A DNA stretch of 64,000 nucleotides from an uncultured Rhizobium sp. GTDB lineage: Bacteria > Bacteroidota > Bacteroidia > NS11-12g > UBA955. Every line of letters starts with the position of its first letter. Position 1 is the stretch's first letter. The notes below the pieces were generated by a model that had not been told where the DNA came from, did not search any database, and saw only the letters and a program-made list of their open reading frames with translations. The position numbers and the translations under genes are program-made. Location: assembly GCA_964527775.1 (NCBI GenBank), contig CAZGQS010000002.1, positions 105,701 to 169,700 of the forward strand. Direction: 5' to 3'. Of the stretch, positions 1 through 64,000 are shown piece after piece.

Positions 1-495
1 AAAGCTTTGACAGTAGGTTCTGTTACCTTGGAAGCTCGCTTGATGGAAGAGGTTGCTAAAATTGGTGAAAAAATTGACGTAGTAAAATACGAAATCATTG
101 AAGGAGCTAACTTAGTGCCTTACATTCACGGTGCAAATCGTATGGGTGTTTTGGTTGAACTAAGCAATGCGCCATCTGAAGCTAATATGGCAGCTGGTAA
201 AGACGTAGCAATGCAAATCGCTGCAATGAATCCAGTAGCAGTAGATAAAGACGGTGTTGACGCAACTACTATTGAGCGTGAGCTTGAAATTGGTCGTGAA
301 CAAGCCCGTCAAGAAGGTAAGCCAGAAGCGATGATTGATAAAATTGCAGAAGGTAAACTTCAGAAATTTTACAAAGAGTCAACTTTGTTGAACCAAGAAT
401 TTGTAAAAGATAGCTCCAAGACTGTGGCAGCTATGTTGAGTTCAATTGAATCTGGTTTGACTGTAAAGCAGTTCAAAAGGGTTCAATTAGGATAA
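1..495 (+). CDS. tsf: Elongation factor Ts, C-terminal part (5' end lies upstream of the window)
   Basis: Frame-1 ORF is open from base 1 to the stop at 493-495. The translation ([18 protein letters not shown]...[26 protein letters not shown]) matches the conserved EF-Ts C-terminal region. It sits in the classical tsf-pyrH neighbourhood and is followed by a terminator. Confidence 0.9.
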
Positions 496-513
496 GAAAA
501 ATAATTACAGAAA

Positions 514-541
514 AATCCTCCGAAATCGGGGGATTTTTTTT
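514..541 (+). terminator. Rho-independent terminator after tsf
   Basis: Stem AATCCTCCG (514-522) pairs with CGGGGGATT (527-535), with one G.U pair. The loop is AAAT and a T7 run follows (536-541). Confidence 0.8.
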
Positions 542-560
542 GTGCATATACCAAAACGAA

Positions 561-568
561 TAAATTTG
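561..568 (+). promoter_or_regulatory. -7 promoter box TAAATTTG (Bacteroidota TAnnTTTG type) for pyrH
   Basis: Perfect TAnnTTTG lies 15 nt upstream of ATG 584. It sits inside the longer GTG-542 ORF, which argues for the 584 start. Confidence 0.5.
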
Positions 569-583
569 TCAAAGATTAATCAA

Positions 584-1297
584 ATGAAATACAAACGAAT
601 ACTCCTCAAACTCAGTGGCGAAAGTCTTTTAGGATCTCAAGATTACGGTATTGATCCAACCGTCTTGGCTCAATATGCAAAAGAAGTAAAGTCAGTTGTT
701 GATCAAGGAGTAGAAGTGGCCATCGTAATTGGTGGTGGAAATATTTTTAGAGGAGTTCAAGGTGCACAAGGTGGCGTAGTAGATCGTGCTACCGGTGATT
801 ATATGGGTATGTTGGCCACCATGATGAATGCAATGGCTATACAAGGCTCATTTGAGAAGTTTGGATTGATTACACGACTTCTGAGCGCCATTAAAATGGA
901 ACAAATAGGTGAGCCATTCATTAGACGTCGTGCTATAAGGCATTTGGAAAAAGGTCGTGTTGTAATTTTTGGTGCAGGTACGGGTAATCCATATTTTACC
1001 ACAGACACAGCGGCGTCATTGCGTGCCGTAGAGATTGAGGCTGATATTGTTTTAAAGGGTACGAGGGTTGATGGTATTTATGACTCTGATCCAGAAAAGA
1101 ATCCAACCGCAAAAAAATACCAGCAAATCACTTTCAAAGAAGTCTATGATTTAGGTTTAAATGTGATGGATCTTACCGCTATTACGTTGTGTCAAGAGAA
1201 TAATAAGCCCATTGTAGTTTTTGATATGAACCAACCGGGAAATCTGTTGAAACTGATGCAAGGTGAGTCAATTGGTACTTTGGTGGTAAACGAGTAA
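584..1297 (+). CDS. pyrH: UMP kinase
   Basis: [15 protein letters not shown]..., [11 protein letters not shown] and [16 protein letters not shown] are typical PyrH amino-acid-kinase motifs. Located downstream of tsf. Confidence 0.92.
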
Positions 1298-1304
1298 ACT
1301 TCTG

Positions 1305-1312
1305 TACCTTTG
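1305..1312 (+). promoter_or_regulatory. -7 box TACCTTTG, 4 nt before ATG 1317 (leaderless candidate)
   Basis: Perfect TAnnTTTG, then spacer GTAC, then ATG. Confidence 0.5.
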
Positions 1313-1316
1313 GTAC

Positions 1317-1976
1317 ATGAAGTTTAGGTATTTTTTATCGATGGTCCTTATTTGGATTGTGAATGTCCAAATGGAATGTGTTGGAAATGAAGAAGAATTG
1401 CCTCTTTCGGAATCATTGAAATCTTATTTTATTCCCCCTGGAGATTGGTATGGTAAAAAGTATGTATATGCCAACCTTGACGATACCACCGAATTAGATA
1501 CTTATGATATAAGTTATATTTATAACCATTCAAAGCAGTTTGATGATATTACGCGTGGTGAAGGTATGGATTTATACATGGGTACCAAAAGTCAAAATAT
1601 TTATGTTTGGTGTTATGCCTATCTGAATAAGCCTTCGGTAATGGTGGATGTTTTCATGCCCTATTACGATCCTGTTTTTTATATAAATCCTAAACTAGAT
1701 AGTTCGGCCCAGTATCACAAAACTGAGTGGATAGGTCATTCTAAGGCCTTGACGAGCTATTCTACGCCTTGGAGAACCTATAATGATGTAATTGAATCTG
1801 ATCAGAATTACAAGGGCCCAGCTAACCCGAATGGGTTTAATTCAAAAGGAATTGGATTTGGACGATTGAAATGGGCTAAGAATGTAGGGTTGATTTATTT
1901 CGAAGGATTTTTTGGGCCTGATTTTAAGACCAATCCGGAACTGAAGAGGGTTGTGTTGAAGGAGATAATTAACTAA
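1317..1976 (+). CDS. Hypothetical protein with an N-terminal hydrophobic (signal/anchor) segment
   Basis: 219-aa ORF with N-terminus MKFRYFLSMVLIWIVNV. I recognise no family. It has its own -7 box and a terminator downstream. Confidence 0.6.
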   Translation: MKFRYFLSMVLIWIVNVQMECVGNEEELPLSESLKSYFIPPGDWYGKKYVYANLDDTTELDTYDISYIYNHSKQFDDITRGEGMDLYMGTKSQNIYVWCYAYLNKPSVMVDVFMPYYDPVFYINPKLDSSAQYHKTEWIGHSKALTSYSTPWRTYNDVIESDQNYKGPANPNGFNSKGIGFGRLKWAKNVGLIYFEGFFGPDFKTNPELKRVVLKEIIN

Positions 1977-2006
1977 TAAACAGCTTTAGAAAATAGAGCA
2001 TAAAAA

Positions 2007-2030
2007 AAGAGCCGTTTACGCGGCTCTTTT
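2007..2030. terminator. Bidirectional rho-independent terminator shared by the convergent genes 1317-1976 and rpsT
   Basis: Stem AGAGCCG (2008-2014) pairs with CGGCTCT (2021-2027). An A-run precedes it and a T-run follows, so it can work on both strands. Confidence 0.75.
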
Positions 2031-2059
2031 CTGTTATTAAAGTTGTTTGTGGTAATTGA

Positions 2060-2314
2060 TTATGCTAATGCATTAACATGCTTTTGCAAGCTTGATTTCA
2101 AGTTACCTGCTTTGTTTTTGTGGATGATGTTTTTCTTCGCCAATTTGTCAAGAGCGGTGAAAGCAGATTTCAATAAAGTTTCAGCTTCAGCTTTATTTTC
2201 TGAATTTCTTACATTCTTGATAATAGTACGAGCGGTTTTATGTTGATAACGGTTCAACTCTTTTTTCGCGTTATTCGCTCTGATTCTCTTTATTGCTGAT
2301 TTATGATTTGCCAT
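2060..2314 (-). CDS. rpsT: 30S ribosomal protein S20
   Basis: MANHKSAIKRIRANNAKKELNRYQHKTARTIIKNV is a canonical S20 N-terminus. 84 aa and basic. Confidence 0.95.
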   Translation of the reverse strand: MANHKSAIKRIRANNAKKELNRYQHKTARTIIKNVRNSENKAEAETLLKSAFTALDKLAKKNIIHKNKAGNLKSSLQKHVNALA

Positions 2315-2334
2315 TTCTTCTTACAAAAGGAGTG

Positions 2335-2342
2335 CAAAGATA
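2335..2342 (-). promoter_or_regulatory. -7 box TATCTTTG for rpsT
   Basis: Minus strand reads TATCTTTG, then 20 nt, then ATG. An ATTG (-33-like TTG) lies about 20 nt further upstream. Confidence 0.55.
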
Positions 2343-2379
2343 ACACACAGTGACTTCATTAGCAATTTTTTTCAAAAAA

Positions 2380-2703
2380 TTATTCACTTTCTGGTGCAAG
2401 TCTAACAATTAGGCCATCCAACTGATCGTTTAAATGCAGTTGACAGCCCAATCTAGAGTTATTTTTTACGTAAAAAGCTTGATCGAGCATGTCAAGTTCG
2501 GCGTCTGATTGTTCAGGTAATTCATGATTGCTTTCTACATAAACTTGACATGTAGCGCACATGGCCATACCACCACATTCACCTTTAACGGGTAATTCTA
2601 TGGCTTTGCAAAATTCCATGAGATTCAATCCCATATCAGTTGGGGCTTCGTATGTTTGTGTGTTTCCATCACGGTCTATGATGGTGATATTTATGGAGTT
2701 CAT
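2380..2703 (-). CDS. 2Fe-2S ferredoxin (adrenodoxin/putidaredoxin type)
   Basis: The Cys ligand pattern CGGMAMCATC plus a distal GCQ is typical of vertebrate-type [2Fe-2S] ferredoxins. 107 aa. Confidence 0.85.
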   Translation of the reverse strand: MNSINITIIDRDGNTQTYEAPTDMGLNLMEFCKAIELPVKGECGGMAMCATCQVYVESNHELPEQSDAELDMLDQAFYVKNNSRLGCQLHLNDQLDGLIVRLAPESE

Positions 2704-3329
2704 GATTTAAGATGTTCTGTACAATTGGTTAGTTTGATTTTGTAGTGTTCTGGATTTTGAGCATCTTGCTCCAAGATGTAGAGGCATAAGTTTTCATGTC
2801 CAAAATTATCCATTTGAGATAAGGGAGTTTGTGTCAAAAGACACAGAAAACTTCTTATGGCTCTGCCGTGCATACAAATCAGTATAGGTGATGTATCATC
2901 AGATTCTATGATTTTGAGCGCTGACTTTTGTCTATTATACATTGATTGCGCCGATTCGCCGTTTTCACAAGCGGCTTCATAATCGCCGTTCCTCCATTTT
3001 TTAGAAATGGTTAAAAAGTGTTGATACCTTTCCGGGGTAGGTTCTTGGCCTTCTAATATGCCCCAATTTATTTCGTTGAGATCTGGGAGGATGGTGAGCT
3101 GCTGCCCATTTTGAACAAAGGGTGCAACACTTTGATGCGTTCTTTGTAGCTCGGATACATAAATTTTTTGGAATGGAATATGTTGGTAAGAACGATGAAA
3201 AAGCTTGGCCTGTTTGTGTCCCTCCTCGTTTAAAACAGAGTCAAGTCCAGATCCTTGAACGATTCCTCGAAGATTATAGTCTGTTTGTCCGTGTCTGATG
3301 AGATAAATTGTTTTTTTGGATGTAGTCAT
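2700..3329 (-). CDS. Histidine phosphatase family protein (phosphoglycerate-mutase-like)
   Basis: RHG motif in IYLIRHGQTDYN, with a distal H in CMHGRAIR. Its 3' end overlaps the ferredoxin start by 4 nt. Confidence 0.85.
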   Translation of the reverse strand: MTTSKKTIYLIRHGQTDYNLRGIVQGSGLDSVLNEEGHKQAKLFHRSYQHIPFQKIYVSELQRTHQSVAPFVQNGQQLTILPDLNEINWGILEGQEPTPERYQHFLTISKKWRNGDYEAACENGESAQSMYNRQKSALKIIESDDTSPILICMHGRAIRSFLCLLTQTPLSQMDNFGHENLCLYILEQDAQNPEHYKIKLTNCTEHLKS

Positions 3330-3343
3330 TGACCTTTGTAATT

Positions 3344-3796
3344 ATGTCAGAATCAATTTGGTTTGATGCCGCAAATATAACTATTGACGGATTGAATGCC
3401 CGCTGTGATAGAACGATGAATACGGCAATAGGTTTGTTTTTTACGTCAATAGATGAACAAAGTTTAACTGCAAAAATGGTGGTGAGTGAACAAAATTGCC
3501 AACCATTGGGAATGTTGAACGGGGGCGCATCTATGGCGGCAATAGAAATTGTGGGTTCTATGGCAGCAAATCTTGTTTTAAATAGAAGTGAACGGGTGGC
3601 AGTTGGTCAAAATATTCAAGGAAGTCATTTTCGTCCGGCATTTATTGGGGAAGAGGTTTGGGCAACCGGAAAACCCTTGCATTTAGGTTCTAGGTCTCAG
3701 ATTTGGGAAGTCGAATTAACAAATTCAAGGAATAAATTGATTTGTAAAGGAAGCATTACTATGGCAGTGATTCCAAATCCAAAGAGAAATGGATAA
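3344..3796 (+). CDS. Hotdog-fold thioesterase (PaaI / DHNA-CoA hydrolase-like)
   Basis: LNGGASMAAIEIVGSMAA...GSHFRPA...GSRSQIWEVEL is a PaaI-type pattern. The gene overlaps menF by 8 nt, which fits a menaquinone thioesterase. ATG 3344 is preferred over TTG 3329. Confidence 0.75.
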   Translation: MSESIWFDAANITIDGLNARCDRTMNTAIGLFFTSIDEQSLTAKMVVSEQNCQPLGMLNGGASMAAIEIVGSMAANLVLNRSERVAVGQNIQGSHFRPAFIGEEVWATGKPLHLGSRSQIWEVELTNSRNKLICKGSITMAVIPNPKRNG

Positions 3797-4793
3797 TCAG
3801 TTCTTACTCTTAAGGAGTCCCCGAAAAAGTAGTAAAGGCGTACTTGATTATTACTCAGGATCATTGGTTGATTGGGATGGTAAAAGGAATGAACATGAAG
3901 CAAAAGCACTAATAAAGCCTTGGAACGGAGAGAAAATTAGAACTTTTAAAGATGGTGGTGTTGAAATCTCAGGTGATGAATTAAAGAAGAAATTGGGTGA
4001 TATGGAGATTCAACTTTCTGAATTAGTGGAAAGCTCAACGTGGTTACATTTTTCAGAGCAAGTTGAGAAGATCAAAGAAGGTATTTTGCAGAATAAGTTT
4101 CAGAAGGTGGTGTTGAGTAGGGTGAAATGGGTTGAATTTCAGAGTTTGTTATCAGTTGATTCATTGTTGCAGATTTTTAAAAATGCTTGTGATACCTATG
4201 TAAATAGCTTGGTTTATTTGTTTTGTACAAAAGAACACGGTATTTGGATGGGAGCTTCACCGGAAATTTTGGTTGAAATTGAAGCAGATGAAATGCGCAC
4301 CATGAGTTTGGCGGGTACTTTATTTAATCAAGAAGAAATATGGTCAGATAAGGAGGAGCGGGAGCAGTCAGTTACGGCTTTGCATATTTCAGAAACATTA
4401 AATTCTTTGGGCCTAAAAGAGCATAAATCTGAAGTTGAAGAAATTACAAATGGAAGCATCAGACATTTAGTTCAGTATCATCAGGCTAATATTCAAGGTA
4501 TAGATTTAGGACAATTAATATCTAGGCTGCATCCTACGCCAGCGGTTGCGGGATATCCGATAAACGATTCGGTTCAAATGATTGAAGAATTGGAGCTGCA
4601 TCAAAGAGAATTATATACTGGTTTTATAGGTGATACTCAAGAGGTATATGTGAATTTGCGTTGTGCGCAAATTTTCAAAAATGGAATTAAATTGTTTTCG
4701 GGATGCGGCATCAATTCACAGAGTGATTCTGAGCGAGAATGGCAGGAAACCGAATTGAAAATGAGGGTTATAGGTGACTTATTCGTCGTCTGA
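3789..4793 (+). CDS. menF: Isochorismate synthase
   Basis: Chorismate-binding motifs MSLAGT, LHPTPAVAGYP, RELYTGFIG and LRCAQI. Confidence 0.85.
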   Translation: MDNQFLLLRSPRKSSKGVLDYYSGSLVDWDGKRNEHEAKALIKPWNGEKIRTFKDGGVEISGDELKKKLGDMEIQLSELVESSTWLHFSEQVEKIKEGILQNKFQKVVLSRVKWVEFQSLLSVDSLLQIFKNACDTYVNSLVYLFCTKEHGIWMGASPEILVEIEADEMRTMSLAGTLFNQEEIWSDKEEREQSVTALHISETLNSLGLKEHKSEVEEITNGSIRHLVQYHQANIQGIDLGQLISRLHPTPAVAGYPINDSVQMIEELELHQRELYTGFIGDTQEVYVNLRCAQIFKNGIKLFSGCGINSQSDSEREWQETELKMRVIGDLFVV

Positions 4794-5786
4794 ATCGGTA
4801 GATTCTGAATCGGCAGGAGCGTCATCCTCTTTTTCCGAACCTTCGCCGTATTTTCCTCTTTTTTGAGGCATTTCAGGAGCATGTTTCAATTTCATGCGAT
4901 CTTTGGGAAGTTCTGCTGGACGACGGTCAGCGTCAATGCTTCTAGGGTCTGCAAAAGGCATTTCATCGGTGACAGGCTTTAGTACCCATGAAAATTTTTC
5001 TGGATAATAAGCAAAATAATCGCCTGTGGGGATGTTGTACCAGGGGTTTCCTTTGACTTTTTCGTATGCTGGTGCCAATTCATCTAAGACGATGTAGTTG
5101 ACTTCGGGTTGGAAGCGAAGGGTCATTTTTGCAGATTTGTGGTATTCAAAAATGACTCTAGGTTCAGGGGTTGGATCTTCTTCACCATCGCGAAACATTT
5201 CAGTGCCAAAAAGAGGTTCTCCATCTTCAAAATAGAGAGTTTCTAAAATGGATCTGTTGCTGTTGATGTTATGTCCGTCAAATCCGCACAAAATGTAAAT
5301 GTCCTTTTTGTTGCGTTTGTATGGAATCATTTGGTAATAAAGTGCGCCAATCCATTGAGAGGTAGAAAGCGATTCGGCGGTAGGCTCTTTTGGGAGATTT
5401 TCTGCGGTATCAATGAGGGCATAGGTTTTGATGCCACCTTTGGTTTTCCATTGAAGGACACCGTAATGTTGGAATTTTCCGTTTTCTAAAATGGCATTGA
5501 AGGTGAAAATTCTAACGGGAGCTTTAGGAGCTGTTATTACTGGGATAGTAGAATAGCGCAAGGAATCGAAAGGGTATTCAAACGATTCTTTGTGGGTGAG
5601 TCCTTCCATGAGGAGTTCCACTATTTCCTCAGCCGCCGCGATTTTTTCTTTATCGGGCGACTGAGAAATAGGGGTTTGATTTATTTCTAAGATGCGTTTT
5701 TCGAGTTCTTTAGGGGTCAATTGAGCGAAGGCTGCGTTAAAGCATCCCCCGAAAAAAAGAATGGATGAAAGAATTCTATTTCGCAT
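4779..5786 (-). CDS. Hypothetical secreted protein with an acidic C-terminal tail
   Basis: Signal peptide MRNRILSSILFFGGCFNAAFAQ. No family recognised. The tail is EDDAPADSESTDSDDE. Its 3' end overlaps the 3' end of menF by 15 nt (convergent). Confidence 0.65.
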   Translation of the reverse strand: MRNRILSSILFFGGCFNAAFAQLTPKELEKRILEINQTPISQSPDKEKIAAAEEIVELLMEGLTHKESFEYPFDSLRYSTIPVITAPKAPVRIFTFNAILENGKFQHYGVLQWKTKGGIKTYALIDTAENLPKEPTAESLSTSQWIGALYYQMIPYKRNKKDIYILCGFDGHNINSNRSILETLYFEDGEPLFGTEMFRDGEEDPTPEPRVIFEYHKSAKMTLRFQPEVNYIVLDELAPAYEKVKGNPWYNIPTGDYFAYYPEKFSWVLKPVTDEMPFADPRSIDADRRPAELPKDRMKLKHAPEMPQKRGKYGEGSEKEDDAPADSESTDSDDE

Positions 5787-5798
5787 ATTAGATTAGTT

Positions 5799-6983
5799 TT
5801 AGCAGTTTTCAATGACCATTGCTGACGCACCGCCACCGCCGTTGCAGATACCTGCACCGCCGATTTTTCCGTTGTTTTGTTTCAAAACATTCAAAAGTGT
5901 CACCATAACTCTTGCGCCTGATGCACCCAATGGATGTCCCAAAGAAACGGCACCACCGTTTACGTTTACCTTTGAAGGATCTAGGTTCATTAATTTGATG
6001 TTCGCTAGTCCAACTACGGCAAACGCTTCGTTTAATTCAACAAAGTCAAGGTCTGACATCTCTAGGTTAGCGCGTTTTACTGCTTTCGGAAGAGCTTCAC
6101 TTGGGGTTGTAGTAAACCACTCAGGAGCTTGTTCGGCATCGGCAACACCCACAATCTTTGCAAGAGGGGTAAGTCCGAGTTCTTTCAACTTTTCGCCGCT
6201 TACCAATACCATAACAGCAGCGCCGTCATTGATGGTTGATGCATTTGCGGCAGTTACGGTTCCGTCTTTTTTGAAAACAGGACGCAACTCAGGTATTTTA
6301 TCAAACTTTACGTTTTTGTATTCTTCGTCTTCGGAAATGGTGATATCGCCTTTTTTTGTGGAAATGGTTACTGGAGCGATTTCGTCGTTGAATTTACCTT
6401 CTGTCCAAGCCTTTGCTGAACGTTTGTAACTTTCGATGGCGAAATTGTCTTGGTCTTCGCGGCTGAAGTTGTATTCTGCGGCACAGGTTTCGGCGCAAGT
6501 TCCCATCAAGGTGTTTGAGTAAACATCGGTTAAGCCGTCATGCACTATGGCATCAATAGCTTGGAAGTTTCCGTATTTATATCCTGCACGACTATTGGGA
6601 AGGTAATGTGGAGCGAGGCTCATGTTTTCCATACCGCCTGCAACTACTACATCTGCATAACCAAGTTGAATGCTTTGCATACCCAAAGCAATGGCTTTCA
6701 TTCCACTTGCACAAACCTTATTGATGGTTGTAGCAGGAACATGGTCAGGGATGCCTGCAAATTTTGAGGCTTGGCGCGCAGGTGCTTGTCCAACTCCGGC
6801 TTGTAAAACATTGCCCATCAGTACTTCTTCTACTTGATCTGCACTTAACCCGGCTTGTTCCAACGCGGCTTTAATGGCTACGGCTCCTAATTTTGTGGCG
6901 GGCACTGAAGAAAGTGCTCCATTGAAGCTCCCCAATGGAGTTCTTTTGGCACCAACGATGAAAACTTCTCTTGTCATGTTCAA
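5799..6983 (-). CDS. Acetyl-CoA C-acetyltransferase (thiolase II)
   Basis: Active-site context INKVCASGMKA, plus NVNGGAVSLGHPLGASG and the C-terminal ICNGGGGASAMVIE. Confidence 0.93.
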   Translation of the reverse strand: MNMTREVFIVGAKRTPLGSFNGALSSVPATKLGAVAIKAALEQAGLSADQVEEVLMGNVLQAGVGQAPARQASKFAGIPDHVPATTINKVCASGMKAIALGMQSIQLGYADVVVAGGMENMSLAPHYLPNSRAGYKYGNFQAIDAIVHDGLTDVYSNTLMGTCAETCAAEYNFSREDQDNFAIESYKRSAKAWTEGKFNDEIAPVTISTKKGDITISEDEEYKNVKFDKIPELRPVFKKDGTVTAANASTINDGAAVMVLVSGEKLKELGLTPLAKIVGVADAEQAPEWFTTTPSEALPKAVKRANLEMSDLDFVELNEAFAVVGLANIKLMNLDPSKVNVNGGAVSLGHPLGASGARVMVTLLNVLKQNNGKIGGAGICNGGGGASAMVIENC

Positions 6984-7010
6984 TTCTTTTGGATACGCGA
7001 ATTTACGAAT

Positions 7011-7018
7011 TAACTTTG
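7011..7018 (+). promoter_or_regulatory. -7 box TAACTTTG, 4 nt before the tsaB ATG (leaderless candidate)
   Basis: TAACTTTG-AGGT-ATG(7023). Confidence 0.55.
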
Positions 7019-7022
7019 AGGT

Positions 7023-7703
7023 ATGATTCTCGTGATTGAGTCCTCGGCTGATTACCCATCGGTTTGTTTAACGGACGAACAAGGTAATTTGTTGTGGAGC
7101 GAAACGGTTTTTGTGAAGCAATCGCATTCTGAGCAACTCCCATTGTTGGTGGAGAAAGCGTTTTTAAAGTTGAGGGGTGAGGGTGGAGAGTTGAGAGCGG
7201 TGGCGGTGAATGAAGGTCCGGGCAGTTATACGGGTTTGAGGATAGGGGTGAGTTTGGCAAAAGGAATTTGCTATTCCATGGGATGTAAACTATTGTCAAT
7301 TAATGGATTGGTTGCAATGTCGGAGTGGGCCATTGATCAAAGATATTTAGGTGAGGGTTCAGTTTGCGCCATGCTTGATGCACGTAGAGATGAGGTTTAT
7401 ATTGCCATTTTAGATTATCAAGGGGAGGTTATAAAAGAGGTTGAGGCTTTGGTTTTAACCGAAGGATGTTTAGATGGACTGATAGATTTAAATGCTACAG
7501 TGTTCATTGGAAATAGCGGAGAAAAGGCACAAAGATTATTGTCTGCACCTGAAGCGAAAATCATTGATGGACCCGAAGCTCATATGTTTGCAAAGAAAGC
7601 TGCCCAGAAATTTAGGAATGGTGAATTTGAAGATGTTGCTTATTTCGAACCCCATTATTTAAAGGAATTTATTGCAGGGATATCTCAAAAATTTTCGGTT
7701 TGA
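7023..7703 (+). CDS. tsaB: tRNA t6A37 threonylcarbamoyl transfer protein TsaB
   Basis: MILVIESSADYPSVCL...NEGPGSYTGLRIGVSLAKG is the TsaB/YeaZ signature. Confidence 0.88.
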   Translation: MILVIESSADYPSVCLTDEQGNLLWSETVFVKQSHSEQLPLLVEKAFLKLRGEGGELRAVAVNEGPGSYTGLRIGVSLAKGICYSMGCKLLSINGLVAMSEWAIDQRYLGEGSVCAMLDARRDEVYIAILDYQGEVIKEVEALVLTEGCLDGLIDLNATVFIGNSGEKAQRLLSAPEAKIIDGPEAHMFAKKAAQKFRNGEFEDVAYFEPHYLKEFIAGISQKFSV

Positions 7704-8314
7704 TAGGGTTTATTGAAAATTTTGATTCTTTCAGTTACAACTTGGTGCATTATTTGCGCAAAGGTGGAGTTGAAGTGATGATTTTTGAGAATCACGAATT
7801 GTTGTTGAGGTGGCAAGAATTGGAAAAGTGTGATGCCTTTCTTATAGGTCCAGGTCCTAATGAACCTGAAAATTCAGGAGATTTAATGGTAATAATGCCG
7901 CAGTTGGTTGATTTGAAAAAGCCCATTTTAGGTGTCTGTTTGGGACATCAAGCATTGGGACAGTTTTTTGGATGGGAATTGCGGAGAGCAAAGTTTCCCG
8001 TTCATGGAAAATCATCGGTAATTTCTCATAAAGATATAGGGCTATTTAAAGGATTACCTCAGCAGTTGCAAATAGGTCGGTATCATTCTTTGGTGGTTGA
8101 TGATACTGAAAGTTCTGATGTTGGATTTTCGTATTTGGAAGTTTTAGCCAGGGCGGAGGACCATGAAATTATGGCCTTTCAGCACAGGTATGAGTCTATT
8201 TTTGGAGTTCAATTTCACCCTGAGAGTGTTTTAACACCGCATGGTCAAGAATTAATCAATAACTGGTTGAGTTTAGTAAGAATGGAATCTACGTCGAAGC
8301 CTTCGTCTTCTTGA
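7700..8314 (+). CDS. Glutamine amidotransferase component II of anthranilate/aminodeoxychorismate synthase
   Basis: IENFDSFSYNLVHYL, GVCLGHQALG (catalytic Cys) and FGVQFHPES (His/Glu). The TTG start overlaps the tsaB stop (TTGA). Confidence 0.85.
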   Translation: MIGFIENFDSFSYNLVHYLRKGGVEVMIFENHELLLRWQELEKCDAFLIGPGPNEPENSGDLMVIMPQLVDLKKPILGVCLGHQALGQFFGWELRRAKFPVHGKSSVISHKDIGLFKGLPQQLQIGRYHSLVVDDTESSDVGFSYLEVLARAEDHEIMAFQHRYESIFGVQFHPESVLTPHGQELINNWLSLVRMESTSKPSSS

Positions 8315-10050
8315 AGTTCGGCAATACTGCCATGCGCAGGGAAATGATCTTGTATACCTAGATGGTGAAATCTAGGATTCAATGGGTTAGACGGATTGTT
8401 GTCCCATTTTTCCCATAAATATTTAAAATATTGACCAAATCCTCCAATGATGCTACCGTCTTCAATAGTTATGCAATGTTGGTAGTTCTTTTTTTGAATA
8501 AAAGGAACCTCTGTAGCGTGTTTCACCGCTGGAAAGTGAATGAGATCTACATGGTTGAACAATTCAGGTTTTTTCTCTAGAGCGGTTATAGCCAATTGTG
8601 TGGCAATACCCGTGGTACTAATTAAAATCTTTGGATTGCTTGATTGGTGGATGATTTTTGGCTCAGTTGGGTTGGCAAGAAGTTTATTTTGAGCTTGAAT
8701 TGGTGTTTCACCTCTAGGGTATCTAATGAAAACAGGATGGTTTTGTTCAAGAGCCCAATGCATCATGTTTCTAAGTTCTGATGATTGATAGGGTGCGAGT
8801 ATAGTTATATTGGGCAGAGGCAGAAGAAAAGATAAATCAAAACTTCCGTGGTGTGTTGGGCCATCCTCGCCAACGAGTCCTGCACGGTCAATGCAAAAAA
8901 CCACGGGCAGGTTTTGTAGTACCACATCGTGGATGATTTGATCATAAGCGCGTTGCAGAAAAGTGCTGTAGATATTGACAACTACTTTTTTGCCTCCTGC
9001 GGCTATTCCCGCGGCAAAAGTGACTGCATGTTGTTCGGAAATCCCCACATCAAAAAATCGATCTGGATATTTTTCCAAAGTTGGCAACATGCCACATGAG
9101 CTAGGCATGGCAGGTGTAACTCCCCGTAACTCTTGATTGCTGTTTGCCAATTCGAGCAGGGTTTCACCAAAAATGTCTTGCCATTTGGCCATTGGTCTTT
9201 GGTCTTTGGTCTTTGGTTCTTGGTCTTTGGGGGATGGGTGATCAACTTTGATGTATTTGGCGGCGCTATGCCAGCGGGTTTGTTCCTTCTCTGCGGGTTC
9301 ATATCCTTTCCCTTTTATAGTTTGAATATGAATTAGATGAGGTTTGTTCTGGGAAATGGCTTCTTTCAATGTTTTCTTAAGGACTCCAATATCATGTCCA
9401 TCAAAAGGTCCATGATAAATAAATCCAAACCATTCAAAAAATTCTCTGATCTGTTTAGGATGTTTATTTTTTTGTAGGTGAACCAAATGTTTATTCAATG
9501 CACCGGTATTGGGATCAATACCCATTTGGTTGTCATTGAGAATTACAACCAAAGGATAATTCAAATCAATCATGTTGTTCATAGCCTCATAGGCCATGCC
9601 ACCGGTGAGAGCTCCATCGCCAATGATGGCGAATACTGGAGGTCTAGTTTGATTGTATTTTAGGGCTTCTGCAAATCCTACAGCAGCAGAAAGCGCGGTA
9701 GATGAATGTCCGGTCCCAAACCAATCAAATGGAGATTCGCTTCTTTTGGGAAAGCCCGAAATGCCGTTTTTATTTCTAATGTTTTTAATTTCATCACCAC
9801 GGCCAGTCAGAACTTTATAGGGATATGATTGGTGCCCAACATCCCAAATTACTGGGGAAAATTCAGGGTCAATTTCTGACAGGAGAGCCACTGTCAATTC
9901 TATGACGCCAAGGTTTGCTGCAAAGTGACCGCCATTTTCAAGAATGGTATTTATGAGGAAATTTCTTAATTCTGCCGCAACCAAAATTAGTTCTCCCACA
10001 GGCATATTGCGCAGTTCTTGATATTGGCTATACTTTGAAGGAAGCGGCAT
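8245..10050 (-). CDS. dxs: 1-deoxy-D-xylulose-5-phosphate synthase
   Basis: GGHFAANLGVIELTVAL, WDVGHQSYPYKVLTGR and IGDGALTGGMAYEAMNN (TPP motif). Full length at 601 aa. The interdomain linker is encoded by heptamer repeats (see the repeat feature). Confidence 0.95.
   Translation of the reverse strand: MPLPSKYSQYQELRNMPVGELILVAAELRNFLINTILENGGHFAANLGVIELTVALLSEIDPEFSPVIWDVGHQSYPYKVLTGRGDEIKNIRNKNGISGFPKRSESPFDWFGTGHSSTALSAAVGFAEALKYNQTRPPVFAIIGDGALTGGMAYEAMNNMIDLNYPLVVILNDNQMGIDPNTGALNKHLVHLQKNKHPKQIREFFEWFGFIYHGPFDGHDIGVLKKTLKEAISQNKPHLIHIQTIKGKGYEPAEKEQTRWHSAAKYIKVDHPSPKDQEPKTKDQRPMAKWQDIFGETLLELANSNQELRGVTPAMPSSCGMLPTLEKYPDRFFDVGISEQHAVTFAAGIAAGGKKVVVNIYSTFLQRAYDQIIHDVVLQNLPVVFCIDRAGLVGEDGPTHHGSFDLSFLLPLPNITILAPYQSSELRNMMHWALEQNHPVFIRYPRGETPIQAQNKLLANPTEPKIIHQSSNPKILISTTGIATQLAITALEKKPELFNHVDLIHFPAVKHATEVPFIQKKNYQHCITIEDGSIIGGFGQYFKYLWEKWDNNPSNPLNPRFHHLGIQDHFPAHGSIAELQEDEGFDVDSILTKLNQLLINS
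9192..9230 (-). repeat. GACCAAR heptanucleotide tandem repeat (5.5 units, 39 nt) inside the dxs reading frame
   Basis: Plus strand reads TTGGTCT TTGGTCT TTGGTCT TTGGTTC TTGGTCT TTGG, which is the reverse complement of the GACCAAR units. It is translated within PKDQEPKTKDQRP. The unit family is the same as at 38941-39003. Confidence 0.9.
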
Positions 10051-10057
10051 TGAACTG

Positions 10058-10065
10058 CAAAAATA
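10058..10065 (-). promoter_or_regulatory. -7 box TATTTTTG for dxs
   Basis: Minus strand reads TATTTTTG-CAGTTCA-ATG(10050). Confidence 0.5.
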
Positions 10066-10265
10066 GGGCTAAATAGAGGTTTATTTTATTTTCTTAGTAT
10101 TGTAAAAAAATAGTCATTAATTTTAAATATAAAATGATATAAATCAATAGTAATCGGGTTTTTAAACTATTTTCATCTGATAAAATATTATTTTCCTCGA
10201 TGGGTTTCTAAATATTAAAATATTAATGGTGAAATTTGTAATTCAATCATTCATCTAAATTTATC

Positions 10266-10892
10266 ATGTCAAACAAAACTGTAGAGGCGAAAGTTCCTAA
10301 AAAACGAGGAAGAAAACCTGGTTCTAAGAATAAAGTGAAAAAAGCTGATAAGCGCGGATCAACGCAAATGTATAATCAACTTGAATCTGAGTTGCTAAGC
10401 TTAATGGAGTCTGTGAGAAAAGCGCAAGAGTCTTCTCAAAAAGAAATTCAGAAAGTTGAAGAGAAAAATCAAAGAGAGACATTAAAACTTCGTTCAAAAT
10501 TAGAAGCGTCAATTTCGCTTTGGAAGAATAGGGCAAAAGAATACAGAAAGAAATTAACAGTTTCAGGAAATAAGAAGGGTAGAGTAGGTAGACCCGCGAG
10601 TAAACCTTTGGCACCCAAAGGGAAGCGCGGTAGACCCGCTAAAAGTGAATTAGGTCAAAGACGCGGCGGTGGAAGAAAAAGAGCAGGGGAATTGACTAAA
10701 AGAGATATCATCATCAATTATATGAAAGAGGTGAATAAGCCCATGACTTCGAAAGAATTGATCACTGGATTGTTCGCTAAAAGTGGTGAAAAAGACATGA
10801 AGCGTTTTTCTCAAGGTGTTTACACCACTCTTACACAGATTTACAAAGGCGGGGAACTTATCAATAAGGACGGCCTTATCCAGTTATCTTAA
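10266..10892 (+). CDS. Basic DNA-binding protein with AT-hook motifs, a coiled-coil segment and a C-terminal winged-helix-like domain
   Basis: Motifs KKRGRKPGSKNK, KGRVGRPASKP and GKRGRPAKSE (GRP-core AT-hooks). The middle is heptad-like (QLESELLSLMESVRKAQESSQKEIQKVEEK). The C-terminus is LTKRDIIINYMKEVNKPMTSKELITGL...GELINKDGLIQL. A 215-nt AT-rich region lies upstream. Confidence 0.7.
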   Translation: MSNKTVEAKVPKKRGRKPGSKNKVKKADKRGSTQMYNQLESELLSLMESVRKAQESSQKEIQKVEEKNQRETLKLRSKLEASISLWKNRAKEYRKKLTVSGNKKGRVGRPASKPLAPKGKRGRPAKSELGQRRGGGRKRAGELTKRDIIINYMKEVNKPMTSKELITGLFAKSGEKDMKRFSQGVYTTLTQIYKGGELINKDGLIQLS

Positions 10893-11729
10893 TCACCCTT
10901 TTTTAAGAAGCACTACAAATCGAGGATTTCCACTGAAGTCCTCGATTTTTTTTATTTCAGAATAAGTGCTTTCAAATATTTGAAAAAGTTCTAACGTTTC
11001 TTGGTTATAATTTTGGTGTGTTTCTAAATAAATTCCAATTGGTTTTTTATTGGTGTCATTTTGACATTTTTTTAATTCTTCCATAATTCTTTTGTAGAAA
11101 ATTAATGGATCTTTATCTACAAACAACGCTTCATGCGGTTCATAATTAACTACTTTTTTATCCATTAAATCAATTTCATTGATTGGAATGTAAGGTGGAT
11201 TTGATATTACGATATCAAACGCTGAAAAATTGATTTCGTCTTCCAAAAAGTTCAGTTGTTTCAATTTGACTCTATTGGTTAATTCTAAATCGACGGCATT
11301 TTGATTGGCTATTTCAAGTGTTTCATGGCTAATGTCAATTCCAGATGCAGTCCATGTTGGACGTTCCTTTAACAGGCTCAAGGCAATGCAACCACTGCCG
11401 GTTCCAATATCGAGTATGTTGAAAGGGCTATTGGTGTTATTGGGGAATTGTTTCAAGATTAAATCTACAAGTTCTTCGGTCTCAGGTCTTGGAATTAAGG
11501 TGTGCTGATTTACACGGAACCTGCTTTTGTAAAAGTAGGTATATCCAAAAACTAGTTGAACTGGTTCTCCTTCTTTGATGCGTTGCAAATGATTTTCAAG
11601 CATCTCAGAGGTCATGCCTTCTTGAATAGCCTCCTCAAACCAAATGTATATGCTTGAAATTTCATCTACAGAACAAATGTCAGATAGTTCTTGAAGTAAA
11701 TGTTGGCGTGAAAAATGGTGAGTTTGCAT
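10893..11729 (-). CDS. prmC: Peptide chain release factor N5-glutamine methyltransferase
   Basis: ILDIGTGSGCIAL (SAM motif), VISNPPYIP (NPPY) and the C-terminal DFSGNPRFV. Confidence 0.9.
   Translation of the reverse strand: MQTHHFSRQHLLQELSDICSVDEISSIYIWFEEAIQEGMTSEMLENHLQRIKEGEPVQLVFGYTYFYKSRFRVNQHTLIPRPETEELVDLILKQFPNNTNSPFNILDIGTGSGCIALSLLKERPTWTASGIDISHETLEIANQNAVDLELTNRVKLKQLNFLEDEINFSAFDIVISNPPYIPINEIDLMDKKVVNYEPHEALFVDKDPLIFYKRIMEELKKCQNDTNKKPIGIYLETHQNYNQETLELFQIFESTYSEIKKIEDFSGNPRFVVLLKKG
10919..10953 (+). terminator. Rho-independent terminator of the AT-hook gene, embedded in the 3' coding end of prmC on the opposite strand
   Basis: Stem ATCGAGGA (10919-10926) pairs with TCCTCGAT (10939-10946). 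The loop is 12 nt and a T7 run follows (10947-10953). Confidence 0.7.
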
Positions 11730-11733
11730 GGAA

Positions 11734-14166
11734 TTATAAAAGGCTGACTCTATGATGTTCTAATGTAACCCCTTTGTTGGGGTTTAGAATTTCAAAGGTA
11801 ATAATATAATTTCCCTTCATTAATTCTTTGTTATGGCTCATAAGTGGCCATTGAATCACCCCTTCAGATGGAATAGCCGTAAACTCACATACCGAAAGTA
11901 TTTTTTCTCCCCAAATGCTAAAAAGTTGGATGCTTATTAAACAACCTATCTCAGGTATGTTAAGTTCAATGGGTAAATCGTAATATCCTTGGGAGTTTTT
12001 TAGAAGCCTCTTATTTGAAAGATTCGTCCATTTTTTACTCTGTGTTTTTTGTGATAATACCATGGAATTAGAAATAGTGGGACTTGCACCCATATTGGAA
12101 ACACATTCAAACCAAAGAAGAGGATCGTTTGAAAGTAGGTTAGGATGTGATTTTTCTATGGATGCGTTTCTCTCAATTGTTCGGTTGATGGGTTTTACTT
12201 GTTCGAAGCTGCATTCATCTACAACTCCTGTAATTTGATTTACCAAGGCTAGATAGCCACCTTCTTGAGTTAAATTGGGAAATTGAGGTAACCCTAACAG
12301 CGATGGAATTTTGGCAAAATCAAATTGATGAATTATAGAATGAAGATTCTCACACAACACCAAGTATTCTTTTGGCATTATTACTTTTCTTTTTTGGTTT
12401 TTTAACGATATAATTTGCTTGATGTAATTGTCTTTATCGTATATCAATAAATCATAGTATTCAAGAAAAACTGGGCATTCATTGGGATTGTATATTTCAA
12501 TAAAGTCGGTATTTGTGGCTGATTTGAAATAAATTTCGTTAAAGGTTAATTTTAAATTCGGTTTTGGAAATTGGGGATTTATATCAAAATGAATGTTGAG
12601 CGGCGGATGCTGATTGATTATATTTATTGACTTTGGATTTGTAGATATATCTTCAATTAATTGGTTGTGAATATTCAGTTTATGTGCAATGGAATTATCT
12701 TGAACTAGAAAGTATTCTTCAATTTCTATGGGAAATTCATCGCAGAAATTTCCATTTAATGCTCCGGGGCTGCCACCGTTGTAGGAAGCAGTTTTCCATT
12801 TGCTGTGATTTGATAATGGATTTAGATTATGGGCCTCGTATGAAAAACCACCGCTTGAAGCAAATGCTGAATGCATACTAACTTGATAATGTGCGGAATC
12901 TAAAAGTAATCCGTTTTGGGTTGTAAGTAACAATGTACCTTCGGCATTGATAAGATTGGGGAAGTTTGGAATGCCCCAAATGCCTTGAGAAGATTGAAAT
13001 TTATTGAGTGTCCAAATGCGCCAAGTATTTATTTCGTTTGTAGGTACTAGTAATACGGCTTGTTTGGGTGCAAATAGGCTATCGGGTATGGTAATTACTT
13101 TGTTATTGTATGTCAATATAATTTCAGTTGCTTGTTTATAATCGTTGGAATTGTTGTAAAGTTCAATGTACTCTGTTGTCGGAAAACGATTTAAAGATGG
13201 CTCTGGAACTGGCATGATTTCCGATATAACAATGTCGGCTCTTTTGACAGGCGTGATTTTCTTCAATTTCAAATTGAATAACAAGGTCTCCATTGGTTCA
13301 TTCCAAATGGTGTAAAATGAATCAATTAGAATATTTAAATCTAGGGTGTCTGATTTTTCTAGTTGGATAATAAGAGATTGCAGGTCTGAATTCAAAGAAT
13401 GAAAGCGGTATTTATGGTTGATTTTTAAAATGCCTTTTGTGGACTTTAACAAGATTGAACCTGAAATTCTTAATTCTGTTTGGTTGAGTTGTTTCGTGGT
13501 TGTTATTAAAAATTTCCTTTTTTTGAGATTGTCAATTTGGATGTTTGATATTCGATGGGATTGAAAGGCGGTTTTACCAGATTGTTGTATACCAATAAAG
13601 AATTGTTGAATATTACTCAAAAAGAGGGGTGTTTTGAGTTCAGTGATGCGTTGGGTTGAAATATGGTAAGTGGTTACGAATAGTGAATCCTCGGTCAGCC
13701 TCAGTTGAATGCTTCCCTTAAATGCAGAAGCTGAGAATTCTTGGTTAGGGCCTGCATTAATTGGTGTTGAATTTTGAGCTGTATAGGCTTCCCAGCGGTC
13801 TTGGGTATTTCCCAATTTGATGAATTGTGTATTGCCTATAGCGTCAATGAAACCAAATTGAATAGAATTGTTTGTGGAGGTGTTTATTTTAAGTTCTAAG
13901 TTGAATCTTACGTAAAAATCGGATGAATTTTGGGGAGGTATTTTGATTTTTAGTTGAAAATCACCCTTGTCTAATTGATTGTAATTGGAGATAATCTGTT
14001 GATTGCTTCGAAGAAAAAAGGAGGTGTCACCCGAGTATTCAATGGGCCAATTTGAGCTGTAAACCGAATCGTGAAATTGGGCTTTTAAACAACAGCATGG
14101 AGAAAGAAATAGGCTAATAACTGCGATCTTTCCAATGAACCTTGCTAAAGAACTGAGCAAAGGCAA
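11734..14166 (-). CDS. Large secreted protein with two lamin-tail (LTD) domains and a T9SS-type C-terminal sorting domain
   Basis: LTD signatures VISEIMPVPEP...EYIELYNNS and LTFNEIYFKS...DFIEIYNP. The C-terminus KGNYIITFEILNPNKGVTLEHHRVSLL resembles a Por/T9SS CTD. A signal-like segment FIGKIAVISLFLSPCCCLKAQ is present. The start is uncertain: TTG 14166 or TTG 14160 is preferred, because ATG 14319/14268 would overlap the upstream GT2 gene by more than 150 nt. Confidence 0.7.
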   Translation of the reverse strand: MPLLSSLARFIGKIAVISLFLSPCCCLKAQFHDSVYSSNWPIEYSGDTSFFLRSNQQIISNYNQLDKGDFQLKIKIPPQNSSDFYVRFNLELKINTSTNNSIQFGFIDAIGNTQFIKLGNTQDRWEAYTAQNSTPINAGPNQEFSASAFKGSIQLRLTEDSLFVTTYHISTQRITELKTPLFLSNIQQFFIGIQQSGKTAFQSHRISNIQIDNLKKRKFLITTTKQLNQTELRISGSILLKSTKGILKINHKYRFHSLNSDLQSLIIQLEKSDTLDLNILIDSFYTIWNEPMETLLFNLKLKKITPVKRADIVISEIMPVPEPSLNRFPTTEYIELYNNSNDYKQATEIILTYNNKVITIPDSLFAPKQAVLLVPTNEINTWRIWTLNKFQSSQGIWGIPNFPNLINAEGTLLLTTQNGLLLDSAHYQVSMHSAFASSGGFSYEAHNLNPLSNHSKWKTASYNGGSPGALNGNFCDEFPIEIEEYFLVQDNSIAHKLNIHNQLIEDISTNPKSINIINQHPPLNIHFDINPQFPKPNLKLTFNEIYFKSATNTDFIEIYNPNECPVFLEYYDLLIYDKDNYIKQIISLKNQKRKVIMPKEYLVLCENLHSIIHQFDFAKIPSLLGLPQFPNLTQEGGYLALVNQITGVVDECSFEQVKPINRTIERNASIEKSHPNLLSNDPLLWFECVSNMGASPTISNSMVLSQKTQSKKWTNLSNKRLLKNSQGYYDLPIELNIPEIGCLISIQLFSIWGEKILSVCEFTAIPSEGVIQWPLMSHNKELMKGNYIITFEILNPNKGVTLEHHRVSLL

Positions 14167-15229
14167 TGATTGGAATGTAGATGGTTTGAAAAACCGATGA
14201 GGCCATTTTATGTTTGATTGATGATTTTTGATGGTAAAAACTGGTGATTTTTTCCAGTAAAAAGACATCAAAAATGATTTTTGTTCCCCACATTCCTGCC
14301 AACTCCACATAATGGGCAAAGTTGAGATATAGAAGGGTAATTGTCCAAAGTAGAATAAAAAATAGGACCATTAAGATTTGCGAATTTTGCGTATTTCTTT
14401 GGGACTGGAAGCGTGTTTTTTGAGCCCATCTTATTCGCTGATGCCATAATTCTCGCCATGTCTCAAGGACAGGTGTATACACGGAAGCATTTGGATTTGA
14501 TACAGTTTCAACATTCAGATTTGCTTGGTTAAATCCTTCTATTAAGAAAATATCATCTCCGCCTGCCACTTTTAAATTTGCATTAAACGGGTTGATTTTA
14601 AGAAAACTTTTAACATGTACCAACATATTTGCAGCATTACCCATGGTTTTATTGTTTCTAGCAGATTGGTAGCTGCCTAAGGCCATCAGAGCTGAATTTT
14701 CTAGGATTTGATAAGCTTGTAGAAAACTAGAATTACCCGTGTAAATGACCGGTCCAAATACTGCTTTCGCATCACTTTTGATGGCTTCAGTCAAGAAATT
14801 TATGGCGTTCCAATTGGTGATACAATCGGCATCGGTAACATATGCCCAGTCGGTTTGGGTTTGATGAAATGCTAAATTCAGGGCTTGTTTTTTTCCTGAT
14901 TTTTCGGGGGATGTTTGGAGTACGGAAATTCGACCAGCATAGTTGATAGATCTCAAAAAGTCATGCAATAGCTGAGGTGTACTGTCAGTAGATTGATCGT
15001 CAATGAGGATGTAACGCAGATGATGGGGATTCTCAGATTCGATTTTATTTAAATTCTTCAGAAATGCAGGAAGTAAACGTTCTTCGTTTCGGATGGAGCA
15101 GATTAGGGTGATTTCAGGCAAGTGTGAATTGCTGGGCTCAGAATTAACGGCTCTATGATTTGACCGTAAAACCATCCCCCAGAACAAAAAGTAGGGTAGG
15201 AGAAGGATTAATCCGAGCAAAAAACTCAT
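14114..15229 (-). CDS. Family 2 glycosyltransferase, membrane-embedded (QxxRW type)
   Basis: ICSIRNEE..., ILIDDQSTDST, TDADC and QRIRWAQK (a processive GT2 motif). TM segments are present at both ends. Confidence 0.85.
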   Translation of the reverse strand: MSFLLGLILLLPYFLFWGMVLRSNHRAVNSEPSNSHLPEITLICSIRNEERLLPAFLKNLNKIESENPHHLRYILIDDQSTDSTPQLLHDFLRSINYAGRISVLQTSPEKSGKKQALNLAFHQTQTDWAYVTDADCITNWNAINFLTEAIKSDAKAVFGPVIYTGNSSFLQAYQILENSALMALGSYQSARNNKTMGNAANMLVHVKSFLKINPFNANLKVAGGDDIFLIEGFNQANLNVETVSNPNASVYTPVLETWRELWHQRIRWAQKTRFQSQRNTQNSQILMVLFFILLWTITLLYLNFAHYVELAGMWGTKIIFDVFLLEKITSFYHQKSSIKHKMASSVFQTIYIPIIAFAQFFSKVHWKDRSY

Positions 15230-15723
15230 GAATGGGACTGTAAAATTTTCTTTTCGATGGCGCTGGTTGAGTATCCGGGAAGGAACTCAATGGTCTTTAC
15301 TTGGCCACCATGTTGAATGACCCAGTCAGCACCAACTATGTTTTCAACAGTATAATCACCGCCTTTTACCAGCACATGGGGAGTGATGATTTCAATGATT
15401 TCTTTGGGAGTATCTTCGGTGAAAACAATGACAGCGTCTACAAATGCGAACGACGCCATTACATGAGAACGTGAAAATTCGTTTTGGAGGGGTCTTGCGG
15501 GCGATTTTTCCATTCGTTTGACAGAAGCATCAGCATTTACTGCAACAATTAGAAAGTCAGCAAGTTCAGCGGTTTCAGCAAGGTATTTTACATGTCCAGC
15601 ATGAATAATATCGAAGCAACCGTTGGTAAAGACGATAGATTTACCTTGTGATTTAATTTCGTTTACTTTGGTAGTAATTTGGTCATAGGACCAAATTTTA
15701 GATGCTGGATTCTGATTTTTCAT
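15226..15723 (-). CDS. Small cytidylyl/adenylyltransferase (RfaE domain II-like)
   Basis: FTNGCFDIIHAGHVKYL is the HxGH nucleotidyltransferase motif. About 165 aa. ATG 15723 is preferred, giving a 26-nt overlap with the upstream gene. Confidence 0.8.
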   Translation of the reverse strand: MKNQNPASKIWSYDQITTKVNEIKSQGKSIVFTNGCFDIIHAGHVKYLAETAELADFLIVAVNADASVKRMEKSPARPLQNEFSRSHVMASFAFVDAVIVFTEDTPKEIIEIITPHVLVKGGDYTVENIVGADWVIQHGGQVKTIEFLPGYSTSAIEKKILQSHS

Positions 15724-16678
15724 TTGATTGCATTTCAAAGAAAAGCAATCCATAGGAAATACCGCCTAACAAGAGATGGAAAATGTTGGAAAAGGCAACG
15801 GTAAAAATACCGAATGTTTTGGCTGATTCCTGTGGAAGTCCATAAACCAGGGTAAGACCGTATGCAATGGCATACCAAACACCAGCGCCGCCTGGAACGG
15901 GAATGATGACACCAAGAGATGAAAATATAAGGATGGCTAGTGCGTTAAACAATGTGAAGTGTTGGGTCATTTCAAGTGCTTGTAATTGGAAATAAAGGGA
16001 AACCCAATATGCAAACCAAATGCCAAAAGAATAGGTGATGAATTTGGCTTTGTTTTCAAGTTCAAAAGCACTGTTGATGCCGTGTAATAATTTTTGGATG
16101 ATTCCTCCTTCCGTTTTATCTTTTTTTGCTGTGAACTTTCTCCAGAAATAGAGAGCAGTAGCAGCGATAATAAGGGCCAATAAAATATAAGCACCATTGT
16201 TGAATAGGGGCTTAATTACATAGGGTTCAGCAAATTGATATAGTACATCAAACTGCAACATCAAGGCCAATGCGGCCATGAAAAGCATGATTACCAAGTC
16301 AATGATTCGTTCTGTGATGACCGTTCCAACGAGAGTTTCGATGGGGGCTTTTTCGCTTTTGGCAGTCAGAGCGCAGCGAACAACTTCTCCGCCTCTTGAG
16401 GTAGCGACATTTACTAAATAACCCGACATTACAGAGTAAAATGCACGTCTGTGATTGATGGGATAGCCAGCGGCTCTGCTTAGTTGATCCCAACGCGCAC
16501 CTCTTAGATAATGGGCGGTGGTCATAAGTATAACAGCGAGTAAAATATAAAAATAGTTAGCGGATTTCACCGCTTTCCAAGTTTCTACCCAATTGGTTTC
16601 AACACCTATGTATATAAAAACTCCAATGGCAAATATGACCATCAGTGCTTTGGTAAATAGGTGCTTGCTAATTTTCAT
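15698..16678 (-). CDS. Integral membrane protein, lysylphosphatidylglycerol-synthase TM-region / flippase-like family (UPF0104)
   Basis: 326 aa with about 8 predicted TM helices. It contains ARWDQL, SGYLVNVATSRGGEVVRC and PVPGGAGV motifs as I recall them from this family. Confidence 0.65.
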   Translation of the reverse strand: MKISKHLFTKALMVIFAIGVFIYIGVETNWVETWKAVKSANYFYILLAVILMTTAHYLRGARWDQLSRAAGYPINHRRAFYSVMSGYLVNVATSRGGEVVRCALTAKSEKAPIETLVGTVITERIIDLVIMLFMAALALMLQFDVLYQFAEPYVIKPLFNNGAYILLALIIAATALYFWRKFTAKKDKTEGGIIQKLLHGINSAFELENKAKFITYSFGIWFAYWVSLYFQLQALEMTQHFTLFNALAILIFSSLGVIIPVPGGAGVWYAIAYGLTLVYGLPQESAKTFGIFTVAFSNIFHLLLGGISYGLLFFEMQSNEKSESSI

Positions 16679-17025
16679 TAGATCAATTGGTTGTTGCGAT
16701 CTGGGAAGATGTTGTTGGGCTGGTGTTTTTTTGCGTCGTCCAAAGACATTGAAACAAAGGTCATAATGATAAGTTCATCACCAATTTGCCCTTTTCTTGC
16801 AGCGGCACCGTTCAATCCAATAATTCCAGTACCTCTTTCACCCTCAATAATATAGGTTTCAAATCTTTCACCATTATTATTGTTGACAATTAGAACCTTT
16901 TGATTGGGTATCATACCTGCTGCATCTACTAGGTCCATATCAATAGTGATGCTTCCGGTGTAATTCAGTTCGGTTTGAGTGAGTCGAACGTTGTGTATTT
17001 TAGCTTGTAGGACTTCAATATACAT
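16678..17025 (-). CDS. panD: Aspartate 1-decarboxylase
   Basis: LQAKIHNVRLTQTELNYTGSITID contains the G-S self-cleavage site. ATG 17025 is preferred over TTG 17034, which lies inside the -7 box. Confidence 0.92.
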   Translation of the reverse strand: MYIEVLQAKIHNVRLTQTELNYTGSITIDMDLVDAAGMIPNQKVLIVNNNNGERFETYIIEGERGTGIIGLNGAAARKGQIGDELIIMTFVSMSLDDAKKHQPNNIFPDRNNQLI

Positions 17026-17031
17026 TTGGCA

Positions 17032-17039
17032 CAAAGTTA
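17032..17039 (-). promoter_or_regulatory. -7 box TAACTTTG for the panD operon
   Basis: Minus strand reads TAACTTTG-TGCCAA-ATG(17025). Confidence 0.55.
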
Positions 17040-17077
17040 GTTACAAATAACCTTTTGTTTGACTTAAATTCGCACGA

Positions 17078-17689
17078 ATGCAATTTACATCCGATATTGT
17101 TGAAAAAGCGGTTGATGCTTTATCCTCATTTCCCGGAATTGGCAAGCGCACAGCTTTGCGAATGGTGATGTATTTGCTTAAAAGACCTGAGTTGGAAGTA
17201 GCATCTATTTCTGAAAGAATCTTAAGACTTAAAACCGATTTGAAGTTTTGCGGAAATTGCGGAACGGTAAGTGATTTTGAGTATTGTAGTATCTGTTCTG
17301 ATCCTCAGAGACAAAAAGAAGTAATCTGCGTGGTGGAAGATTTTAGTGACCTGATGGCCATAGAAGCTACATCGCAATTTAAAGGAGAATACCATGTTTT
17401 AGGAGGGTTGATTTCTCCGATGGACGGAATAGGTCCTTCCGATTTAAATTTGCAATCATTATTTGAACGCATTTCTAATTCAGAAGGTGGAATATCAGAG
17501 GTGATTTTGGCGTTAAGTGCAACAGTGGAAGGCGATACAACCATGTATTACATTGCAAAAAAACTTCAAGAATTTGGAGTGACAGTGAGCAGTATAGCGC
17601 GAGGAATATCGGTGGGTGGTGAATTAGAATACGTTGATGAAATCACTTTAGGTAGGAGTTTATTGCAGCGCACTCATTATTCGGTTTAA
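17078..17689 (+). CDS. recR: Recombination protein RecR
   Basis: FPGIGKRTALRM (HhH), the zinc finger CGNCGTVSDFEYCSIC, and the Toprim region VICVVEDFSDLMAIE. Confidence 0.95.
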   Translation: MQFTSDIVEKAVDALSSFPGIGKRTALRMVMYLLKRPELEVASISERILRLKTDLKFCGNCGTVSDFEYCSICSDPQRQKEVICVVEDFSDLMAIEATSQFKGEYHVLGGLISPMDGIGPSDLNLQSLFERISNSEGGISEVILALSATVEGDTTMYYIAKKLQEFGVTVSSIARGISVGGELEYVDEITLGRSLLQRTHYSV

Positions 17690-17698
17690 AGCACTTTT

Positions 17699-19645
17699 AT
17701 GAATCAACTTTCGGTAGTCATAGTCAATTACAACGTTAAGCACTTCTTAGAGCAAGTTTTATTGAGCGTAGAGGTTGCTTCAAAAGGATTGACCGTTGAA
17801 ACTTGGGTGGTTGATAACAACAGTGTAGACGGAAGCATTGAAATGGTAAAAGAAAAATTTCCATGGGTGAAATTGATCGAAAATCATGAGAATGTAGGTT
17901 TTTCAAGAGCCAATAATCAAGCGTTGCGATTGAGTAATGCTAAGTATTCTTTGTTGTTGAATCCAGATACGGTTCTTCAAGAAGATACTTTCGTAAAGTG
18001 CATTGAATATTTAGATGCACACCCTGATGTGGGTGGACTTGGGGTAAGGATGATTGACGGAAAAGGGCAGTTTTTACCTGAAAGTAAGCGGGGGTTGCCC
18101 ACTCCTACGGTTGCATTTTTTAAGATGACGGGTTTGGCCTCGTTGTTTCCAAAGTCGAGGTATTTTGGTCGTTACCACATGAAATATTTGTCTGAATTCG
18201 AAACCCATGAAGTTGAGATTTTAGCAGGTGCTTTCATGATGATGAGAGGAGAAACCCTAGATAAGGTGGGTTTGTTGGATGAGCAATTTTTCATGTATGG
18301 TGAAGATATTGACTTGTCTTATCGAATCATTTTAGGGGGATATAAGAATGTTTACTTTGCTGATTCAACCATCATTCACTACAAGGGCGAAAGTACCAAG
18401 AAAAAATCGGTCAATTATGTCAAGGTATTTTACAACGCCATGGTGCTTTTTGCAAAAAAGCATTATTCAAAGCGTATGGCTGGTTGGTTTTCGTTTTGGA
18501 TACAAATTGCCATTTATTTTCGGGCTTCTGTAGCTTTGATTTTTCAGAGTATTTCTAAAGTACTATTTCCAGTTATAGATTTTATAACCATTTACTTAGG
18601 TTTTTATGGGATTGCCAAATATTGGGAGCTGTATCACAAATTTGTTCGTGGATTTTATCCTGATGAATATTATCTGGCTCATATCCCTATTTATGCTCTG
18701 GTGGCCATGGTTTCGGTGTATGTTTCAGGAGGATATGATCGTCCTTACAAGCCCTACAGATTGTTTAGGGGAGCATTGATTGGAAGTGTATTGTTGTTTG
18801 CGATCTATGGATTTTATCCCAAGGAATGGCAGTTTTCAAGGGCTATTTTGGGATTGGGTTCAGCATGGGCCGTGGGTGGCATGTTAATGATTCGGGTTGT
18901 TGCTGATTTATTGGGATGGAAGGGCAGTCAAGGAAAGAAAACGGAGAAAAGAATTCTTGTGGTAGGCGGTAAAAAAGAAGTAGAGCGCATCACCGATTTA
19001 TTGAACAAGAGCGGTGTACCCCATGTTTTTTTAGGTGCTGTTACCCCTAACAGCGAGAAGCAGTCTGGATTTTTAGGTAGCTTTAGTCAGTTAGATGAGT
19101 TGGTGGAGATTTACCGAGCTAATTCAATCATTTTTAGTGGTAAAGATGTATCTGCATCTCGAATTATGGACTCAATGTCTGGTTTTTCCAAGGAACAGGT
19201 TCAACTCAAGATTGCTCCTGAGAGCAGTGAATTTATCATTGGATCTGATTCAAAGAATGAACCGGGTGAACTTTTCACTTTAGAGGTGAAATATCAACTG
19301 TCAGAGTATCATATGCTACGCAGGAAGCGAATTTTTGATGTTTTAGCGGCATTGTTATTGGTTTTAAGGGCAACTTTAGTTTTAGGATATCCACTATTTA
19401 CCTCCACTCGTTGGCGGTATGTGTTTGGCAATATCCCTCAGGTGCTCTTGGGTAAAAAGACTTGGGTTAGTTACAGCGGGCAACAAAGCGCCGAGAAATT
19501 GCCTATCTTAAAATCTGGAGTAATTAGTTCAGCGGGCGTTTGGACGGGATCAGAATTTGAGGCTGATGTGAATCACTTATATGCGAAAGACTTTGATGTA
19601 TGGCGTGATTTAGAAATACTATGGGATTATCTTAAGAGTCAGTGA
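17699..19645 (+). CDS. Family 2 glycosyltransferase fused to a polytopic membrane region and a degenerate WbaP-like C-terminus
   Basis: The N-terminus LSVVIVNYNVKHFLEQ...VVDNNSVDGS...LLLNPDT...MYGEDIDLSYR is a GT2 domain. About 5 TM helices follow. Next comes ILVVGGKKEVERITDLL (Rossmann-like), then RRKRIFDVLAALLLVL...NIPQVLLGKKTWVS, which resembles the two ends of a polyprenyl-phosphate sugar transferase domain with the core missing. Confidence 0.75.
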   Translation: MNQLSVVIVNYNVKHFLEQVLLSVEVASKGLTVETWVVDNNSVDGSIEMVKEKFPWVKLIENHENVGFSRANNQALRLSNAKYSLLLNPDTVLQEDTFVKCIEYLDAHPDVGGLGVRMIDGKGQFLPESKRGLPTPTVAFFKMTGLASLFPKSRYFGRYHMKYLSEFETHEVEILAGAFMMMRGETLDKVGLLDEQFFMYGEDIDLSYRIILGGYKNVYFADSTIIHYKGESTKKKSVNYVKVFYNAMVLFAKKHYSKRMAGWFSFWIQIAIYFRASVALIFQSISKVLFPVIDFITIYLGFYGIAKYWELYHKFVRGFYPDEYYLAHIPIYALVAMVSVYVSGGYDRPYKPYRLFRGALIGSVLLFAIYGFYPKEWQFSRAILGLGSAWAVGGMLMIRVVADLLGWKGSQGKKTEKRILVVGGKKEVERITDLLNKSGVPHVFLGAVTPNSEKQSGFLGSFSQLDELVEIYRANSIIFSGKDVSASRIMDSMSGFSKEQVQLKIAPESSEFIIGSDSKNEPGELFTLEVKYQLSEYHMLRRKRIFDVLAALLLVLRATLVLGYPLFTSTRWRYVFGNIPQVLLGKKTWVSYSGQQSAEKLPILKSGVISSAGVWTGSEFEADVNHLYAKDFDVWRDLEILWDYLKSQ

Positions 19646-20823
19646 TCAACACATTTAAAAATATCAATGCCTACGAGTTGCGTCGCTTTATAAAGGTGAT
19701 TCTACTTTTATTGGCTGTATTGATAAGTATTTTAACCTTGTTTTTATCGCAAAGACTGGTACAAAAGATTGCGGTAGAAGAAACCAAAAAAATGGAAATT
19801 TGGGCTGATGCTGAAAGGGTATTGTCTGACCCAAATAGCGAAGGTGATTTGGGTTTTCACTTGAAGATTGTTCAATCAAATGAAACAATTCCTGCTATTT
19901 TGGTTTCTGAATCTGATAGAATCATTCAATATATCAACTTATCAGAAAAAGAACAAATTATTTCTGAATCGAAATTACGGGAGAAAATAGCTGAATTTGC
20001 AATAGAGCATGATCCCATATTGATACCCATTGATGAGAATACTGTTTTTAGGGTGTATTACGGGAAGAGTTCTGTGTTAAGACAACTAGAATATTATCCC
20101 TATGTGGTTTTGGCCATTGTGGCTTTGTTTGTATTTGTGAGTTATTCCGCCTTTTCATTTTCAACCCGGAGTGAGCAAAATCAAGTGTGGGTGGGTTTAG
20201 CAAAAGAAACAGCACATCAATTGGGCACGCCCATCAGCAGCTTAATGGGTTGGGTTGAATGTATCGAAAATGATATCATTCCAGACAATGCCGCCGATGA
20301 AATGAAAAAAGACATTGACCGGTTGCAGATAATTACCGAGAGATTTTCTAAAATTGGTTCTACGCCAGTTTTAGAAGTTGCCAATGTGAATCTTGTATTG
20401 GAAACCTCGTTGAAATACTTGTCTAACCGAATCAGTAATTCAGTAGATTTTCAATGGAAATTGTATCCGAAGCCGGTAATGGTGAACATCAACGTGAATT
20501 TATTTAATTGGGTTATTGAGAATGTGGTAAAGAACAGTGTTGATGCTATGGAGGGTAAAGGAAGGTTAAGAGTGGAGGTGAATTATAGGAATAATCTTGC
20601 ATTTATTGATGTAGTTGATAACGGAAAAGGCATCCCAAGAAATCAAACAAAAGATATTTTTAAGCCAGGGTTTACAACAAAAAAACGCGGTTGGGGTTTA
20701 GGTTTGTCACTTGCAAAAAGAATTGTGGAAGATTACCACAAGGGTCAGATCTTCGTAAAAGAAAGTCATGCATTTGATAAAACGGTGATTCGAATTATTT
20801 TAAAATGTGGTAAATTGAAGTAA
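19642..20823 (+). CDS. Sensor histidine kinase (2 TM); no response regulator nearby
   Basis: H-box ETAHQLGTPISSLMGW, N-box NVVKNSVDAM, and G-boxes VVDNGKGIP and GWGLGLSLAKRIV. The GTG start overlaps the upstream stop (GTGA). Confidence 0.85.
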   Translation: MINTFKNINAYELRRFIKVILLLLAVLISILTLFLSQRLVQKIAVEETKKMEIWADAERVLSDPNSEGDLGFHLKIVQSNETIPAILVSESDRIIQYINLSEKEQIISESKLREKIAEFAIEHDPILIPIDENTVFRVYYGKSSVLRQLEYYPYVVLAIVALFVFVSYSAFSFSTRSEQNQVWVGLAKETAHQLGTPISSLMGWVECIENDIIPDNAADEMKKDIDRLQIITERFSKIGSTPVLEVANVNLVLETSLKYLSNRISNSVDFQWKLYPKPVMVNINVNLFNWVIENVVKNSVDAMEGKGRLRVEVNYRNNLAFIDVVDNGKGIPRNQTKDIFKPGFTTKKRGWGLGLSLAKRIVEDYHKGQIFVKESHAFDKTVIRIILKCGKLK

Positions 20824-21327
20824 ATGATTCAGCGCATTCAGACCATATTCTTATTTATTTCATTCGCCTTGTGCGGATTACTTTTGGTTGTTAATCCAAT
20901 TTACGCTGAGTTTGATTACGTGATTGATGGTGCTGAGTATCAGGCCATTTTACTTTTTTGGTCGAGCTTTGGGGAAACAATCACTGGAAGGGCTGGTATT
21001 CTATCTTTTCAAAATTATTGGTGGAATTTCATTCTACTCATATTGTCTGGTAGTTTGTCTTTCGCTTCAATTTTCATGTTTAGATTTACCAGAATTCAGA
21101 TTTTTTCAGTGTTAATATCTTCATTATTCATTGGTATTCTCGGTTTGAAGTTGATGTACCAATATATCAACTTTAAAAATAACAATATAGATGGTTTGAC
21201 TGATGAATTAAACGCCCATATTTTTTGGATAGTATTAATATTGGCGTTGAATATATTAGCCGTTTTCGCTATTCAGCTTGATCGCCGAAGTATTCCACAA
21301 AATTATTTTGTGTTTCCCAAAGGGTGA
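20824..21327 (+). CDS. DUF4293 family membrane protein
   Basis: MIQRIQTIFLFISFALCGLLL is the typical DUF4293 N-terminus as I recall it. 4-5 TM helices. Confidence 0.7.
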   Translation: MIQRIQTIFLFISFALCGLLLVVNPIYAEFDYVIDGAEYQAILLFWSSFGETITGRAGILSFQNYWWNFILLILSGSLSFASIFMFRFTRIQIFSVLISSLFIGILGLKLMYQYINFKNNNIDGLTDELNAHIFWIVLILALNILAVFAIQLDRRSIPQNYFVFPKG

Positions 21328-21694
21328 TTTTGTGCAATGCCACACCTTCTGGAAGGTGGGGTGCAATTCTGTTCCAAATAGCCACTGCAATATTTTCTAT
21401 AGATGGCATTTTGTCTTTTAGCCATGGAACGTCAATATTCATATTTTGATGGTCTAAATCATCAATTACTTGCTCTCTAATGATGACCTTTAATTTCTTT
21501 AGATCCATCACTAGCCCGGTATCTGGGTCTGGTTGACCCTTTACGCAAACGTACAAGTCAAAATTATGGCCATGGAAGTTTGGATTGGCACATTTACCGA
21601 AAAGGGTGAAATTATCTTCGTCTGAGATTTTTGGGTTCCACAGTTGGTGAGCAGCATTGAAATGCTCTTTTCGGGTAATATACAGCAGGGGCAT
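21269..21694 (-). CDS. queD: 6-carboxy-5,6,7,8-tetrahydropterin synthase
   Basis: FNAAHQL...CANPNFHGHNF...DHQNMN are PTPS/QueD Zn-ligand and catalytic motifs. 141 aa. Confidence 0.88.
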   Translation of the reverse strand: MPLLYITRKEHFNAAHQLWNPKISDEDNFTLFGKCANPNFHGHNFDLYVCVKGQPDPDTGLVMDLKKLKVIIREQVIDDLDHQNMNIDVPWLKDKMPSIENIAVAIWNRIAPHLPEGVALHKITLWETQNNFVEYFGDQAE

Positions 21695-21695
21695 A

Positions 21696-22832
21696 TTAGT
21701 TATACCAAGTTTTTAATTTATCAATGGTAGTGTCGATGTCTTCAATAGTATTGAATTTACCGAAGCTAAATCTCACCGTGGTTCGATTATTATTTGGACG
21801 GATGGTATTGATTACGTGACTACCGCCAACGGCTCCGCTTGAGCATGCGCTTCCACCGGAACAAGAGATTCCAACTAAGTCTAGATTGAAAAGAAGTAAA
21901 TTACCTGTTTCTGTAGGAGGAAAAGATACACTTAATACGGTGTATAGACAATTTCCTTCTGCATCACCGTTGAACTGAATATCTTGGAATTCAGATTTCA
22001 AACGATTGATCATGTGTTTTTTCAAATTTTGTAATTTTTCCTTCTTTGCTTCTAGCTCGCCATAGGAAAGTTCTAAGGCTTTGGCAAGTCCAACAATCCC
22101 GTATACGTTTTCAGTTCCGCCGCGCATTTCACGTTCTTGAGCTCCACCGGTGATCAATGGTGAAATGTGATTTGATTTATTGATGTAAATGAACCCAACA
22201 CCTTTGGGGCCATTGAATTTATGTGCTGCACCGCAAATAAAATCAACGTAATTTTTACTCAATTCGAAGGTATATTGGCCCATGGTTTGAACGGTATCGC
22301 AATGAAAAACACCTCCATGTTGGTGTACAAGTTCTCCAACCGCTTCTATATCAATAAGGTTTCCAATCTCGTTGTTGGCATGCATTAAACTTACCAACGA
22401 CTTTCCAGACTCGCTTAGTAATTGCTGTAAATGAGCCATGTCAATATGTCCATCAGGTAAAACATTCACCATTTTCAGTTCAACATTACCTTGGTGTGCC
22501 AATTCTTCAACGGTGTGGAGTACCGCATGATGTTCTAGCGGTGACGAAATGATGGTTTGAATTCCTAAGCTTGAAACGGACCCACGTATGGCGAGATTAT
22601 CAGCTTCTGTGCCACCAGAGGTGAAAAATATTTCTGATGGCTTACAGTTCAATAAAGATGCAACTTTACCTCTGCTTTCTTCCACAAGGGTTTTTACTTT
22701 CCTGCCATGTCCGTGGGTAGAACTCGGGTTTCCGTAATGATTTTTCATTACTTCTACCATAGAATCTACAACAGCAGGATCAATGGGTGTGGTTGCGGCG
22801 TTATCGAGGTATATACGGGGTGATTCGGTCAT
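21696..22832 (-). CDS. Cysteine desulfurase (NifS/IscS class)
   Basis: IYLDNAATTP, FTSGGTEADN, AAHKFNGPKGVG (PLP Lys) and SGGSACSSG (catalytic Cys loop). Confidence 0.9.
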   Translation of the reverse strand: MTESPRIYLDNAATTPIDPAVVDSMVEVMKNHYGNPSSTHGHGRKVKTLVEESRGKVASLLNCKPSEIFFTSGGTEADNLAIRGSVSSLGIQTIISSPLEHHAVLHTVEELAHQGNVELKMVNVLPDGHIDMAHLQQLLSESGKSLVSLMHANNEIGNLIDIEAVGELVHQHGGVFHCDTVQTMGQYTFELSKNYVDFICGAAHKFNGPKGVGFIYINKSNHISPLITGGAQEREMRGGTENVYGIVGLAKALELSYGELEAKKEKLQNLKKHMINRLKSEFQDIQFNGDAEGNCLYTVLSVSFPPTETGNLLLFNLDLVGISCSGGSACSSGAVGGSHVINTIRPNNNRTTVRFSFGKFNTIEDIDTTIDKLKTWYN

Positions 22833-22846
22833 TGCTTTTTAATAGT

Positions 22847-23740
22847 TTAGATTTGGTTGTTGGTATCTAGATAACCCAAGAATTTATAACACAATTTTGC
22901 CATGGTGAATTCGGTAATGAGGTCAATTTCACGGGGTGCAATTTCGACGATATCAAAACCTACTATTTTTTTGCGTTCACACAGGCGCTTAAGCAGTCTA
23001 TTTCCTTGTTTCCAAGTTAATCCTCCTGGTTCAGCTGTACCTACTGCTGGAGCCACAGATGGGTCAAATCCATCGGCATCAATGGTCACATAAACATGGT
23101 CACCGAGTTTGTCGATGCATGCATCAATCCATTGATCTTGATCATCAAGCATGTGGGCATACCAAGTATGGATGTTATCAGATGCTTTAATGAGATTACT
23201 TTCTTCAATGCATTGAGCGCGAATACCTACTTGCACCAAGTTTACGTTCATATCATGAATGCGAGCCATCACACTTGCATGTGAATAGGGATTTCCTTGA
23301 TAAGCTTCGCGCAAGTCTGAATGGGCATCAATTTGAAGAACCGAAAGGTTGGGGTATTTTTTTAGATGCGAGCGCACAAATCCGTTCGTTACGGTATGTT
23401 CGGCGCCAAGAGAAACCACAAATTTATTTTGATTTAGAAGTTCATCGGTTTGATTCTCAATGATTTTCATAGCATCTTCATCAACATTGTCACCAAAGTC
23501 AATGGGTTCAAGCGTGGCACAGCCAATGTTTCTGTAGGTTTCACGGTCTAATTCTTCGTCGTAAAACTCTACAAAATGGCTTGCATTGATGATGGCTTGG
23601 GGACCTAAATTTGAGCCAGATATATAGCTAGAGGTATGTTCGTAAGGAACAAGTTGAATGGCTATTTTTGAATTTTCTAATAGCGTTAAGTTTTCCTCAG
23701 GAGGAGAAAGAAACGCTTTTTCTGGAGACAATAACTTCAT
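22847..23740 (-). CDS. speB: Agmatinase (arginase family)
   Basis: Mn-ligand motifs LGAEHTV, QIDAHSDL and VTIDADGFDP, plus EPGGL. Confidence 0.85.
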   Translation of the reverse strand: MKLLSPEKAFLSPPEENLTLLENSKIAIQLVPYEHTSSYISGSNLGPQAIINASHFVEFYDEELDRETYRNIGCATLEPIDFGDNVDEDAMKIIENQTDELLNQNKFVVSLGAEHTVTNGFVRSHLKKYPNLSVLQIDAHSDLREAYQGNPYSHASVMARIHDMNVNLVQVGIRAQCIEESNLIKASDNIHTWYAHMLDDQDQWIDACIDKLGDHVYVTIDADGFDPSVAPAVGTAEPGGLTWKQGNRLLKRLCERKKIVGFDIVEIAPREIDLITEFTMAKLCYKFLGYLDTNNQI

Positions 23741-23748
23741 TGTAGTTC

Positions 23749-24309
23749 TTATTTCACGCGTTCCATGTATGACCCGTTACGAGTATCAATTCTGATTTTC
23801 TCTCCGGTATCAACAAACAAGGGAACCATTACTGTAGCACCACCTTCAACGGTTGCTTGTTTAAGAGTGTTAGTTGCAGTATCTCCTTTAACACCAGGCT
23901 CGGTATAGGTAATTTCTAAAACGGCATAGGTTGGGGGTTCGGCGGAAATAGGGGTTTCACCTTCAAAGGCAATTTTAATGGTATCACCTTCTTTCATGAA
24001 CTTAGCACCTTCACCAAACAAGTGTTTTGCCACTGGAATTTGGTCGTAAGTATCATTATTCATGCAAACATAGGCATCGCCCTCTTCATATAAATATTGT
24101 AACTCATGAGTTTCAACACGCACAATTTCAACAGATTCACCGCTTCTGAAGCGATTTTCTGCTAATTTGCCGTCTTTCACACGACGCATTTTTGCTTGAT
24201 AGAATGCGCGTAAGTTACCCGGAGTACGGTGTTGCCATTCAATGATTTGAACCAATTCTCCGTTGTAGCGAATAAAATTGCCAACAGAAATATCTTGAGT
24301 CGTTGCCAT
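23749..24309 (-). CDS. efp: Elongation factor P
   Basis: MATTQDISVGNFIRYNGELVQIIEWQHRTPGNLRAFYQAKMR. ATG 24309 is chosen because the -7 box overlaps the longer ORF start. Confidence 0.93.
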   Translation of the reverse strand: MATTQDISVGNFIRYNGELVQIIEWQHRTPGNLRAFYQAKMRRVKDGKLAENRFRSGESVEIVRVETHELQYLYEEGDAYVCMNNDTYDQIPVAKHLFGEGAKFMKEGDTIKIAFEGETPISAEPPTYAVLEITYTEPGVKGDTATNTLKQATVEGGATVMVPLFVDTGEKIRIDTRNGSYMERVK

Positions 24310-24315
24310 ATTCTG

Positions 24316-24323
24316 CAAAATTA
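24316..24323 (-). promoter_or_regulatory. -7 box TAATTTTG for efp (its TA is part of the TAA stop of the upstream gene)
   Basis: Minus strand reads TAATTTTG-CAGAAT-ATG(24309). Confidence 0.5.
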
Positions 24324-25295
24324 ATCAAAACTCTTGATATCCTCCGAATTTTGGTTGATCAACCAACCCACAGTTAACATGTATGGGGTTGAAGATTGGG
24401 GCGCGAATTCTGGGAAATTCTGATTTACGAGAATATTCGCTTGCAATCTTCCATAAAGGTTTTTTCTTAACCATTCTAGTTGAAGGAACAAAGCTTGAAT
24501 ATTACCGCCGGTTGTCGTAACGACTTCGCCATAAGAGAAGTCTGGACCGAATTGTTGAAATTGATATCCGAGCATTGGCAACAAGATGGTTTTTTTTAAC
24601 GTGAATGATTTGCCTAATCCTGTGCGCAACATACCGTTGCTTCCCTGCTGATATTTAAGCTCATTTTCAAAATTATACAGCATAGATAATTGAACATTAC
24701 AGCTCCATCCTTGATAAAAATAGCCATACAGAGCTTGTGCGCCCATTGAATAAGATCCATTTCCAGGCTGTAGATTCATGGGTAGTAATCTTTTATAGGC
24801 ATCTCTCAACTGGTAATGTCCGTTCGGAATCTTTATTTGGGCAGAAGCAATTGCGAGTTGTTTGGTTTTGCCAAGGTTAAATTTTCGGTTATCTACAAGG
24901 GTGTAGTTTAGCGCTATATTTAAATCTGATAAACCCGAATATGTATTAATGGCGTTTTCGTTGTTCTCATTTTTTCTTGATATCTGTTGGATGCCCATTC
25001 GGTAGTTGATTTGAAACTTCTTATTTACTTGTTGATTGAAAATAATTCCCGATTGGAGGATTTTATCGGTAACATTAAATTGGGTGCCATTTGAGAAGCC
25101 CGTTTGTGTTTTGAATCCCAGTGAATTACCCCAAATTCCGAGGAAATGTGAGGGTATAGTCTGTAAATATCCCATAGAAAAAGAAGCGTCTCGAAGTCCG
25201 CTACCACAGATGTCGCAGGCACTGGCTTTTGCAGAAGCGAACATTAATGTGATAAAAATGAGTGGCTTATGGATTGAATGGATGAATTTCGCCAT
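24321..25295 (-). CDS. Putative outer-membrane beta-barrel protein with an N-terminal CxxC motif
   Basis: Signal peptide ...MFASAKASA is followed directly by CDICGSG. The rest shows alternating hydrophobic, Gly/Tyr/Asn-rich barrel-like composition. It is the last gene of the MbnP/MbnH-type cluster and overlaps it by 29 nt. Confidence 0.6.
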   Translation of the reverse strand: MAKFIHSIHKPLIFITLMFASAKASACDICGSGLRDASFSMGYLQTIPSHFLGIWGNSLGFKTQTGFSNGTQFNVTDKILQSGIIFNQQVNKKFQINYRMGIQQISRKNENNENAINTYSGLSDLNIALNYTLVDNRKFNLGKTKQLAIASAQIKIPNGHYQLRDAYKRLLPMNLQPGNGSYSMGAQALYGYFYQGWSCNVQLSMLYNFENELKYQQGSNGMLRTGLGKSFTLKKTILLPMLGYQFQQFGPDFSYGEVVTTTGGNIQALFLQLEWLRKNLYGRLQANILVNQNFPEFAPQSSTPYMLTVGWLINQNSEDIKSFD

Positions 25296-26271
25296 GATTT
25301 AGATTGGAAATAAATTTGTGGTCAGTTAATGTGTGCAAAAATGCCCTAAGGGCTTCAACGTCTTGATTTTGTAGCTGAAATTTAAGTTGATAGGCATTTA
25401 AAACTTTATCAAGATTGGAAAATGAGCCGTCATGCATGTATGGGTAAGTGAGTGCTACATTTCTCAAGCTCGGCACTTTAAAGTGGTAGGTGTCTTTTTG
25501 TATTTGTGTAATACGGTATCTTCCCTGATCGCTGTTGCCTAAAGCTAAGCCATTGTATTCAAATTGATTATTGGTAAATAGTGGTTCAGAATGGCATTGG
25601 GAACAGTTTGATTGAAAAATGGTATAACCTTGTTTTTCTAGTTTATTGAAATTGCTTTTTCCTCGCCTTACATCATCATATTTACTTTGGTCAGAAACAA
25701 GGCTGAGCATGAATTGAGAAAGTGCAAAAAGTACTGTTTGCTCATTGATGGTGGTATCACCATAGGCTTTCTGAAAAAGAGGATGGTATTGTTTGTTTTC
25801 TCTGATGCGCTCAATGGCTATTCCCAGGGGTAAATCCATTTCATTGAAATCAGTGATTGGGGCGATGGGCATAACATCTAAATGCGTTATTCCGCCATCC
25901 CACATGAAAGATTTGTTCCAAGCTAGATTTTGAATGGATGGACTGTTTCGCTTGCCCAATCGATTGTGAACCCCAAAACTTTTTGGTAAATTATGGTCAG
26001 CAAAACCATGAACTTGGGCATGACAACTTCCACAGGAAATGGTTCGCGTGGATGAAAGATTTGGGTCATAAAAAAGAACTTTTCCTAAATATATTTTATC
26101 AGGGGTTAACTCATTATTGGTGTTTTTGTATTCTATCGCTGGGAAGTCTTTTGGAAATTTAAATTCTGCCGATGAGGGATTTTTTTGGCAACTACCCAAA
26201 TGAAGGAACAGAACCAAGACAAATATCTTGGTTCTGCCCCACATAAACCCTTTTGAATTAAGGGAGATCAT
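25267..26271 (-). CDS. mbnH: Di-haem cytochrome c peroxidase family protein (MbnH/MauG-like)
   Basis: Two CXXCH haem motifs (CGSCHAQ and CSQCHSE). VPSLRNVALTYPYMHDG is typical of the CCP/MauG family. A lipoprotein-like signal is present, and ATG 26244 is an alternative start. Confidence 0.8.
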   Translation of the reverse strand: MISLNSKGFMWGRTKIFVLVLFLHLGSCQKNPSSAEFKFPKDFPAIEYKNTNNELTPDKIYLGKVLFYDPNLSSTRTISCGSCHAQVHGFADHNLPKSFGVHNRLGKRNSPSIQNLAWNKSFMWDGGITHLDVMPIAPITDFNEMDLPLGIAIERIRENKQYHPLFQKAYGDTTINEQTVLFALSQFMLSLVSDQSKYDDVRRGKSNFNKLEKQGYTIFQSNCSQCHSEPLFTNNQFEYNGLALGNSDQGRYRITQIQKDTYHFKVPSLRNVALTYPYMHDGSFSNLDKVLNAYQLKFQLQNQDVEALRAFLHTLTDHKFISNLNHGEIHPFNP

Positions 26272-26276
26272 TGGAG

Positions 26277-27056
26277 TTATTGGTGAATATGGTCAAAGGT
26301 GATGCCGTCTCTGAAGTTGGCCGACATTGAAACGGATAAATTGCTGATGCTATGTACTACGCTAACATCGGCTAACTTCACTGGGCCATGCCATAGTTTC
26401 GCTACGTTGGTTCTAATATGTAGCACGGGCGCTGCGTCGGGTTTTACAGAAATACTGTTTCCACCGAGAAGCATGTTTTTCTTTTGAATAGCGCTGTATG
26501 GGGGCATATAGCCACCAAGATGAAACAAGAAAGTATTATTTGCCGCTTGAGGCGAAGTGCCTTCTACACGAACAAAAATGTAACCTGTTGACCAGCTCCA
26601 GAACATTCCATTTGATGGATTGAGTGCGCCTTGTTGCAGTCCGCTATTGTTAGCTGCACTGTCAACACCTACTAAGAAATTAACTGCAGTATAATCGCCC
26701 ATTGGAATGTTCGTCAGTTCGATTTTATTGTCAGTTTCACTTATCAAGAAATAGGAGTTGGGGACTTTAAATGATGAGCCATCTGCCTTGATCAATTCAA
26801 AATTGGATAAATAATATTTAATAAGACTGAAGGTCATGGTATCGCCAGACATTGGCTGAACCATGGGAGTGTTCATTAGAAAAGGTTTTTGATCCATGCC
26901 CCAAACATGGTCTATTTCAATGGTTAAATTTCCGTATTTCGGAGTGTTATTAGGTTTGTCTTCTTCAGTACATGAAGCAAAAAATATGGGTAATGCAATT
27001 AGGGTCAAGGCCGCCCAACGAGTAGCACGAGACAACCAAAGAATGGTGTTTTTCAT
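26277..27056 (-). CDS. mbnP: MbnP-family putative copper-binding lipoprotein
   Basis: Lipoprotein signal ...IFFASC. LTIEIDHVWG...FSLIKYYLSNFELIKADGS matches my recollection of the MbnP family. It sits directly upstream of a di-haem peroxidase, the canonical MbnP-MbnH pairing. Confidence 0.65.
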   Translation of the reverse strand: MKNTILWLSRATRWAALTLIALPIFFASCTEEDKPNNTPKYGNLTIEIDHVWGMDQKPFLMNTPMVQPMSGDTMTFSLIKYYLSNFELIKADGSSFKVPNSYFLISETDNKIELTNIPMGDYTAVNFLVGVDSAANNSGLQQGALNPSNGMFWSWSTGYIFVRVEGTSPQAANNTFLFHLGGYMPPYSAIQKKNMLLGGNSISVKPDAAPVLHIRTNVAKLWHGPVKLADVSVVHSISNLSVSMSANFRDGITFDHIHQ

Positions 27057-27112
27057 GATTTTTTCATTTTAGAGTGCCAATGAATGACCCGTCATTAGCG
27101 CGGGGATCCTGA

Positions 27113-27517
27113 TCATGAAAAATTCTTTGGTGGAGGTGGGTCAATTGCTTCTAGGTCGAAAAAGTGTGGTGCAATATTTCTAGATTTAGAAATTAAACAA
27201 GAGAAAGAATGGTTATCAACGAGATTATTAATAATGGTTTCTTTGAATACTTCGGGGAAGATAACCACTGGTTGAGCATCTGTTTCAGTGGATTCTTGAG
27301 GTTTTGAGAATTTCAATTTTGCGTTAATATGGCAAGAACCTTGGCAACAGTTTTTAACAGCGTCTTTTTGAACACAACTGGTTTTTATAATCTCGGTTTT
27401 GTTTATTTCAAAATGAACAATGTGAAATAACTGTATGAGACTTTGGGAGAAAAAAGCAATCAATAAAATTGAGGCAAACCGAATAACCAGATTCTGATAT
27501 GAGTTCCTCAATGCCAT
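27113..27517 (-). CDS. Small membrane-anchored Cys-rich protein
   Basis: One TM helix (IRFASILLIAFFSQSLIQLF), then C-x8-CC-x3-CH (SCVQKDAVKNCCQGSCH), and a C-terminal DPPPP. It may belong to the Bacteroidota HYC_CC_PP family, which I could not verify. It is the first gene of the MbnP/H cluster. Confidence 0.55.
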   Translation of the reverse strand: MALRNSYQNLVIRFASILLIAFFSQSLIQLFHIVHFEINKTEIIKTSCVQKDAVKNCCQGSCHINAKLKFSKPQESTETDAQPVVIFPEVFKETIINNLVDNHSFSCLISKSRNIAPHFFDLEAIDPPPPKNFS

Positions 27518-27521
27518 AATA

Positions 27522-27529
27522 CAAATTTA
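27522..27529 (-). promoter_or_regulatory. -7 box TAAATTTG, 4 nt before ATG 27517 (leaderless candidate)
   Basis: Minus strand reads TAAATTTG-TATT-ATG. Confidence 0.55.
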
Positions 27530-27566
27530 ACTAAATCCCTTTGTTTAAAGCATGATATTTGTCACA

Positions 27567-28211
27567 TTAGTACTCCAATTTTAGTCCGTATTTTCTCATG
27601 GCCACATCAATCAGGTATTGGCGTCTGCGCGCCAAAGGGTGATTTTTACCGCAGGTTCTTGGACAAGGGAGCATAGAGATGATGGCAATGCTTTGAGAAC
27701 GGGAAAGTTCTTTGCCGTTTTTGTTGTAGTAATAGTGGGCAGCTTCGTCTATGCCGAAAGCACCTCTTCCCATTTCGATAACGTTTAAATAAACCTCTAG
27801 AATGCGTTTTTTACCCCAAATGAGTTCAATCCAAAGAGTGTAGTAGGCTTCAATTGCTTTTCTTAGGTAACTGCGTCCCTCCCAACAGAAAACGTTTTTG
27901 GCCGTTTGTTGAGAAATGGTGCTGCCGCCCCTGATTCGTTTGCCTTGTGCATTGTGTTTTACGGCGTTGGAAATGGCCTTGAAGTCAAATCCGCTATGAT
28001 TGAAAAACTGTTGATCTTCACCAGCCAAAGCCGCTAATTCAAAATGATCAGGCATTTCTTCAACATCAATCCATTCGCCGTCATAGGTGTGAAGTTCTCT
28101 CTGAGACCATTGAATCATGGTAAATGGTGGATTGATCCATTTGTACAGCACTACGGGCAGAATGCTTATGAGCCAAGCTGTTAAGAGGATTTTAAAAATG
28201 CGCCTAATCAT
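27567..28211 (-). CDS. mtgA: Monofunctional biosynthetic peptidoglycan transglycosylase
   Basis: GT51 motifs AGEDQQFFNHSGFD, RGGSTISQQTAKN and RKAIEAYYT. N-terminal TM anchor. Confidence 0.9.
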   Translation of the reverse strand: MIRRIFKILLTAWLISILPVVLYKWINPPFTMIQWSQRELHTYDGEWIDVEEMPDHFELAALAGEDQQFFNHSGFDFKAISNAVKHNAQGKRIRGGSTISQQTAKNVFCWEGRSYLRKAIEAYYTLWIELIWGKKRILEVYLNVIEMGRGAFGIDEAAHYYYNKNGKELSRSQSIAIISMLPCPRTCGKNHPLARRRQYLIDVAMRKYGLKLEY

Positions 28212-28217
28212 AAGAAT

Positions 28218-29231
28218 TTAAAATCCATTCACCCCGTTCACTGTGGTGTATTTCAAAACCAATTTTTTGTCAGGATAAATGCGTTTGAATGCGCTTTGAA
28301 CGGCTATGGTAGTTTCATGGAAGCCACAAAGAATGAGTTTCAACTTGCCTTCGTAGGTGTTGATGTCGCCCACTGCGTAAATTCCTGAGATGTTGGTTGA
28401 GTAATCAACGGTATTCACAGCAATGGCGTTTTTGTCAATGTTTAAATTCCAATCAGCAATGGGTCCTAATTTGGGTGAAAGTCCAAATAAGGGCAAGAAA
28501 TAATCAGCATCTATATACTGGGTCTCCGGTTGGTCTTTGATGGTTAATCCTACAGAGTATAAATGCCCAGAAGCATCGCCATTTAAGTGGGTGACTTCAG
28601 AATAAGTTTTCAGATTTAATTTGCCGTTTTCACTGAGGTCTATGACCTTTTGTACGGAGTCTAAATGCCCTCTAAATTCACCGCTTCTGTGCACTAAAGT
28701 AACAGAACTTGCAACGTTATTTAAAAAAAGGGTCCAATCAAGGGCACTATCGCCTCCACCGGCAATGACAATTTTCTTGTTTCGGTATTTTTCAGGGTCG
28801 CGAACCATGTAATCAACCCCGCGATTTTCGAATTCGGTGATGTTGGAAATGGGAGGTTTTCTGGGTTCAAACACACCCAATCCACCAGCAATGAAAATAT
28901 TGGGGGCTTTGTGTTGTAGTCCTGATTCAGTGGTAACAATGAAATTAAGTTCATCTGACTTTTCGATGGAAACGGCTTTTTCTCCCAAGGTGAAAGTGGG
29001 TTTAAAAGGTTCAATTTGCTTCATCAAATTGTCAATAAGGTCACCTGCTAGTATTTCAGGAAAACCAGGAATATCATAGATGGGTTTTTTAGGGTAAATT
29101 TCCGATAACTGTCCGCCGGGCTGAGGAAGAACATCAATGATGTGGCAACGCAGTTTAAGCAATCCAGCTTCGAACACGGTAAAAAGTCCAACTGGACCTG
29201 CACCAATGATCAAGATATCGGTTTCAATCAT
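28218..29231 (-). CDS. Ferredoxin-NADP+ reductase, thioredoxin-reductase-like type
   Basis: DILIIGAGPVGLF (FAD), GGQL, IAGGGDSALDW (NADPH) and YAVGDI. No CxxC redox pair, as in YumC-type FNR. Confidence 0.85.
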   Translation of the reverse strand: MIETDILIIGAGPVGLFTVFEAGLLKLRCHIIDVLPQPGGQLSEIYPKKPIYDIPGFPEILAGDLIDNLMKQIEPFKPTFTLGEKAVSIEKSDELNFIVTTESGLQHKAPNIFIAGGLGVFEPRKPPISNITEFENRGVDYMVRDPEKYRNKKIVIAGGGDSALDWTLFLNNVASSVTLVHRSGEFRGHLDSVQKVIDLSENGKLNLKTYSEVTHLNGDASGHLYSVGLTIKDQPETQYIDADYFLPLFGLSPKLGPIADWNLNIDKNAIAVNTVDYSTNISGIYAVGDINTYEGKLKLILCGFHETTIAVQSAFKRIYPDKKLVLKYTTVNGVNGF

Positions 29232-29235
29232 GTTG

Positions 29236-29243
29236 CAAAATTA
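29236..29243 (-). promoter_or_regulatory. -7 box TAATTTTG, 4 nt before ATG 29231 (leaderless candidate)
   Basis: Minus strand reads TAATTTTG-CAAC-ATG. Confidence 0.55.
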
Positions 29244-29299
29244 GACAATGCGAGCGGCCAAAACCATGATTTTTGTAACAATTGTAAAAGTGTTGCCGG

Positions 29300-30658
29300 T
29301 TAATCATTGACTAGAATCAATCCCATGGGTGTCAACTTGTAGGTGTACTTGCCTACTTCAATGGTATCTCCGGGTTTGATGCGTTTGAGGTTGCGAATTT
29401 CTCCATCAGATTTGAGAATGGAACCTCCGGTTTTTAAGGCAAGATTCCAATAATCAAGAGGTACCGCTCCATTGACGTCGCCACACAGTAGAATGCTGAC
29501 GGGTTTTTTCAGGTACTGTATGAGCGAATAATCTTTGATGGGTGCCTTCGCATCGGCAATCATCAAAACAGTGTCTACGGTTTCCCATTTCTTGAGAGAA
29601 ACTAAAATGGCTTCAATATTATTTTCTGGAATATCTCCGCCGTTGCCATTTTTCATGGCTAGAGTAACTGTTTTGTAAATGCTGTCAAAGTGATTGTTGT
29701 TGCAAGTATAAATTCCTCCCGATGAACCCACTCGTTTAATCATTTGTGGCGCTCCGTCGCCGTCATTAAAGAACGAGAAATGAGATTTAAGTCTGAGATC
29801 TTGATTTTGTCTAATGAAAGCTAAAACTTGAGCATTAAATGGTGCCATTGACCCAGTTACATCAGCAACAACCAACCACTTTCCGGTGTATTTTTTGTTT
29901 GATAATGCATCAAATTCGTTGGTGTTTCTGAGTAAATTACCGTTATACATGCCCACTTTCTTGGTGTATCCTTTGATGGTTTTTCGGGGGATGCTGTCAA
30001 TGACCATTCGAGTTTCGGGATCTCTAAACCAAATAGACCTGCTTTCATATCTGATTCCCTCTTTCATCTTGGAATAGCTTCGGGGAAGGTAACGGCCAGT
30101 TTCTACGTAACGTTTGCGCTTTCTGTAAAGAATTTGATCTGGAACTTGAATGGTTGTGTCTTTAAAATCCATCAAGATTTTATACAGGAGATTGATTTCC
30201 TTGCTGACGTCTTCGGTTTTTGGAGGTTCACGCAAGAAAACCACGAAGCCATGGTACATTTTGCGGGCGTCTTCTTCGGTTTTGGCTTTTTTCTGCTCAA
30301 AAACTCGCCAAACTACAGAGTCGCTGTCAAACAGTTGGGGGGCAATTTTGAATAAATTATCAAAACGTTTTTTATTTAAACTGCTTTGATCAAAGGTGTC
30401 AACCACTTTAAATCGGGTGTAAACCAAATGCACGCTCATCACACTTTTCCCTTTGGGAATCACAAATTTGGTATTGGGTTCCAAGAAATGGGAAGATGAA
30501 AAGTACATGGGAAGAAAAATGACGTTGTCTTCTTTTTCTGTAGGATGTTGTTGAATGACAATGGGTTTAATCTTGCTCAGCTTTTCAGTATTGGTTTTCT
30601 GTGCCCAAATTTCTGGGGATGCTAACAGCGAGAAAACCAACATTATACGAGCAAGCAT
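29300..30658 (-). CDS. Secreted protein with a C-terminal von Willebrand factor A-like domain
   Basis: Signal peptide MLARIMLVFSLLASPEIWAQ. MIDAS-like VVADVTGSM, then GGDIPENNIEAIL and VLMIADA. The N-terminal ~270 aa are unassigned. Confidence 0.65.
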   Translation of the reverse strand: MLARIMLVFSLLASPEIWAQKTNTEKLSKIKPIVIQQHPTEKEDNVIFLPMYFSSSHFLEPNTKFVIPKGKSVMSVHLVYTRFKVVDTFDQSSLNKKRFDNLFKIAPQLFDSDSVVWRVFEQKKAKTEEDARKMYHGFVVFLREPPKTEDVSKEINLLYKILMDFKDTTIQVPDQILYRKRKRYVETGRYLPRSYSKMKEGIRYESRSIWFRDPETRMVIDSIPRKTIKGYTKKVGMYNGNLLRNTNEFDALSNKKYTGKWLVVADVTGSMAPFNAQVLAFIRQNQDLRLKSHFSFFNDGDGAPQMIKRVGSSGGIYTCNNNHFDSIYKTVTLAMKNGNGGDIPENNIEAILVSLKKWETVDTVLMIADAKAPIKDYSLIQYLKKPVSILLCGDVNGAVPLDYWNLALKTGGSILKSDGEIRNLKRIKPGDTIEVGKYTYKLTPMGLILVND

Positions 30659-30686
30659 GAGGCGAAGTTAATAAACCAATGTTAAA

Positions 30687-31409
30687 TTAATATATATCAA
30701 AAAGTTGATCCACTCCAATAAGACTTCTTTCGGAAATAAATCCTTCAGCGTACTTCACGGCGATGGGTCTTCCAAATTCGCGGGCTCTACCTTCAATGAA
30801 ATTCCAAAACTCTTCGCTGCTGATGGGTGTTTCAGGTTCTTTGCTGTTGGGATCGTAGAATTGACTCTTAAACGCTTTGATGCATTCTACTTTCTGTTGA
30901 AATTCATCTGATATATCAACCACAAAATGCGGGTGTAAATGTCGGTCTTGGATGTAGAAGAATACTGATTTTGGGCGGTGAGGCAGTTGAATTTCCCCGT
31001 TATCTCCTATGGTTTGAATTTTACTCAAGCCAGCAAGAAAGCTGGCTCTCTTCACCAATTCAGAACCTCTAGCGTGATCAGGGTGACGGTCAGAAGGGGT
31101 GTTTGCAAGAACTATTTCAGGTTTGTGCGTGCGAATGATTTGGATGATTTTTAATAGACTTTCTTCGTTGGTTTCAAAAAATCCATCGGCAAAAGTCAGC
31201 GCTTTCCGAAAGGCGGCTCCCATGATTTTTGCGCTATTCTGCCCCTCAATGTCGCGTATTTCAGCAGTGCCACGACTGCCCAATTCACCGCGGGTGAGGT
31301 CAATTAAACCTACTGATTTTCCGCTTTTGATGCTTTTGATTAGTGTGCCGCTGCAAGATAATTCAACATCGTCAGGGTGTGCGCCAAAGGCAAGAATATC
31401 AACTCTCAT
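30687..31409 (-). CDS. bshB1: Bacillithiol biosynthesis deacetylase BshB1 (LmbE/PIG-L family)
   Basis: ILAFGAHPDDVELSCSGT and DRHPDHARG are Zn-ligand motifs, with the overall BshB1-like sequence. Confidence 0.85.
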   Translation of the reverse strand: MRVDILAFGAHPDDVELSCSGTLIKSIKSGKSVGLIDLTRGELGSRGTAEIRDIEGQNSAKIMGAAFRKALTFADGFFETNEESLLKIIQIIRTHKPEIVLANTPSDRHPDHARGSELVKRASFLAGLSKIQTIGDNGEIQLPHRPKSVFFYIQDRHLHPHFVVDISDEFQQKVECIKAFKSQFYDPNSKEPETPISSEEFWNFIEGRAREFGRPIAVKYAEGFISERSLIGVDQLFDIY

Positions 31410-31415
31410 GGTATA

Positions 31416-32405
31416 TTAATAATCAATGCTTGCTGGTGGGGTGTGAACCAAATTTTCTAGGGTTGAACCCACCGCTTTGAGTGTATTTTTATCAATGTTC
31501 TCAATGTTGTCATTGAGGGTATGCCATGTTTCTGGGAACCCTCTTTGTGAGTTGTAATCGATGATGTCAATTATGGGAATGTTGGTGCCTTGATGAACGT
31601 AAAAATGGTCGTCAATAATGGCACCAGTAGTTTGGGTGATGAAGTAGTTTGAATGCCCCAATTCTTGAGCGATGGTCCAAATATGTGAAAGGGCGAAGTT
31701 ACCCCATTCGTTGCTGTTTCCTTCCCAAAGGAATTGAGCGTTTTTGCCACCTACCATATCTAGCAATACTCCAAAGTTTGCCTTGTAATTTGGGGTATGA
31801 AGGTTTTTTGCCCAGTACTGGCTTCCGAGACAGAAGGAATTTTCAACTTCCGATTTGCCCCAATCTTCGGCATCGAAGAAGATGATATCTACACCTATTG
31901 AACTATCTGCGGGTTGTGCCTTTAAGTTGCGAGCCAATTCTAAAAGAACCGCTACACCGCTTGCGCCGTCGTTGGCACCGAAAATGGGTTGAGTTTGATT
32001 GTTTGGATCTTGGTCAGCAAACGGGCGAGTGTCCCAATGTGCGGCGAACAGGATTCTTTTTTTAGCCGATGGATTTATACTTCCAATAACATTATAAACA
32101 GGAATTTTTTTGCCGTCATAGGTGGTCGCTGAACCGTTTTGAATTTGAGCTGTGGTTCCGTGTCTTTTCAATTCAGATAACAACCAGTCGGCGCATTTTT
32201 TATGTTCGGGAGTTCCAGGTATTCTGTACCCAAAAGAGACTTGTTTTTGAACATATTGGAAGGCCGAATCAGAGTTGAAATTGGTTTTTACGTCTGAAAG
32301 TAATTGGGTGGTTTCTATGGAAGGATCTGGTTTGGGGTTATTGGTGCAGGCGATGAAGGTCAGCGCTAAGGGCATCCCCAGGAAAAACAAGTTCCGAGCA
32401 AACAT
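31416..32405 (-). CDS. M28 family metallopeptidase / glutaminyl-cyclase-like lipoprotein
   Basis: Lipoprotein signal ...LTFIAC. AAHWDTRPFAD, GANDGASGVAVLLE, FFDAEDWG and LLDMVG are M28 Zn ligands. Confidence 0.85.
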   Translation of the reverse strand: MFARNLFFLGMPLALTFIACTNNPKPDPSIETTQLLSDVKTNFNSDSAFQYVQKQVSFGYRIPGTPEHKKCADWLLSELKRHGTTAQIQNGSATTYDGKKIPVYNVIGSINPSAKKRILFAAHWDTRPFADQDPNNQTQPIFGANDGASGVAVLLELARNLKAQPADSSIGVDIIFFDAEDWGKSEVENSFCLGSQYWAKNLHTPNYKANFGVLLDMVGGKNAQFLWEGNSNEWGNFALSHIWTIAQELGHSNYFITQTTGAIIDDHFYVHQGTNIPIIDIIDYNSQRGFPETWHTLNDNIENIDKNTLKAVGSTLENLVHTPPASIDY

Positions 32406-32409
32406 TTTA

Positions 32410-32417
32410 CAAAATTA
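32410..32417 (-). promoter_or_regulatory. -7 box TAATTTTG, 4 nt before ATG 32405 (leaderless candidate)
   Basis: Minus strand reads TAATTTTG-TAAA-ATG. Confidence 0.55.
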
Positions 32418-32512
32418 ACCATTTAAGAACGGAGTTTCAGGGAAAATCGTTGATTGTGTGGAATATATTCGACGGGAATGCATAATTTCGAATGATTCCT
32501 ATGGCAGTAACG

Positions 32513-33388
32513 ATGAAGAGCATGACGGGCTTCGGCAGGTCACAATTTGAGAACGATTCAGTTAAAATTACGTGTGAAATTAAATCATTGAATGGTAAGT
32601 ATTTGGAAGCAGATATACGTTTACCGAGGGTATTTGCAGATTTGGATGCGCCCATAAGACGAATGCTTTCGGAGTTGTTGGAAAGAGGAACTTTGACGGT
32701 TACTTATCAGATCAAGTGGTTAAAACCAAGCAGCGAGAATCAAGAAATTGTGATCAATTTTGATGCTGCCCAAAATTACTTGACGGCCCTGAAGAGTTTG
32801 TCAGCGGAATTGGGTGTTGAGCTGCATGATCCTATGCGTGAGATTCTGAAATTGCCCGATTTGATTAGTATGGGGGAGAGAGAAATATCCTCAGAAACTA
32901 AACAAACCATCATTGATGTGACCAAAATGGCCGCTTTGGAGTTGGATCAGTTTAGGCAAACTGAAGGACAAGCAACCGCGCTTAAGTTGAGCGAGTTGTT
33001 AAACGCCATAGAATCTGATCTTTTTGTGGTGGAGGGTTATGAGGGAGACCGAAGAGAGGCTATCAGAGAAAGGGTGTACGGGAACGTATTGGAGCATATT
33101 TCTCAAGATGCCATAGATCAAAATAGACTGGAGCAGGAAATTTTGATTTATTTAGACAAATACGACATTGCTGAAGAGAAGCAGCGTTTGGGGCAGCACA
33201 TTGATTTTTTCAAGCAATCATTAAAGTCAGAACCCAAAGGCAGGAAGTTGAATTTTATATCCCAAGAAATGGGCCGCGAAATGAACACCATGGGTGTGAA
33301 AAGTAATTTCTTTCCCATGCAACAAGCGGTGGTGGGAATGAAAGAGAAGTTGGAACAGATTAAAGAACAAGTACTTAATATAGTTTGA
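32513..33388 (+). CDS. yicC: YicC family stress-induced protein
   Basis: MKSMTGFGRS at the N-terminus and the C-terminal LNFISQEMGREMNTMGVKS and KEKLEQIKEQVLNIV (YicC N- and C-terminal domains). ATG 32513 is preferred over 32492. Confidence 0.88.
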   Translation: MKSMTGFGRSQFENDSVKITCEIKSLNGKYLEADIRLPRVFADLDAPIRRMLSELLERGTLTVTYQIKWLKPSSENQEIVINFDAAQNYLTALKSLSAELGVELHDPMREILKLPDLISMGEREISSETKQTIIDVTKMAALELDQFRQTEGQATALKLSELLNAIESDLFVVEGYEGDRREAIRERVYGNVLEHISQDAIDQNRLEQEILIYLDKYDIAEEKQRLGQHIDFFKQSLKSEPKGRKLNFISQEMGREMNTMGVKSNFFPMQQAVVGMKEKLEQIKEQVLNIV

Positions 33389-35061
33389 TGAAGATTCGAA
33401 TGTTACTTTTGGCTCTTTTGGGGATAGGCTCTTCAATAAAAGCCCAGAAAATTGAGCAGGTAATTGTAAAGCCCAATTGTACAGATTGCTCCCCGAAGGC
33501 CAATGTTTCTGCCGTGTTGCATGAATTATGGCAAGATAGCATTTCAACAAATCCAGTGGTGATATATAGCCGCCTGGACGTTATGTCTGCTTTTTGGGCC
33601 AATGAGGTACTTCAAAAAAATGATTCTGATGAAGTGCTGTCTGGCCAAATTAATCAGAGACTTTCGTTTTACGACCCTGAAAACCAGGACTTGTGGGGTT
33701 GGATGAAAGATTTGTACCGAGTAAAAAAAGAGATTTACAAGGGTAACAGAAAAATTATTTTGATGCCTGACGACACTCAAGAGAGAAGCATAAAAACGGC
33801 TAGCCAAGAGTTTAGACTGCTTCATGCAGGACTATCTGGGGCAGATTCTACCTTACCTGGCGTGCAAGCAATCAAATCAGTGATTAGGTATATTGACTTG
33901 AATTACGATAAAAATGGATTGAATGAAGAAAGTGATGATGCAGAACCCTACAGTGACTTAAGCGTGTCGTTTGATCAAATCAACACCCTCAGGCAATTAG
34001 CCACAGACACTCTTGATTGGATGCCTGAATTGAGAAGATTGCAGCCCTTATATGCCTCAATTTTATATCGTGATCTTTTGAATCATATTGGCAGATCGGG
34101 TGCCGATGAAGATAAATATACAACGAGTATATTAAGATTTTATGAGGCTAAAAAACGTCTGGTTTCAGACTTGATATCTTGGCGGAACCGAGGTTGTGAT
34201 GTGGTATTAATCAGTTCAAACACAGATTTTTTTGACACCTTTACGGCTCAAAAACCCGGTTTTGAGGTGTTGTCTTACCAAAAGATCTTCAAGTTGTTTT
34301 ATCCTGCTGAACCTGCTATATCCAAACGAGAGATTCTTATTGATTCTAGTTCATGGGTATTAAGCTGGGAGATAGATACTTCATTTGCTGTTGATTATGC
34401 CTATGAGGACGACGAATATGATGAGGCATCTAGTAGTTCGAGTGAATCTGAATTTGTGAGCATGGGTTTTGGTGGAAGTTTTCTTAGCATGAGACCCACA
34501 TGGGGACAAACCATTGGCACTTTGAATGATGCTGGAATAGATCAAGGCCGTTGGCTCCCAAACTTTGGATTGGAATATTGGTTTTGTCCTAACAAAATGA
34601 CTTTGGTCGATTTTGGATTTCAAGTGAACAATGCCGCTACAACTCAGATTAAGTTTCTGAATTCCAATGAAAACGTGAGTCATTGGGTTGGTCAGGTGGG
34701 ATTTACCGTGGGTTCAAATCGTGAAAAGCCAGTTCAAATAGGGGCGTATCAAGGTTTTGCTTTTGGAAATGTAACTGTTGCTCAAAAGTCATTGAATAAA
34801 CCAGCTGGATTGCCTTATGAGTTCATGAAAGTTGATAAAGTGACCAATCCGTTTTATACGTATCAACTCGCTTTGGACGCGAGTGTGCAGGTTTGGCGGA
34901 TCTACATCAGAGGTTTGGCGGGTTATCAATTTGATTTTTCAGACACTCGATTTAAGTCGGGTAGGGAATGGGTCAATGCTCCAGAAACCTTGAATCAGCG
35001 AGGGTGGTTTTACCGTGTTTCGGCCGGAATTTTATTGGTGAAAGGAGGAAGTTCAAAATGA
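33385..35061 (+). CDS. Hypothetical secreted protein: unassigned N-domain, acidic Ser-rich linker, C-terminal beta-barrel-like module
   Basis: Signal peptide MKIRMLLLALLGIGSSIKAQ. The linker is YEDDEYDEASSSSSESE. The C-terminal ~190 aa are rich in Gly and aromatics with alternating hydrophobicity, and are visibly related to the C-terminus of the next gene. Confidence 0.6.
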   Translation: MMKIRMLLLALLGIGSSIKAQKIEQVIVKPNCTDCSPKANVSAVLHELWQDSISTNPVVIYSRLDVMSAFWANEVLQKNDSDEVLSGQINQRLSFYDPENQDLWGWMKDLYRVKKEIYKGNRKIILMPDDTQERSIKTASQEFRLLHAGLSGADSTLPGVQAIKSVIRYIDLNYDKNGLNEESDDAEPYSDLSVSFDQINTLRQLATDTLDWMPELRRLQPLYASILYRDLLNHIGRSGADEDKYTTSILRFYEAKKRLVSDLISWRNRGCDVVLISSNTDFFDTFTAQKPGFEVLSYQKIFKLFYPAEPAISKREILIDSSSWVLSWEIDTSFAVDYAYEDDEYDEASSSSSESEFVSMGFGGSFLSMRPTWGQTIGTLNDAGIDQGRWLPNFGLEYWFCPNKMTLVDFGFQVNNAATTQIKFLNSNENVSHWVGQVGFTVGSNREKPVQIGAYQGFAFGNVTVAQKSLNKPAGLPYEFMKVDKVTNPFYTYQLALDASVQVWRIYIRGLAGYQFDFSDTRFKSGREWVNAPETLNQRGWFYRVSAGILLVKGGSSK

Positions 35062-36971
35062 GATTATTAGTCATTACTTTGATTTGTGGTTTTGGAGGAT
35101 GTTTTCATGGTTTCCAAAGATTGGAGGCGCAAGTTCTTCCCCCGAAAAAAACACTGGACATGAAAACCGCATCATTCGCAACAGGCGACGGATGGAAAAT
35201 GCTTTATGAAAAAGCGAAAGATTGCAGAGTGGTCATGAGCGGTGAAAATCACTCCGAAGTAGAAGCGAATGCATTGATGGAATACTCTTTCATGCGTGCT
35301 TTGTACGAAAACTGTGGTTACCGTGATTATATCATTGAGTTGAGTCCTGCAAGAGCCTATTATTTGCAGAGGTACATCTGCAATGATGATGTTTACGCTT
35401 TGCAAGCTCTGCAAGGAATCTCATCTCCTGCCTACATGAAATTGTTCTACTCATTGCACGATTGGAACATGAAGTTACCTGTTGAGGATAGAATTCGTGT
35501 GCATGGAATAGATGTGGAGCGCTTTACGGATTTATCTGCTTTGAGGATGAGTGATTTTCTACAAAGAATGGAAACCAAGTACGGATTGCCGTTGGAGTTA
35601 GCGACAAAATTGTATGCATTTCGAAATATTGTGACTAGAAACTTCACCAACAGTCTTCAGGAATATCAAAAAGAAGTGTTGGTTGATACCATTGGCACCA
35701 TCGAAAAAGATGAAGAGTCGGGTGGCAATTTTAGCGCAGGTACTACAGATGTTTCTACTTTAATCACAGATGATTCAATTTTTGGCGATCTGAATAAATA
35801 TAGGGCTTGGCTAAAAGATGATTATTCGGAATTTTTAGAGATCAAAGAGGGTCTAGATGAAGTCATTAAATGGAATGATTTGAGGAGAACGGCTCAACAA
35901 TCGCACTGGCGTGAAGGTAAGATGTATTCACGCATGAAAGCATTGCTTGAAAAATACCCTCAGTCTAAGTTCTTTGGGCAATTTGGGCGTTGCCATATCT
36001 CCAACTCACAAAGCGATGTTGATTGTGGTTGGTACAATTTCAACAGCGTCATGAATCGTTTGAAAATGCAAGATTCAACCTTGAAAACAGTGAGTATGGG
36101 TATTTTTTATTGGGACAGAAGTGAGCAATTATATGGCGAAGGTGCGGAAGATGAAATACGCAAAATGAAATTGGCTTTCACTCCCGGAATAGTGATTTAT
36201 GACCTCCACGACAAAGAAAGTCAACTTAAAGTTTTAAACACCAAGTATGATTTTGCAGTGGTAAACTTTGAGCGCAATTCGAAGCTTCAGAAAGACTTGA
36301 ACGAAGAATTAGAATCAGCCAACGAAGTCGAAAAATTAACCCAGTCAGAGTGGGGTGTAAACATAGGGTTAACTGGTTGGGGGCTTTTGAACATGCAAAT
36401 GGATCAAGTTTCTGGGTGGTTCAATCAGGATGGACGAAGCTTCAATACAAAACCTAGACAATTTTTTTACCATGTAATCATGGCAACAAATGGTTTTTGG
36501 AAGATAGGTTTGGCAGGTAATTATACCTTAACCGAACAGGGAAGAAATGGCCGAATAAATCAGAACAGTGATTCCTTTGCATCCTTCTATTACAATAATT
36601 GGAATCTCTTGATACAAGGTGGTTTTGAGAAGAAGTTTGGCCGATTTTCGATTGATTTGGTCGGATTTGCCGGTTATAATGAAAATCGACTAAAAATGGA
36701 ATCTCAATCAAAGAGTATTCTATTGTTAAACAATGAATTGAAGGATGCAATTGTGGTTGATCCTGGCATGCTAGTTGGTGGTGCTGTCGGATTTAATTTC
36801 TACGTTGACAATATGACCAGTTTGGGAATTAGGGCCCAGTACCAGAGCGACATATCTCAAACCAATTGGTACTATCAAGGCACTAAAATTCCGTTTGATC
36901 AAACCAAAACGGCCAATAGATGGGATGCATGGGGAGTTTCTATCAATTACGTTCAGCATATTTTTGACTAA
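35058..36971 (+). CDS. Hypothetical secreted protein: possible ChaN/TraB/Tiki/erythromycin-esterase-like N-domain plus a C-terminal beta-barrel-like module
   Basis: ATG 35058 overlaps the upstream stop (ATGA). Signal MRLLVITLICGFGGCFHG. It carries VVMSGENHSEVE, RVHGIDVE and FGQFGRCHIS (GxxH-type motifs). The C-terminus LGIRAQYQSDISQTNW...RWDAWGVSINY parallels IRGLAGYQFDFSDTRF...RGWFYRVSAGI of the previous protein. Confidence 0.6.
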   Translation: MRLLVITLICGFGGCFHGFQRLEAQVLPPKKTLDMKTASFATGDGWKMLYEKAKDCRVVMSGENHSEVEANALMEYSFMRALYENCGYRDYIIELSPARAYYLQRYICNDDVYALQALQGISSPAYMKLFYSLHDWNMKLPVEDRIRVHGIDVERFTDLSALRMSDFLQRMETKYGLPLELATKLYAFRNIVTRNFTNSLQEYQKEVLVDTIGTIEKDEESGGNFSAGTTDVSTLITDDSIFGDLNKYRAWLKDDYSEFLEIKEGLDEVIKWNDLRRTAQQSHWREGKMYSRMKALLEKYPQSKFFGQFGRCHISNSQSDVDCGWYNFNSVMNRLKMQDSTLKTVSMGIFYWDRSEQLYGEGAEDEIRKMKLAFTPGIVIYDLHDKESQLKVLNTKYDFAVVNFERNSKLQKDLNEELESANEVEKLTQSEWGVNIGLTGWGLLNMQMDQVSGWFNQDGRSFNTKPRQFFYHVIMATNGFWKIGLAGNYTLTEQGRNGRINQNSDSFASFYYNNWNLLIQGGFEKKFGRFSIDLVGFAGYNENRLKMESQSKSILLLNNELKDAIVVDPGMLVGGAVGFNFYVDNMTSLGIRAQYQSDISQTNWYYQGTKIPFDQTKTANRWDAWGVSINYVQHIFD

Positions 36972-36976
36972 TTTTG
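36969..36976 (+). promoter_or_regulatory. -7 box TAATTTTG, 4 nt before the pssA ATG (leaderless candidate); its TAA is the stop of the upstream gene
   Basis: TAATTTTG-CAGT-ATG(36981). Confidence 0.55.
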
Positions 36977-36980
36977 CAGT

Positions 36981-37709
36981 ATGAAGCAGTCTATCCCTAA
37001 CCTCATCACCTTAGGCAATTTAGCCTGCGGATTGTTGGCCATCACATTTATAATGCAAGGTCAACCCTTGATTGCCTTTATTTTGATGGTCGTTGCCTCT
37101 ATTTTAGACTTTTTCGACGGAATGGCAGCTCGCGCCTTAGGAGTAGATGGTGAATTGGGAAAACAACTCGATAGCCTAGCTGACGTTGTATCTTTTGGCG
37201 TTGTACCCGGTTTGATTTGGAGACATTTCATGATGATGCGCGGTGTTTGTCCGCCTTCAGGCTTTTGCATCAATTCTTATGTTTGGATGTTGATTCCATT
37301 AGCGGCAGCATATCGTTTGGCCGTATTTAATGTGAGTGAGAATCAAAAAACCAATTTCATGGGAATACCCACTCCGCTTTCTGGTTTGGTTTTGGGTTCA
37401 TGGGCTTTGTTCAATCATTCTTTGGGAGGTGTTGTTGCCATTAGGTTTGGGTTTATAGAATTGGATTGGTTGAATCACTTTTACGTTTGGTTATATATGC
37501 CATTGATCGCAGGTTACATGATGGTGAGTGATTACCCCATGTTATCTTTAAAATTCAATAAAACAGACGGATTGAATCTTTTCCGATACCTATTATTGGG
37601 CTTGGGAGTTGTACTTGCCGTTGTATTTGGAAACTATGGATTTGCCTTGTTCTATTTTGCCTATATAGGAATCTCTTTTTTGGGCTTTAAATTACATCCA
37701 ACAGAATAA
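36981..37709 (+). CDS. pssA: CDP-diacylglycerol--serine O-phosphatidyltransferase
   Basis: CDP-alcohol phosphatidyltransferase motif [31 protein letters not shown]. The protein is polytopic. Confidence 0.85.
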
Positions 37710-37713
37710 AAAA

Positions 37714-38229
37714 ATGATAAGAGTAGGAATAATCATGGGTTCTGATAGTGATCTTCCGGTAATGAAGGAAGCAACCACTATTTTAAATCAAATGGGAGTT
37801 GAAACCGAAACCACCATTGTTTCAGCGCACAGAACACCCGAACGTTTGTTTGAATATGCTGAGCATGCGGCAGATCGCGGCATTTGTGTAATCATAGCTG
37901 GAGCTGGTGGTGCTGCACACTTACCTGGTATGGTTGCTTCTATGACCCATTTGCCAGTTATTGGTGTTCCAGTTCAATCAAAAACCATGAGCGGTATTGA
38001 CAGCTTATATTCCATTGTTCAGATGCCTCCTGGTGTTCCTGTGGCAACGGTTGCCATCAATGGCGCTAGAAACGCCGGTATACTAGCTGCCCAAATTTTA
38101 GGTATCTACGACGAAGAAATTGCTGATAAGGTGATTTCTTTCAAGAAGGACATGGAATCTGAGGTGCTTGAAAAGGCCAAGCGATTGGAAGATTTGGGTC
38201 CTGAAAAGTACTTAAATTCACATTCATGA
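37714..38229 (+). CDS. purE: 5-(carboxyamino)imidazole ribonucleotide mutase
   Basis: [38 protein letters not shown] and VIGVPV. Confidence 0.95.
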
Positions 38230-38798
38230 TCATTGTTGGCGAAGCCCTACTTTCAGAAGACATTCTAGATAAACAATTTGTTTGTCAATTAGACCAGTGC
38301 AAGGGGGCTTGTTGTATTGAAGGGGACGCTGGAGCGCCGCTGCTTCACTCAGAACTTGAAACCATAGAACAGGTACTTCCCACTGTAAAAAAATACATGC
38401 GAACAGACGCATTAGAATACTTGGCAGAAAAAGGATTTCACACTCGTGACCCTGACGGCGAATTGGTTACAGAGTGTCAAAAGTCGGGCGAATGTGTTTT
38501 TGTGCAATACGATGACAAGGGCATTGCCAAATGCAGTTTTGAGATGGCCTATGAAGCGGGTGAAACTGATTTCAAGAAACCCATCAGTTGTCATTTGTAC
38601 CCAATTAGGGCAAAGCGTTACGGAAATTACACGGCTTTAAATTACCACAAGTGGGACATTTGCAACCCTGCATGTAAAGCGGGATCAGAGTTAAACGTGC
38701 GGGTATTTGAATTTTTAAAGGAGCCTTTAATTCGCAAGATGGGTGCTGAATGGTACCAAGAATTGGAGGAGGTTAGTAAGGCGTGGGATGGTAAATAG
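38226..38798 (+). CDS. DUF3109 family Cys-rich protein
   Basis: [22 protein letters not shown]...CHLYPIR...CNPAC is the pattern I associate with DUF3109. It overlaps the purE stop by 4 nt. Confidence 0.7.
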
Positions 38799-38803
38799 GT
38801 TGT

Positions 38804-38901
38804 CGGTGATCGGTGATCGGTGATCAGCCGTCAGCCGTCAGCTCTCAGCTTTCGGCTTTCAGCTATCAGCGGACAGCCGTCAGCCATCAGCTTTCAGCAG
38901 C
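38804..38901. repeat. Heptanucleotide tandem array: (CGGTGAT)x3 followed by 11 CAGCYNT-type units
   Basis: 14 consecutive 7-nt units in one phase: CGGTGAT x3, CAGCCGT x2, CAGCTCT, CAGCTTT, CGGCTTT, CAGCTAT, CAGCGGA, CAGCCGT, CAGCCAT, CAGCTTT, CAGCAGC. Confidence 0.95.
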
Positions 38902-38940
38902 GCCGAGGGCGCCAAGCAACAGCGAAGCTGTTCAGCTCCC

Positions 38941-39003
38941 GACCAAGGACCAAAGACCAAGGACCAAGGACCAAGGACCAAAGACCAAAGACCAAAGACC
39001 AAG
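38941..39003. repeat. Heptanucleotide tandem array (GACCAAR)x9
   Basis: Units in order: GACCAAG, GACCAAA, GACCAAG x3, GACCAAA x3, GACCAAG. The array ends 3 nt before the stop codon of the UbiA-family gene. Confidence 0.95.
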
Positions 39004-39006
39004 TAA

Positions 39007-39864
39007 TTAACTGATTAAACTCGCAAGAAGGCCAATAAACATGGAGTATTTGAGCCAATTTGAAATGTGGCTGTAATGCGGTTTTTCAAGAGCCGCGTAG
39101 ATTTTATAGAGTAGGTATAAATGTAAGGGTGTGAGTACCGCAAAGAGGAATATCCAATATTCTAGTTGATTGCCTGTGGCTCCAATCAAGATGAGGAGGG
39201 CTAAGCTACAGAGAATGAAGATGGATGCAAGTATTTTGGTTTTGGTGGGCCCGCTGCTGATGGCGAAGGTTTCGTAGCCATGTTCCTTATCGCCGGCGTA
39301 GTCTTCGAGGTCTTTGATGAGTTCGCGGGCAAAGGTTATGAAGAAGGCTATGCTTGAGAATTCGGCGAAATAGGCCTTGTTTACCAAGAAAACACCTCTA
39401 GAGGCAATGTAAACCACCATTCCTGCCATCAATGAAATGAGGAGGTTTCCCATGAGGAATTCCGATTTAAAGTCGCTGGAATAAAAATAGAGAAGAATGG
39501 CTATGACGGTTGACAAAATGCCCATTCCAAGTCCGGTAATGAAGCCCATGCTGATTCCGGTAAATGTGAGAATCAGATAATACATTTTCATGGATTTTAC
39601 GGATGTGCTTTCAACGGCGATGCGCTTTCCAGGCCTATTGATTTTGTCAGTTTCTACATCGAAGATGTCATTGATTACATATCCCCCGGCGGCAACAAGA
39701 ACGCAGGCCAAAGTGGCGGTGATGCTTTCGGGGAAGCGGAGATTTGAAAAGTCAATGAAACTCAGTCCGGGATTGATGCGAGAGGCCGACAAATAGAAAA
39801 GCCACTGAGTGAGGATAGTCAGCAGGAGGTTGATGGGGCGAATGATTCTCAAATAATGAATCAT
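39007..39864 (-). CDS. UbiA family prenyltransferase
   Basis: NDIFDVETDKINRP (NDxxDxxxD), a second Asp-rich region KDLEDYAGDKEHG, and about 8 TM helices. Confidence 0.85.
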   Translation of the reverse strand: MIHYLRIIRPINLLLTILTQWLFYLSASRINPGLSFIDFSNLRFPESITATLACVLVAAGGYVINDIFDVETDKINRPGKRIAVESTSVKSMKMYYLILTFTGISMGFITGLGMGILSTVIAILLYFYSSDFKSEFLMGNLLISLMAGMVVYIASRGVFLVNKAYFAEFSSIAFFITFARELIKDLEDYAGDKEHGYETFAISSGPTKTKILASIFILCSLALLILIGATGNQLEYWIFLFAVLTPLHLYLLYKIYAALEKPHYSHISNWLKYSMFIGLLASLIS

Positions 39865-39873
39865 TGGCGCAAT

Positions 39874-40425
39874 TTAGCGTTTATAAAATTTCATTTTGTA
39901 ATCTGCGCGAGTAATTCCTCGTGCGATACCGTCCATTTTTCGCTTAAGCATGGATCTTTTTAGTGGACTGATACGATCAGTGAACAAAACACCTTCAATA
40001 TGATCATATTCATGTTGGATGATTCTAGCGGCCATTCCATCAAATGACTTGGTATGTTCTTGAAAATTTGCATCCCAATAATGAATTTTGAGTTCGCCTT
40101 TACGCTTAACGTTGGCGCGGACATCAGGTATGCTTAAACAGCCTTCTTCAAATTCCCATTCGGTTCCAAATTCTTCTAGAATGGTGGGGTTGATGAATAC
40201 TTCTTTGAAACCTTCGGGTTGAATATCTTCAATCTCAGAGCCGTCAACAATAAACAATCTGATAGATTTTCCAATTTGTGGAGCTGCCAAACCAATGCCG
40301 TTGGAGTCATACATGGTATCGAACATGTCTGAAATCAATTTGGTTAGGTCTGGGTCGTTAAAATCAATTTCTTCGGCCTTTTTTCTTAAAACAGGTTGTC
40401 CGTAGGCATAAATTGGAAGTATCAT
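39874..40425 (-). CDS. def: Peptide deformylase
   Basis: GIGLAAPQIG, EGCLSIP and QHEYDHIEG are the three PDF motifs. Confidence 0.95.
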   Translation of the reverse strand: MILPIYAYGQPVLRKKAEEIDFNDPDLTKLISDMFDTMYDSNGIGLAAPQIGKSIRLFIVDGSEIEDIQPEGFKEVFINPTILEEFGTEWEFEEGCLSIPDVRANVKRKGELKIHYWDANFQEHTKSFDGMAARIIQHEYDHIEGVLFTDRISPLKRSMLKRKMDGIARGITRADYKMKFYKR

Positions 40426-40823
40426 GATATTCTTTGGAGGTGAGTTTGTAAAATGATGGTTGCTGAAACGGTGTCTATGAGTCCTTTGTCTCTTCGGTCT
40501 TTTTTGGATTTACCCATGGCAATGATTTGGTTTTGAGCTTCGTGGCTGCTGAAACGTTCATCAATGGTTTCAATTTTCAAGTGTGGGTAATTTTCTTTCA
40601 GCCATTGTAAGAAGTCGCGTACCGATTGAGTGGAATGTGTGTCTTCGCCCGTGAGTCTGATGGGCATACCCACAACTACACAATCAACGGGTTCTTGTAG
40701 AAGATAATCTTTAAACCAGATGGGGAAATCAGCGGTTCTTATGGTTGTGAGGGGTTGAGCAAAGAGGTTTAGCGGATCAGTAATGGCTATTCCTGTTCTT
40801 TTTAACCCGAAGTCTATTCCCAT
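40422..40823 (-). CDS. ruvX: Putative pre-16S rRNA nuclease / Holliday junction resolvase-like YqgF
   Basis: MGIDFGLKRTGIAITD and ...DERFSSHEA. ATG 40823 is preferred. The ORF-track GTG at 40835 lies only 4 nt after the -7 box. Confidence 0.85.
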   Translation of the reverse strand: MGIDFGLKRTGIAITDPLNLFAQPLTTIRTADFPIWFKDYLLQEPVDCVVVGMPIRLTGEDTHSTQSVRDFLQWLKENYPHLKIETIDERFSSHEAQNQIIAMGKSKKDRRDKGLIDTVSATIILQTHLQRIS

Positions 40824-40839
40824 GGTTCTTGGCACTGTG

Positions 40840-40847
40840 CAAAGATA
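40840..40847 (-). promoter_or_regulatory. -7 box TATCTTTG for ruvX-def
   Basis: Minus strand reads TATCTTTG, then 16 nt, then ATG(40823). Confidence 0.5.
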
Positions 40848-40863
40848 GGTTCAATTTATGGTT

Positions 40864-40899
40864 AAACGAAAAGAGGCCGCCCTTTTAAGGCAGCCTCTT
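40864..40899 (-). terminator. Rho-independent terminator after groEL
   Basis: Stem AAGAGGC (40871-40877) pairs with GCCTCTT (40893-40899), plus 3 inner GC pairs. On the minus strand TTCGTTT follows. Confidence 0.75.
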
Positions 40900-40921
40900 G
40901 GAATTGTTTGATTTCAGATGA

Positions 40922-42568
<1,647 letters not shown>

Positions 42569-42581
42569 TTACTTTTTTTGA

Positions 42582-42857
42582 TTAGATGATTGCCAAAATG
42601 TCTGTTTCTCTCATGATGAGGTAATCGTTTCCTTCAACACTGATTTCAGTACCCGCATATTTACCGTACAATACAGTGTCGCCAACTTTAACAGTCATGG
42701 GCTCATCGGGTTTGCCTGATCCTACAGCAATTACTTTACCTCTTTGTGGCTTTTCTTTTGCAGTGTCTGGAATAATGATACCTGACGCAGTAGTTTGCTC
42801 AGCGGCAACCGGTTCTATCAGAACGCGATCTGCCAAAGGTTTAATGTTAACTGACAT
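42582..42857 (-). CDS. groS: Co-chaperonin GroES
   Basis: [42 protein letters not shown]. 91 aa, located upstream of groEL. Confidence 0.97.
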
Positions 42858-42910
42858 ATTAGTTTTTACGTTTTGTTCTATGCCCCAGAATTATCTAATT
42901 CTATGCCAAT

Positions 42911-42933
42911 TGCTAAAATCGGAAATTTTAGCA
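42911..42933. promoter_or_regulatory. Perfect inverted repeat TGCTAAAAT-N5-ATTTTAGCA between the waaA stop and the groES start
   Basis: 9-bp arms at 42911-42919 and 42925-42933. It lies 54 nt upstream of the groES ATG and 11 nt downstream of the waaA stop. No U-run follows on the transcribed strand. Confidence 0.4.
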
Positions 42934-42943
42934 GTTTGACTTG

Positions 42944-44221
42944 TCAGTTTGTCAGTATGTGAGCAGTTATTTCATTTTTTACCTGACTATTTGCCGGAAT
43001 GTTTTTATTGAAATATTCATTCACTTGAGGCCTTAACTCGTGAAAATCACTTCTAGTCATCGTGCCTTGTAGTTTTTTAGCAAGTTCATTTATGGAGCTT
43101 GCTTGCAATGCCACACCCTCATTAACAGATTGTTGTGCCTCTGGGAACTTCTCAGTTTTAGGTCCAAATAAAACAAAACAACCTGCTGCTTGTGCCTCAA
43201 TGATGTTGTGAAGTCCCGCGCCAAATGCTCCTCCAATGAGGGCCAAATCACAGCAATGATATACCCTTGATAGCCAGCCCATGGAATCTAAAATGCCAAT
43301 TTCAATTTTCTCTTTTCGGGGGACATTGACCGCCGAAGCGTCTGTGATTTCCGAAAATCTGAATATATGTTTGTCAGTGCCAGAGAGCGTTGTGATGATA
43401 TTTTGGATGCGCGTTTCGCTCAAATCATGGGGTGCAACTATGTATCTAAAGGACTCGGGATGTTCTAATTTTGACAGCGTTTCCTTTAGAACTTGCACTT
43501 CTTCATCCCAACAAGATCCAAGAATAAGCACATCGGAGTTTTGGCAGAATTGCCATATTGCGGAAGGAATTTCTTGAACAGAATTTCGAAGTTGAGCAGC
43601 CCTCAAATAACGGGCATCGCCTAAGATTTCAGTGTTAGTTTTTGGTGAAATCCACTGTTCCAGTAGTTGCACTGTTTCCAAATTTTGTGCGTAGAATTTT
43701 TTGCAATTTTTAAGTTCTGAGCGCCATTCATGTCCCCAGAAAGAACCTAAAAAATGATTTTTTCTCAGAAGAATGTTCCAGTAAAAGAACGGAATATTTC
43801 TTTTATTTAATGCCCGAATGTGATTGATCCAAAATTCGTATTTAATAAAAATAACCGCCTTAGGATTCAATTGGTCTAGCCACTGATTGGCCTTATTTGT
43901 ACTGTCGTTTTGGATGTAATATTTGGAACAATTCTGTGGAATTTTGGCGTTTTCAAACCCCGATGGCGAGAAAAAAGTGATACAACAATGGTATTCCTGA
44001 TTCATGGTCTGTATCAATGGAAGGGCCATTTCGTATTCGCCGAGAGAAGCGGCGTGAAACCAAATTCTGGGCTGGGTGGAATCTAAATTTTGAATGTCAA
44101 TCAAGCTGGATTTTCGTCCCCTAAACATTCTAGCAAATTTGGTTTTCGGGAATACCAAAGAGGCCAAATTGATAGCGGCATCAATCATCTGCGCGAGGAT
44201 ATTGTAAATCCACCGAATCAT
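42944..44221 (-). CDS. waaA: 3-deoxy-D-manno-octulosonic acid (Kdo) transferase
   Basis: WFHAASLGEYEMALPLI and the GT30 C-terminal GGAFGAGLHNIIE. Confidence 0.88.
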   Translation of the reverse strand: MIRWIYNILAQMIDAAINLASLVFPKTKFARMFRGRKSSLIDIQNLDSTQPRIWFHAASLGEYEMALPLIQTMNQEYHCCITFFSPSGFENAKIPQNCSKYYIQNDSTNKANQWLDQLNPKAVIFIKYEFWINHIRALNKRNIPFFYWNILLRKNHFLGSFWGHEWRSELKNCKKFYAQNLETVQLLEQWISPKTNTEILGDARYLRAAQLRNSVQEIPSAIWQFCQNSDVLILGSCWDEEVQVLKETLSKLEHPESFRYIVAPHDLSETRIQNIITTLSGTDKHIFRFSEITDASAVNVPRKEKIEIGILDSMGWLSRVYHCCDLALIGGAFGAGLHNIIEAQAAGCFVLFGPKTEKFPEAQQSVNEGVALQASSINELAKKLQGTMTRSDFHELRPQVNEYFNKNIPANSQVKNEITAHILTN

Positions 44222-45016
44222 TTAATCTATGTAGTATTCTTCCGATGCAGAAGTTTGCCCCAGTTTTATAGGAATGATGACGCCAATAAAGGCTCCAATG
44301 CCTAGATCAAAGTAGCCTTGGTTTTGAGGACTTCGGGTGGTGAAGTCATATGCACGTTGATGCTTTGTGAAGCCCTGTAGGAATTCAAATCCCGCAGTAA
44401 GCGAAACCAATGAATTGTTCAAATACTGAAATCTGATTTGCTCAAAAATTTGAGTACCAGCCGTGAGCCTGTCGTATCCCCCTAAATATTCCTCTTCCAA
44501 TTGAGGAACCATGTCTAGATCGAAGTTGAATTTGGTGTAATGCCTCGTGTATCCAACGCCTCCGCCCAACTGCAATGACCAACGAGCTTCTTTTGCGGCA
44601 TTGTAATTTAAAGGAATGATTTTTAGTGCGTAGGCTCTTGATGACCAACCTCTCATGTAATATCTGATTACTGCGGGATAGCCGTTATTGTCTCTGAGTG
44701 AGCCGTCGGCATCTGTCATATCAGGAAACATCCCGGCTGAGTTTACTTGCGAACCGAGATAAAAACTAAAATCTGCCCCAAGGGTATACTTGTTTTTGTG
44801 GTAATATTCCAATCTGAGCGGCAAAGCGGTGTAAGCAGGATATCTGTCGGCCCAGTCACCAGTATTCACGCTGTATGTTGCTGCCACATGCATGAGAATC
44901 CAGCTTTTTTCTTCATCCTTCTTACGCGTAGAATCAGCAGTTGAAGTAAAATCCTTTTGGGCCTTCAAATTAATGAAGCTTGACACAATCAGAATAAAAA
45001 GCCACCCATTTTTCAT
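44222..45016 (-). CDS. Hypothetical outer-membrane (beta-barrel-like) protein
   Basis: Signal MKNGWLFILIVSSFINLKAQ and barrel-like composition. Its stop abuts the waaA start with a 0-nt gap. Confidence 0.6.
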   Translation of the reverse strand: MKNGWLFILIVSSFINLKAQKDFTSTADSTRKKDEEKSWILMHVAATYSVNTGDWADRYPAYTALPLRLEYYHKNKYTLGADFSFYLGSQVNSAGMFPDMTDADGSLRDNNGYPAVIRYYMRGWSSRAYALKIIPLNYNAAKEARWSLQLGGGVGYTRHYTKFNFDLDMVPQLEEEYLGGYDRLTAGTQIFEQIRFQYLNNSLVSLTAGFEFLQGFTKHQRAYDFTTRSPQNQGYFDLGIGAFIGVIIPIKLGQTSASEEYYID

Positions 45017-45027
45017 GAAAGGCGAAG

Positions 45028-45792
45028 TTAATCAATAATTTCTTTTACTACCTTCAGAAATTCTTCGGGATTGTCAGCATGCACCCAATGCCCAGCCTTG
45101 CTGATGGTATGGTATGTTGAATGGGGGAAATGCTCTTCTATGAAAGGTTTGTCAGTTTCTTTGAGGTACCCGCTTTTTTCTCCCAAAATGAAATGGGTTT
45201 CTTTGTCGAAAACATTTTGAAAATTCAGTCCGCCAATGATTTCATAATAATGATTTTCAATGGCTTCAATATTGATTTTTAGCTGGTACCCTCCTTCAGG
45301 GTTAGCTTCCAGATTTTTCAATAAAAATTGCCTCACTCCCATAATAGGTGCATACGGTAGGAATGCATCGTCGGCCTCTTTTCGAGATTGGATTTTGCTA
45401 AAGTCGATGCTCTTAAATGCTTGAATGTATTCAAGATGTCCGGCGTGATAGGCTTTGGGAGCAATGTCAACCACCAACAGTTTTTTTACTTTTTGGGGAT
45501 GTTGATCTGCGAAAAGCATGGCAGTTTTTCCACCCATTGAGTGGGCCAATATGTAGGTCTCATCAATGTTGAATTGAATCATCAGCTGGTTCAAATCGTT
45601 GGCCATTGCTTGATAAGAGCAATCAGCATCATGAAATGATTTGCCGTGATTACGGGCATCGTACGTTATAACCTTGTATTTTTCTGACAAGGCTTTAGCG
45701 GTTAAATGCCAATTATCGAGCATGCCAAATACCCCGTGTAAAATGATCACGGTTTCATGATGCTGTTCGCCGTATACTTTTGAGTTAAGCAT
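45028..45792 (-). CDS. Alpha/beta hydrolase
   Basis: ILHGVFG (oxyanion), the nucleophile elbow AHSMGG, and the C-terminal GHWVHADNP (His). Confidence 0.85.
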   Translation of the reverse strand: MLNSKVYGEQHHETVIILHGVFGMLDNWHLTAKALSEKYKVITYDARNHGKSFHDADCSYQAMANDLNQLMIQFNIDETYILAHSMGGKTAMLFADQHPQKVKKLLVVDIAPKAYHAGHLEYIQAFKSIDFSKIQSRKEADDAFLPYAPIMGVRQFLLKNLEANPEGGYQLKINIEAIENHYYEIIGGLNFQNVFDKETHFILGEKSGYLKETDKPFIEEHFPHSTYHTISKAGHWVHADNPEEFLKVVKEIID

Positions 45793-45805
45793 TTGTCTTG
45801 TTTAA

Positions 45806-45924
45806 CGGTGATCGGTGATCGGTGGTCGGTGGTCAGCCGTCGGCTTTAGGGTGCAGGCTGTCAGCTGTATGCTATTCGCTTTGGTCTGATAACCGATAAC
45901 CGATCACCGATCACCGATCACTGA
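45806..45924. repeat. Heptanucleotide composite repeat with inverted arms (17 phase-locked units, long hairpin)
   Basis: Units in order: CGGTGAT x2, CGGTGGT x2, CAGCCGT, CGGCTTT, AGGGTGC, AGGCTGT, CAGCTGT, ATGCTAT, TCGCTTT, GGTCTGA, TAACCGA x2, TCACCGA x2, TCACTGA. The right arm is the reverse complement of the left arm (about 26 of 28 positions pair, counting G.U). Confidence 0.92.
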
Positions 45925-47034
45925 TTACAACACCTCGCTAACAGGCGTGTAAGGAAGGTTGAATGCTTGGCTAACGCCTTCGTATACTACTTTGCCTTCA
46001 ACAACGTTGAGTCCTAGGCGGAGGTCAGCGCTGTCAGCGCAAGCTTGTTTCCATCCTTTGTTTGCCAATTGAATGGCGTAGGGAAGGGTTGCGTTTGTTA
46101 GGGCAAGGGTTGATGTATATGGAACTGCGCCAGGCATGTTTGCTACACAGTAGTGAACTACACCGTCAACCACGTAGGTTGGTTCAGCGTGAGTGGTTGG
46201 TTTTGAGGTTTCAAAGCATCCTCCTTGGTCAATGGCAACGTCAACAATGACAGAGCCAGGGCGCATGGTTGATAGCATGTCTTTGGTGATTAATTTTGGA
46301 GCTTTTGCACCTGGAATCAATACGCCACCAATGACTAGATCTGCGGTTTTTACAGCTTCGCGAATGTTATAATCATTGCTGTATTGTGTTTTTACGTTTG
46401 CAGGCATGATATCGTCAAGTTGACGTAAACGGTTAAGGCTAAGATCCATGATGGTTACATCTGCGCCAAGGCCTGCGGCCATCTTTGCAGCTTGAGTTCC
46501 AACTACCCCACCTCCTAAAACTACCACATTTGCAGGTTTAACACCAGGTACGCCACCCAAAAGGATACCGCGTCCGCCCATAGGTTTTTCAAGGTATTTT
46601 GCGCCTTCTTGGATACTCATACGACCAGCAACTTCACTCATTGGAATCAACAAGGGTAAGGTTCTGTTCACTTCAACGGTTTCATAAGCCAAGCAGATGG
46701 CTCCGCTTTTGATCATTGCGTGGGTCAAAGGCTCGTAAGATGCGAAATGGAAATACGTGAACAATAATTGTCCGGCACGAATCAAAGAATATTCCAATTC
46801 AATGGGTTCTTTAACCTTAACAATCATTTCGGCGATGCCGTACACTTCCTCAATGGTTGGGAGTAGGTTAGCCCCGGCTTTGGTGTATTCCTCGTCAGAG
46901 AAACCACTGCCTAATCCGGCGGTTGATTGAACATAAACTTTGTGTCCATGTTTTACAAATTCACTTACTCCAGCAGGAGTTACTGCAACGCGGTTTTCGT
47001 TGTTCTTGATTTCTTTAGGTACCCCGATTATCAT
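45925..47034 (-). CDS. ald: Alanine dehydrogenase
   Basis: [23 protein letters not shown] and [22 protein letters not shown] (NAD). Full AlaDH-like sequence. ATG 47034 is chosen because ATG 47055 lies inside the -7 box. Confidence 0.93.
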
Positions 47035-47052
47035 GGCTTTGAAAAATTGGGG

Positions 47053-47060
47053 CAAAGATA
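47053..47060 (-). promoter_or_regulatory. -7 box TATCTTTG for ald
   Basis: Minus strand reads TATCTTTG, then 18 nt, then ATG(47034). Confidence 0.5.
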
Positions 47061-47066
47061 CGTGCT

Positions 47067-48065
47067 TTAGGGCATGCTTTGCAACTCTGCAATTATGCGA
47101 TTTGCAATATCTTCGGTCTTGATGAATTTAGGTTTCGTTTTAGCCGTTTCTGACTTTTTGAACCACCGTCTGAAGGTCTTTTCGAAGTGGAGGTTCAGGG
47201 TCTCAACAACTTCAACATCAAACTCTTTAAGAGCTTCAGCGTTGCACCATTGTTCATATTGTTTGGGTATGGGTATTATGAGTAAAGGCTTCCCCAGAAA
47301 TAAAGCCTCGGCAGTGGTTTGAAATCCACCAGCAGTAATCACCCCTTTTGATGTGATTAAATCTTGGTCAAATTTTTCACCATCGATGGGGAACCAATGA
47401 ACGTTAAAATCTTTTTCATATTCTTTTACCTCGGGGTGAAATATGTGAAATTCAACTCCTCTTAGGGCGTAAAAATAACGATTGATTTCGCGCTTTGATA
47501 TGTGCGGTAAATAGACCGTCACGTGCTCATTTTGTGAAGGTGTGGCATCCCAAAAATGCTGCTTGATGGTGGGTGGTAAAATCCATTCTTCATAGCTGTT
47601 GTAGTGATAACCGATATTGAATTTTGATACACAATAATTTTTTAATACCCATTCAGAAGCAGCGTGTCTTTTTGGGGGACGTGGAATCAACTTAGAGGCA
47701 AAAGAGGCTTGATTACCAATGTGCAAAAAGGATTTCCCTCTGAGTTTGCATGCCAATGCACCAATGAATTCATAATCTATAATGACGTGATCATACTCAT
47801 TAACAGGCAGTTTTATAGCGTCGCGAATTAATCTATATGGATTGATTTGCTTGATGATTTTCCACCAATGCAAGTTGCCTTCAGGTTGGTAAAAAAGCGA
47901 CAGTCCATTACTTCTAAATTTGATGGGTAGCTCAGGTTTAAGCGAAGAGTTCGCCCCGCTTAGAAATACGTCTACTTGGGCGTGTTTGGATAAATAAGGT
48001 AGTAATTCTATGGCTCTGGAAATGTGTCCGTTACCCGTGGCTTGGATGCAGTATAAGATTTTCAT
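47067..48065 (-). CDS. Glycosyltransferase (GT-B, MJ1255/GT28-C-terminal-like)
   Basis: [21 protein letters not shown] and [23 protein letters not shown]. Confidence 0.75.
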
Positions 48066-48074
48066 GTAGTGTAA

Positions 48075-48929
48075 TTAGAGGGCGCTTTGTATCCAAAATG
48101 CGACTTGCTCTGTAAGTACATCAGGTACTTTAGATGTGTTGTAAGTTTCTACAGCGTTTGAACTTTTTTGGGTTGCATTGAGCTGATGGTAATAAATTTC
48201 CCATTGTCCTTTCTGGTATTCTAAGGCCGTTAGATTTTCCAACCAATCACCACTATTGAGGTAGGTTGTTGATTTGCCATTTTGTGTGATGATTCTTTTT
48301 TGGGGCTGGTGGATGTGACCACAGATTACATAGTCAAAACCATTTTCAATGGCTAAATCAGCAGCGGTTACTTCAAAGTCGCCAATCCATTTAACGGCTT
48401 GTTTTACACTGTTTTTTATTTTTTTGGAGAAGCTTCGTTTTTCATAGCCGAGTGCAGTCATCAATTTGTTGGTCACATGATTTAACCAGATCAGAAAATC
48501 ATAACCGTGTCCACCGAGTTTTGCAATGATTTTTGCACTGCCGCGTGTGGTGGCATCAAATATGTCGCCATGGAAGATCCACGTTTTTTTTCCGTCAAGT
48601 TCAAGAACTAGTTTATCATCGAGGGTGAGATTACCCAATTTTGTGCCAGAGTATTTGCGGAGGGCTTCGTCGTGGTTTCCGGTAATGTAGTAAACATGGG
48701 TTCCCAATTCCATGAGTTTAAATACTTCTCGAATCACTTGTATATGTGCTGCGGGAAAGTACTTTTTGCGAAATTGCCAAATGTCTATAATGTCACCGTT
48801 GAGAACGAGAATTTTAGGCTGTATTGATTTTAGATAGTCAACAATTTCGAGCGCGTGACACCCGAATGTTCCTAGGTGAAGGTCGCTTAAAACGCAAACT
48901 TCCAAAGTTCTTCTTTGAGGGCTTTGCAT
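48075..48929 (-). CDS. UDP-2,3-diacylglucosamine diphosphatase-like metallophosphoesterase
   Basis: VLSDLHLG, LNGDIID, GNHD and GHIH are calcineurin-like motifs. The LpxH-type length and context (next to a GT, near waaA) fit. Confidence 0.8.
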   Translation of the reverse strand: MQSPQRRTLEVCVLSDLHLGTFGCHALEIVDYLKSIQPKILVLNGDIIDIWQFRKKYFPAAHIQVIREVFKLMELGTHVYYITGNHDEALRKYSGTKLGNLTLDDKLVLELDGKKTWIFHGDIFDATTRGSAKIIAKLGGHGYDFLIWLNHVTNKLMTALGYEKRSFSKKIKNSVKQAVKWIGDFEVTAADLAIENGFDYVICGHIHQPQKRIITQNGKSTTYLNSGDWLENLTALEYQKGQWEIYYHQLNATQKSSNAVETYNTSKVPDVLTEQVAFWIQSAL

Positions 48930-49000
48930 GCTCCTCGAAAAAAGTACTCTACTTAAAATTGGGTATTACTGAAGTTTGAAATGTATGATATTGTGTTGTT

Positions 49001-49033
49001 AATCAATTATTAACAGTTAATGCATAATTGATT
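49001..49033 (-). terminator. AT-rich hairpin downstream of the C1 peptidase gene (possible terminator)
   Basis: AATCAATTAT (49001-49010) pairs with ATAATTGATT (49024-49033) around a 13-nt loop. No clear U-run follows, so confidence is low. Confidence 0.3.
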
Positions 49034-49045
49034 TTATGGTCACAA

Positions 49046-50221
49046 TTATTTTATGCCGTCTTGGTGAATCATCACAGAAATGGTCTTGTAAAGAAAGTAT
49101 GGCTTGCTCACAAAAATGTAACCGTTAAGATTATTAACCGTTCCCCAAGAATTTTTGACCAAGTAGTATTCCACGCCCGTGTTTTTTTCTTTGTAAAGTC
49201 CTACTATATGCATGCCGTGGTCATCGGTGGTTTGTTGAGCGTCAAAAGCCTCTTGTCTAATTTCTTGTGTGATGGATTTTTGCTCACACGGTGTGGTGAA
49301 GGCGTTGCTTTTTCTCTCGGCACCTGCATTGTTGAATTGTTTGTTATCTTGACCTTCTTTTTTGATGAGAGAATCATGGATGGGAACAAGGGCAATGCCG
49401 TCTCTGAAGCTAAATCCTTTTTCGCTAACATCAGCAGCCCACGCCACAGAGATCCCCTTTTTCAAGGCCTTGTCTACCGCTTGAGTCATTTCATTGAGGG
49501 GTAGGTTTTCAGCCATTTGCATGGACCAGTTATCGGGGACTTCAATAGCAAATGGTTGATAGAAAGGGTGATGGGTGAAGCTGGTGTATATTTTGTATTG
49601 ATTTTGAATCAAGTCTAATGATTGAGCGAATGATTGAGCGTTGTAGTTTTTACCGCGATAAGTAAATTCAGATGGGATTCTTCCGAGATAGGCGTCTAAA
49701 ATACCATTGATGGCTCCAATCCATTCAGTGCCTATTTTACCTGATGGTTGTTTGACTACGGTTTCTACTACCGATCTCAAGACTGCTATCAATTCTGAGT
49801 GATCATGACGGGTTTTGCCGTTGATTAATCCTGAATAAACTTCGTCGGGAACAATGCCGTATTTAGAAATGATGTAGTTGATATCATGTGCTTCGCCACC
49901 CTCGTCAAATTGGTGTTTCCCAGCCATTCTAACATAGGTAATGGCCTTTTCAACATAGGCGCAGCGGGCAATATACATTTCGCTGAGGTCGTGATTGCCT
50001 TTGTTTTTGCGAATAAGATCAGATTCAATGAGGGAAAGGGTGGAATAGCTCCAACACGTGGCAGTTTTACATTGATCTTTCACTTTGGTGTTTTCGACGT
50101 GAGAGATTTTTTCAAATAAGTATGCGCTTCCCTCTTTGTTGGTATTGAATTGACCAAAGGCGGGAACGAAAAAACATCCCCCGAAAATCAAAGAAACAGA
50201 GGTAAAATTGAACCACTTCAT
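49046..50221 (-). CDS. C1 family cysteine peptidase (aminopeptidase C / bleomycin hydrolase-like), secreted
   Basis: Signal MKWFNFTSVSLIFGGCFFVPAFGQ. Catalytic Cys context QCKTATCWSYS, distal DHGMHIVG (His) and KNSWG. Confidence 0.8.
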   Translation of the reverse strand: MKWFNFTSVSLIFGGCFFVPAFGQFNTNKEGSAYLFEKISHVENTKVKDQCKTATCWSYSTLSLIESDLIRKNKGNHDLSEMYIARCAYVEKAITYVRMAGKHQFDEGGEAHDINYIISKYGIVPDEVYSGLINGKTRHDHSELIAVLRSVVETVVKQPSGKIGTEWIGAINGILDAYLGRIPSEFTYRGKNYNAQSFAQSLDLIQNQYKIYTSFTHHPFYQPFAIEVPDNWSMQMAENLPLNEMTQAVDKALKKGISVAWAADVSEKGFSFRDGIALVPIHDSLIKKEGQDNKQFNNAGAERKSNAFTTPCEQKSITQEIRQEAFDAQQTTDDHGMHIVGLYKEKNTGVEYYLVKNSWGTVNNLNGYIFVSKPYFLYKTISVMIHQDGIK

Positions 50222-50230
50222 GGGTCGAAT

Positions 50231-51310
50231 TTAAACCAATTCTTTGGATTTCGACTTAAATGGTTCGCGAACGATGTATGATTTTGAGCTTCGGAAGTAT
50301 TTGATGTAAATTCTAAAAAGTGACAGCAGGAACTTGGAGCGGGTGAAAACAACAAATGAATTTTCTACGGGTTGAGCACCTAAACAGCTCTTGATTTCGG
50401 TGCCTGTTCTGCCGAAGTTGATGCTTTTTGCTTGGTTTTCAATTCCAAATTCAACCAAATCGAAGAGCATTCGTTGATACAGTTTTAGGTCTTCGTTTAG
50501 GCCTTTTTTCATGCCCAAATGCATCGCAAAAAGATTGTTCTCGTCTGAGATACATGATATGAAACCCACCAATTCGCCGTTAAGGTGATAACCAAAAACA
50601 TGAAATTTATTGCCTAGGCTTTTGGAATAACAATGCAAGAGATCAGCTAGATTTTTACCGATGGCAATGGTTTTATCTTGCAGCGATTGATAAAGAAGGG
50701 CTGAACATGGCGCTATCCATTCATTCGAAGGTAAATCTGAAAGTTTGCTTTTGGTCAATTCACCGCTTACAGACAGTACTTTTTGCGCACGCACTCTGTA
50801 TTTGGAACTCATTTCTCCAAGATATTCTTTGGTGTTTGTCCAAAGGGGATTGAGCTTTAATACCATGAAAGGCTCAGCTTGAACCGTAACTGAATCTGGG
50901 AATTGCTCAGAGCCTAGAATATTTACTGAAATGATGGGGCATTTATTTTGGGCAGAGTTGAACTGATTGATACCGGTATTTGGTACAAGCTCCGGAAAGA
51001 TTAGTCCGGGTGCGCATGCATTTCCAACGGTTTGAATCACCCCTTTTCTAGAAAATGCATTGAAAATGGAAATGAGAATTTTACTGACGTATTTTCCGGT
51101 AGGGTGGTTGAGTTCCATGATACTCATGGGATATTGATGCTCACCCACTTGCACTTTTCCGGCTTGATTTGAAAGACCTGGGAAGAGTTTGTTTTGGAGA
51201 TTTTCTGACAGTTGAGCAGCGTTTTTCAAGGGCGCGAAGTTGCAAATTATTTTTGTCTTCTTGAGGTGAAAATCGTTCGGTTTGATATTTTCATCGTTAA
51301 TTTTCAGCAA
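50231..51310 (-). CDS. Hypothetical protein, possibly a GNAT/FemAB-like acyltransferase
   Basis: 359 aa. The C-terminal half (FGYHLNGELVGFISCISDENNLFAMHLGM...LYQRMLFDLVEFGIENQAKSINFGRTG) resembles an acyl-CoA N-acyltransferase fold. The assignment is weak. Confidence 0.45.
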   Translation of the reverse strand: MLKINDENIKPNDFHLKKTKIICNFAPLKNAAQLSENLQNKLFPGLSNQAGKVQVGEHQYPMSIMELNHPTGKYVSKILISIFNAFSRKGVIQTVGNACAPGLIFPELVPNTGINQFNSAQNKCPIISVNILGSEQFPDSVTVQAEPFMVLKLNPLWTNTKEYLGEMSSKYRVRAQKVLSVSGELTKSKLSDLPSNEWIAPCSALLYQSLQDKTIAIGKNLADLLHCYSKSLGNKFHVFGYHLNGELVGFISCISDENNLFAMHLGMKKGLNEDLKLYQRMLFDLVEFGIENQAKSINFGRTGTEIKSCLGAQPVENSFVVFTRSKFLLSLFRIYIKYFRSSKSYIVREPFKSKSKELV

Positions 51311-51346
51311 TTCAATGGATGGATTTTTTTTACTGCGCCCATCGGT

Positions 51347-51354
51347 TAACTTTG
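51347..51354 (+). promoter_or_regulatory. -7 box TAACTTTG for the M49-like peptidase gene
   Basis: TAACTTTG, then 23 nt, then ATG(51378). It lies inside the longer ORF-track start (51282), which supports the 51378 start. Confidence 0.5.
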
Positions 51355-51377
51355 TGATTTACCAAAAATTCGAATCA

Positions 51378-53204
51378 ATGAGAATCTTAGCGATATTATT
51401 TATGGTGCTTTCTGCGTCATTAAGCGCGCAAACTGTGGTTAAAGATTATCCTTTAAAACAAAGACTATCCATTTACAAGGAAATAAAACTTGAAACCGAT
51501 ACCAATCTCTTGACCTGGGCTGAGAAAAAGTGTTTGGTTCACCTGATCAAAGCCGCTCAAAAGGCAGATGAAGTTTTTTGGAAGCAGACCTACATGGAAA
51601 AATCAAAAGCCTTGGCTGGAATTAAAGATCCTGATTTGAAGAAATTTATGGAAATTAATTACGGACCTTGGGACCGACTCAATGATGATGCTCCGTTTTT
51701 AAAAGGGGCGGGGGTTAAGCCTGTGGGTGTGAATTTTTATCCCGAGGGATTTGATGTCTCTCAGGTAGATGAGGGTGTAAAGTTCAGAGTATTGTCGCCA
51801 TACACTGTGGTTAAGAATGCCAGAACCATGCAAGAAATGCAGGAACTGATGAAGAAGGATCCACAAAACATGCCCCCTCCGATGGAAAAGTTCCCTTTAA
51901 AGAATGGTAAGGAAGTTGAAATAGGGGATTTCAGTATTGAATATCAGAAAGAGTGCATTGCTATCATGGAGGAGTTGGAGAAAGCTGCCACATACATTGA
52001 AAAAGAAGACTCCGCTTTTGCCGTTTATTTGAAGGGACGTGCACAAGCGGTGATGACCAATGATTATATTAGATCAGACGCTGAGTGGTTGGCTTTGAAG
52101 TCACATTTGGATATTGTTATTGGCCCTATTGAGAATTATGAAGATAAATTAGCTGGTGCAAAGACCTCTTTTGAGGCTTACGTATTGGTGAGAGATCGCG
52201 AATGGGGTGCAAGATTGGATAGACTCATTGGATATTTACCTGAACTTCAAGCAGGTTTACCTGTTGATGCTCCTTACAAGCCTTTGTTGGGAGACGACAA
52301 AAATGCCAATCCTGCATCTGGAAATGAGAACGGTGATGTTATTATGAATCAAGGGCCAAATGTTATTGAAGTTCCTGGATATCCGCCGTTAGAAAAACCC
52401 TCTAAACCATTGAGTTCATTGGCAGTATTTGATGTGGTATATTACGGTGGAGATTGCAATGCAGGAAGTAAGACCATTGCGGTTAACTTGCCTAATGATG
52501 AAGTTTTACAACAATATTTTGGCACTCGTAGATCTCAATTAAAGAATACCATGAAGGCCAAATTTGAGGAAATTGTAGTGCCTATTTCAGAGAAATTAAT
52601 AGTTGCAAATCAACGGAAGAACATCAAGTTTGATGCGTTTTTCAATAACGTGATGTTCCACGAAGTCGCTCACGGTTTGGGTGTAAAGAACTTGGTGAAT
52701 CAACCCGAAAAAACGGTTAGAGAGGCACTGGGTGCCACTTATTCAGCCATTGAAGAGTGTAAAGCCGATGTTTTGGGATTGTATATGGTAACCAAACTAT
52801 TTGAAAAAGGGGAGTTGCCTGGAAAATTGGATGATTATTATGTGACTTTTGTTGCTTCGGTTTTCAGATCTGTAAGGTTTGGAGCTTCAAGTGCACACGG
52901 TAAAGCCAACATGATCACCTTCAATACCCTCATGAGAAATGGATGCGTGAAAAAGTCAAACAAGGGTTACGAAGTTGACGTAAATGCCATGAAGTTGGCA
53001 ATTGAGAAATTGGCTTCAGAACTTTTACAGCTGCAAGGTAATGGTGACTTAACGGGAGTACAAAAAATGTTGGCAGATAGAGGTACTGTACCAGCCGATT
53101 TGAAAACAGATTTACAAGTACTTAGTACTGCAAATATTCCTGTTGATTTGATTTTTGATCAGGGAATAAATACTTTGGGATTGCAAAGATTTGATGCGAA
53201 ATAA
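51378..53204 (+). CDS. Dipeptidyl-peptidase III-like (M49 family) zinc hydrolase, secreted
   Basis: Signal MRILAILFMVLSASLSAQ. FHEVAHGLG (HExxxH-type) and EECKADVLG match the M49 HELLGH / EECRAE pair. Confidence 0.75.
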   Translation: MRILAILFMVLSASLSAQTVVKDYPLKQRLSIYKEIKLETDTNLLTWAEKKCLVHLIKAAQKADEVFWKQTYMEKSKALAGIKDPDLKKFMEINYGPWDRLNDDAPFLKGAGVKPVGVNFYPEGFDVSQVDEGVKFRVLSPYTVVKNARTMQEMQELMKKDPQNMPPPMEKFPLKNGKEVEIGDFSIEYQKECIAIMEELEKAATYIEKEDSAFAVYLKGRAQAVMTNDYIRSDAEWLALKSHLDIVIGPIENYEDKLAGAKTSFEAYVLVRDREWGARLDRLIGYLPELQAGLPVDAPYKPLLGDDKNANPASGNENGDVIMNQGPNVIEVPGYPPLEKPSKPLSSLAVFDVVYYGGDCNAGSKTIAVNLPNDEVLQQYFGTRRSQLKNTMKAKFEEIVVPISEKLIVANQRKNIKFDAFFNNVMFHEVAHGLGVKNLVNQPEKTVREALGATYSAIEECKADVLGLYMVTKLFEKGELPGKLDDYYVTFVASVFRSVRFGASSAHGKANMITFNTLMRNGCVKKSNKGYEVDVNAMKLAIEKLASELLQLQGNGDLTGVQKMLADRGTVPADLKTDLQVLSTANIPVDLIFDQGINTLGLQRFDAK

Positions 53205-53207
53205 TTT

Positions 53208-55334
53208 ATGATGAGAAAGTGGATTTCATTGAGCAGCATTGCGGCGACGATTGTTGTACTCAGCTTTTGTTCTAATAAACCTTTTAACGGCGAAGAACCT
53301 CTTTTGAAGAGGTTGGTCTATACTTTAAATAGTCAACATTATCAGCCTCGTAAGATGGATGATAAGTTTTCGTTGTTGATGTACCAGAATGTACTTGATA
53401 GAGTGGATGGAGATAAGCAGTTTTTTACCGTACAAGACATCAAACGTTTTGAAGTATACAAAACATCTATTGACGATCAAATTTCCGCCGGAAGATTTGA
53501 TTTTTTTGATACTGTATGGTCAGTCATGATGAAGAGATTAGATCAAATTGAACCATGGGTGGTTGCTGATTTGTCTAAGCCGCTGAATTATCAAGAGAGG
53601 GTAAGTTACGAAGTTAAAGAGAAAGAGGAAAATTGGTCAAAGACGGATGCTGAACTGAAAGAAAAATGGTCTAAATGGTCGCGTTTTCAAACGGTAGATC
53701 GTTTATACAGAAAAATGGAGAACGATTCATCTAAGTCTTTTGACACTTTGGAGTTAAAGTCGCGAAATGAGTCAGTTAAGCTTGTAAAAGATTGGTTCAA
53801 GAGATGGAGAAAAATGGATCGTGCCGATCAAATATCTTTTTACGGTAACACATTAGCCGAGATCTATGATCCGCATACCAATTATTTCCCACCTGCTGAT
53901 AAAGACAACTTTGATATTTCTATGACAGGAAAATTGGAGGGAATTGGAGCAACCCTGAGTGAGCGCGATGGCTATATTAAAGTGGAGCGAATTGTTCCAG
54001 GTTCAGCGAGTTATAAGCAAGGTGATTTAAAGGCGGGTGACCTAATATTAAAGGTAGCTCAAGCTGATGAAGAAGCTGTTGATGTGGTTGACATGAAGTT
54101 AGATGACGCCATTCAGTTGATTAGAGGTAAAAAAGGTACCGTAGTTAAATTGACGGTTAAAAAACCAGACGGACAAATTAAAATCATCCCTATCATTAGA
54201 GATGTAGTAGTGATAGAAGAAAGCTACGCACGCAGTTTTGTGTTTGAATATCAATCTAAAAAGTTTGGTATGATACAGTTGCCCAGTTTCTATGCTGATT
54301 TTGCTGCCCGTGGAAGAGGCAGAAATTGTGCTGGAGATGTTCACAATGAGATCGAAAAATTGAAAAAGTTGAATGTAGACGGTATAGTTTTAGATCTGAG
54401 AAACAACGGAGGTGGAAGTTTGGCTGATGCCATTGAAATGAGCGGTTTGTTCGTTAAAAATGGTCCAGTGGTTCAAGTGAAAGATCCTCAAGGAAGAATT
54501 CAACAAGCCGAAGATCCAGATCCTAATCAACAGTATAAAGGCCCTTTGGTGGTTTTAACGAATACCTACAGCGCTTCTGCGTCAGAAATTTTGGCAGCAG
54601 CATTGCAAGACTATAAAAGGGCTGTGATTATTGGAAGCAAGAGTACCTTTGGTAAAGGAACAGTTCAAACCATGGTACCATTAAGGGGCGAGAAAACGGC
54701 CGTTTTCCCTCGTGGATTTGGAGAAGTTAAAGTGACTATCCAGAAGTTTTACAGGATAAATGGGGGTACTACCCAATTGCACGGTGTTATTCCAGATGTA
54801 ATAGTGCCTGATCCTTATGATTTGGTGGAAAGAGGTGAGAAGGAGTTGGATTTTCACTTGGATTTTGATCAAATTCCGGCGGCTAAATACGATAATTATG
54901 AAACCCAAAGATATAAATTAGCTGCAGCGGTAGGCAAGCAAATGGTATCGAAAGAATCTTATTTCAAAGCGGTTGAAAAGCGTTCGAAAGAAATTGGCGA
55001 ATCCAGAAAATCAACTATTTATAAGTTAGATTTGGCATCATACAAGGAGCAACAAGAGTTATTGAAAAAGCAAGATAAAGCCTTCCGCGACAACAAATAT
55101 GTTGGTAAGAGCGATACTTTGTATGCACTGCCTGCAGATTTGGCTGAAGTTTCGGGCGACTCAACCAAAACCACACAAAGAACGGTTTGGTTTAAAGGCT
55201 ATAAATCTGATGCTACATTGGATGTTGCTGCAGAAGTTTTGTATCAGTGGTGCAGTTACGGTGAAAAACCGGTGATGAAGAAAGCAGCTAGTACAGATTC
55301 TAAGAAAAAATCTAATCCTTCCAAAGGGAAGTAA
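53208..55334 (+). CDS. Carboxy-terminal processing (tail-specific) protease, S41 family
   Basis: PDZ region GDLILKV, plus LDLRNNGGGSL, SASASEILAAALQDY and FGKGTVQ (Ser/Lys dyad context). 708 aa. Confidence 0.88.
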   Translation: MMRKWISLSSIAATIVVLSFCSNKPFNGEEPLLKRLVYTLNSQHYQPRKMDDKFSLLMYQNVLDRVDGDKQFFTVQDIKRFEVYKTSIDDQISAGRFDFFDTVWSVMMKRLDQIEPWVVADLSKPLNYQERVSYEVKEKEENWSKTDAELKEKWSKWSRFQTVDRLYRKMENDSSKSFDTLELKSRNESVKLVKDWFKRWRKMDRADQISFYGNTLAEIYDPHTNYFPPADKDNFDISMTGKLEGIGATLSERDGYIKVERIVPGSASYKQGDLKAGDLILKVAQADEEAVDVVDMKLDDAIQLIRGKKGTVVKLTVKKPDGQIKIIPIIRDVVVIEESYARSFVFEYQSKKFGMIQLPSFYADFAARGRGRNCAGDVHNEIEKLKKLNVDGIVLDLRNNGGGSLADAIEMSGLFVKNGPVVQVKDPQGRIQQAEDPDPNQQYKGPLVVLTNTYSASASEILAAALQDYKRAVIIGSKSTFGKGTVQTMVPLRGEKTAVFPRGFGEVKVTIQKFYRINGGTTQLHGVIPDVIVPDPYDLVERGEKELDFHLDFDQIPAAKYDNYETQRYKLAAAVGKQMVSKESYFKAVEKRSKEIGESRKSTIYKLDLASYKEQQELLKKQDKAFRDNKYVGKSDTLYALPADLAEVSGDSTKTTQRTVWFKGYKSDATLDVAAEVLYQWCSYGEKPVMKKAASTDSKKKSNPSKGK

Positions 55335-55971
55335 ACAATACCGAAATCAATACCAATACCAGAACGTCAAGAGAAAAGACTAGTAAGGTATCGGTGTTGA
55401 ACGAGCTGACCAAAATGGGGTTAAAGGCTTTTGAGGAGGCCTTAATGCCCACAAGTAAAAAGGGTAGAACAATGGGCAGACTCAATACGGGTGCGAGAAA
55501 TCCTGAGCCTTCTGCCTTGGTAGCTACGGCGCCGATGAAGGTGAAAACAGACGAAATTCCCCCGGTAACCAAGATCAATAATAGGGTATAAGGGAGAACG
55601 TGTTCAACGGGAACACCCATGAAAAAGGCAAACATGAGCATGTTTACGGTGGTCAGGAAAATCATGTTCAACCAGCCGTAAATGATTTTAGACCATAGCA
55701 TTTCAAGGGGCGAAGAAAGCTGGTTTAAGTATAGCCAACGGCCTTTTGAAATAAGGGTAAAGTTTTTGGAGACGGCATTGATGCTTCCAAGCACAAGGGT
55801 TATCCAAAATAGGGTGTTCCAAGTGGAGGCATTGATTTTTGGTTGGCTGAGCATGCTCAGAAGTGCGGTGATGAACAATTGAAGTATCGCGGAGGCAATG
55901 ACTCCGGGTTTTTTCGCGTCGAGCTTTAGCTCAAATCGAATCAGCGAATATACCTTGGCAATACTCTTCAT
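55312..55971 (-). CDS. ccmB: CcmB-like haem-exporter family ABC permease
   Basis: LIRFELKL at the N-terminus, 6 TM helices, and LSLPIVLPFLLVG, which parallels the E. coli CcmB LVLPLTIPLLIF. ATG 55971 is preferred over 56070. No ccmA or ccmC lies adjacent. Confidence 0.65.
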   Translation of the reverse strand: MKSIAKVYSLIRFELKLDAKKPGVIASAILQLFITALLSMLSQPKINASTWNTLFWITLVLGSINAVSKNFTLISKGRWLYLNQLSSPLEMLWSKIIYGWLNMIFLTTVNMLMFAFFMGVPVEHVLPYTLLLILVTGGISSVFTFIGAVATKAEGSGFLAPVLSLPIVLPFLLVGIKASSKAFNPILVSSFNTDTLLVFSLDVLVLVLISVLFTSLWKD

Positions 55972-55977
55972 CTTAAT

Positions 55978-55993
55978 TACCTTCGCGAAGGTA
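55978..55993. promoter_or_regulatory. Perfect 16-bp palindrome TACCTTCGCGAAGGTA in the 34-nt divergent ccmB-like/accC gap
   Basis: Read directly from the sequence. It is centred between ATG 55971 (minus strand) and ATG 56006 (plus strand). Confidence 0.4.
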
Positions 55994-56005
55994 AATCTAT
56001 ATTTT

Positions 56006-57571
56006 ATGATTTCTAAAGTTCTTATAGCGAATCGCGGCGAAATTGCTCTTAGAGTGATGCGTACCTGCAAAGAAATGGGTATTAAAACAGTGGCTGTTTA
56101 CAGTGAGGCAGACCAATTGGCAAGGCACGTGCGTTTTGCTGATGAAGCGTATTGCATTGGTGCAGGGCCCAGCAGCGAGAGCTATTTGAAAATGGAAACC
56201 ATCATTGATTTGTGCAAATCAACAGGCGCACAAGCGGTTCATCCTGGTTATGGTTTTTTATCGGAGAATGCTGTTTTTGCTAGAAGATTGAAAGAAGAGG
56301 GACTTATATTAATTGGGCCCACGGCCGAGGCCATGGAAATGATGGGCAGTAAAATTGCCTCTAAGCAAGCAGTAGAGAAGTACGGCGTTCCTTTGGTTCC
56401 TGGTATAAACGAAGCCATTAAAGATGTAGATGCGGCATTGCAAGTGGCTATAAAGGTTGGGTTTCCGGTCTTAATTAAAGCTTCTGCTGGAGGTGGAGGA
56501 AAAGGAATGCGCGTGGTTCACGAAGAAAGTGAGTTTTTATCTTCATTGGTAACCGCTCAGAATGAGGCGAGAAATGCCTTCGGTGATGACAGTGTATTTA
56601 TTGAAAAATATGTAGGTAATCCAAGGCACATTGAGTTTCAAATATTAGCCGATAATCATGGTAATGTGGTGCATTTATTTGAAAGAGAGTGCAGCATCCA
56701 AAGGAGACATCAAAAGTTAGTTGAAGAGGCACCTAGTGCCGTGTTGACGGATAAAATGCGTCATAAAATGGGCGATGCCGCTGTAAACGTAGCAAAAGCG
56801 TGTAATTATTCAGGTGCGGGCACCGTTGAATTTTTGTTGGGTGATGGCGAAGAATTTTATTTCCTAGAAATGAACACCCGCTTGCAAGTGGAACATCCGG
56901 TTACTGAAATGATCACCGGTTTGGATTTGGTGAAGCTCCAAATTCAAGTGGCTCAAGGCGAGAAATTGCCCTTCAAACAAGAAGATTTGACCATCAACGG
57001 ACATTCTTTAGAATTGAGGGTGTGTGCCGAAGATCCATACCAACAATTTTTACCCAATATAGGTACGGTGAAAACGTATGTGATTCCCGCAGGTCCCGGA
57101 ATTCGTATTGATGACTGTATGGAGCCCCACTTGGAGATTCCCATTTATTATGATAATATGTTGTCTAAGTTGGTAGTTTGGGCGCCCACCCGTCAAGAAG
57201 CTATTGAGCGCATGAAACGCGCCATTGAAGAGTATATCATTACAGGAATTCAAACTACATTGCCGTTTGGAACATTCGTGATGAATCACCCCAAATTTAT
57301 TGAGGGCGATTTTAATACGCATTTCATTCAGAATTATTTTCAACCCGATGCCGAAGCCAGTTTAGTGGACGAAGGTTTGTTAGATTTAACCTCGGCTGCC
57401 GCTTATTTCTGGGAAAATAGAAAAGGTTTTTCTCTTTCGGGGGATGCTTTGACTTCTGGTTCGGTTGTGGATTCTGGTTCAACTTCTGCAAATGGGTCAG
57501 GATCAGGATCTGGATCTGGAGTTACGAATGGGTCATCTGATTGGGTACGAAACCGTAAAAATCTTAGATAA
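56006..57571 (+). CDS. accC: Biotin carboxylase (acetyl-CoA carboxylase subunit) with a ~70-aa C-terminal extension
   Basis: MISKVLIANRGEIALRVMRTC, GYGFLSEN, ASAGGGGKGMRVV and EMNTRLQVEHPVTE. The conserved core ends near FIQNYF and is followed by a Ser/Gly-rich tail. Confidence 0.92.
   Translation: MISKVLIANRGEIALRVMRTCKEMGIKTVAVYSEADQLARHVRFADEAYCIGAGPSSESYLKMETIIDLCKSTGAQAVHPGYGFLSENAVFARRLKEEGLILIGPTAEAMEMMGSKIASKQAVEKYGVPLVPGINEAIKDVDAALQVAIKVGFPVLIKASAGGGGKGMRVVHEESEFLSSLVTAQNEARNAFGDDSVFIEKYVGNPRHIEFQILADNHGNVVHLFERECSIQRRHQKLVEEAPSAVLTDKMRHKMGDAAVNVAKACNYSGAGTVEFLLGDGEEFYFLEMNTRLQVEHPVTEMITGLDLVKLQIQVAQGEKLPFKQEDLTINGHSLELRVCAEDPYQQFLPNIGTVKTYVIPAGPGIRIDDCMEPHLEIPIYYDNMLSKLVVWAPTRQEAIERMKRAIEEYIITGIQTTLPFGTFVMNHPKFIEGDFNTHFIQNYFQPDAEASLVDEGLLDLTSAAAYFWENRKGFSLSGDALTSGSVVDSGSTSANGSGSGSGSGVTNGSSDWVRNRKNLR
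57494..57520 (+). repeat. GGATCN hexanucleotide microsatellite encoding (GS)4G in the accC tail
   Basis: ggg tca gga tca gga tct gga tct gga, flanked by direct AATGGGTCA repeats (57491-57499 and 57527-57535). Confidence 0.85.
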
Positions 57572-58506
57572 TGGCTCGAGTACTTATCATCGATGACGTT
57601 TATGAATCGTTGGTAAGTGGCCTTGCGGCTGCGGGACATGAGGTATTTTACGAACCTGAAATTTCTAGTACTGATGTTTGCGCGCGTTGTGCAGAGTTAA
57701 AAGTGGATGGCTTGATTGTACGAAGTAAGCTGCATTTAAGCGAATCATTTTTTAAACAAGTTTCTAGTTTGAAATGGGTTGGTAGAGCGGGTGCTGGAGT
57801 AGATAATATCGATGAAAAATCAGCCAGTGAAAGAGGCATCAAATTGTTTCATGCAGCCGGTGCAAATGCTGATTCTGTTGCGGAGCATGTGATAGGGATG
57901 TTGCTAGCCTTTAGACACAAATTGATCTTGTCGCACAATTCGGTAGTTTCTGGTAAATGGGATAGGGAAGGGCACCGTGGTTTTGAGTTGAAAGGCAAGA
58001 CGATAGGTATTATAGGTTACGGTCATACGGGTTTTGCTTTGTCTAGAAAGTTGCGAGGTTTTGATGTAAATGTTTTGGCCTACGACCGGTTCAAACAGGG
58101 ATTTGGAAATGAGTATGTTCGAGAGGCTGAATTATCAGAGTTAATTCGTCATGCAGATGTCATTTCATTCCATGTTCCTCTGACTGATTTAACCCGAAAT
58201 TGGGTTGATCAACAGTTTATTTTAGCATGTAAAGAAGGTGTGATTTTAATCAATTCATCAAGAGGTGAAGTATTTGATATTCAATCAATATACGGGTTTT
58301 TAGAGACGGGTAAAGTAGGTGGTTTATTGTTGGATGTATACCCCCAAGAACCACCGTTGAAGGCAGACAATGAATTGTCACAGTATTTTCACCAACTAAG
58401 TAAAAACTGTAATGTAATGTTTTCGCCACATGTTGCTGGTTGGAGTGCAGAAAGCTATCAGAATATATCGCATGTTCTGTTGTCTAAAATATTGACTGAT
58501 ATTTAA
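57571..58506 (+). CDS. D-isomer-specific 2-hydroxyacid dehydrogenase (PGDH-like)
   Basis: GIIGYGHTGFALSRKL (NAD), INSSRGEV and SPHVAGWS (catalytic His). The start overlaps the accC stop (TAATG). Confidence 0.85.
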   Translation: MARVLIIDDVYESLVSGLAAAGHEVFYEPEISSTDVCARCAELKVDGLIVRSKLHLSESFFKQVSSLKWVGRAGAGVDNIDEKSASERGIKLFHAAGANADSVAEHVIGMLLAFRHKLILSHNSVVSGKWDREGHRGFELKGKTIGIIGYGHTGFALSRKLRGFDVNVLAYDRFKQGFGNEYVREAELSELIRHADVISFHVPLTDLTRNWVDQQFILACKEGVILINSSRGEVFDIQSIYGFLETGKVGGLLLDVYPQEPPLKADNELSQYFHQLSKNCNVMFSPHVAGWSAESYQNISHVLLSKILTDI

Positions 58507-58673
58507 TTGACATATTTTAAAAGCGAGTTTTTGATTTTGATTTTTTCGATTCTAGAAAAGTACATCAAAATAAACTTGATAAATCCTTGATTTTTCGATA
58601 AACTTGCCGATTAAACCGTGAAAGTGTTGTAACTTTTTGAACATGAGTAATGCAAATAGTTGAATTAATTGAT

Positions 58674-61600
58674 ATGATGAAGGATAAACTACTGAAATTG
58701 TTATTGTTTTCGGTGTTGTTGATGGGTTTCACAACCGCATTTGGGCAGACAAACTATGCTGACTTCCGTGTAAAAACGCAAGATGGTGATGGAAAGTCGT
58801 TAAGTGGGGTGGAAGTGAAAATGTTCTTGAACGACATTGAGAAGGCATCAGACACCACTGATAGCGATGGTAATGCTATCTTCCAAACATTGAATCCAGG
58901 ATCTTACAGAGTGGAGATTTCAAAAAATGGTTTCTCAACACAGACTTTCAAAGATGTTGAATTGACTGGAGGTTTGAATGAGCCGTTGAAGGTTTCAATG
59001 ACAACCTCAATGTCTGTAGTAAATATTGTAACACGTTCAAAAGGAAGTGTTATTCAGTTAGAAAAGAACGAGGCCAATGTTTCGGGTAAGGCCATGATTA
59101 ATAGTGGTCGTCGTGGTATTGGAGCATTGACTGCTACTAACTCTGCAATCATTGAATCACGTCAAGGTATTTCGGTTCGTGGTACACGTGCTGATGGTAA
59201 CGGAACATTCGTTGACGGTATGCGTGTTATTGGTGGAGGAGCCGTTCCCAACTTGGGAGTTGACCAATTGTCTGTGAACATTGGCGGTATCCCTGCCATG
59301 TATGGTGACTTAACAGGAGGTGCGTTCTCTTACACATCAAAAAGTGCAACTGAAAAGTTCATTACTATTTTCGAAGGAATAACCTCTTCTGGTTTGGACC
59401 CTTATGGATACAACACAGTTGAAGGCTTTGTGTCTGGTCCATTGTGGGTGCAGCGCAAAAAGAACCTTTCGGGTAAAACAGAGTCTTTAGTAAAATTGGG
59501 CTTTACATTGAACGGTAACGTAGGTTATTATGCTGATCCTAGCCCAACAAGAACTGGGGTTTATGTATTAAAAGAGGAAAAGTTGGCAGATATAGAGAAG
59601 AATCCTTTGGTTTTCACACCAAACGGTTTCGTTCATGCCGCTTCTTATTTAAAGGAATCTGATTTTGATTTGTTGGCAGCTCGTCCAACCTCACAACAAT
59701 ACAATGGTAACTTTATTGGTAAGTTGGAATTCAACCCCAATAAATACATTAACTTAACCGGTTTTGCGAGTTATTTTTATGGTGGTGGTAGAAATGCTAC
59801 CAATGCCATCATGAACTACAATGAGAATGGAACCAGTGATAATCATACCTTCCGTTCATATTTACAATTCAGACAAGAATTTAAAGTAAACAAGGAAAGC
59901 ACCATCAAGAACGCATTTTACACCATTCGTGCTGAATACCAAAATGCTTGGTCTACCAACCAACATCAACAACACGGACGTAACTTCTTTGATTATGGTT
60001 ACATTGGTGAATTTAAGTCTTACCCAACAGAGTTTTTTGCATACTCAAATTATGATGCTCAGCAAAATCCAAACAAAGAGCCACGGGTGGTGCAAGACCA
60101 AAACGGAAATATCGTTCAATTGAGAAACTATTGGGAGCATGTGGGTTATACAGATACTCTTTTAACATTTAGAAGAAGTGAATTGAATCCAGTTCGTGCA
60201 AACTACACTCAAAACGTGTTTGATTTTTATCAAGATCGTGGGTTTAATTTGACCAATCCTTTGCAAGTATTAATGGGACAAGGTTTGTTGAATGGTTACC
60301 AACCAAACAACGTATATTCTCTATGGGCAACTCCTGGTACATCTGTGGGTGGATGGGGTAAATCTTCTACCGAGAAATATTCTTTGTTTGCTTTAGGACA
60401 AATGCAAGTGAAGCCTAAAACAGTGGGTGGACGCGAAAGAACTCCTCACGATTTACAGGCTGGATTTTACTATGAGCAGAACATCAACCGTGGTTACAGC
60501 TTAAACGCAAACGGTTTATGGATTTTGATGGGGCAGTTAATGAATAAGCACATTACAGAATTGGATGTGAATAATCCTATTTTGTCTTACGACGAAAACG
60601 GTGTTTTCACAGATACAGTGCGTTACAACAGATTGGTAAATTATGCAGAGCAATCTCATTTTGATCGATCTTTCAGAAATCGTTTGATTTCTCAAGGCGG
60701 AAGAGATGTTTATGGTAATTTGGTGAATGAGCAAACATTCATCAATGTGAATAGTTACAAGCCTGGTGACTTTGATATTAAAGACTTCAACGCCAACGAG
60801 TTGTTAAACAACGGTAACGGATATGTGAACTACTTTGGATACGATCACCTAGGAAATATTGTAAGGGGTAAGCCATCTATCAACCAATTCTTGAATGATC
60901 CTGACAGAAGAACCATTGGTGCTTTCCAACCTATCTACATTGCTGCTTGGTTGCAAGACCAATTCCAGTTTAAGGATTTGATTTTCCGTGTGGGACTTCG
61001 TATGGAGCGTTACGATGCAAACCAAATAGTGTTGAAAGATCCTTACAGTTTGTATCCTATCAGAACAGCTGCAGAGGTTTCAAACATCAACGGTTTGACT
61101 ATTGATCATCCGACCAATATTTCTGAAGATGCTTATGTTTACGTAAATGACATGCAGTCACCAACCAAAATCATTGGTTACAGAGAGGGTGATCGTTGGT
61201 ACAATTCTGATGGTTCTGAATTGAAGAATCCAGAATTATTGGCGAACCAAACTTCAAACGGTAGAATTGCGCCTTACTTGGTAGATTACAACAAGCAAGA
61301 GGTAACAGACAAGACTTTTGTTGACTATACTCCAGCAGTAAATTTATTGCCTCGTATTTGGTTTTCTTTCCCTCTAGAGCCTAGAAAGAAAACATTCTAT
61401 GTGAGTTATGACATCTTGGCGCAACGTCCAAACGCTGGTGCCTCTTTCGTTACTATTGATGATATCTACTACTTGAGATTCAGACAAGGTTCTACTTTAG
61501 CAAACGGTTCTTTGAACTCTCGTTTGAAGACCGACTATGAAGTGGGATACAAGCAAATCTTTGGTCGCAAAGGTGATAAAGGGTTGGAGTTGAGTGCTTC

Positions 61601-62426
61601 TTATTCTGAAATCAGAAACGATTTTGGTTTGTATCAAATCAACCAAGGTTATCCAGTAACCTACATCACTTACCGTAACATTGACTTCGCTACCATCACT
61701 GGTTTCAGAGGTAATTTCAGTATCAGAGATATTGGACCTTTGAGCTTGTCAGCGAGTTACATGTTGCAATTTGCTGATGGTACTGGTTCTAATATTAGTT
61801 CTCAAGCAACTTTGATTGCGAGTAATCAACCAAACTTAAGAAACGTCATTCCTTTGGGTGAATTAGACATTCGTCATAACTTGAAGGTGAGTGCCACTTG
61901 GGAATGGGGCGGAGGAAGAGACTTGAACAAAAAGAATTTGTATAAAGGCCCAGTGGTATTTGGAAAAGAGATCTTCAAGTTTACTAGCTTTAACTTGATT
62001 GGAAATACATACAGCGGTGGTCCTTACACACCAACCAATCGTCCGGTGCAAATTGGAGCGGTTGACCGTGCTCAGATCAAAGGTGTTCCGTTTGGTGCGA
62101 GATTGCCTTGGCAGTATAACTTTGACATCAACATTTCAAAAGCGTTTCAGTTGAACCGCGGAGATGCGAAGAATCCTTTGAGATTTACGGCATTCTTGTG
62201 GGTGAACAACGTGTTGAACACATGGAATGTTTTGGGTGTGTTCCCTTACACGGGTCAACCCAACGACGATGGATTCTTGACTTCACCTCAAGGGCAATTG
62301 TTGATCAAAACTCAAATTGACGCTCAGTCATACACTGATTTGTATCGTTTGTTGTTAAATTCTCAAACGGGTAACTGGAATGCTCCAAGAACCATTCGTT
62401 TGGGTGTGCGTTTTAGCTTGAATTAA
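58674..62426 (+). CDS. Oversized TonB-dependent-receptor-like outer-membrane protein (carboxypeptidase-regulatory-like domain, plug and barrel)
   Basis: Signal MMKDKLLKLLLFSVLLMGFTTAFGQ. Cna/CarboxypepD_reg-like DSDGNAIFQTLNPGSYRVEISKNGF. Plug-like ISVRGTRADGNGTFVDGMRV and IPAMYGDLTGGAF. Terminal strand RTIRLGVRFSLN. About 1250 aa. Confidence 0.75.
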   Translation: MMKDKLLKLLLFSVLLMGFTTAFGQTNYADFRVKTQDGDGKSLSGVEVKMFLNDIEKASDTTDSDGNAIFQTLNPGSYRVEISKNGFSTQTFKDVELTGGLNEPLKVSMTTSMSVVNIVTRSKGSVIQLEKNEANVSGKAMINSGRRGIGALTATNSAIIESRQGISVRGTRADGNGTFVDGMRVIGGGAVPNLGVDQLSVNIGGIPAMYGDLTGGAFSYTSKSATEKFITIFEGITSSGLDPYGYNTVEGFVSGPLWVQRKKNLSGKTESLVKLGFTLNGNVGYYADPSPTRTGVYVLKEEKLADIEKNPLVFTPNGFVHAASYLKESDFDLLAARPTSQQYNGNFIGKLEFNPNKYINLTGFASYFYGGGRNATNAIMNYNENGTSDNHTFRSYLQFRQEFKVNKESTIKNAFYTIRAEYQNAWSTNQHQQHGRNFFDYGYIGEFKSYPTEFFAYSNYDAQQNPNKEPRVVQDQNGNIVQLRNYWEHVGYTDTLLTFRRSELNPVRANYTQNVFDFYQDRGFNLTNPLQVLMGQGLLNGYQPNNVYSLWATPGTSVGGWGKSSTEKYSLFALGQMQVKPKTVGGRERTPHDLQAGFYYEQNINRGYSLNANGLWILMGQLMNKHITELDVNNPILSYDENGVFTDTVRYNRLVNYAEQSHFDRSFRNRLISQGGRDVYGNLVNEQTFINVNSYKPGDFDIKDFNANELLNNGNGYVNYFGYDHLGNIVRGKPSINQFLNDPDRRTIGAFQPIYIAAWLQDQFQFKDLIFRVGLRMERYDANQIVLKDPYSLYPIRTAAEVSNINGLTIDHPTNISEDAYVYVNDMQSPTKIIGYREGDRWYNSDGSELKNPELLANQTSNGRIAPYLVDYNKQEVTDKTFVDYTPAVNLLPRIWFSFPLEPRKKTFYVSYDILAQRPNAGASFVTIDDIYYLRFRQGSTLANGSLNSRLKTDYEVGYKQIFGRKGDKGLELSASYSEIRNDFGLYQINQGYPVTYITYRNIDFATITGFRGNFSIRDIGPLSLSASYMLQFADGTGSNISSQATLIASNQPNLRNVIPLGELDIRHNLKVSATWEWGGGRDLNKKNLYKGPVVFGKEIFKFTSFNLIGNTYSGGPYTPTNRPVQIGAVDRAQIKGVPFGARLPWQYNFDINISKAFQLNRGDAKNPLRFTAFLWVNNVLNTWNVLGVFPYTGQPNDDGFLTSPQGQLLIKTQIDAQSYTDLYRLLLNSQTGNWNAPRTIRLGVRFSLN

Positions 62427-62449
62427 TATTTGGAAAGGGAAATTAGAAA

Positions 62450-64000
62450 ATGAAAAAATTTGGAATTATAGCATTAGGATTTGCGATTGCTTCGCAGGTG
62501 TTGGCTAGACCAATTGAAAACATCAATGGTCGCACTACACTAAAAGTGAGCAAACGCGCCGGTTCATTGGCGAACACGTGTGAGCCTGCTTCGCAGTCGG
62601 CTGACTTAGATATCAATAACGTTCGTACAAAATTGTTGAACGGTGGAGATATGTGGTGGGATTTGAACAATCCAAAATACGAGGTACCAAAAGTGAACGA
62701 TCCAAACGCAGTAAGAAAACACTCTTTATTTTCTGGTGCTATTTGGATTGGTGGTAAAGACAATGGTGGTAATTTAAAGTTAGCAGCAATGACTTACCGT
62801 CAGTTTGGATCTGATTTTTGGCCAGGACCATTAGATACTACCACAGCTTCTACTGACCCATTGCGTTGTAAATCATACGACCGTATGTGGAAAGTAACTC
62901 GTGATGAATTGGAAGACTTTGAGAATTCAAAGTATACTAATATCAGTGCTGGAATCAGAGAATGGCCCGGTGGAAGCGACCGTTCCGTTAAGTTGGGAGC
63001 TGAGTCTGATTATTTGGCGCCGTATAAAGTCGTAAATAATGACGGAGTTTACAATCCTTTTGATGGAGAACACCCCGTATTGGACGAGCGCAGACCTGCA
63101 ATTGAAAATGGTGTTGATAGACAACCTGATATGTTTATCTGGTGGGTTTATAACGATAAAGGTAACGTTCACTCTGAATCAACCGGTCAACCTATTGGTA
63201 TAGAATGTCAAACCACAGCGTTTGCTTTCGCAACCAACGATGAGGTAAATAATATGACTTTTTATTCAACTAAAATCATTAACCGTGGATTCACCACTGT
63301 GAATGATTGTTACATGGGACAATGGGTAGACGCCGATTTAGGTAACTACGCAGATGACTATGTTGGTTGTGACGTAGGAAGATCATTGGGTTATTGCTTC
63401 AATGGAGACGATGATGATGAAGGAGTTTTAGGCTACGGTTTAAATCCTCCAACCATAGGTGTAGATTATTTCGAAGGTCCAACGGATACTGCTGGTAACC
63501 AAATGGGAATGAGTCACTTTATGTACTACAATAACAACTCAGATCCCGTATCTGGTAACCCTGATAGAGGAAATCCTAATAGTTTCTATAATTTCTTGAG
63601 AGGTAAATGGAAGCAAGGACAGAATGTGACTTTTGGTGGTAATGGTTTTGGTGGAACTCGTCAGACAAATTATATGTTCTCTGGTGGAACCGATCCAGAT
63701 TTCCCCGGTGAATGTTGGGATGAGAAGAGCGCGGGTAACCGTCCTGCTGACCGTCGTTTCTTGCAATCTACTGGTCCATTTATTTTGCGTCCAGGACAGG
63801 TTCAAAGAATCACCGTTGGCGTTGTATGGGCTAGAACTACGAGTGGTGGAGCTGGTGCCCCTTGTCAAGGTGCTGCAGGTTCGTTGCAGTTGTTAAAACT
63901 GGCATCAGATAAAGCACAAACGTTGTTTAACAACAATTTCAAAATTTTGGATGGTCCTAACGCACCTGATATTGAGATTCAGGAGCTACACGAAGAATTG
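62450..64000 (+). CDS. Hypothetical secreted protein, partner of the TBDR-like gene (3' end beyond the window)
   Basis: This ORF is missing from the supplied track because it has no stop in the window. ATG 62450 lies 23 nt after the upstream stop, and the frame stays open for 517 codons to base 64000. Signal MKKFGIIALGFAIASQVLA (not a lipoprotein). Asp/Gly/Asn-rich, with DRRFLQSTGPFILRPGQ near the end. Confidence 0.75.
   Translation, partial: MKKFGIIALGFAIASQVLARPIENINGRTTLKVSKRAGSLANTCEPASQSADLDINNVRTKLLNGGDMWWDLNNPKYEVPKVNDPNAVRKHSLFSGAIWIGGKDNGGNLKLAAMTYRQFGSDFWPGPLDTTTASTDPLRCKSYDRMWKVTRDELEDFENSKYTNISAGIREWPGGSDRSVKLGAESDYLAPYKVVNNDGVYNPFDGEHPVLDERRPAIENGVDRQPDMFIWWVYNDKGNVHSESTGQPIGIECQTTAFAFATNDEVNNMTFYSTKIINRGFTTVNDCYMGQWVDADLGNYADDYVGCDVGRSLGYCFNGDDDDEGVLGYGLNPPTIGVDYFEGPTDTAGNQMGMSHFMYYNNNSDPVSGNPDRGNPNSFYNFLRGKWKQGQNVTFGGNGFGGTRQTNYMFSGGTDPDFPGECWDEKSAGNRPADRRFLQSTGPFILRPGQVQRITVGVVWARTTSGGAGAPCQGAAGSLQLLKLASDKAQTLFNNNFKILDGPNAPDIEIQELHEEL

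Follow-up and report, generated by a model that had tools for sequence, protein, structure and literature searches.

The window (the whole 64-kb stretch of DNA analysed here) contains a dxs gene that is interrupted, in frame, by a tandem array of GACCAAR heptamers; the array, the neighbouring features and the arrays used for comparison are listed in Table 1. In phmmer searches against the PDB, the translated Dxs matched the DXPS chain 8a8y_A over residues 9-596 (E = 5.7e-130) and the E. coli enzyme 2o1s_A (E = 6.9e-127), and the Pfam domains DXP_synthase_N, Transket_pyr and Transketolase_C were found on the gene calls of public contigs, which is the three-domain architecture of DXPS. The catalytic and ThDP-binding residues are conserved, including the mobile histidine (H261, corresponding to H299 in E. 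coli), and an alignment of 105 sequences (A1) has invariant columns at H261, the GDG motif (G144-D145-G146), H42, H73, E339, R367, D396 and H400. With the array left out, dN/dS was 0.03-0.13 for all pairs tested, pointing to strong purifying selection outside the array and hence to continuous selection for Dxs function.

Table 1 Positions in the window of dxs, its heptamer array and related features
Feature	Position	Strand	Basis or remark
dxs	8245..10050	minus	601-aa ORF; ORF listing and translation
GACCAAR array in dxs	9184..9230	minus	Tandem Repeats Finder: period 7, 6.7 copies, unit TTTGGTC
Coding region of the spoon/fork segment	9253..9303	minus	directly upstream of the array; alignment to 2o1s
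In-frame heptamer-derived array in the tsaB-like gene (7023-7703), adjoining dxs	7168..7197	plus	Tandem Repeats Finder, ORF listing, Pfam TsaD match
Intergenic GACCAAR x9 array	38941..39003	plus	same unit family as the dxs array; unconstrained comparison

The genome was further searched for the pathway in which this Dxs takes part. At an estimated completeness of 93%, it gave no matches for dxr (PF02670), ispG (PF04551) or ispH (PF02401), two matches for HMG-CoA reductase and a full match for PdxJ. The missing matches, for the three genes that would mark an MEP isoprenoid pathway, concern the pathway only and not the membership of Dxs in its family. Based on this gene content, Dxs probably supplies DXP to PdxJ for the synthesis of pyridoxal phosphate (vitamin B6), while isoprenoids are probably made from mevalonate. 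The first-pass annotation of this DNA had called dxs an essential gene, a label that needs qualifying in view of the same matches: selection on the gene is clear, yet how essential it is may vary with the supply of B6. A role of Dxs in thiamin synthesis was also considered and was dropped, as the match for ThiG was weak and partial (25 bits) and the same search gave matches in all 14 control genomes.

Read on the minus strand, positions 9230..9192 give CCAAAGACCAAGAACCAAAGACCAAAGACCAAAGACCAA, which lies in frame in dxs and is translated as ...HPSPKDQEPKTKDQRPMAKW... between the flanking blocks RWHSAAKY and WQDIFGE. Rereading these positions and translating the ORF returned the sequence, the frame and the flanks (WHSAAKY and WQDIFGE) that the first-pass annotation had given. 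The core of the array (9193-9231) encodes P274-P286 (PKDQEPKTKDQRP), and two degenerate final units, ACCAATG and GCCAAAT, reach into M287-W290. With at least three head-to-tail copies of a 7-nt unit, the array has the build of dispersed heptanucleotide repeats. Three GACCAAR heptamers correspond to one 21-nt unit of seven residues, K-T-K-D-Q-R-P. Since 7 and 3 share no common factor, every frame of a given GACCAAR strand yields the same cyclic heptapeptide, and there is no stop on either strand of the unit. The earlier statement that only changes of three units keep dxs in frame is arithmetically correct. Variant units (ACCAACG, ACTTACG) return at every third position in the dxs arrays, which gives these arrays a higher-order period of 21 nt.

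The position of the array in the enzyme was determined by alignment to E. coli DXPS, and the spoon/fork positions are given relative to E. coli Y288, F298, H299 and F304, not as motif boundaries. In Dxs these residues correspond to Y250, W260, H261 (codon 9268-9270) and Y266, respectively. The array starts 8 residues after Y266 and aligns to E. coli residues ~307-318, before domain II. Domain II of the E. coli enzyme reportedly begins at about residue 320, as described by Xiang et al. in 2007. In M. tuberculosis DXPS it begins at residue 313 (PMC9068908). Together, the four E. coli residues make up the aromatic cluster and the catalytic His of the spoon/fork, a mobile region by which the open and closed states are gated (bioRxiv 10.1101/2025.10.24.684457). 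An AF2 model of Dxs (mean pLDDT 86, pTM 0.89) had pLDDT <50 at residues 257-283 and no secondary structure at residues 260-286, with flanks >90. In this model the array site is a low-confidence loop at the junction of domains I and II, predicted to be disordered and tolerant of length, in good agreement with the first-pass assignment of the run to the length-variable domain I/II linker.

The GACCAAR family in the genome and in related lineages

The genome of the window's organism, an uncultured member of the Bacteroidia (2.46 Mb, 39.8% GC, 65 contigs), gave 470 Tandem Repeats Finder rows of period 7, far above any other period, and ~65 of these were GACCAAR arrays. The same unit is thus present at many unlinked loci, with 86 matches to three units in a row. 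After merging, 272 heptamer arrays had at least 3 copies, and only 22 of them were inside long ORFs, defined as ORFs that stay open for at least 60 codons to either side of the array; the heptamer family is mainly intergenic. The 22 in-ORF arrays also settle an earlier question, namely whether other coding sequences carry in-frame heptamer runs. The interrupted proteins include an M16 peptidase, OMP decarboxylase (PyrF), LpxB, 2-phosphosulfolactate phosphatase, an FtsX/MacB-type permease, ComEC, a PagL-like protein and the neighbouring TsaB, whose array has the 21-nt super-unit AGTTGAG AGGGGAG GGTGGAG. In-frame heptamer arrays were found in at least 10 conserved enzymes of the genome, which speaks against the first-pass remark that a slippage-driven switch site in dxs would be surprising. 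Four of the in-ORF arrays consist of GACCAAR units, and each of them is translated in the hydrophilic sense, D-Q-R-P-K-T-K, never as the hydrophobic complement, F-G-L-W-S-L-V. In the window itself, GACCAARGACCAAR with at most one mismatch was matched 12 times, compared with 0.10 matches expected from shuffles. All 12 matches belong either to the dxs run or to the intergenic array at 38941-39003, as expected from the earlier observation that the two share one unit family.

Dxs was aligned across 30 relatives, among them 19 other species of the same genus and 10 species of the sister family. In 16 of the 19 same-genus species the linker is short (~10-13 residues) and non-repetitive, between YVKIQP and KKWQDVFGE, and in the 10 sister-family species it has ~12-18 residues and is likewise non-repetitive. 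An extended linker was present in only four genomes: the window's own (G000), G023, G005 and G024. The Dxs of G023 is 92% identical to that of the window and 21 residues longer. In G005 and G024 the protein is 80-82% identical, and the inserts, each 63 nt long, have degenerated into non-repetitive remnants with only traces of a 7-nt phase. A pattern search of 41 genomes for GACCAAR x3 gave 86 matches in G000, 182 in G023, 11 in G005 and 1 in G024, and none in the other 37. The genomes with the repeat are exactly the four with the extended linker, so that the co-occurrence is complete; these four form one clade, and they hence count as one evolutionary event. Among the aligned relatives, the repeat-derived linker was confined to this clade, the point that the first-pass annotation had put forward for checking. 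None of those without the repeat family had a KDQ linker written in non-repeat codons, the pattern that the first-pass annotation had named as evidence against a repeat origin; their linkers are short and unrelated. Outside this set, the P0004 lineage (contig L197; 76% identity over residues 200-400) has a KDQ heptamer array at the same site of Dxs.

Codon usage differed between the arrays and the rest of the gene. Within the arrays, Asp was encoded by GAC in 36 of 36 cases, compared with 184 GAT and 92 GAC in the remainder of dxs. Gln was always CAA (39/39) and Arg always AGA (19/19) within the arrays, and AAG made up 51% of Lys codons there vs 15% in the remainder of dxs. The array codons thus follow the repeat and not the codon usage of the gene, which means that the DNA repeat, and not the peptide, sets the sequence of the linker. 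The heptamer phase was present in all dxs arrays of the cluster alleles that were fetched. Judged on codons and distribution, the dxs array is derived from the dispersed GACCAAR repeat of the genome.

Length variation of the array between strains

The 90%-identity protein cluster that holds the window's Dxs has 14 full-length members, with lengths of 601, 608, 615, 622 and 629 aa; a 593-aa member represents the 608-aa allele with its start called at a downstream codon. These correspond to five array lengths of 48, 69, 90, 111 and 132 nt, all in 21-nt steps, and the longer alleles equal the window's array plus 3, 6, 9 or 12 units at the same site. The first-pass annotation had predicted that strains would differ in multiples of 3 units, and the five classes follow this spacing. 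The DNA of eight cluster alleles and of the P0004 contig L197 was fetched from NCBI, JGI, ENA and Logan contigs, and an allele tree was built from dxs without the array. Source samples with alleles include SRR10083275, SRR14288965, SRR23967299, ERZ28594040 and JGI 3300043470. A peptide-pattern scan of metagenome and genome contigs added no alleles to this set; its patterns were too conserved, and it returned only distant Dxs (at most 54% identity). One sub-clade consists of the window (48 nt), L192 (48 nt) and L191 (90 nt), with backbones 98.8-98.9% identical; a second consists of L194 (69 nt), L196 (90 nt) and G023 (111 nt), with backbones 97.3-98.5% identical. L198 (90 nt), L195 (111 nt) and L193 (132 nt) form separate branches (96.5-97.4% identical). 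Since several array lengths occur in each sub-clade, at least 5 length changes are required. The arrays of the window and L191 are 42 nt apart at dS = 0.054, and a single perfect tandem copy of ACCAACG ACCAAAG ACCAAAG separates L195 from L196. On this tree the array is still changing length between strains whose backbones are 97-99% identical. Unit numbers are polymorphic between strains both in dxs, with its five length classes, and in the intergenic arrays when compared with G023.

For the latter comparison, the 64-kb window was set against the syntenic stretch of G023 (92-94% identical), with two composite intergenic loci in these two genomes as the control. The arrays within coding sequences differed in G023 by 63 nt in dxs and by +84 nt (4 x 21) in tsaB, both multiples of 21. 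In the intergenic composite at 38803-39003, three sub-arrays differed by approximately +1, +2 and -2 units, the G023 locus being 2 units shorter at the GACCAAR x9 array listed in Table 1, and the composite at 45806-45925 showed a 34-nt difference together with unit turnover. One- and two-unit changes arise in intergenic arrays, whereas genes show only triple-unit changes. On this small sample, the comparison supports a selective filter on genic arrays, probably helped by the 21-nt super-period.

Origin of the array and alternative explanations

We consider it highly probable that the array is an in-frame minisatellite derived from the GACCAAR repeat, still live, that forms a tolerated variable linker and does not act as a switch. 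Building on the repeat origin of the array, its restriction to one lineage, the 21-nt polymorphism, the purifying selection that acts on dxs outside the array and the disorder predicted for the linker, we propose the following course of events. In the ancestor of what is now a small sub-clade of the genus, the array would have arisen or been seeded in the surface linker between domains I and II, where the coding-strand unit, being hydrophilic, proline-containing and stop-free, would read as a disordered tether. Replication slippage, as we infer, or unequal recombination would then add and remove units. Changes of 1 or 2 units would destroy the enzyme and be purged by selection, so that only 21-nt changes survive. 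Point mutations marking every third unit would produce the 21-nt super-period, which may itself favour in-frame slippage. The outcome would be a loop of 13 to 41 residues that is polymorphic in length and presumably neutral or nearly so. In sister lineages in which the repeat family was largely lost, the insert would have decayed to an ordinary, non-repetitive linker.

If dxs were instead a contingency locus, slippage by a single heptamer would switch the gene OFF and ON and give rise to B6-auxotrophic subpopulations. In its build, a non-triplet repeat within an ORF matches the phase-variable intragenic heptanucleotides of H. influenzae (PMC2651432), the intergenic arrays of the GACCAAR family do change by 1-2 units, and, as no MEP genes were found, dxs is perhaps only conditionally needed (PdxJ, B6). 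A contingency locus would have both in- and out-of-frame unit numbers among strains, but 14 of 14 full-length alleles, in 5 length classes, were in frame and 0 of 14 out of frame, counts taken from consensus assemblies and gene calls that are biased against showing frameshifts and in which rare OFF cells could be missed. No truncated product closer than 54% identity was found when the N-terminal 317 residues were searched against a collection of 5.8 billion proteins, and a peptide-pattern scan of metagenome and genome contigs returned only distant Dxs (at most 54% identity), the patterns being highly conserved. The short members of the cluster have other explanations: the 278-aa P0135 starts 26 nt from a contig edge, a 100-aa member lies on a contig of 1.5x coverage with a 64-N scaffold gap exactly in the array, and the other 278-aa and 170-aa members are assumed to be similar contig-edge fragments. 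The dN/dS of 0.03-0.13 shows continuous selection for function, and dxs encodes a housekeeping enzyme and is not a surface or restriction-modification gene. The ON/OFF site that the first-pass annotation had raised as one of two options is, on this evidence, very unlikely.

It is also conceivable that the length of the linker is itself under selection, with the array, as a tether between the mobile fork motif and domain II, setting the open/closed equilibria or the stability of the enzyme. The array begins 8 residues past Y266, a residue of the spoon/fork region that gates catalysis, and several length classes occur side by side among close strains. However, length was not associated with clade or habitat, the insert was left to decay in sister lineages, and similar arrays in many unrelated enzymes argue for a mutational by-product. 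In Plasmodium DXPS, a low-complexity insert could be truncated with activity unchanged (PMC11300867). We therefore regard adaptive tuning as unlikely. A related and slightly less likely idea is that of a rheostat, in which the 21-nt polymorphism, driven by slippage, would shift the open/closed gating of DXPS rather than turn the gene on and off; because the array adjoins the catalytic fork, this idea keeps a low probability.

The second option of the first-pass annotation, a fossilised insertion, would mean a single ancient event with no further change. The remnants in G005 and G024, degenerate and of equal length, look like such a fossil. For the window's lineage the allele series refutes it, as arrays 42 nt apart occur at ~99% backbone identity and five length classes are present among the window's species and those closest to it, and we give this reading hardly any credence. 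Mis-assembly of the repeat, as the source of the length classes, was rejected and has next to no probability. A contig of low coverage from ENA is broken by an N-gap right at the array, but no array exceeds 132 nt, and identical alleles recur in independent NCBI, JGI, ENA and Logan assemblies (601 aa twice; 608 aa four times, including the 593-aa call). All lengths are in frame, which random mis-assembly would not preserve.

Relation to known repeats and significance

The GACCAAR family is of the STRR, or long-simple-sequence-repeat (LSSR), type. Mazel et al. are said to have described, in 1990, the cyanobacterial STRR heptamers CCCCAGT, TTGGTCA and CAACAGT. At the sequence level, the complement of the present unit, YTTGGTC, shares TTGGTC with TTGGTCA, and short arrays are dispersed genome-wide in both cases. 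The host here belongs to the Bacteroidia, and the likeness is one of unit sequence and dispersal. Heptanucleotide LSSRs in prokaryotes are described as tandem, dispersed, mostly intergenic and under-represented in ORFs, with strain-variable unit numbers (Mrazek et al, 2007, via PMC4679880; PMC4692102), and intragenic repeats are described there as having mainly units of multiples of three (PMC4679880; PMC4692102). The GACCAAR family likewise has 7-nt tandem units, many loci per unit, an intergenic bias and strain polymorphism. It differs in that a unit whose length is no multiple of three is maintained in a conserved enzyme, Dxs, by changing in blocks of three.

In H. influenzae, intragenic heptanucleotides occur in hmw1A (AATTTTG) and in an HI1369-like gene for a TonB-dependent receptor (AACAACC), and frameshifted or truncated strains have been observed (PMC2651432). 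As in dxs, a 7-nt repeat lies within an ORF and a change of a single unit shifts the frame; there, however, surface and uptake genes are affected and frameshifted strains exist, whereas here the gene encodes a metabolic enzyme and all alleles are in frame. Disordered, lineage-specific inserts are tolerated in DXPS loops with function retained, as in the low-complexity regions of Plasmodium falciparum (PMC11300867) and in bacterial variable loops (PMC9068908). The dxs array resembles them as a tolerated, disordered and lineage-specific insert in a surface loop. Unlike the array, these inserts have no known origin in a dispersed DNA repeat and are not known to vary in length between close strains, and they sit within domain I, whereas the array lies where domains I and II meet.

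The new findings are the allele series in 21-nt steps in a conserved enzyme that carries a non-triplet repeat, together with the co-distribution of the extended linker and the genomic repeat, the codon evidence, the decay in sister species and the correction of the pathway. With regard to the last point, Dxs in this lineage appears to serve B6 synthesis beside a mevalonate pathway. For the enzyme, 13 to 41 extra or variable residues are accommodated at the site just after the catalytic fork of DXPS, a tolerance that can be put to use in designing constructs and in work on gating. If the rheostat were true, coexisting strains would have heritably different fluxes of DXP, and so of vitamin B6. 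The dxs array is a natural example of a non-triplet repeat entering and persisting in a strongly conserved enzyme. By passing only 21-nt changes, selection would turn a 7-nt microsatellite into a protein minisatellite of seven residues, and the decay of that minisatellite in sister lineages would be one route to lineage-specific disordered linkers.

A second array beside dxs

The tsaB-like gene next to dxs has a heptamer-derived array of its own, built on a 21-nt super-unit (AGTTGAG AGGGGAG GGTGGAG). The orthologue in the related genome G023 is 84 nt longer (4 × 21) than the gene in the window, and the tsaB-like products on public contigs measured 223, 226, and 240 aa. Apart from two segments at 24359-27567 (~3.2 kb) and 49121-50204 (~1.1 kb), the window was collinear with the syntenic stretch of G023:C4 at 92-94% identity. 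Both segments lacked a counterpart in that stretch and are strain-specific indels.

The glutamine-amidotransferase gene converges on dxs with an overlap of 70 nt (window 8245-8314), which was also present in the gene calls on every public contig examined. In another related lineage (L209; ENA ERZ4200881 NODE_44172), the dxs frameshift and split gene call were artificial, produced by a scaffold gap of 64 N (~465-528) located exactly at the heptamer array.

Arrays in other genes

Six further genes of the same genome carried in-frame heptamer arrays. Another heptamer array lies in an ORF that is stop-free from a SpoU-type domain through the repeat to a Cys-containing C-terminal part. Here a repeat lacking stop codons may have fused two genes; alternatively, the ORF may be artificial, a consequence of reading frames from stop to stop.

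Features in the window and on contigs (C) of its genome, G000
Feature	Location	Strand	Remarks
tsaB-like gene	window 7023-7703	+	adjoins dxs region; in-frame array at 7168-7197
Glutamine-amidotransferase gene	window 7700-8314	+	convergent with dxs (-)
Array in M16 peptidase	C12:30531-30663		in frame; PKDQRPT x5
Array in OMP decarboxylase	C13:51065-51104		in frame
Array in LpxB	C32:16944-16996		in frame
Array in 2-phosphosulfolactate phosphatase	C34:692-738		in frame
Array in FtsX/MacB-type permease	C27:24581-24672		in frame
Array in ComEC	C30:9652-9754		in frame
362-aa ORF	C1:88379		array at residues 205-227; SpoU-type methyltransferase domain at residues 25-167
HMG-CoA reductase matches (two) and PdxJ	C5:21588-22694, C7:13049-14110, C6:93808-94503		coordinates given jointly

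Pathway context of Dxs

Searches of the whole G000 genome gave no matches for dxr, ispG, or ispH. HMG-CoA reductase was matched twice, once within a 791-aa open frame, and one PdxJ was present. This combination points to a mevalonate pathway operating alongside a DXP-dependent B6 route.

Follow-up and report, generated by a model that had tools for sequence, protein, structure and literature searches.

The STRR sequences of heterocystous cyanobacteria reportedly include the units CCCCAGT, TTGGTCA (STRR2) and CAACAGT, described by Mazel et al. in 1990. The REP/BIME, ERIC and Correia sequences are hairpin-forming intergenic repeats, whose RNA hairpins can protect 3' ends. Heptanucleotide repeats are reported to be the most abundant class of long simple-sequence repeats in most genomes, and polymerase slippage has been offered as the explanation (Mrazek 2007, as cited in PMC4679880 and PMC4692102). 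The GGGAATC repeats of Xanthomonas and the GGGGAYT repeats of Nostoc are dispersed, about 90% intergenic and located mostly 0-50 bp from a stop codon (Rehm et al. 2015, PMC4692102); experimental evidence on what heptamer repeats do is limited to reporter effects in Nostoc (bioRxiv 10.1101/2022.06.06.494920). In Geobacter metallireducens an element of four GGACCGG units occurs at 49 loci (PMC2700814). TAACTGA repeats are present in Beggiatoaceae, Cyanobacteria and five Bacteroidetes, and together with 'other heptamer direct repeats' they fill intergenic regions in Gramella, Aequorivita and Elizabethkingia, where the closest relatives lack the repeats and contigs are broken within them (MacGregor 2015, PMC4679880).

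Here we present the analysis of a modular heptanucleotide element, W1, which lies in a 64-kb stretch of Bacteroidota DNA (64,000 nucleotides, the whole stretch analysed, hereafter the window), together with the description of its family and of its orthologous sites. The nearest named homologues are from Bacteroidetes/Bacteroidia metagenome-assembled genomes (MAGs). W1 is composed of the units CGGTGAT, CAGCYNT and GACCAAR. To our knowledge STRR have not been described as sharing a conserved order of modules around a central mini-hairpin. The unit sequences of STRR do not occur in W1, the closest match being YTTGGTC, the reverse complement of GACCAAR, which agrees with the reported STRR2 unit TTGGTCA in 6 of 7 positions; the comparison with cyanobacterial STRR drawn in an earlier note on this DNA was therefore apt, the two units being one base apart. 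Like REP/BIME, the family of W1 is dispersed, modular and located in 3' UTRs or between cistrons, is predicted to form RNA hairpins and appears dispensable at any one locus, whereas REP/BIME, ERIC and Correia sequences consist of a palindromic unit of 20-150 nt, about 35 nt in REP/BIME, that is moved by RAYT or other transposases, in contrast to the 7-nt arrays found here, for which a non-systematic look revealed no link to a transposase.

As in STRR (mentioned in PMC4692102), tandem 7-nt units are found in composite arrays of several unit types, here at three loci of the 64-kb window and at no fewer than five of the Bacteroidia MAG JAMNXP01 (see below), but STRR belong to heterocystous cyanobacteria and the present host to the Bacteroidota. 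With the Xanthomonas and Nostoc repeats (PMC4692102) the family shares the position close to stop codons, the frequent occurrence as inverted pairs and a variable length and sequence at a locus that is kept; those units are G-rich and form G-quadruplexes, whereas the units of the window have no G-runs and their arrays pair with each other through Watson-Crick and G.U pairs. Like the TAACTGA-type repeats (PMC4679880), the elements fill Bacteroidetes intergenic regions, are absent in the closest relatives and break contigs, and heptamer assemblages were also detected in an Aequorivita MAG (L104); however, the TAACTGA sets of Beggiatoaceae are located just upstream of start codons and those of the present family mostly abut stop codons, the unit differs, and neither module order nor arm switching has been reported for the TAACTGA repeats (PMC4679880). 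The Geobacter element (PMC2700814) likewise consists of multicopy tandem heptamers between and within genes, but it has a fixed number of four units and is annotated as a putative regulatory RNA, whereas the arrays of the window are long, variable and modular. The suggestion of the earlier note that an equivalent family might not have been described in Bacteroidota is not supported, in view of the records from Gramella, Aequorivita and Elizabethkingia (MacGregor 2015, PMC4679880). W1 is thus of a kind already known, namely the poorly understood heptamer repeats on record for cyanobacteria and Xanthomonas as well as for a few Bacteroidetes; three of its features treated below, a module order kept between loci, the core GCGAAGC and the series of switched arms, are not described in the cited heptamer-repeat literature.

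Architecture of the elements and chance controls

W1 occupies a gap of 208 nt between the stop codon of a PF11307/DUF3109 gene (38798) and that of a UbiA-family gene (39007), as determined from the sequence and its open reading frames. Of its eleven CAGCYNT-type units eight fit the consensus, the deviants being CGGCTTT, CAGCGGA and CAGCAGC, and a core of 39 nt holding two small hairpins separates the left from the right arrays. TGA occurs in all three sense-strand frames of the CGGTGAT module, and in general no frame of (CGGTGAT)n or of reverse-complemented CAGCYNT is free of it; the GACCAAR array, by contrast, is open in all frames of both strands. Open reading frames of 64-65 amino acids across W1 were considered as a small protein and rejected as mere translations of the arrays. 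The window contains three loci of the heptamer family, W1, a second element (W2) between the genes for alanine dehydrogenase (ald) and an alpha/beta hydrolase, and an array within dxs; the junction GGTGRTCAGCCGTCRGC is common to W2 and W1. The ATG of the hydrolase lies 13 nt past W2, and so short a distance cannot accommodate a separate promoter for this gene. The features are summarized in Table 1.

Table 1. Features of the three heptamer loci and of their flanking genes in the window (positions counted from the first letter of the window).
Feature	Positions	Strand	Remarks
In-frame (GACCAAR)-type array in dxs, about six units	9184-9230	-	encodes PKDQEPKTKDQRP, variable linker of Dxs
PF11307/DUF3109 gene	38226-38798	+	C-terminal tail replaced upon arrival of the element (comparison with empty sites)
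W1, whole modular heptamer element	38799-39006		fills the intergenic gap of the convergent DUF3109 and UbiA-family genes
(CGGTGAT)x3 module of W1	38804-38824	+	sequence, Tandem Repeats Finder, pattern count
Eleven CAGCYNT-type units of W1	38825-38901	+	same 7-nt phase as the (CGGTGAT)x3 module
Small GC hairpin GCGCC-GAG-GGCGC of W1	38900-38912		sequence, RNA folding
Small hairpin AACAGC-GAA-GCTGTT of W1	38918-38932		includes the GCGAAGC core at 38922-38928
(GACCAAR)x9 module of W1	38941-39003	+	sequence, Tandem Repeats Finder, pattern count
UbiA-family gene	39007-39864	-	stop codon 3 nt from the (YTTGGTC) end of W1
Alpha/beta hydrolase gene	45028-45792	-	ATG 13 nt beyond W2
W2, second element	45793-45924		long imperfect hairpin between ald stop and hydrolase start
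Left arm of W2	45806-45847	+	CGGTGAT x2, CGGTGGT x2, CAGCCGT, CGGCTTT
Right arm of W2	45889-45923	-	five inverted CGGTGAT-type units, on the + strand ATAACCG/ATCACCG
Alanine dehydrogenase (ald) gene	45925-47034	-	stop codon abuts W2

The coordinates, arrays, hairpins and gap length of W1 had been given exactly to the base in the earlier note, with whose arrays Tandem Repeats Finder concurs, and the recurrences named there are real, with arrays at 45806-45925 and 9184-9230 (Tandem Repeats Finder and sequence). Period 7 is the sole strongly enriched period in the 64-kb window, with 129 sub-windows of at least 22 self-matches in 28 positions, compared with 10 for period 9 and none for the other periods from 3 to 12. 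The GGM tail of GroEL is included in the period-9 signal. Against shuffled sequences with preserved dinucleotides, two-unit patterns in the 64-kb window were observed 9 times for CGGTGAT (0.22 expected), 15 times for GACCAAR (2.0 expected) and 8 times for CAGCYNT (0.6 expected). With a tandem unit within the range of 5-11 nt and arrays longer than chance the elements are long simple sequence repeats in the sense of Mrazek 2007 (as summarised in PMC4679880).

A second, independently made assembly of this organism (L003, ERZ28594040) has W1 in identical form, which rules out an assembly artefact. Six of the seven short-read contigs of the source organism at the DUF3109/UbiA site end within W1, and the contigs of the relatives L254, L255 and L258 begin within heptamer arrays; since the elements break short-read assemblies, they are probably under-counted in metagenome-assembled genomes.

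Rfam and the literature had been named in the earlier note as sources to be queried for the units. Rfam covariance models gave zero matches at gathering thresholds over the whole 64-kb window and only chance-level matches at E <= 1 over 38700-39100, so that a known RNA family was rejected for W1; a search of the accessible literature for CGGTGAT, GGTGATC and GATCACC as named repeat units found none, and comparable heptamer families have been published. No tRNA or tmRNA gene was detected by the respective search. A CRISPR array was excluded because the units of W1 are 7 nt long and arranged head to tail without spacers, whereas CRISPR repeats measure 24-48 nt and alternate with unique spacers. 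Inspection by eye likewise led to the rejection of CsrA sites, as GGA is confined to the AAGGACC variant and missing from the copies rich in AAAGACC, and of Hfq sites, as no (ARN)n register is present.

A dispersed family with a shared module order

When 185,579 species genomes were searched for exact matches to (CGGTGAT)x3, at least 115 stretches were obtained, with many phyla among the matches listed, and several assemblies hold at least 3-5 such loci each among the matches listed. The arrays of the sampled loci are built from about 97 different heptamer units. Of the 115 listed CGGTGAT loci, only 12 have an inverted copy of that unit at a distance of at most 300 nt. For the low-GC loci among the matches listed, the gene ends located at most 30 nt from an array comprise 19 stop codons and 6 start codons.

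The Bacteroidia MAG JAMNXP01 (GC content 41-43%) carries at least five loci among the matches listed and represents another organism than that of the window, as blastn finds no similarity outside the repeats. Its loci L057, L064 and L121 share the module order of W1, consisting of a CGGTGAT array, a CAGCNNT array, a centre and a GACCAAR array. Two kinds of centre occur in the family, one being a GC mini-hairpin whose loop is GAA (GCGAAGC, GGCGAAGCC) and the other two mutually inverted arrays of the GAGAGTT/CTCTMCM type. A junction containing GGTGRTCAGCSSTC recurs within the window and in JAMNXP01. The genes that flank the loci of JAMNXP01 are unrelated to those of the window according to tblastn, which rejects L057 and L064 as orthologues of the window loci and indicates that the same grammar recurs at non-orthologous loci. 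GCGAAGC is present in four of the five modular elements (about 1 kb in total), where it totals five copies, versus seven in the whole 64-kb window, both strands included. The recurrence of units and junction, the order shared with JAMNXP01 and the empty site in relatives (see below) bear out the earlier proposal of a dispersed modular family rather than a single local slippage event.

GGTGATC is the exact complement of GAUCACC, the 3' end of the 16S rRNA. This complementarity as the cause of the CGGTGAT arrays in many phyla is ruled out by scrambled controls and by mixed orientation: in viral contigs two heptamers scrambled from the letters of CGGTGAT have 3 and 11 stretches of x3 arrays versus 9 stretches for CGGTGAT, so that CGGTGAT is not special in this set, and the orientation of the arrays relative to transcription is not uniform. 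Self-complementarity of the units as the driver of expansion was also rejected, since the 97 units are no more self-complementary than random heptamers of matched GC content (median percentile 0.58). CGGTGAT itself is moderately self-complementary (12th percentile).

Gain and turnover at orthologous sites

The DUF3109 protein served as query of a metagenome scan, which led to the orthologous DUF3109/UbiA loci. In L132, L133 and L134 (93% DUF3109 identity) the element is absent and there is an overlap of a few bases between the convergent genes. In L131 (97% DUF3109 identity) an element with the same outer modules is found at the same place, with TGGTGAT CGGTGAT CTGTGAT as the left and (AAAGACC)x6 as the right outer array, but its interior, composed of (TTTAGAG/TGTAGAG)x4, a loop and (TCTCAAC)x3, is unlike that of W1. 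The DUF3109 frame of L131 enters the array and its stop codon is the TGA within a CGGTGAT unit. Between filled and empty sites about 20-35 nt are replaced, the ancestral C-terminal tail included, and the comparison of the two revealed no target-site duplication. A comparison of unit counts at orthologous loci, suggested in the earlier note, thus gave differing counts for the window and L131 and empty sites in L132-L134.

The ald/hydrolase synteny is kept in the relatives L253-L258. L256 and L257 (hydrolase 68% identical) have an ordinary terminator at this junction, GGGGAAAG..CTTTTCCCC followed by a T-run. L258 (hydrolase 85% identical) has a long rod of (GGGTAYC)n/(GGTACCW)n with -101 kcal/mol, and the contigs of L254 and L255 (hydrolase 90% identical) start inside an (ACGGCTG/AAAGCTG)n arm. 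L253, with flanks 99.8% and 98.5% identical to those of the window, has a hairpin with the arms (TCAGCYR)x9 and (RCTGAAN)x5, and the window itself (W2) a hairpin with (CGGTGAT)n and (ATCACCG)n arms. The arms of L253, L254 and L255 have also been given together as of the (TCAGCYR)n/(RCTGAAN)n type. Three unit types thus occupy the junction in turn, with both arms switching together and the hairpin potential kept, although L253-L258 are short-read assemblies through repeats and the fine detail of the series may therefore hold errors or misassembly. Each version in L253-L258 is internally complementary and has the correct flanking genes.

The array within dxs changes in length without loss of the reading frame. 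In the alignment with the solved E. coli-type enzyme 2o1s, the PKDQEPKTKDQRP linker of Dxs corresponds to the DPSSGCLPKSSGGLPS stretch. The Dxs protein P0001, which is 96% identical, has 21 extra residues in the array linker, corresponding to 63 nt or nine units in frame, as compared at the protein level only. Linkers of the PKDQ type extend through the Dxs relatives to an identity of 74% and are missing from the more distant Dxs proteins. A slippage hotspot, one of several roles considered in the earlier note, was borne out by the length difference of nine units in Dxs, which demonstrates slippage at the protein level. Copy-number instability was found in this linker (protein level), in the counts of W1 versus L131 and in the arms of L253. 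Judged from the compared assemblies, turnover of the element between relatives is fast and comprises gain, loss and the exchange of cassettes, and at the DUF3109/UbiA site the alignment of filled and empty loci places the gain of the element where no spacer existed before.

RNA folding and possible roles

The strand reading YUUGGUC...AUCACCG is predicted to fold into a single rod in all five modular elements (z-scores between -2.7 and -4.4), in which the YUUGGUC array pairs with the AUCACCG and ANRGCUG arrays through G.U wobble. The opposite strand has z-scores between -1.0 and -1.9, with the exception of L121 (-4.0), and the predicted fold of the W1 + strand is not superior to that of shuffled sequence (z = -1.05). 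In each of the five modular elements a stop codon precedes the YTTGGTC end by 0-5 nt, so that the YUUGGUC...AUCACCG RNA is always a 3' UTR. The RNA of W2 folds as a single long hairpin, with z-scores of -8.7 and -8.8 on its two strands. Not too much weight should be given to the strand difference of the modular elements, since in W2 and L253 it is the antisense (non-transcribed) strand that forms the better fold, which argues against selection on the sense RNA. The self-complementarity of CGGTGAT, which contains a UGAUCG wobble palindrome, makes the strongly negative z-scores of many elements partly trivial.

The elements resemble intrinsic terminators in having a hairpin with a GC-rich stem straight after the stop codon, and a real terminator occupies the ald/hydrolase junction of the outgroup. 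They differ in that their stems are far longer, imperfect and repetitive and are followed not by a U-run but by GTTAAACAAG and GACAACCTAT, for which reason a canonical (intrinsic) terminator is ruled out. The terminator scan of W1 and W2 gave one weak 6-bp match only, and it did detect canonical terminators in the source organism, e.g. at 40871-40899.

On balance, and with modest confidence, we favour the view that W1 is a copy of a dispersed, self-renewing and hypervariable heptanucleotide satellite of the STRR or long simple-sequence-repeat kind located at gene 3' ends, which probably acts as a dispensable 3'-end or intercistronic hairpin. A member of the family follows the plan 5'-(CGGTGAT)n-(CAGCNNT)n-[centre]-(GACCAAR)n-3'. 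Its unit number shifts by slipped-strand mispairing, as demonstrated for Dxs, and arms and interiors may be swapped by arm-to-arm template switching and by ectopic conversion between dispersed arrays. The partly complementary arrays would fold the transcript into a long rod-like hairpin right after the stop codon, and such a hairpin would take the place of the ordinary terminator or 3'-end hairpin of the relatives. The position of the elements and the terminator at the same site in the outgroup suggest a role as a barrier at the 3' end, so that the element is probably a dispensable barrier or spacer at the end of a transcript or between cistrons. Several observations count against this view: the hairpins have no U-run behind them in an organism that uses canonical terminators, the + strand of W1 folds like shuffled sequence, the relatives at the DUF3109/UbiA site do without the element and an array is tolerated inside the coding region of dxs. 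The co-variation of the arms could also arise by template switching alone, without selection.

A purely neutral or selfish simple-sequence DNA that expands by slippage wherever this is harmless, with hairpins as by-products of template switching and no role in the cell, would account for the empty DUF3109/UbiA site with overlapping genes in relatives of 93% identity, for the in-frame dxs array whose encoded length varies among close relatives, for the quick turnover of interiors and arms and for the scrambled heptamers that form arrays in viral contigs about as often as CGGTGAT; it also agrees with the slippage explanation of Mrazek as far as this is cited in PMC4679880. We regard it as possible but rather unlikely, because three unit types were replaced at the ald/hydrolase junction with the hairpin potential kept and a terminator in that position in the outgroup, because the module order is kept at non-orthologous loci and because GCGAAGC mini-hairpins are over-represented among family members. 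The strong bias of the arrays to abut stop codons speaks in the same direction, although purifying selection alone could yield it. The switch of unit type at one locus between near-identical strains speaks against another reading, in which the arrays are a multi-site platform that binds one sequence-specific DNA- or RNA-binding protein per 7-nt unit (e.g. of the cold-shock/S1-type OB fold, or a nucleoid protein) in a regulon-like or chromosome-organising network, since a sequence-specific binder would not tolerate such a switch. This reading is improbable also in view of the about 97 different units that form arrays and of the lack of any candidate gene linked to the elements; it draws on the presence of the same units at many loci and across genomes, on CspB, which is reported to bind heptamer repeats with one protein per unit, and the binding-protein model for TAACTGA (PMC4679880), and on the heptamer-binding partner proposed in Nostoc (bioRxiv 10.1101/2022.06.06.494920).

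Module order kept at unrelated loci would likewise be expected of a MITE or a REP/BIME-like element, non-autonomous and moved by a transposase encoded elsewhere, as would the insertion-like presence and absence at the DUF3109/UbiA site, the inverted terminal arrays of W2 and the intergenic, stop-proximal and hairpin-forming habit, which is that of REP/BIME. Such an element is nevertheless highly improbable, given filled and empty sites without target-site duplication or a fixed terminal sequence beyond the arrays, ragged ends and a variable unit number of the copies, and different arrays at the two ends of W1, which has no terminal inverted repeat; a MITE was rejected on account of the missing target-site duplication and terminal inverted repeat at W1. 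A bolder reading, in which heptamer hairpins are widespread renewable 3'-end elements across phyla, served by a dedicated repeat-writing or copying machinery or by a reader protein, and replace terminators in the carrier lineages, appears very doubtful. If it held, the arm-switching series at the ald/hydrolase junction would be the footprint of that machinery, by which the two arms were fitted with matching arrays, rather than that of passive slippage.

The two sites constitute a compact natural experiment, with a terminator versus three heptamer hairpins at the ald/hydrolase junction and empty versus filled loci between DUF3109 and UbiA. These contrasts between lineages make it directly testable whether the heptamer elements are surrogate terminators or stabilisers or junk.

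Stop codons and composition of the heptamer arrays

In all three frames, (CGGTGAT)n contains TGA, as in the window at 38796-38824. In the relative L131, the DUF3109 gene has its stop codon inside the CGGTGAT array (L131 1650-1658), and in the Bacteroidota loci L074, L085, L108 and L116 the stop codon overlaps or belongs to the first array unit. A higher-order repeat with a period of about 130-150 nt is present in four tandem copies in a Bacteroidaceae MAG (L073 23-529), and in each copy the constant block ATGTGCATTCCA.TAATCTGTGTAATCTGTGTAATCTGTGGCG comes after a heptamer array of the CGGTRAN type. An Aequorivita MAG (L104 209-1010 and 4242-4599) contains composite assemblages, 350-800 nt in length, every one of which combines at least five distinct heptamer units, in agreement with the published remark on Aequorivita heptamer repeats (PMC4679880).

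Short-read metagenome contigs of the window organism (L001, L002, L004, L005 and L006) terminate within heptamer arrays, at window 38832 and 38973, and those of relatives (L254, L255 and L258) begin within them. Heptamer elements fragment assemblies, and they are probably under-reported in MAGs.

Arrays within open reading frames

Several heptamer arrays are located within very long ORFs (2.9 kb) of two low-GC MAG loci (L129 2962-4274 and L047 1620-5729) and may represent further in-frame arrays in large proteins. A faint period-7 signal at window 7163-7197 (TRF score 32) reads AGTTGAG GGGTGAG GGTGGAG AGTTGAG, with units similar to the GAGAGTT-type interior arrays in L131 and in L121, a locus with the module order of the window element; it may be due to chance or may be an in-frame array in decay. 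The 9-nt repeat in the GroEL gene is its C-terminal GGM repeat, an ordinary feature.

Repeat and terminator features of the window
Feature	Window position	Strand of ORF	Location
Period-7 stretch	7163-7197		within ORF 7023-7703
9-nt tandem repeat (CATTCCGCC)x3.7	40928-40960	-	inside GroEL ORF 40922-42562
Strong canonical terminator	40871-40899		directly downstream of GroEL ORF

Arrays in viral contigs

Many high-GC viral contigs (L226, L228, L236-L239, L241, L242, L248-L250 and L252) have one region in common, which looks like a phage gene. In this region, short repeats of the CTCGCGA type come ahead of (GGACCAA)n arrays, which may be additional in-frame heptamer arrays. Dispersed x3 arrays in viral contigs (L214-L224) are likewise made by TGGACGT, a heptamer chosen as a scrambled control, with several per contig, e.g. 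in IMGVR_UViG_3300042474_001676, and this heptamer is probably a further real family.

In the phage contigs L227, L232 and L243/L245, GACCAAR-type arrays occur as inverted pairs, e.g. (GTCCTTG)n...(GGACCAA)n. The pair follows TAA in L227 and L232, and an ATG is located shortly downstream of it in L232 and L243. These pairs show the same habit of hairpin formation beyond Bacteroidota.

Follow-up and report, generated by a model that had tools for sequence, protein, structure and literature searches.

Between the alanine dehydrogenase gene (ald) of an uncultured bacterium of the class Bacteroidia and the co-directional gene of an alpha/beta-fold hydrolase lies a run of heptamers whose two ends can pair into a long hairpin. 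The question raised by this locus is whether the hairpin is a selected regulatory device of the operon transcript or a by-product of the repeats from which it is built. The earlier note on this DNA had read it as a possible dedicated structured regulatory element. We analyzed the locus in the window (the whole 64,000-nt stretch of DNA), in the rest of its assembly, in close strains and in relatives. Our results favor a reading in two parts, to which as a whole we give a probability of about 0.65: the element belongs, as an ordinary member, to the simple-sequence repeats of the STRR/LSSR type, here heptanucleotide and hypervariable, a class that is known but poorly understood; and the hairpin, as far as sequences can tell, would be incidental, at most attenuating or stabilizing the operon transcript, and no selected terminator or riboregulator. 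The features on which the argument rests are as follows, in coordinates of the window.

9184..9230, no strand: TTTGGTC array of 6.7 copies, a further member of the family in the window (TRF; census locus C2:114882-114930)
38804..39003, no strand: sister heptamer locus in a convergent gap, with arrays of CGGTGAT and CAGCNNN, small GC-rich hairpins in the centre and, after them, a GACCAAR array (sequence, TRF)
45028..45792, minus strand: alpha/beta-fold hydrolase, 254 aa (ORF list; Pfam Abhydrolase_1/6)
45793..45805, minus strand: A-rich leader UUAAACAAGACAA of unique sequence preceding the hydrolase AUG, with neither U-tract nor promoter box (sequence, motif scan)
45806-45924, ald/hydrolase gap: heptamer element, 17 x 7 = 119 nt (sequence)
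45806..45833, minus strand: 3' arm of the hairpin in mRNA sense, ACCACCG x2 and ATCACCG x2, AC-rich, ending 13 nt short of the hydrolase start
45834..45889, minus strand: degenerate centre of eight in-register heptamer slots of the CAGCNNN/NNGCTGN type, forming the loop and weak inner helices
45890..45924, minus strand: 5' arm of the hairpin in mRNA sense, UCAGUGA, UCGGUGA x2 and UCGGUUA x2, GU-rich, starting right after the ald stop (sequence, folds, TRF)
45925..47055, minus strand: ald (alanine dehydrogenase), ORF start TTG 47055, probable start ATG 47034 (369 aa), stop TAA 45925-45927
47053..47060, minus strand: TATCTTTG, a -7 box match just upstream of the ald ATG and the sole TAnnTTTG on the minus strand within 45000-49200 (motif scan)

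Read on the plus strand from 45806, the units of the element are CGGTGAT x2, CGGTGGT x2, CAGCCGT, CGGCTTT, AGGGTGC, AGGCTGT, CAGCTGT, ATGCTAT, TCGCTTT, GGTCTGA, TAACCGA x2, TCACCGA x2 and TCACTGA. On the hydrolase side the element ends 13 nt before the ATG (start at CAT 45790-45792), and its other end abuts the ald stop (TTA 45925-45927, on the minus strand). Both arms, as well as their complementarity, were picked up by TRF and by a repeat finder, with 3.7 and 5.4 copies and matches of 93-94% (TRF); 7-nt units standing head to tail in at least three copies are what defines heptanucleotide LSSR/STRR-like repeats. The centre (45834-45889), which has partial homology to the centre of allele L124 (see below), is likewise built on a step of seven, the match at lag 7 being 0.55 versus 0.17-0.27 at other lags, a value equaled in 0 of 10,000 shuffles (p < 1e-4). 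The earlier description of seventeen one-phase heptamers running up to the ald stop therefore stands, degenerate centre included, as do the placement between two co-directional genes, both on the minus strand, and the kinship with the locus at 38804-39003, of which this is a second family copy. The single TTTGGTC unit that had also been described is present as a sequence at 45879-45885 but sits 3 nt outside the register. Between the left and right sides of the element the 'TC' frames are shifted by 1 nt, and because the identical offset recurs in 10 of 13 comparable loci, across unit types, it is a property of the family and no peculiarity of 45806-45924. It had further been argued that a phase kept across an inversion is hard to explain by slippage; the phase is real and typical of the family, but the difficulty was overstated, since a single register accommodates TCGGTGA, TCAGCCG and ATCACCG in succession, and no inversion event is needed. 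The differences by whole units among the alleles described below fit slippage or unequal exchange together with point mutation.

In the mRNA-sense (minus) strand, folding predicts a stem of 18 bp, a 2x2 internal loop and a further 5 bp, with an arm duplex of -43.6 kcal/mol; the region has an MFE of -56.7 to -60.9 kcal/mol (z -6.5 to -7.5) on this strand and of -74.6 kcal/mol (z -7.5) on the plus strand, where the arm duplex reaches -51.0 kcal/mol. The minus-strand fold bears out the proposal that a long stem-loop is possible in the transcript of this strain, whereas the accompanying estimate of about 26 of 28 paired positions, G.U pairs allowed, holds for the plus strand only, as on the minus (mRNA) strand the G.U positions turn into C.A mismatches. 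The predicted stem begins 4-8 nt past the UAA stop of ald and closes a loop of about 50-60 nt. As in an intrinsic terminator, a GC-rich stem-loop thus lies directly 3' of the gene; the U-tract of a terminator, however, is missing 3' of the stem, where GUUAAACAAG / GUUAAACAAGACAAAUG comes next. The -7 promoter box of Bacteroidota is TAnnTTTG, and no such box lies between ald and the hydrolase gene in the minus-strand motif scan of 45000-49200. A scan for sigma-70-type promoters and terminators gave counts at shuffle level and none at the element, and a search of Rfam returned no relevant family, its single chance-level match (E = 0.98) falling outside the element.

Pfam AlaDh_PNT_N/C matches a 369-aa product identical to that of ald, the relatives of ald are all from Bacteroidota, and the relatives of the hydrolase are called pimeloyl-ACP methyl ester carboxylesterase by one source. 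To judge from its sequence and position, TATCTTTG is the probable promoter of the ald-hydrolase transcription unit. Since this is the only TAnnTTTG box, and since the gaps downstream of the element measure at most 11 nt (ORF list, simple gene calls), the hydrolase gene and those that follow it are probably transcribed from the ald promoter across the element. The lack of a U-tract after the stem and of a promoter box between the two genes makes a full terminator at the element unlikely, and for the same reasons read-through seems required.

The element does not stand alone. The assembly (G000; 2.46 Mb in 65 contigs, 39.8% G+C) was found in a whole-assembly census to hold 372 period-7 arrays (16.6 kb), versus 32, 11, 29, 15, 3, 0 and 6 arrays at periods 5, 6, 8, 9, 10, 11 and 12, and this excess is far above chance, an over-representation expected of LSSR/STRR-like repeats. 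The arrays merge into about 160 composite loci with a small repertoire made up of CGGTGAT, GACCAAA, CAGCCGT and variants, and it is the number of arrays and loci together with their common repertoire that makes the element one copy of a dispersed family. Many loci carry at their centre a mini-hairpin core, GCGAAGC/GCTTCGC, with 17-nt repeats, and some 20 loci share a conserved core of about 37 nt that is not repetitive; 45806-45924 is without this core.

The arrays keep close to stop and start codons and follow a strict rule of polarity. According to our own simple gene calls (1973 genes, 90.7% coding), on which all placement statistics rest, heptamer loci occupy 53 of 305 convergent, 44 of 1304 tandem and 11 of 299 divergent gaps (convergent versus divergent, p = 2e-8); 108 loci are intergenic, 17 are genic and 35 lie at contig ends, in keeping with the LSSR habit of being mostly intergenic and near ORF ends. 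Half of the array ends lie no more than about 10 nt from a stop codon, and many stops belong to the first unit. Beside stops, the sense strand is GT-rich in 72 and AC-rich in 12 of 98 arrays (p = 1e-11), and beside starts it is AC-rich in 24 and GT-rich in 0 of 27 arrays. Both cases come down to a single geometric rule, which holds irrespective of gene orientation: the strand entering the element 5' to 3' from its flank is rich in GT. In long loci, GT-rich units are succeeded by neutral units of the CAGC type and these by AC-rich ones, and the arms at 45806-45924 obey the same polarity, being GU-rich by the ald stop and AC-rich by the hydrolase start on the sense strand. Twelve loci combine CGGTNNT arrays with their own reverse complement; the G-rich arm leads in all 12, and a common phase offset is found in seven. 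Stop-codon content was considered as the only cause of the polarity and rejected: it would serve for CGGTGAT, with a TGA in each of the three frames, but TTTGGTC, stop-free both ways, is still polar, with sense versus reverse complement counts of 15:0 for TTTGGTC and 4:0 for CCTTGGT. Telomerase-like or reverse-transcriptase-templated addition was dropped because no RVT_1 was found in G000 or in its sister species, G005. Plain slippage does not explain the polarity rule.

If the hairpin were maintained by selection, the two arms of a locus might be expected to match each other better than the arms of different loci, and they do not. Native outer-arm duplexes (outer 42 nt) have a mean of -24.5 kcal/mol versus -30.1 kcal/mol for between-locus chimeras (permutation p = 1.0), a swapped-arm result on which selection for arm complementarity was rejected; arms that match are no commoner than expected from random pairing. 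Among 80 long loci, 45806-45924 ranks first in the strength of its arm duplex (-53.2), with about 11 loci in a comparable range, and at most family loci the ends are non-complementary. Nor are hairpins commoner in tandem than in convergent gaps (6 of 29 versus 4 of 25, p = 0.74). Canonical terminators are rarer in heptamer gaps (7 of 40 versus 35 of 65 convergent gaps), a comparison confounded by the fact that heptamer gaps are long only because of their arrays. The suggestion that heptamers replace terminators was therefore set aside: the depletion is real but carries little weight, as the gap orthologous to 38804-39003 measures just 18-24 nt in four genus relatives and contains no terminator there. 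This comparison of orthologous gaps with heptamer-free relatives, made on contigs syntenic to the window, covered only two loci of the window.

The variation of the junction among close strains bears on the same point. Six complete alleles were available from public assemblies, all of them metagenome assemblies, and their heptamer arrays keep the same register. The records with alleles are ERZ28594040, GCA_023653095.1, GCA_041171025.1 and SRR28148146.

Window: 17 units; MFE z -7.2; flank reference
L121: 22 units + 1 nt; MFE z -4.9; flanks 99.7-100% identical to the window
L235: 21 units + 1 nt; MFE z -4.9; flanks 97-98% identical to the window
L234: 23 units; MFE z -1.6; flanks 96-97% identical to the window
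L232: 22 units; MFE z +0.4; flanks 95-97% identical to the window
L124: 25 units; MFE z -4.0; flanks 81-87% identical to the window

The four same-species alleles beside that of the window (flanks 95-100% identical) thus display the whole-unit copy-number polymorphism of LSSR, and the prediction that lengths in related genomes would vary in steps of 7 came true with 17, 22, 23 and 25 units, though the alleles of 21 and 22 units have one extra base. Whole arrays have been swapped: L121 has nine CAGCYRT-type units in place of the CGGTGAT of the window, and L232 has eleven ATAACCG/ATCACCG units with no matching left arm. Related alleles keep their outermost units and differ inside the arrays, so that array growth at the outer edges is unsupported. 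Strong folding (z <= -4) is present in 4 of 6 alleles and in 3 of 5 allele types. The earlier note had held that its structural reading would fail if the hairpin arrangement were absent at orthologous loci, and an absent or weak hairpin is what we observed in L232 (z +0.4) and L234 (z -1.6). Because the arrangement is not kept at the orthologous junction, and with arms no more complementary than swapped ones, the reading as a dedicated structured regulatory element is not supported. Some allele structures could be mis-threaded, because assemblies often break in repeats and 35 of the 160 loci lie at contig ends; contigs that break inside this very element are L122, L233 and L236-L238. L122, an independent Logan assembly, matches the window at 100% identity along 2308 nt, a stretch that contains the right arm completely.

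Farther away, the adjacency of ald and the hydrolase gene is kept across the genus and the order. In 8 genomes the junction is a TAATG stop/start overlap; in 5 genomes the two genes are about 70 nt apart, and a canonical terminator (GGGGAAAAG...CTTTTCCCC, then a T-run) lies between them; and in 2 genomes the gap is a repeat-free stretch of about 105 nt. The sister species G005, whose ald has 97.6% amino-acid identity, carries about 380 nt of heptamers here with other units (CGGGTAT/CGGGTAC ... GACCATA/GTACCAG). The contrast between units and sites extends to the family. G000 holds 135 occurrences of CGGTGAT x3 (up to one mismatch) and 30 relatives hold none; for TTTGGTC x3 the counts are 86 in G000, 12 in G005 and 0 in the other relatives; and 400 kb sampled from four other genus members contained no heptamer arrays. 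A 387-kb sample of G005 holds 44 period-7 arrays with units of its own, and 13 of its 14 mappable heptamer sites are heptamer sites in G000 also, the unit type at conserved sites being CGGT-type in G000 and CGGG-type in G005. Stable sites combined with genome-wide homogenization of units indicate concerted evolution, a pattern out of reach of slippage that acts on every site separately; on these comparisons, the sites appear to be old and stable within the sub-clade and the units homogenized per genome. The clade that bears heptamers takes in G000, G005 and the species to which L124 belongs.

Our preferred reading, that of a hypervariable repeat with an incidental hairpin, can be put as a model in which individual arrays would change by point mutation and by internal slipped-strand mispairing or unequal exchange, and would be homogenized between loci through ectopic recombination, as in concerted evolution. 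A small repertoire of GT-rich units would supply the left arrays, and the AC-rich complements of these units the right arrays, and because the two repertoires are complementary, some loci, 45806-45924 included, would receive matching arms and with them a long hairpin as a by-product. Situated inside the apparent ald-hydrolase transcription unit, the element must presumably be read through, and the hairpin of about -57 kcal/mol would probably have only secondary effects: it may cause some pausing or attenuation of the downstream genes, or act as a barrier to 3' exonucleases that stabilizes the ald segment in the manner of REP elements. It must be said against this incidental view that slippage alone leaves two things unaccounted for: that the unit repertoire at conserved sites is specific to the genome, and that some loci have a conserved non-repetitive core.

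Among the alternatives, a functional intercistronic RNA hairpin, REP/BIME-like or a partial terminator, could set the ald:hydrolase ratio by RNA polymerase pausing, by blocking 3' exonucleases or by stalling the terminating ribosome, given that the stem follows 4-8 nt after the stop. The strong predicted mRNA-strand stem and the top outer-arm duplex of the 80 long loci speak for it, as do the three of five allele types that keep z <= -4 and the depletion of canonical terminators in heptamer gaps, and the canonical terminator hairpin that five genus relatives carry at exactly this junction indicates that a hairpin here is tolerated and possibly useful. We nevertheless consider such a function rather unlikely, because the structure is weak or absent in same-species alleles (L232 and L234), eight relatives have overlapping genes and no spacer at all, the stem lacks a U-tract, a surplus of within-locus arm complementarity is not seen genome-wide and the terminator depletion is confounded by gap length; moreover, with no promoter box of their own for the downstream genes, strong termination would be harmful. 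Elements written and kept uniform by a directional, lineage-specific process (a repeat-specific binding, recombination or polymerase factor) acquired by one sub-clade, with the arrays as modular insulators at gene ends and the ald/hydrolase hairpin as one working configuration, are in our judgment unlikely. Such a process, if true, would account at once for the GT-rich entry strand, for stable sites with replaced units and for the mini-hairpin core and the 17-nt repeats; as insulators, the arrays would be GU-rich after stops and would form AC-rich leaders free of start codons before starts.

An origin by insertion would make the element a MITE-/BIME-like mobile element with heptamer arrays as terminal inverted repeats, placed at a TAA/TTAA target, and the inverted ends TCAGTGATCGG ... 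CCGATCACCGT, bordered by TAA (left) and TTAA (right), look the part. About 160 dispersed copies in one sub-lineage only, empty TAATG sites in relatives and a core of about 37 nt in some 20 loci, which in-situ slippage cannot make independently, point the same way. Mobility is all the same quite improbable: Y1 transposase PF01797 (RAYT/IS200), found in 8 of 31 relatives and in controls, had no match in G000 or G005, and neither genome has a detectable reverse transcriptase; 13 of 14 sites are occupied in the sister species too, which implies little recent movement; alleles gain and lose units within arrays and keep the outermost ones; most loci have non-complementary ends, and 45806-45924 itself has no core. 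The target duplication would be 3 nt only and coincides with the stop codon, so that it is not demonstrable, and no clean pair of empty and filled sites was found within one species. Membership in the REP/RAYT group was also rejected, there being no Y1 transposase and no conserved imperfect palindrome common to the copies. Still less probable is a DNA-level role in which the arrays (those of CGGTGAT contain a GATC every 7 bp) serve as binding or methylation sites for a lineage-specific protein whose specificity sets the unit repertoire and the polarity. The genome-specific repertoire at conserved sites (CGGT-type in G000 versus CGGG-type in G005), the strictness of the polarity rule and the restriction of the family to one clade of the genus would suit such a protein, but a candidate factor was not found, a single genome contains several unrelated families of units and the arrays vary freely among strains. 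As for the assembly, mis-threading of short reads via repeats common to many loci might have created the hairpin arrangement, and both the 35 of 160 loci at contig ends and the public contigs that break in this element invite the suspicion; that this happened is nonetheless extremely improbable, as the identity of L122 to the window through the right arm argues against it, the 119-nt element is shorter than a typical paired-read insert, and the junction is bridged in six assemblies whose arrays share one register.

Several known systems offer points of comparison. STRR, reportedly described by Mazel et al. in 1990, are short tandemly repeated repetitive heptamers of heterocystous cyanobacteria. 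Their units include CCCCAGT, TTGGTCA (STRR2) and CAACAGT. The family described here resembles them in its dispersed intergenic tandem heptamers and in having several unit families per genome, and differs in phylum. None of its top units (CGGTGAT, GACCAAA, CAGCCGT) is identical to these STRR units; only TTTGGTC, read cyclically, is one base from STRR2 TTGGTCA. By these comparisons of units it is apparently the same kind of repeat as STRR and a different sequence family. To our knowledge, polarity, allele series and arm statistics have not been described for STRR. REP elements are fixed imperfect palindromes of about 35 nt that are mobilized by RAYT transposases, act as exonuclease barriers and have effects near stop codons. 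Like enterobacterial REP/BIME, the heptamer loci are extragenic, high-copy and hairpin-forming, at gene 3' ends and between operon genes; unlike them, they come with no RAYT, they have arms of tandem heptamers that vary in length, and the majority of members are non-palindromic. With Rho-independent terminators the element shares a stable stem-loop 3' of a stop, and five genus relatives have a true terminator here; unlike these, it has no U-tract, a loop of about 50-60 nt, promoterless downstream genes and a structure that is not conserved among alleles.

A close parallel is provided by the G-rich heptamers GGGAATC in Xanthomonas and GGGGA(C/T)T in Nostoc PCC 7120 (Rehm et al. 2015, PMC4692102), a study in which STRR are cited for Calothrix. 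There, the G-rich strand is coding downstream of an ORF and non-coding upstream of an ORF, and paired inverted arrays with stem-loop potential were noted in Xanthomonas (PMC4692102). The present family has in common with these LSSR that 7-nt units are over-represented versus other periods and mostly intergenic, that arrays lie 0-50 bp from ORFs, overlap stop codons and follow the same orientation rule, and that sites are conserved in related species with variable length and sequence. It is unlike them in that its units have no G-tract (quadruplex) character, that every locus combines several unit families in a one-register mosaic, that some loci have a conserved GC-rich mini-hairpin core with 17-nt repeats, and that the host is a small-genome uncultured member of the Bacteroidia, with the repeats in only one genus sub-clade. 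Assemblages of TAACTGA and accompanying heptamers were described in Beggiatoaceae, cyanobacteria and five Bacteroidetes, and the repeats of Beggiatoaceae, mostly upstream of starts, were proposed to act in translational regulation (MacGregor 2015, PMC4679880). For Gramella and Aequorivita, close relatives with the same gene neighborhood have shorter, repeat-free gaps (PMC4679880). As here, the intergenic arrays of these assemblages adjoin start and stop codons and assemblies break in the repeats, and TAACTGA in forward orientation provides each of the three frames with a stop (PMC4679880), just as CGGTGAT does in the present genome; TAACTGA itself, in contrast, is no unit of the present family. 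In the summary that the same article gives of Mrazek et al. (2007), heptanucleotide repeats are the most abundant LSSR class in many bacteria (PMC4679880).

Scattered lineages of bacteria abound in heptanucleotide repeats, for which no mechanism or function has won acceptance in 35 years. The genome studied here is a clean natural experiment, with about 160 loci in one sub-clade and none in the rest of the genus, conserved sites with rewritten units and a polarity rule that matches those of Xanthomonas and Nostoc. The hairpin would, under the reading that we prefer, be one transient configuration, and its annotation as a terminator or riboregulator is unwarranted; because the allele series from public metagenomes contains forms with and without the hairpin at one operon junction, the effect of the structure is directly testable. 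Since the repeats break short-read assemblies, they also bias the contiguity of MAGs and the annotation of gene ends. With respect to the latter, the arrays supply stop codons in the present genome, and in G005 the start codon of the hydrolase gene lies inside a heptamer array that supplies it. Period-7 arrays were in addition observed in further Bacteroidota loci (L009, L061, L062, L066 and L070).

A non-repetitive core, CAGCTTCGCTGAGACTTTGAGACTCACGCTTCGCTAG, is conserved and common to about 20 of the heptamer loci across the genome of the window's own assembly (G000), as in the following contigs:

G000 C40:3300-3336, core
G000 C11:39743-39779, core
G000 C31:14444-14480, core
G000 C4:148675-148710, core

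Because such a shared core cannot be explained by in-situ slippage, it hints at a dispersal of composite elements; the core is absent from the window's own locus at 45806-45924. The heptamer loci are also 13 times as dense in GCGAAGC/GCTTCGC as the rest of the genome (41 matches in 26.7 kb versus 291 elsewhere), and d(GCGAAGC) forms a GNA-triloop mini-hairpin of very high stability. A 17-nt unit whose sequence is that of the core of the heptamer loci, GCTTCGCTAGGACTCAC or GCTGCGCTAGGACTCAC, itself forms tandem arrays in this genome, some of them adjoining heptamer arrays and others isolated:

G000 C29:22781-22950, 17-nt array
G000 C3:5826-6201, 17-nt array
G000 C1:47909-47990, 17-nt array
G000 C11:21358-21460, 17-nt array
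G000 C14:65-166, 17-nt array

At the ald-hydrolase junction, the ends of both genes are encroached on by arrays, which can supply stop and start codons. In the sister species G005 (contig C14, record L082; also record L125), the hydrolase start codon lies within a heptamer unit, GACCATG, and three array-derived residues are added to the hydrolase N-terminus (MSQR...); the final ald codon of relatives (N or A) is missing in both G000 and G005. Several of the AC-rich arrays near start codons, for example those at G000 C29:19272, C36:10766 and C10:68271, run right up to a TAtcTTTG box that precedes the ATG by 4-6 nt. Probable leaderless or short-leader genes can therefore have arrays in their upstream promoter region. 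For ald itself, the reading frame from TTG 47055 probably over-extends the gene, because a candidate promoter box precedes the ATG at 47034 by 18 nt:

47053-47060, minus strand, TATCTTTG box

The ald product is thus likely to be of 369 aa, the form called in public records.

Two pairs of inverted heptamer arrays were found in a Chitinophagales MAG (L061, JBBSDH010000111.1), with polarity like that in G000, the G-rich array coming first in both pairs; further heptamer arrays are present in four other Bacteroidota records (L009, L062, L066 and L070), and the window holds two more of period 7:

L061 233-275 and 806-852, AATGCGG versus CCGCATT
L061 1549-1584 and 1629-1673, GCAGGCA-type versus its complement
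window 9184-9230, TTTGGTC x6.7, inside a predicted ORF (our own gene calls)
window 7168-7197, AGTTGAG x4.3

Within G005, contigs C17 and C25 (L105-L107) match G000 at 89-97% identity, and their heptamer units are of the G000 type; the remaining sampled sequence shows about 71-88% identity and has units of its own. These two contigs may be mis-binned from a strain near G000, or may represent recently exchanged DNA.
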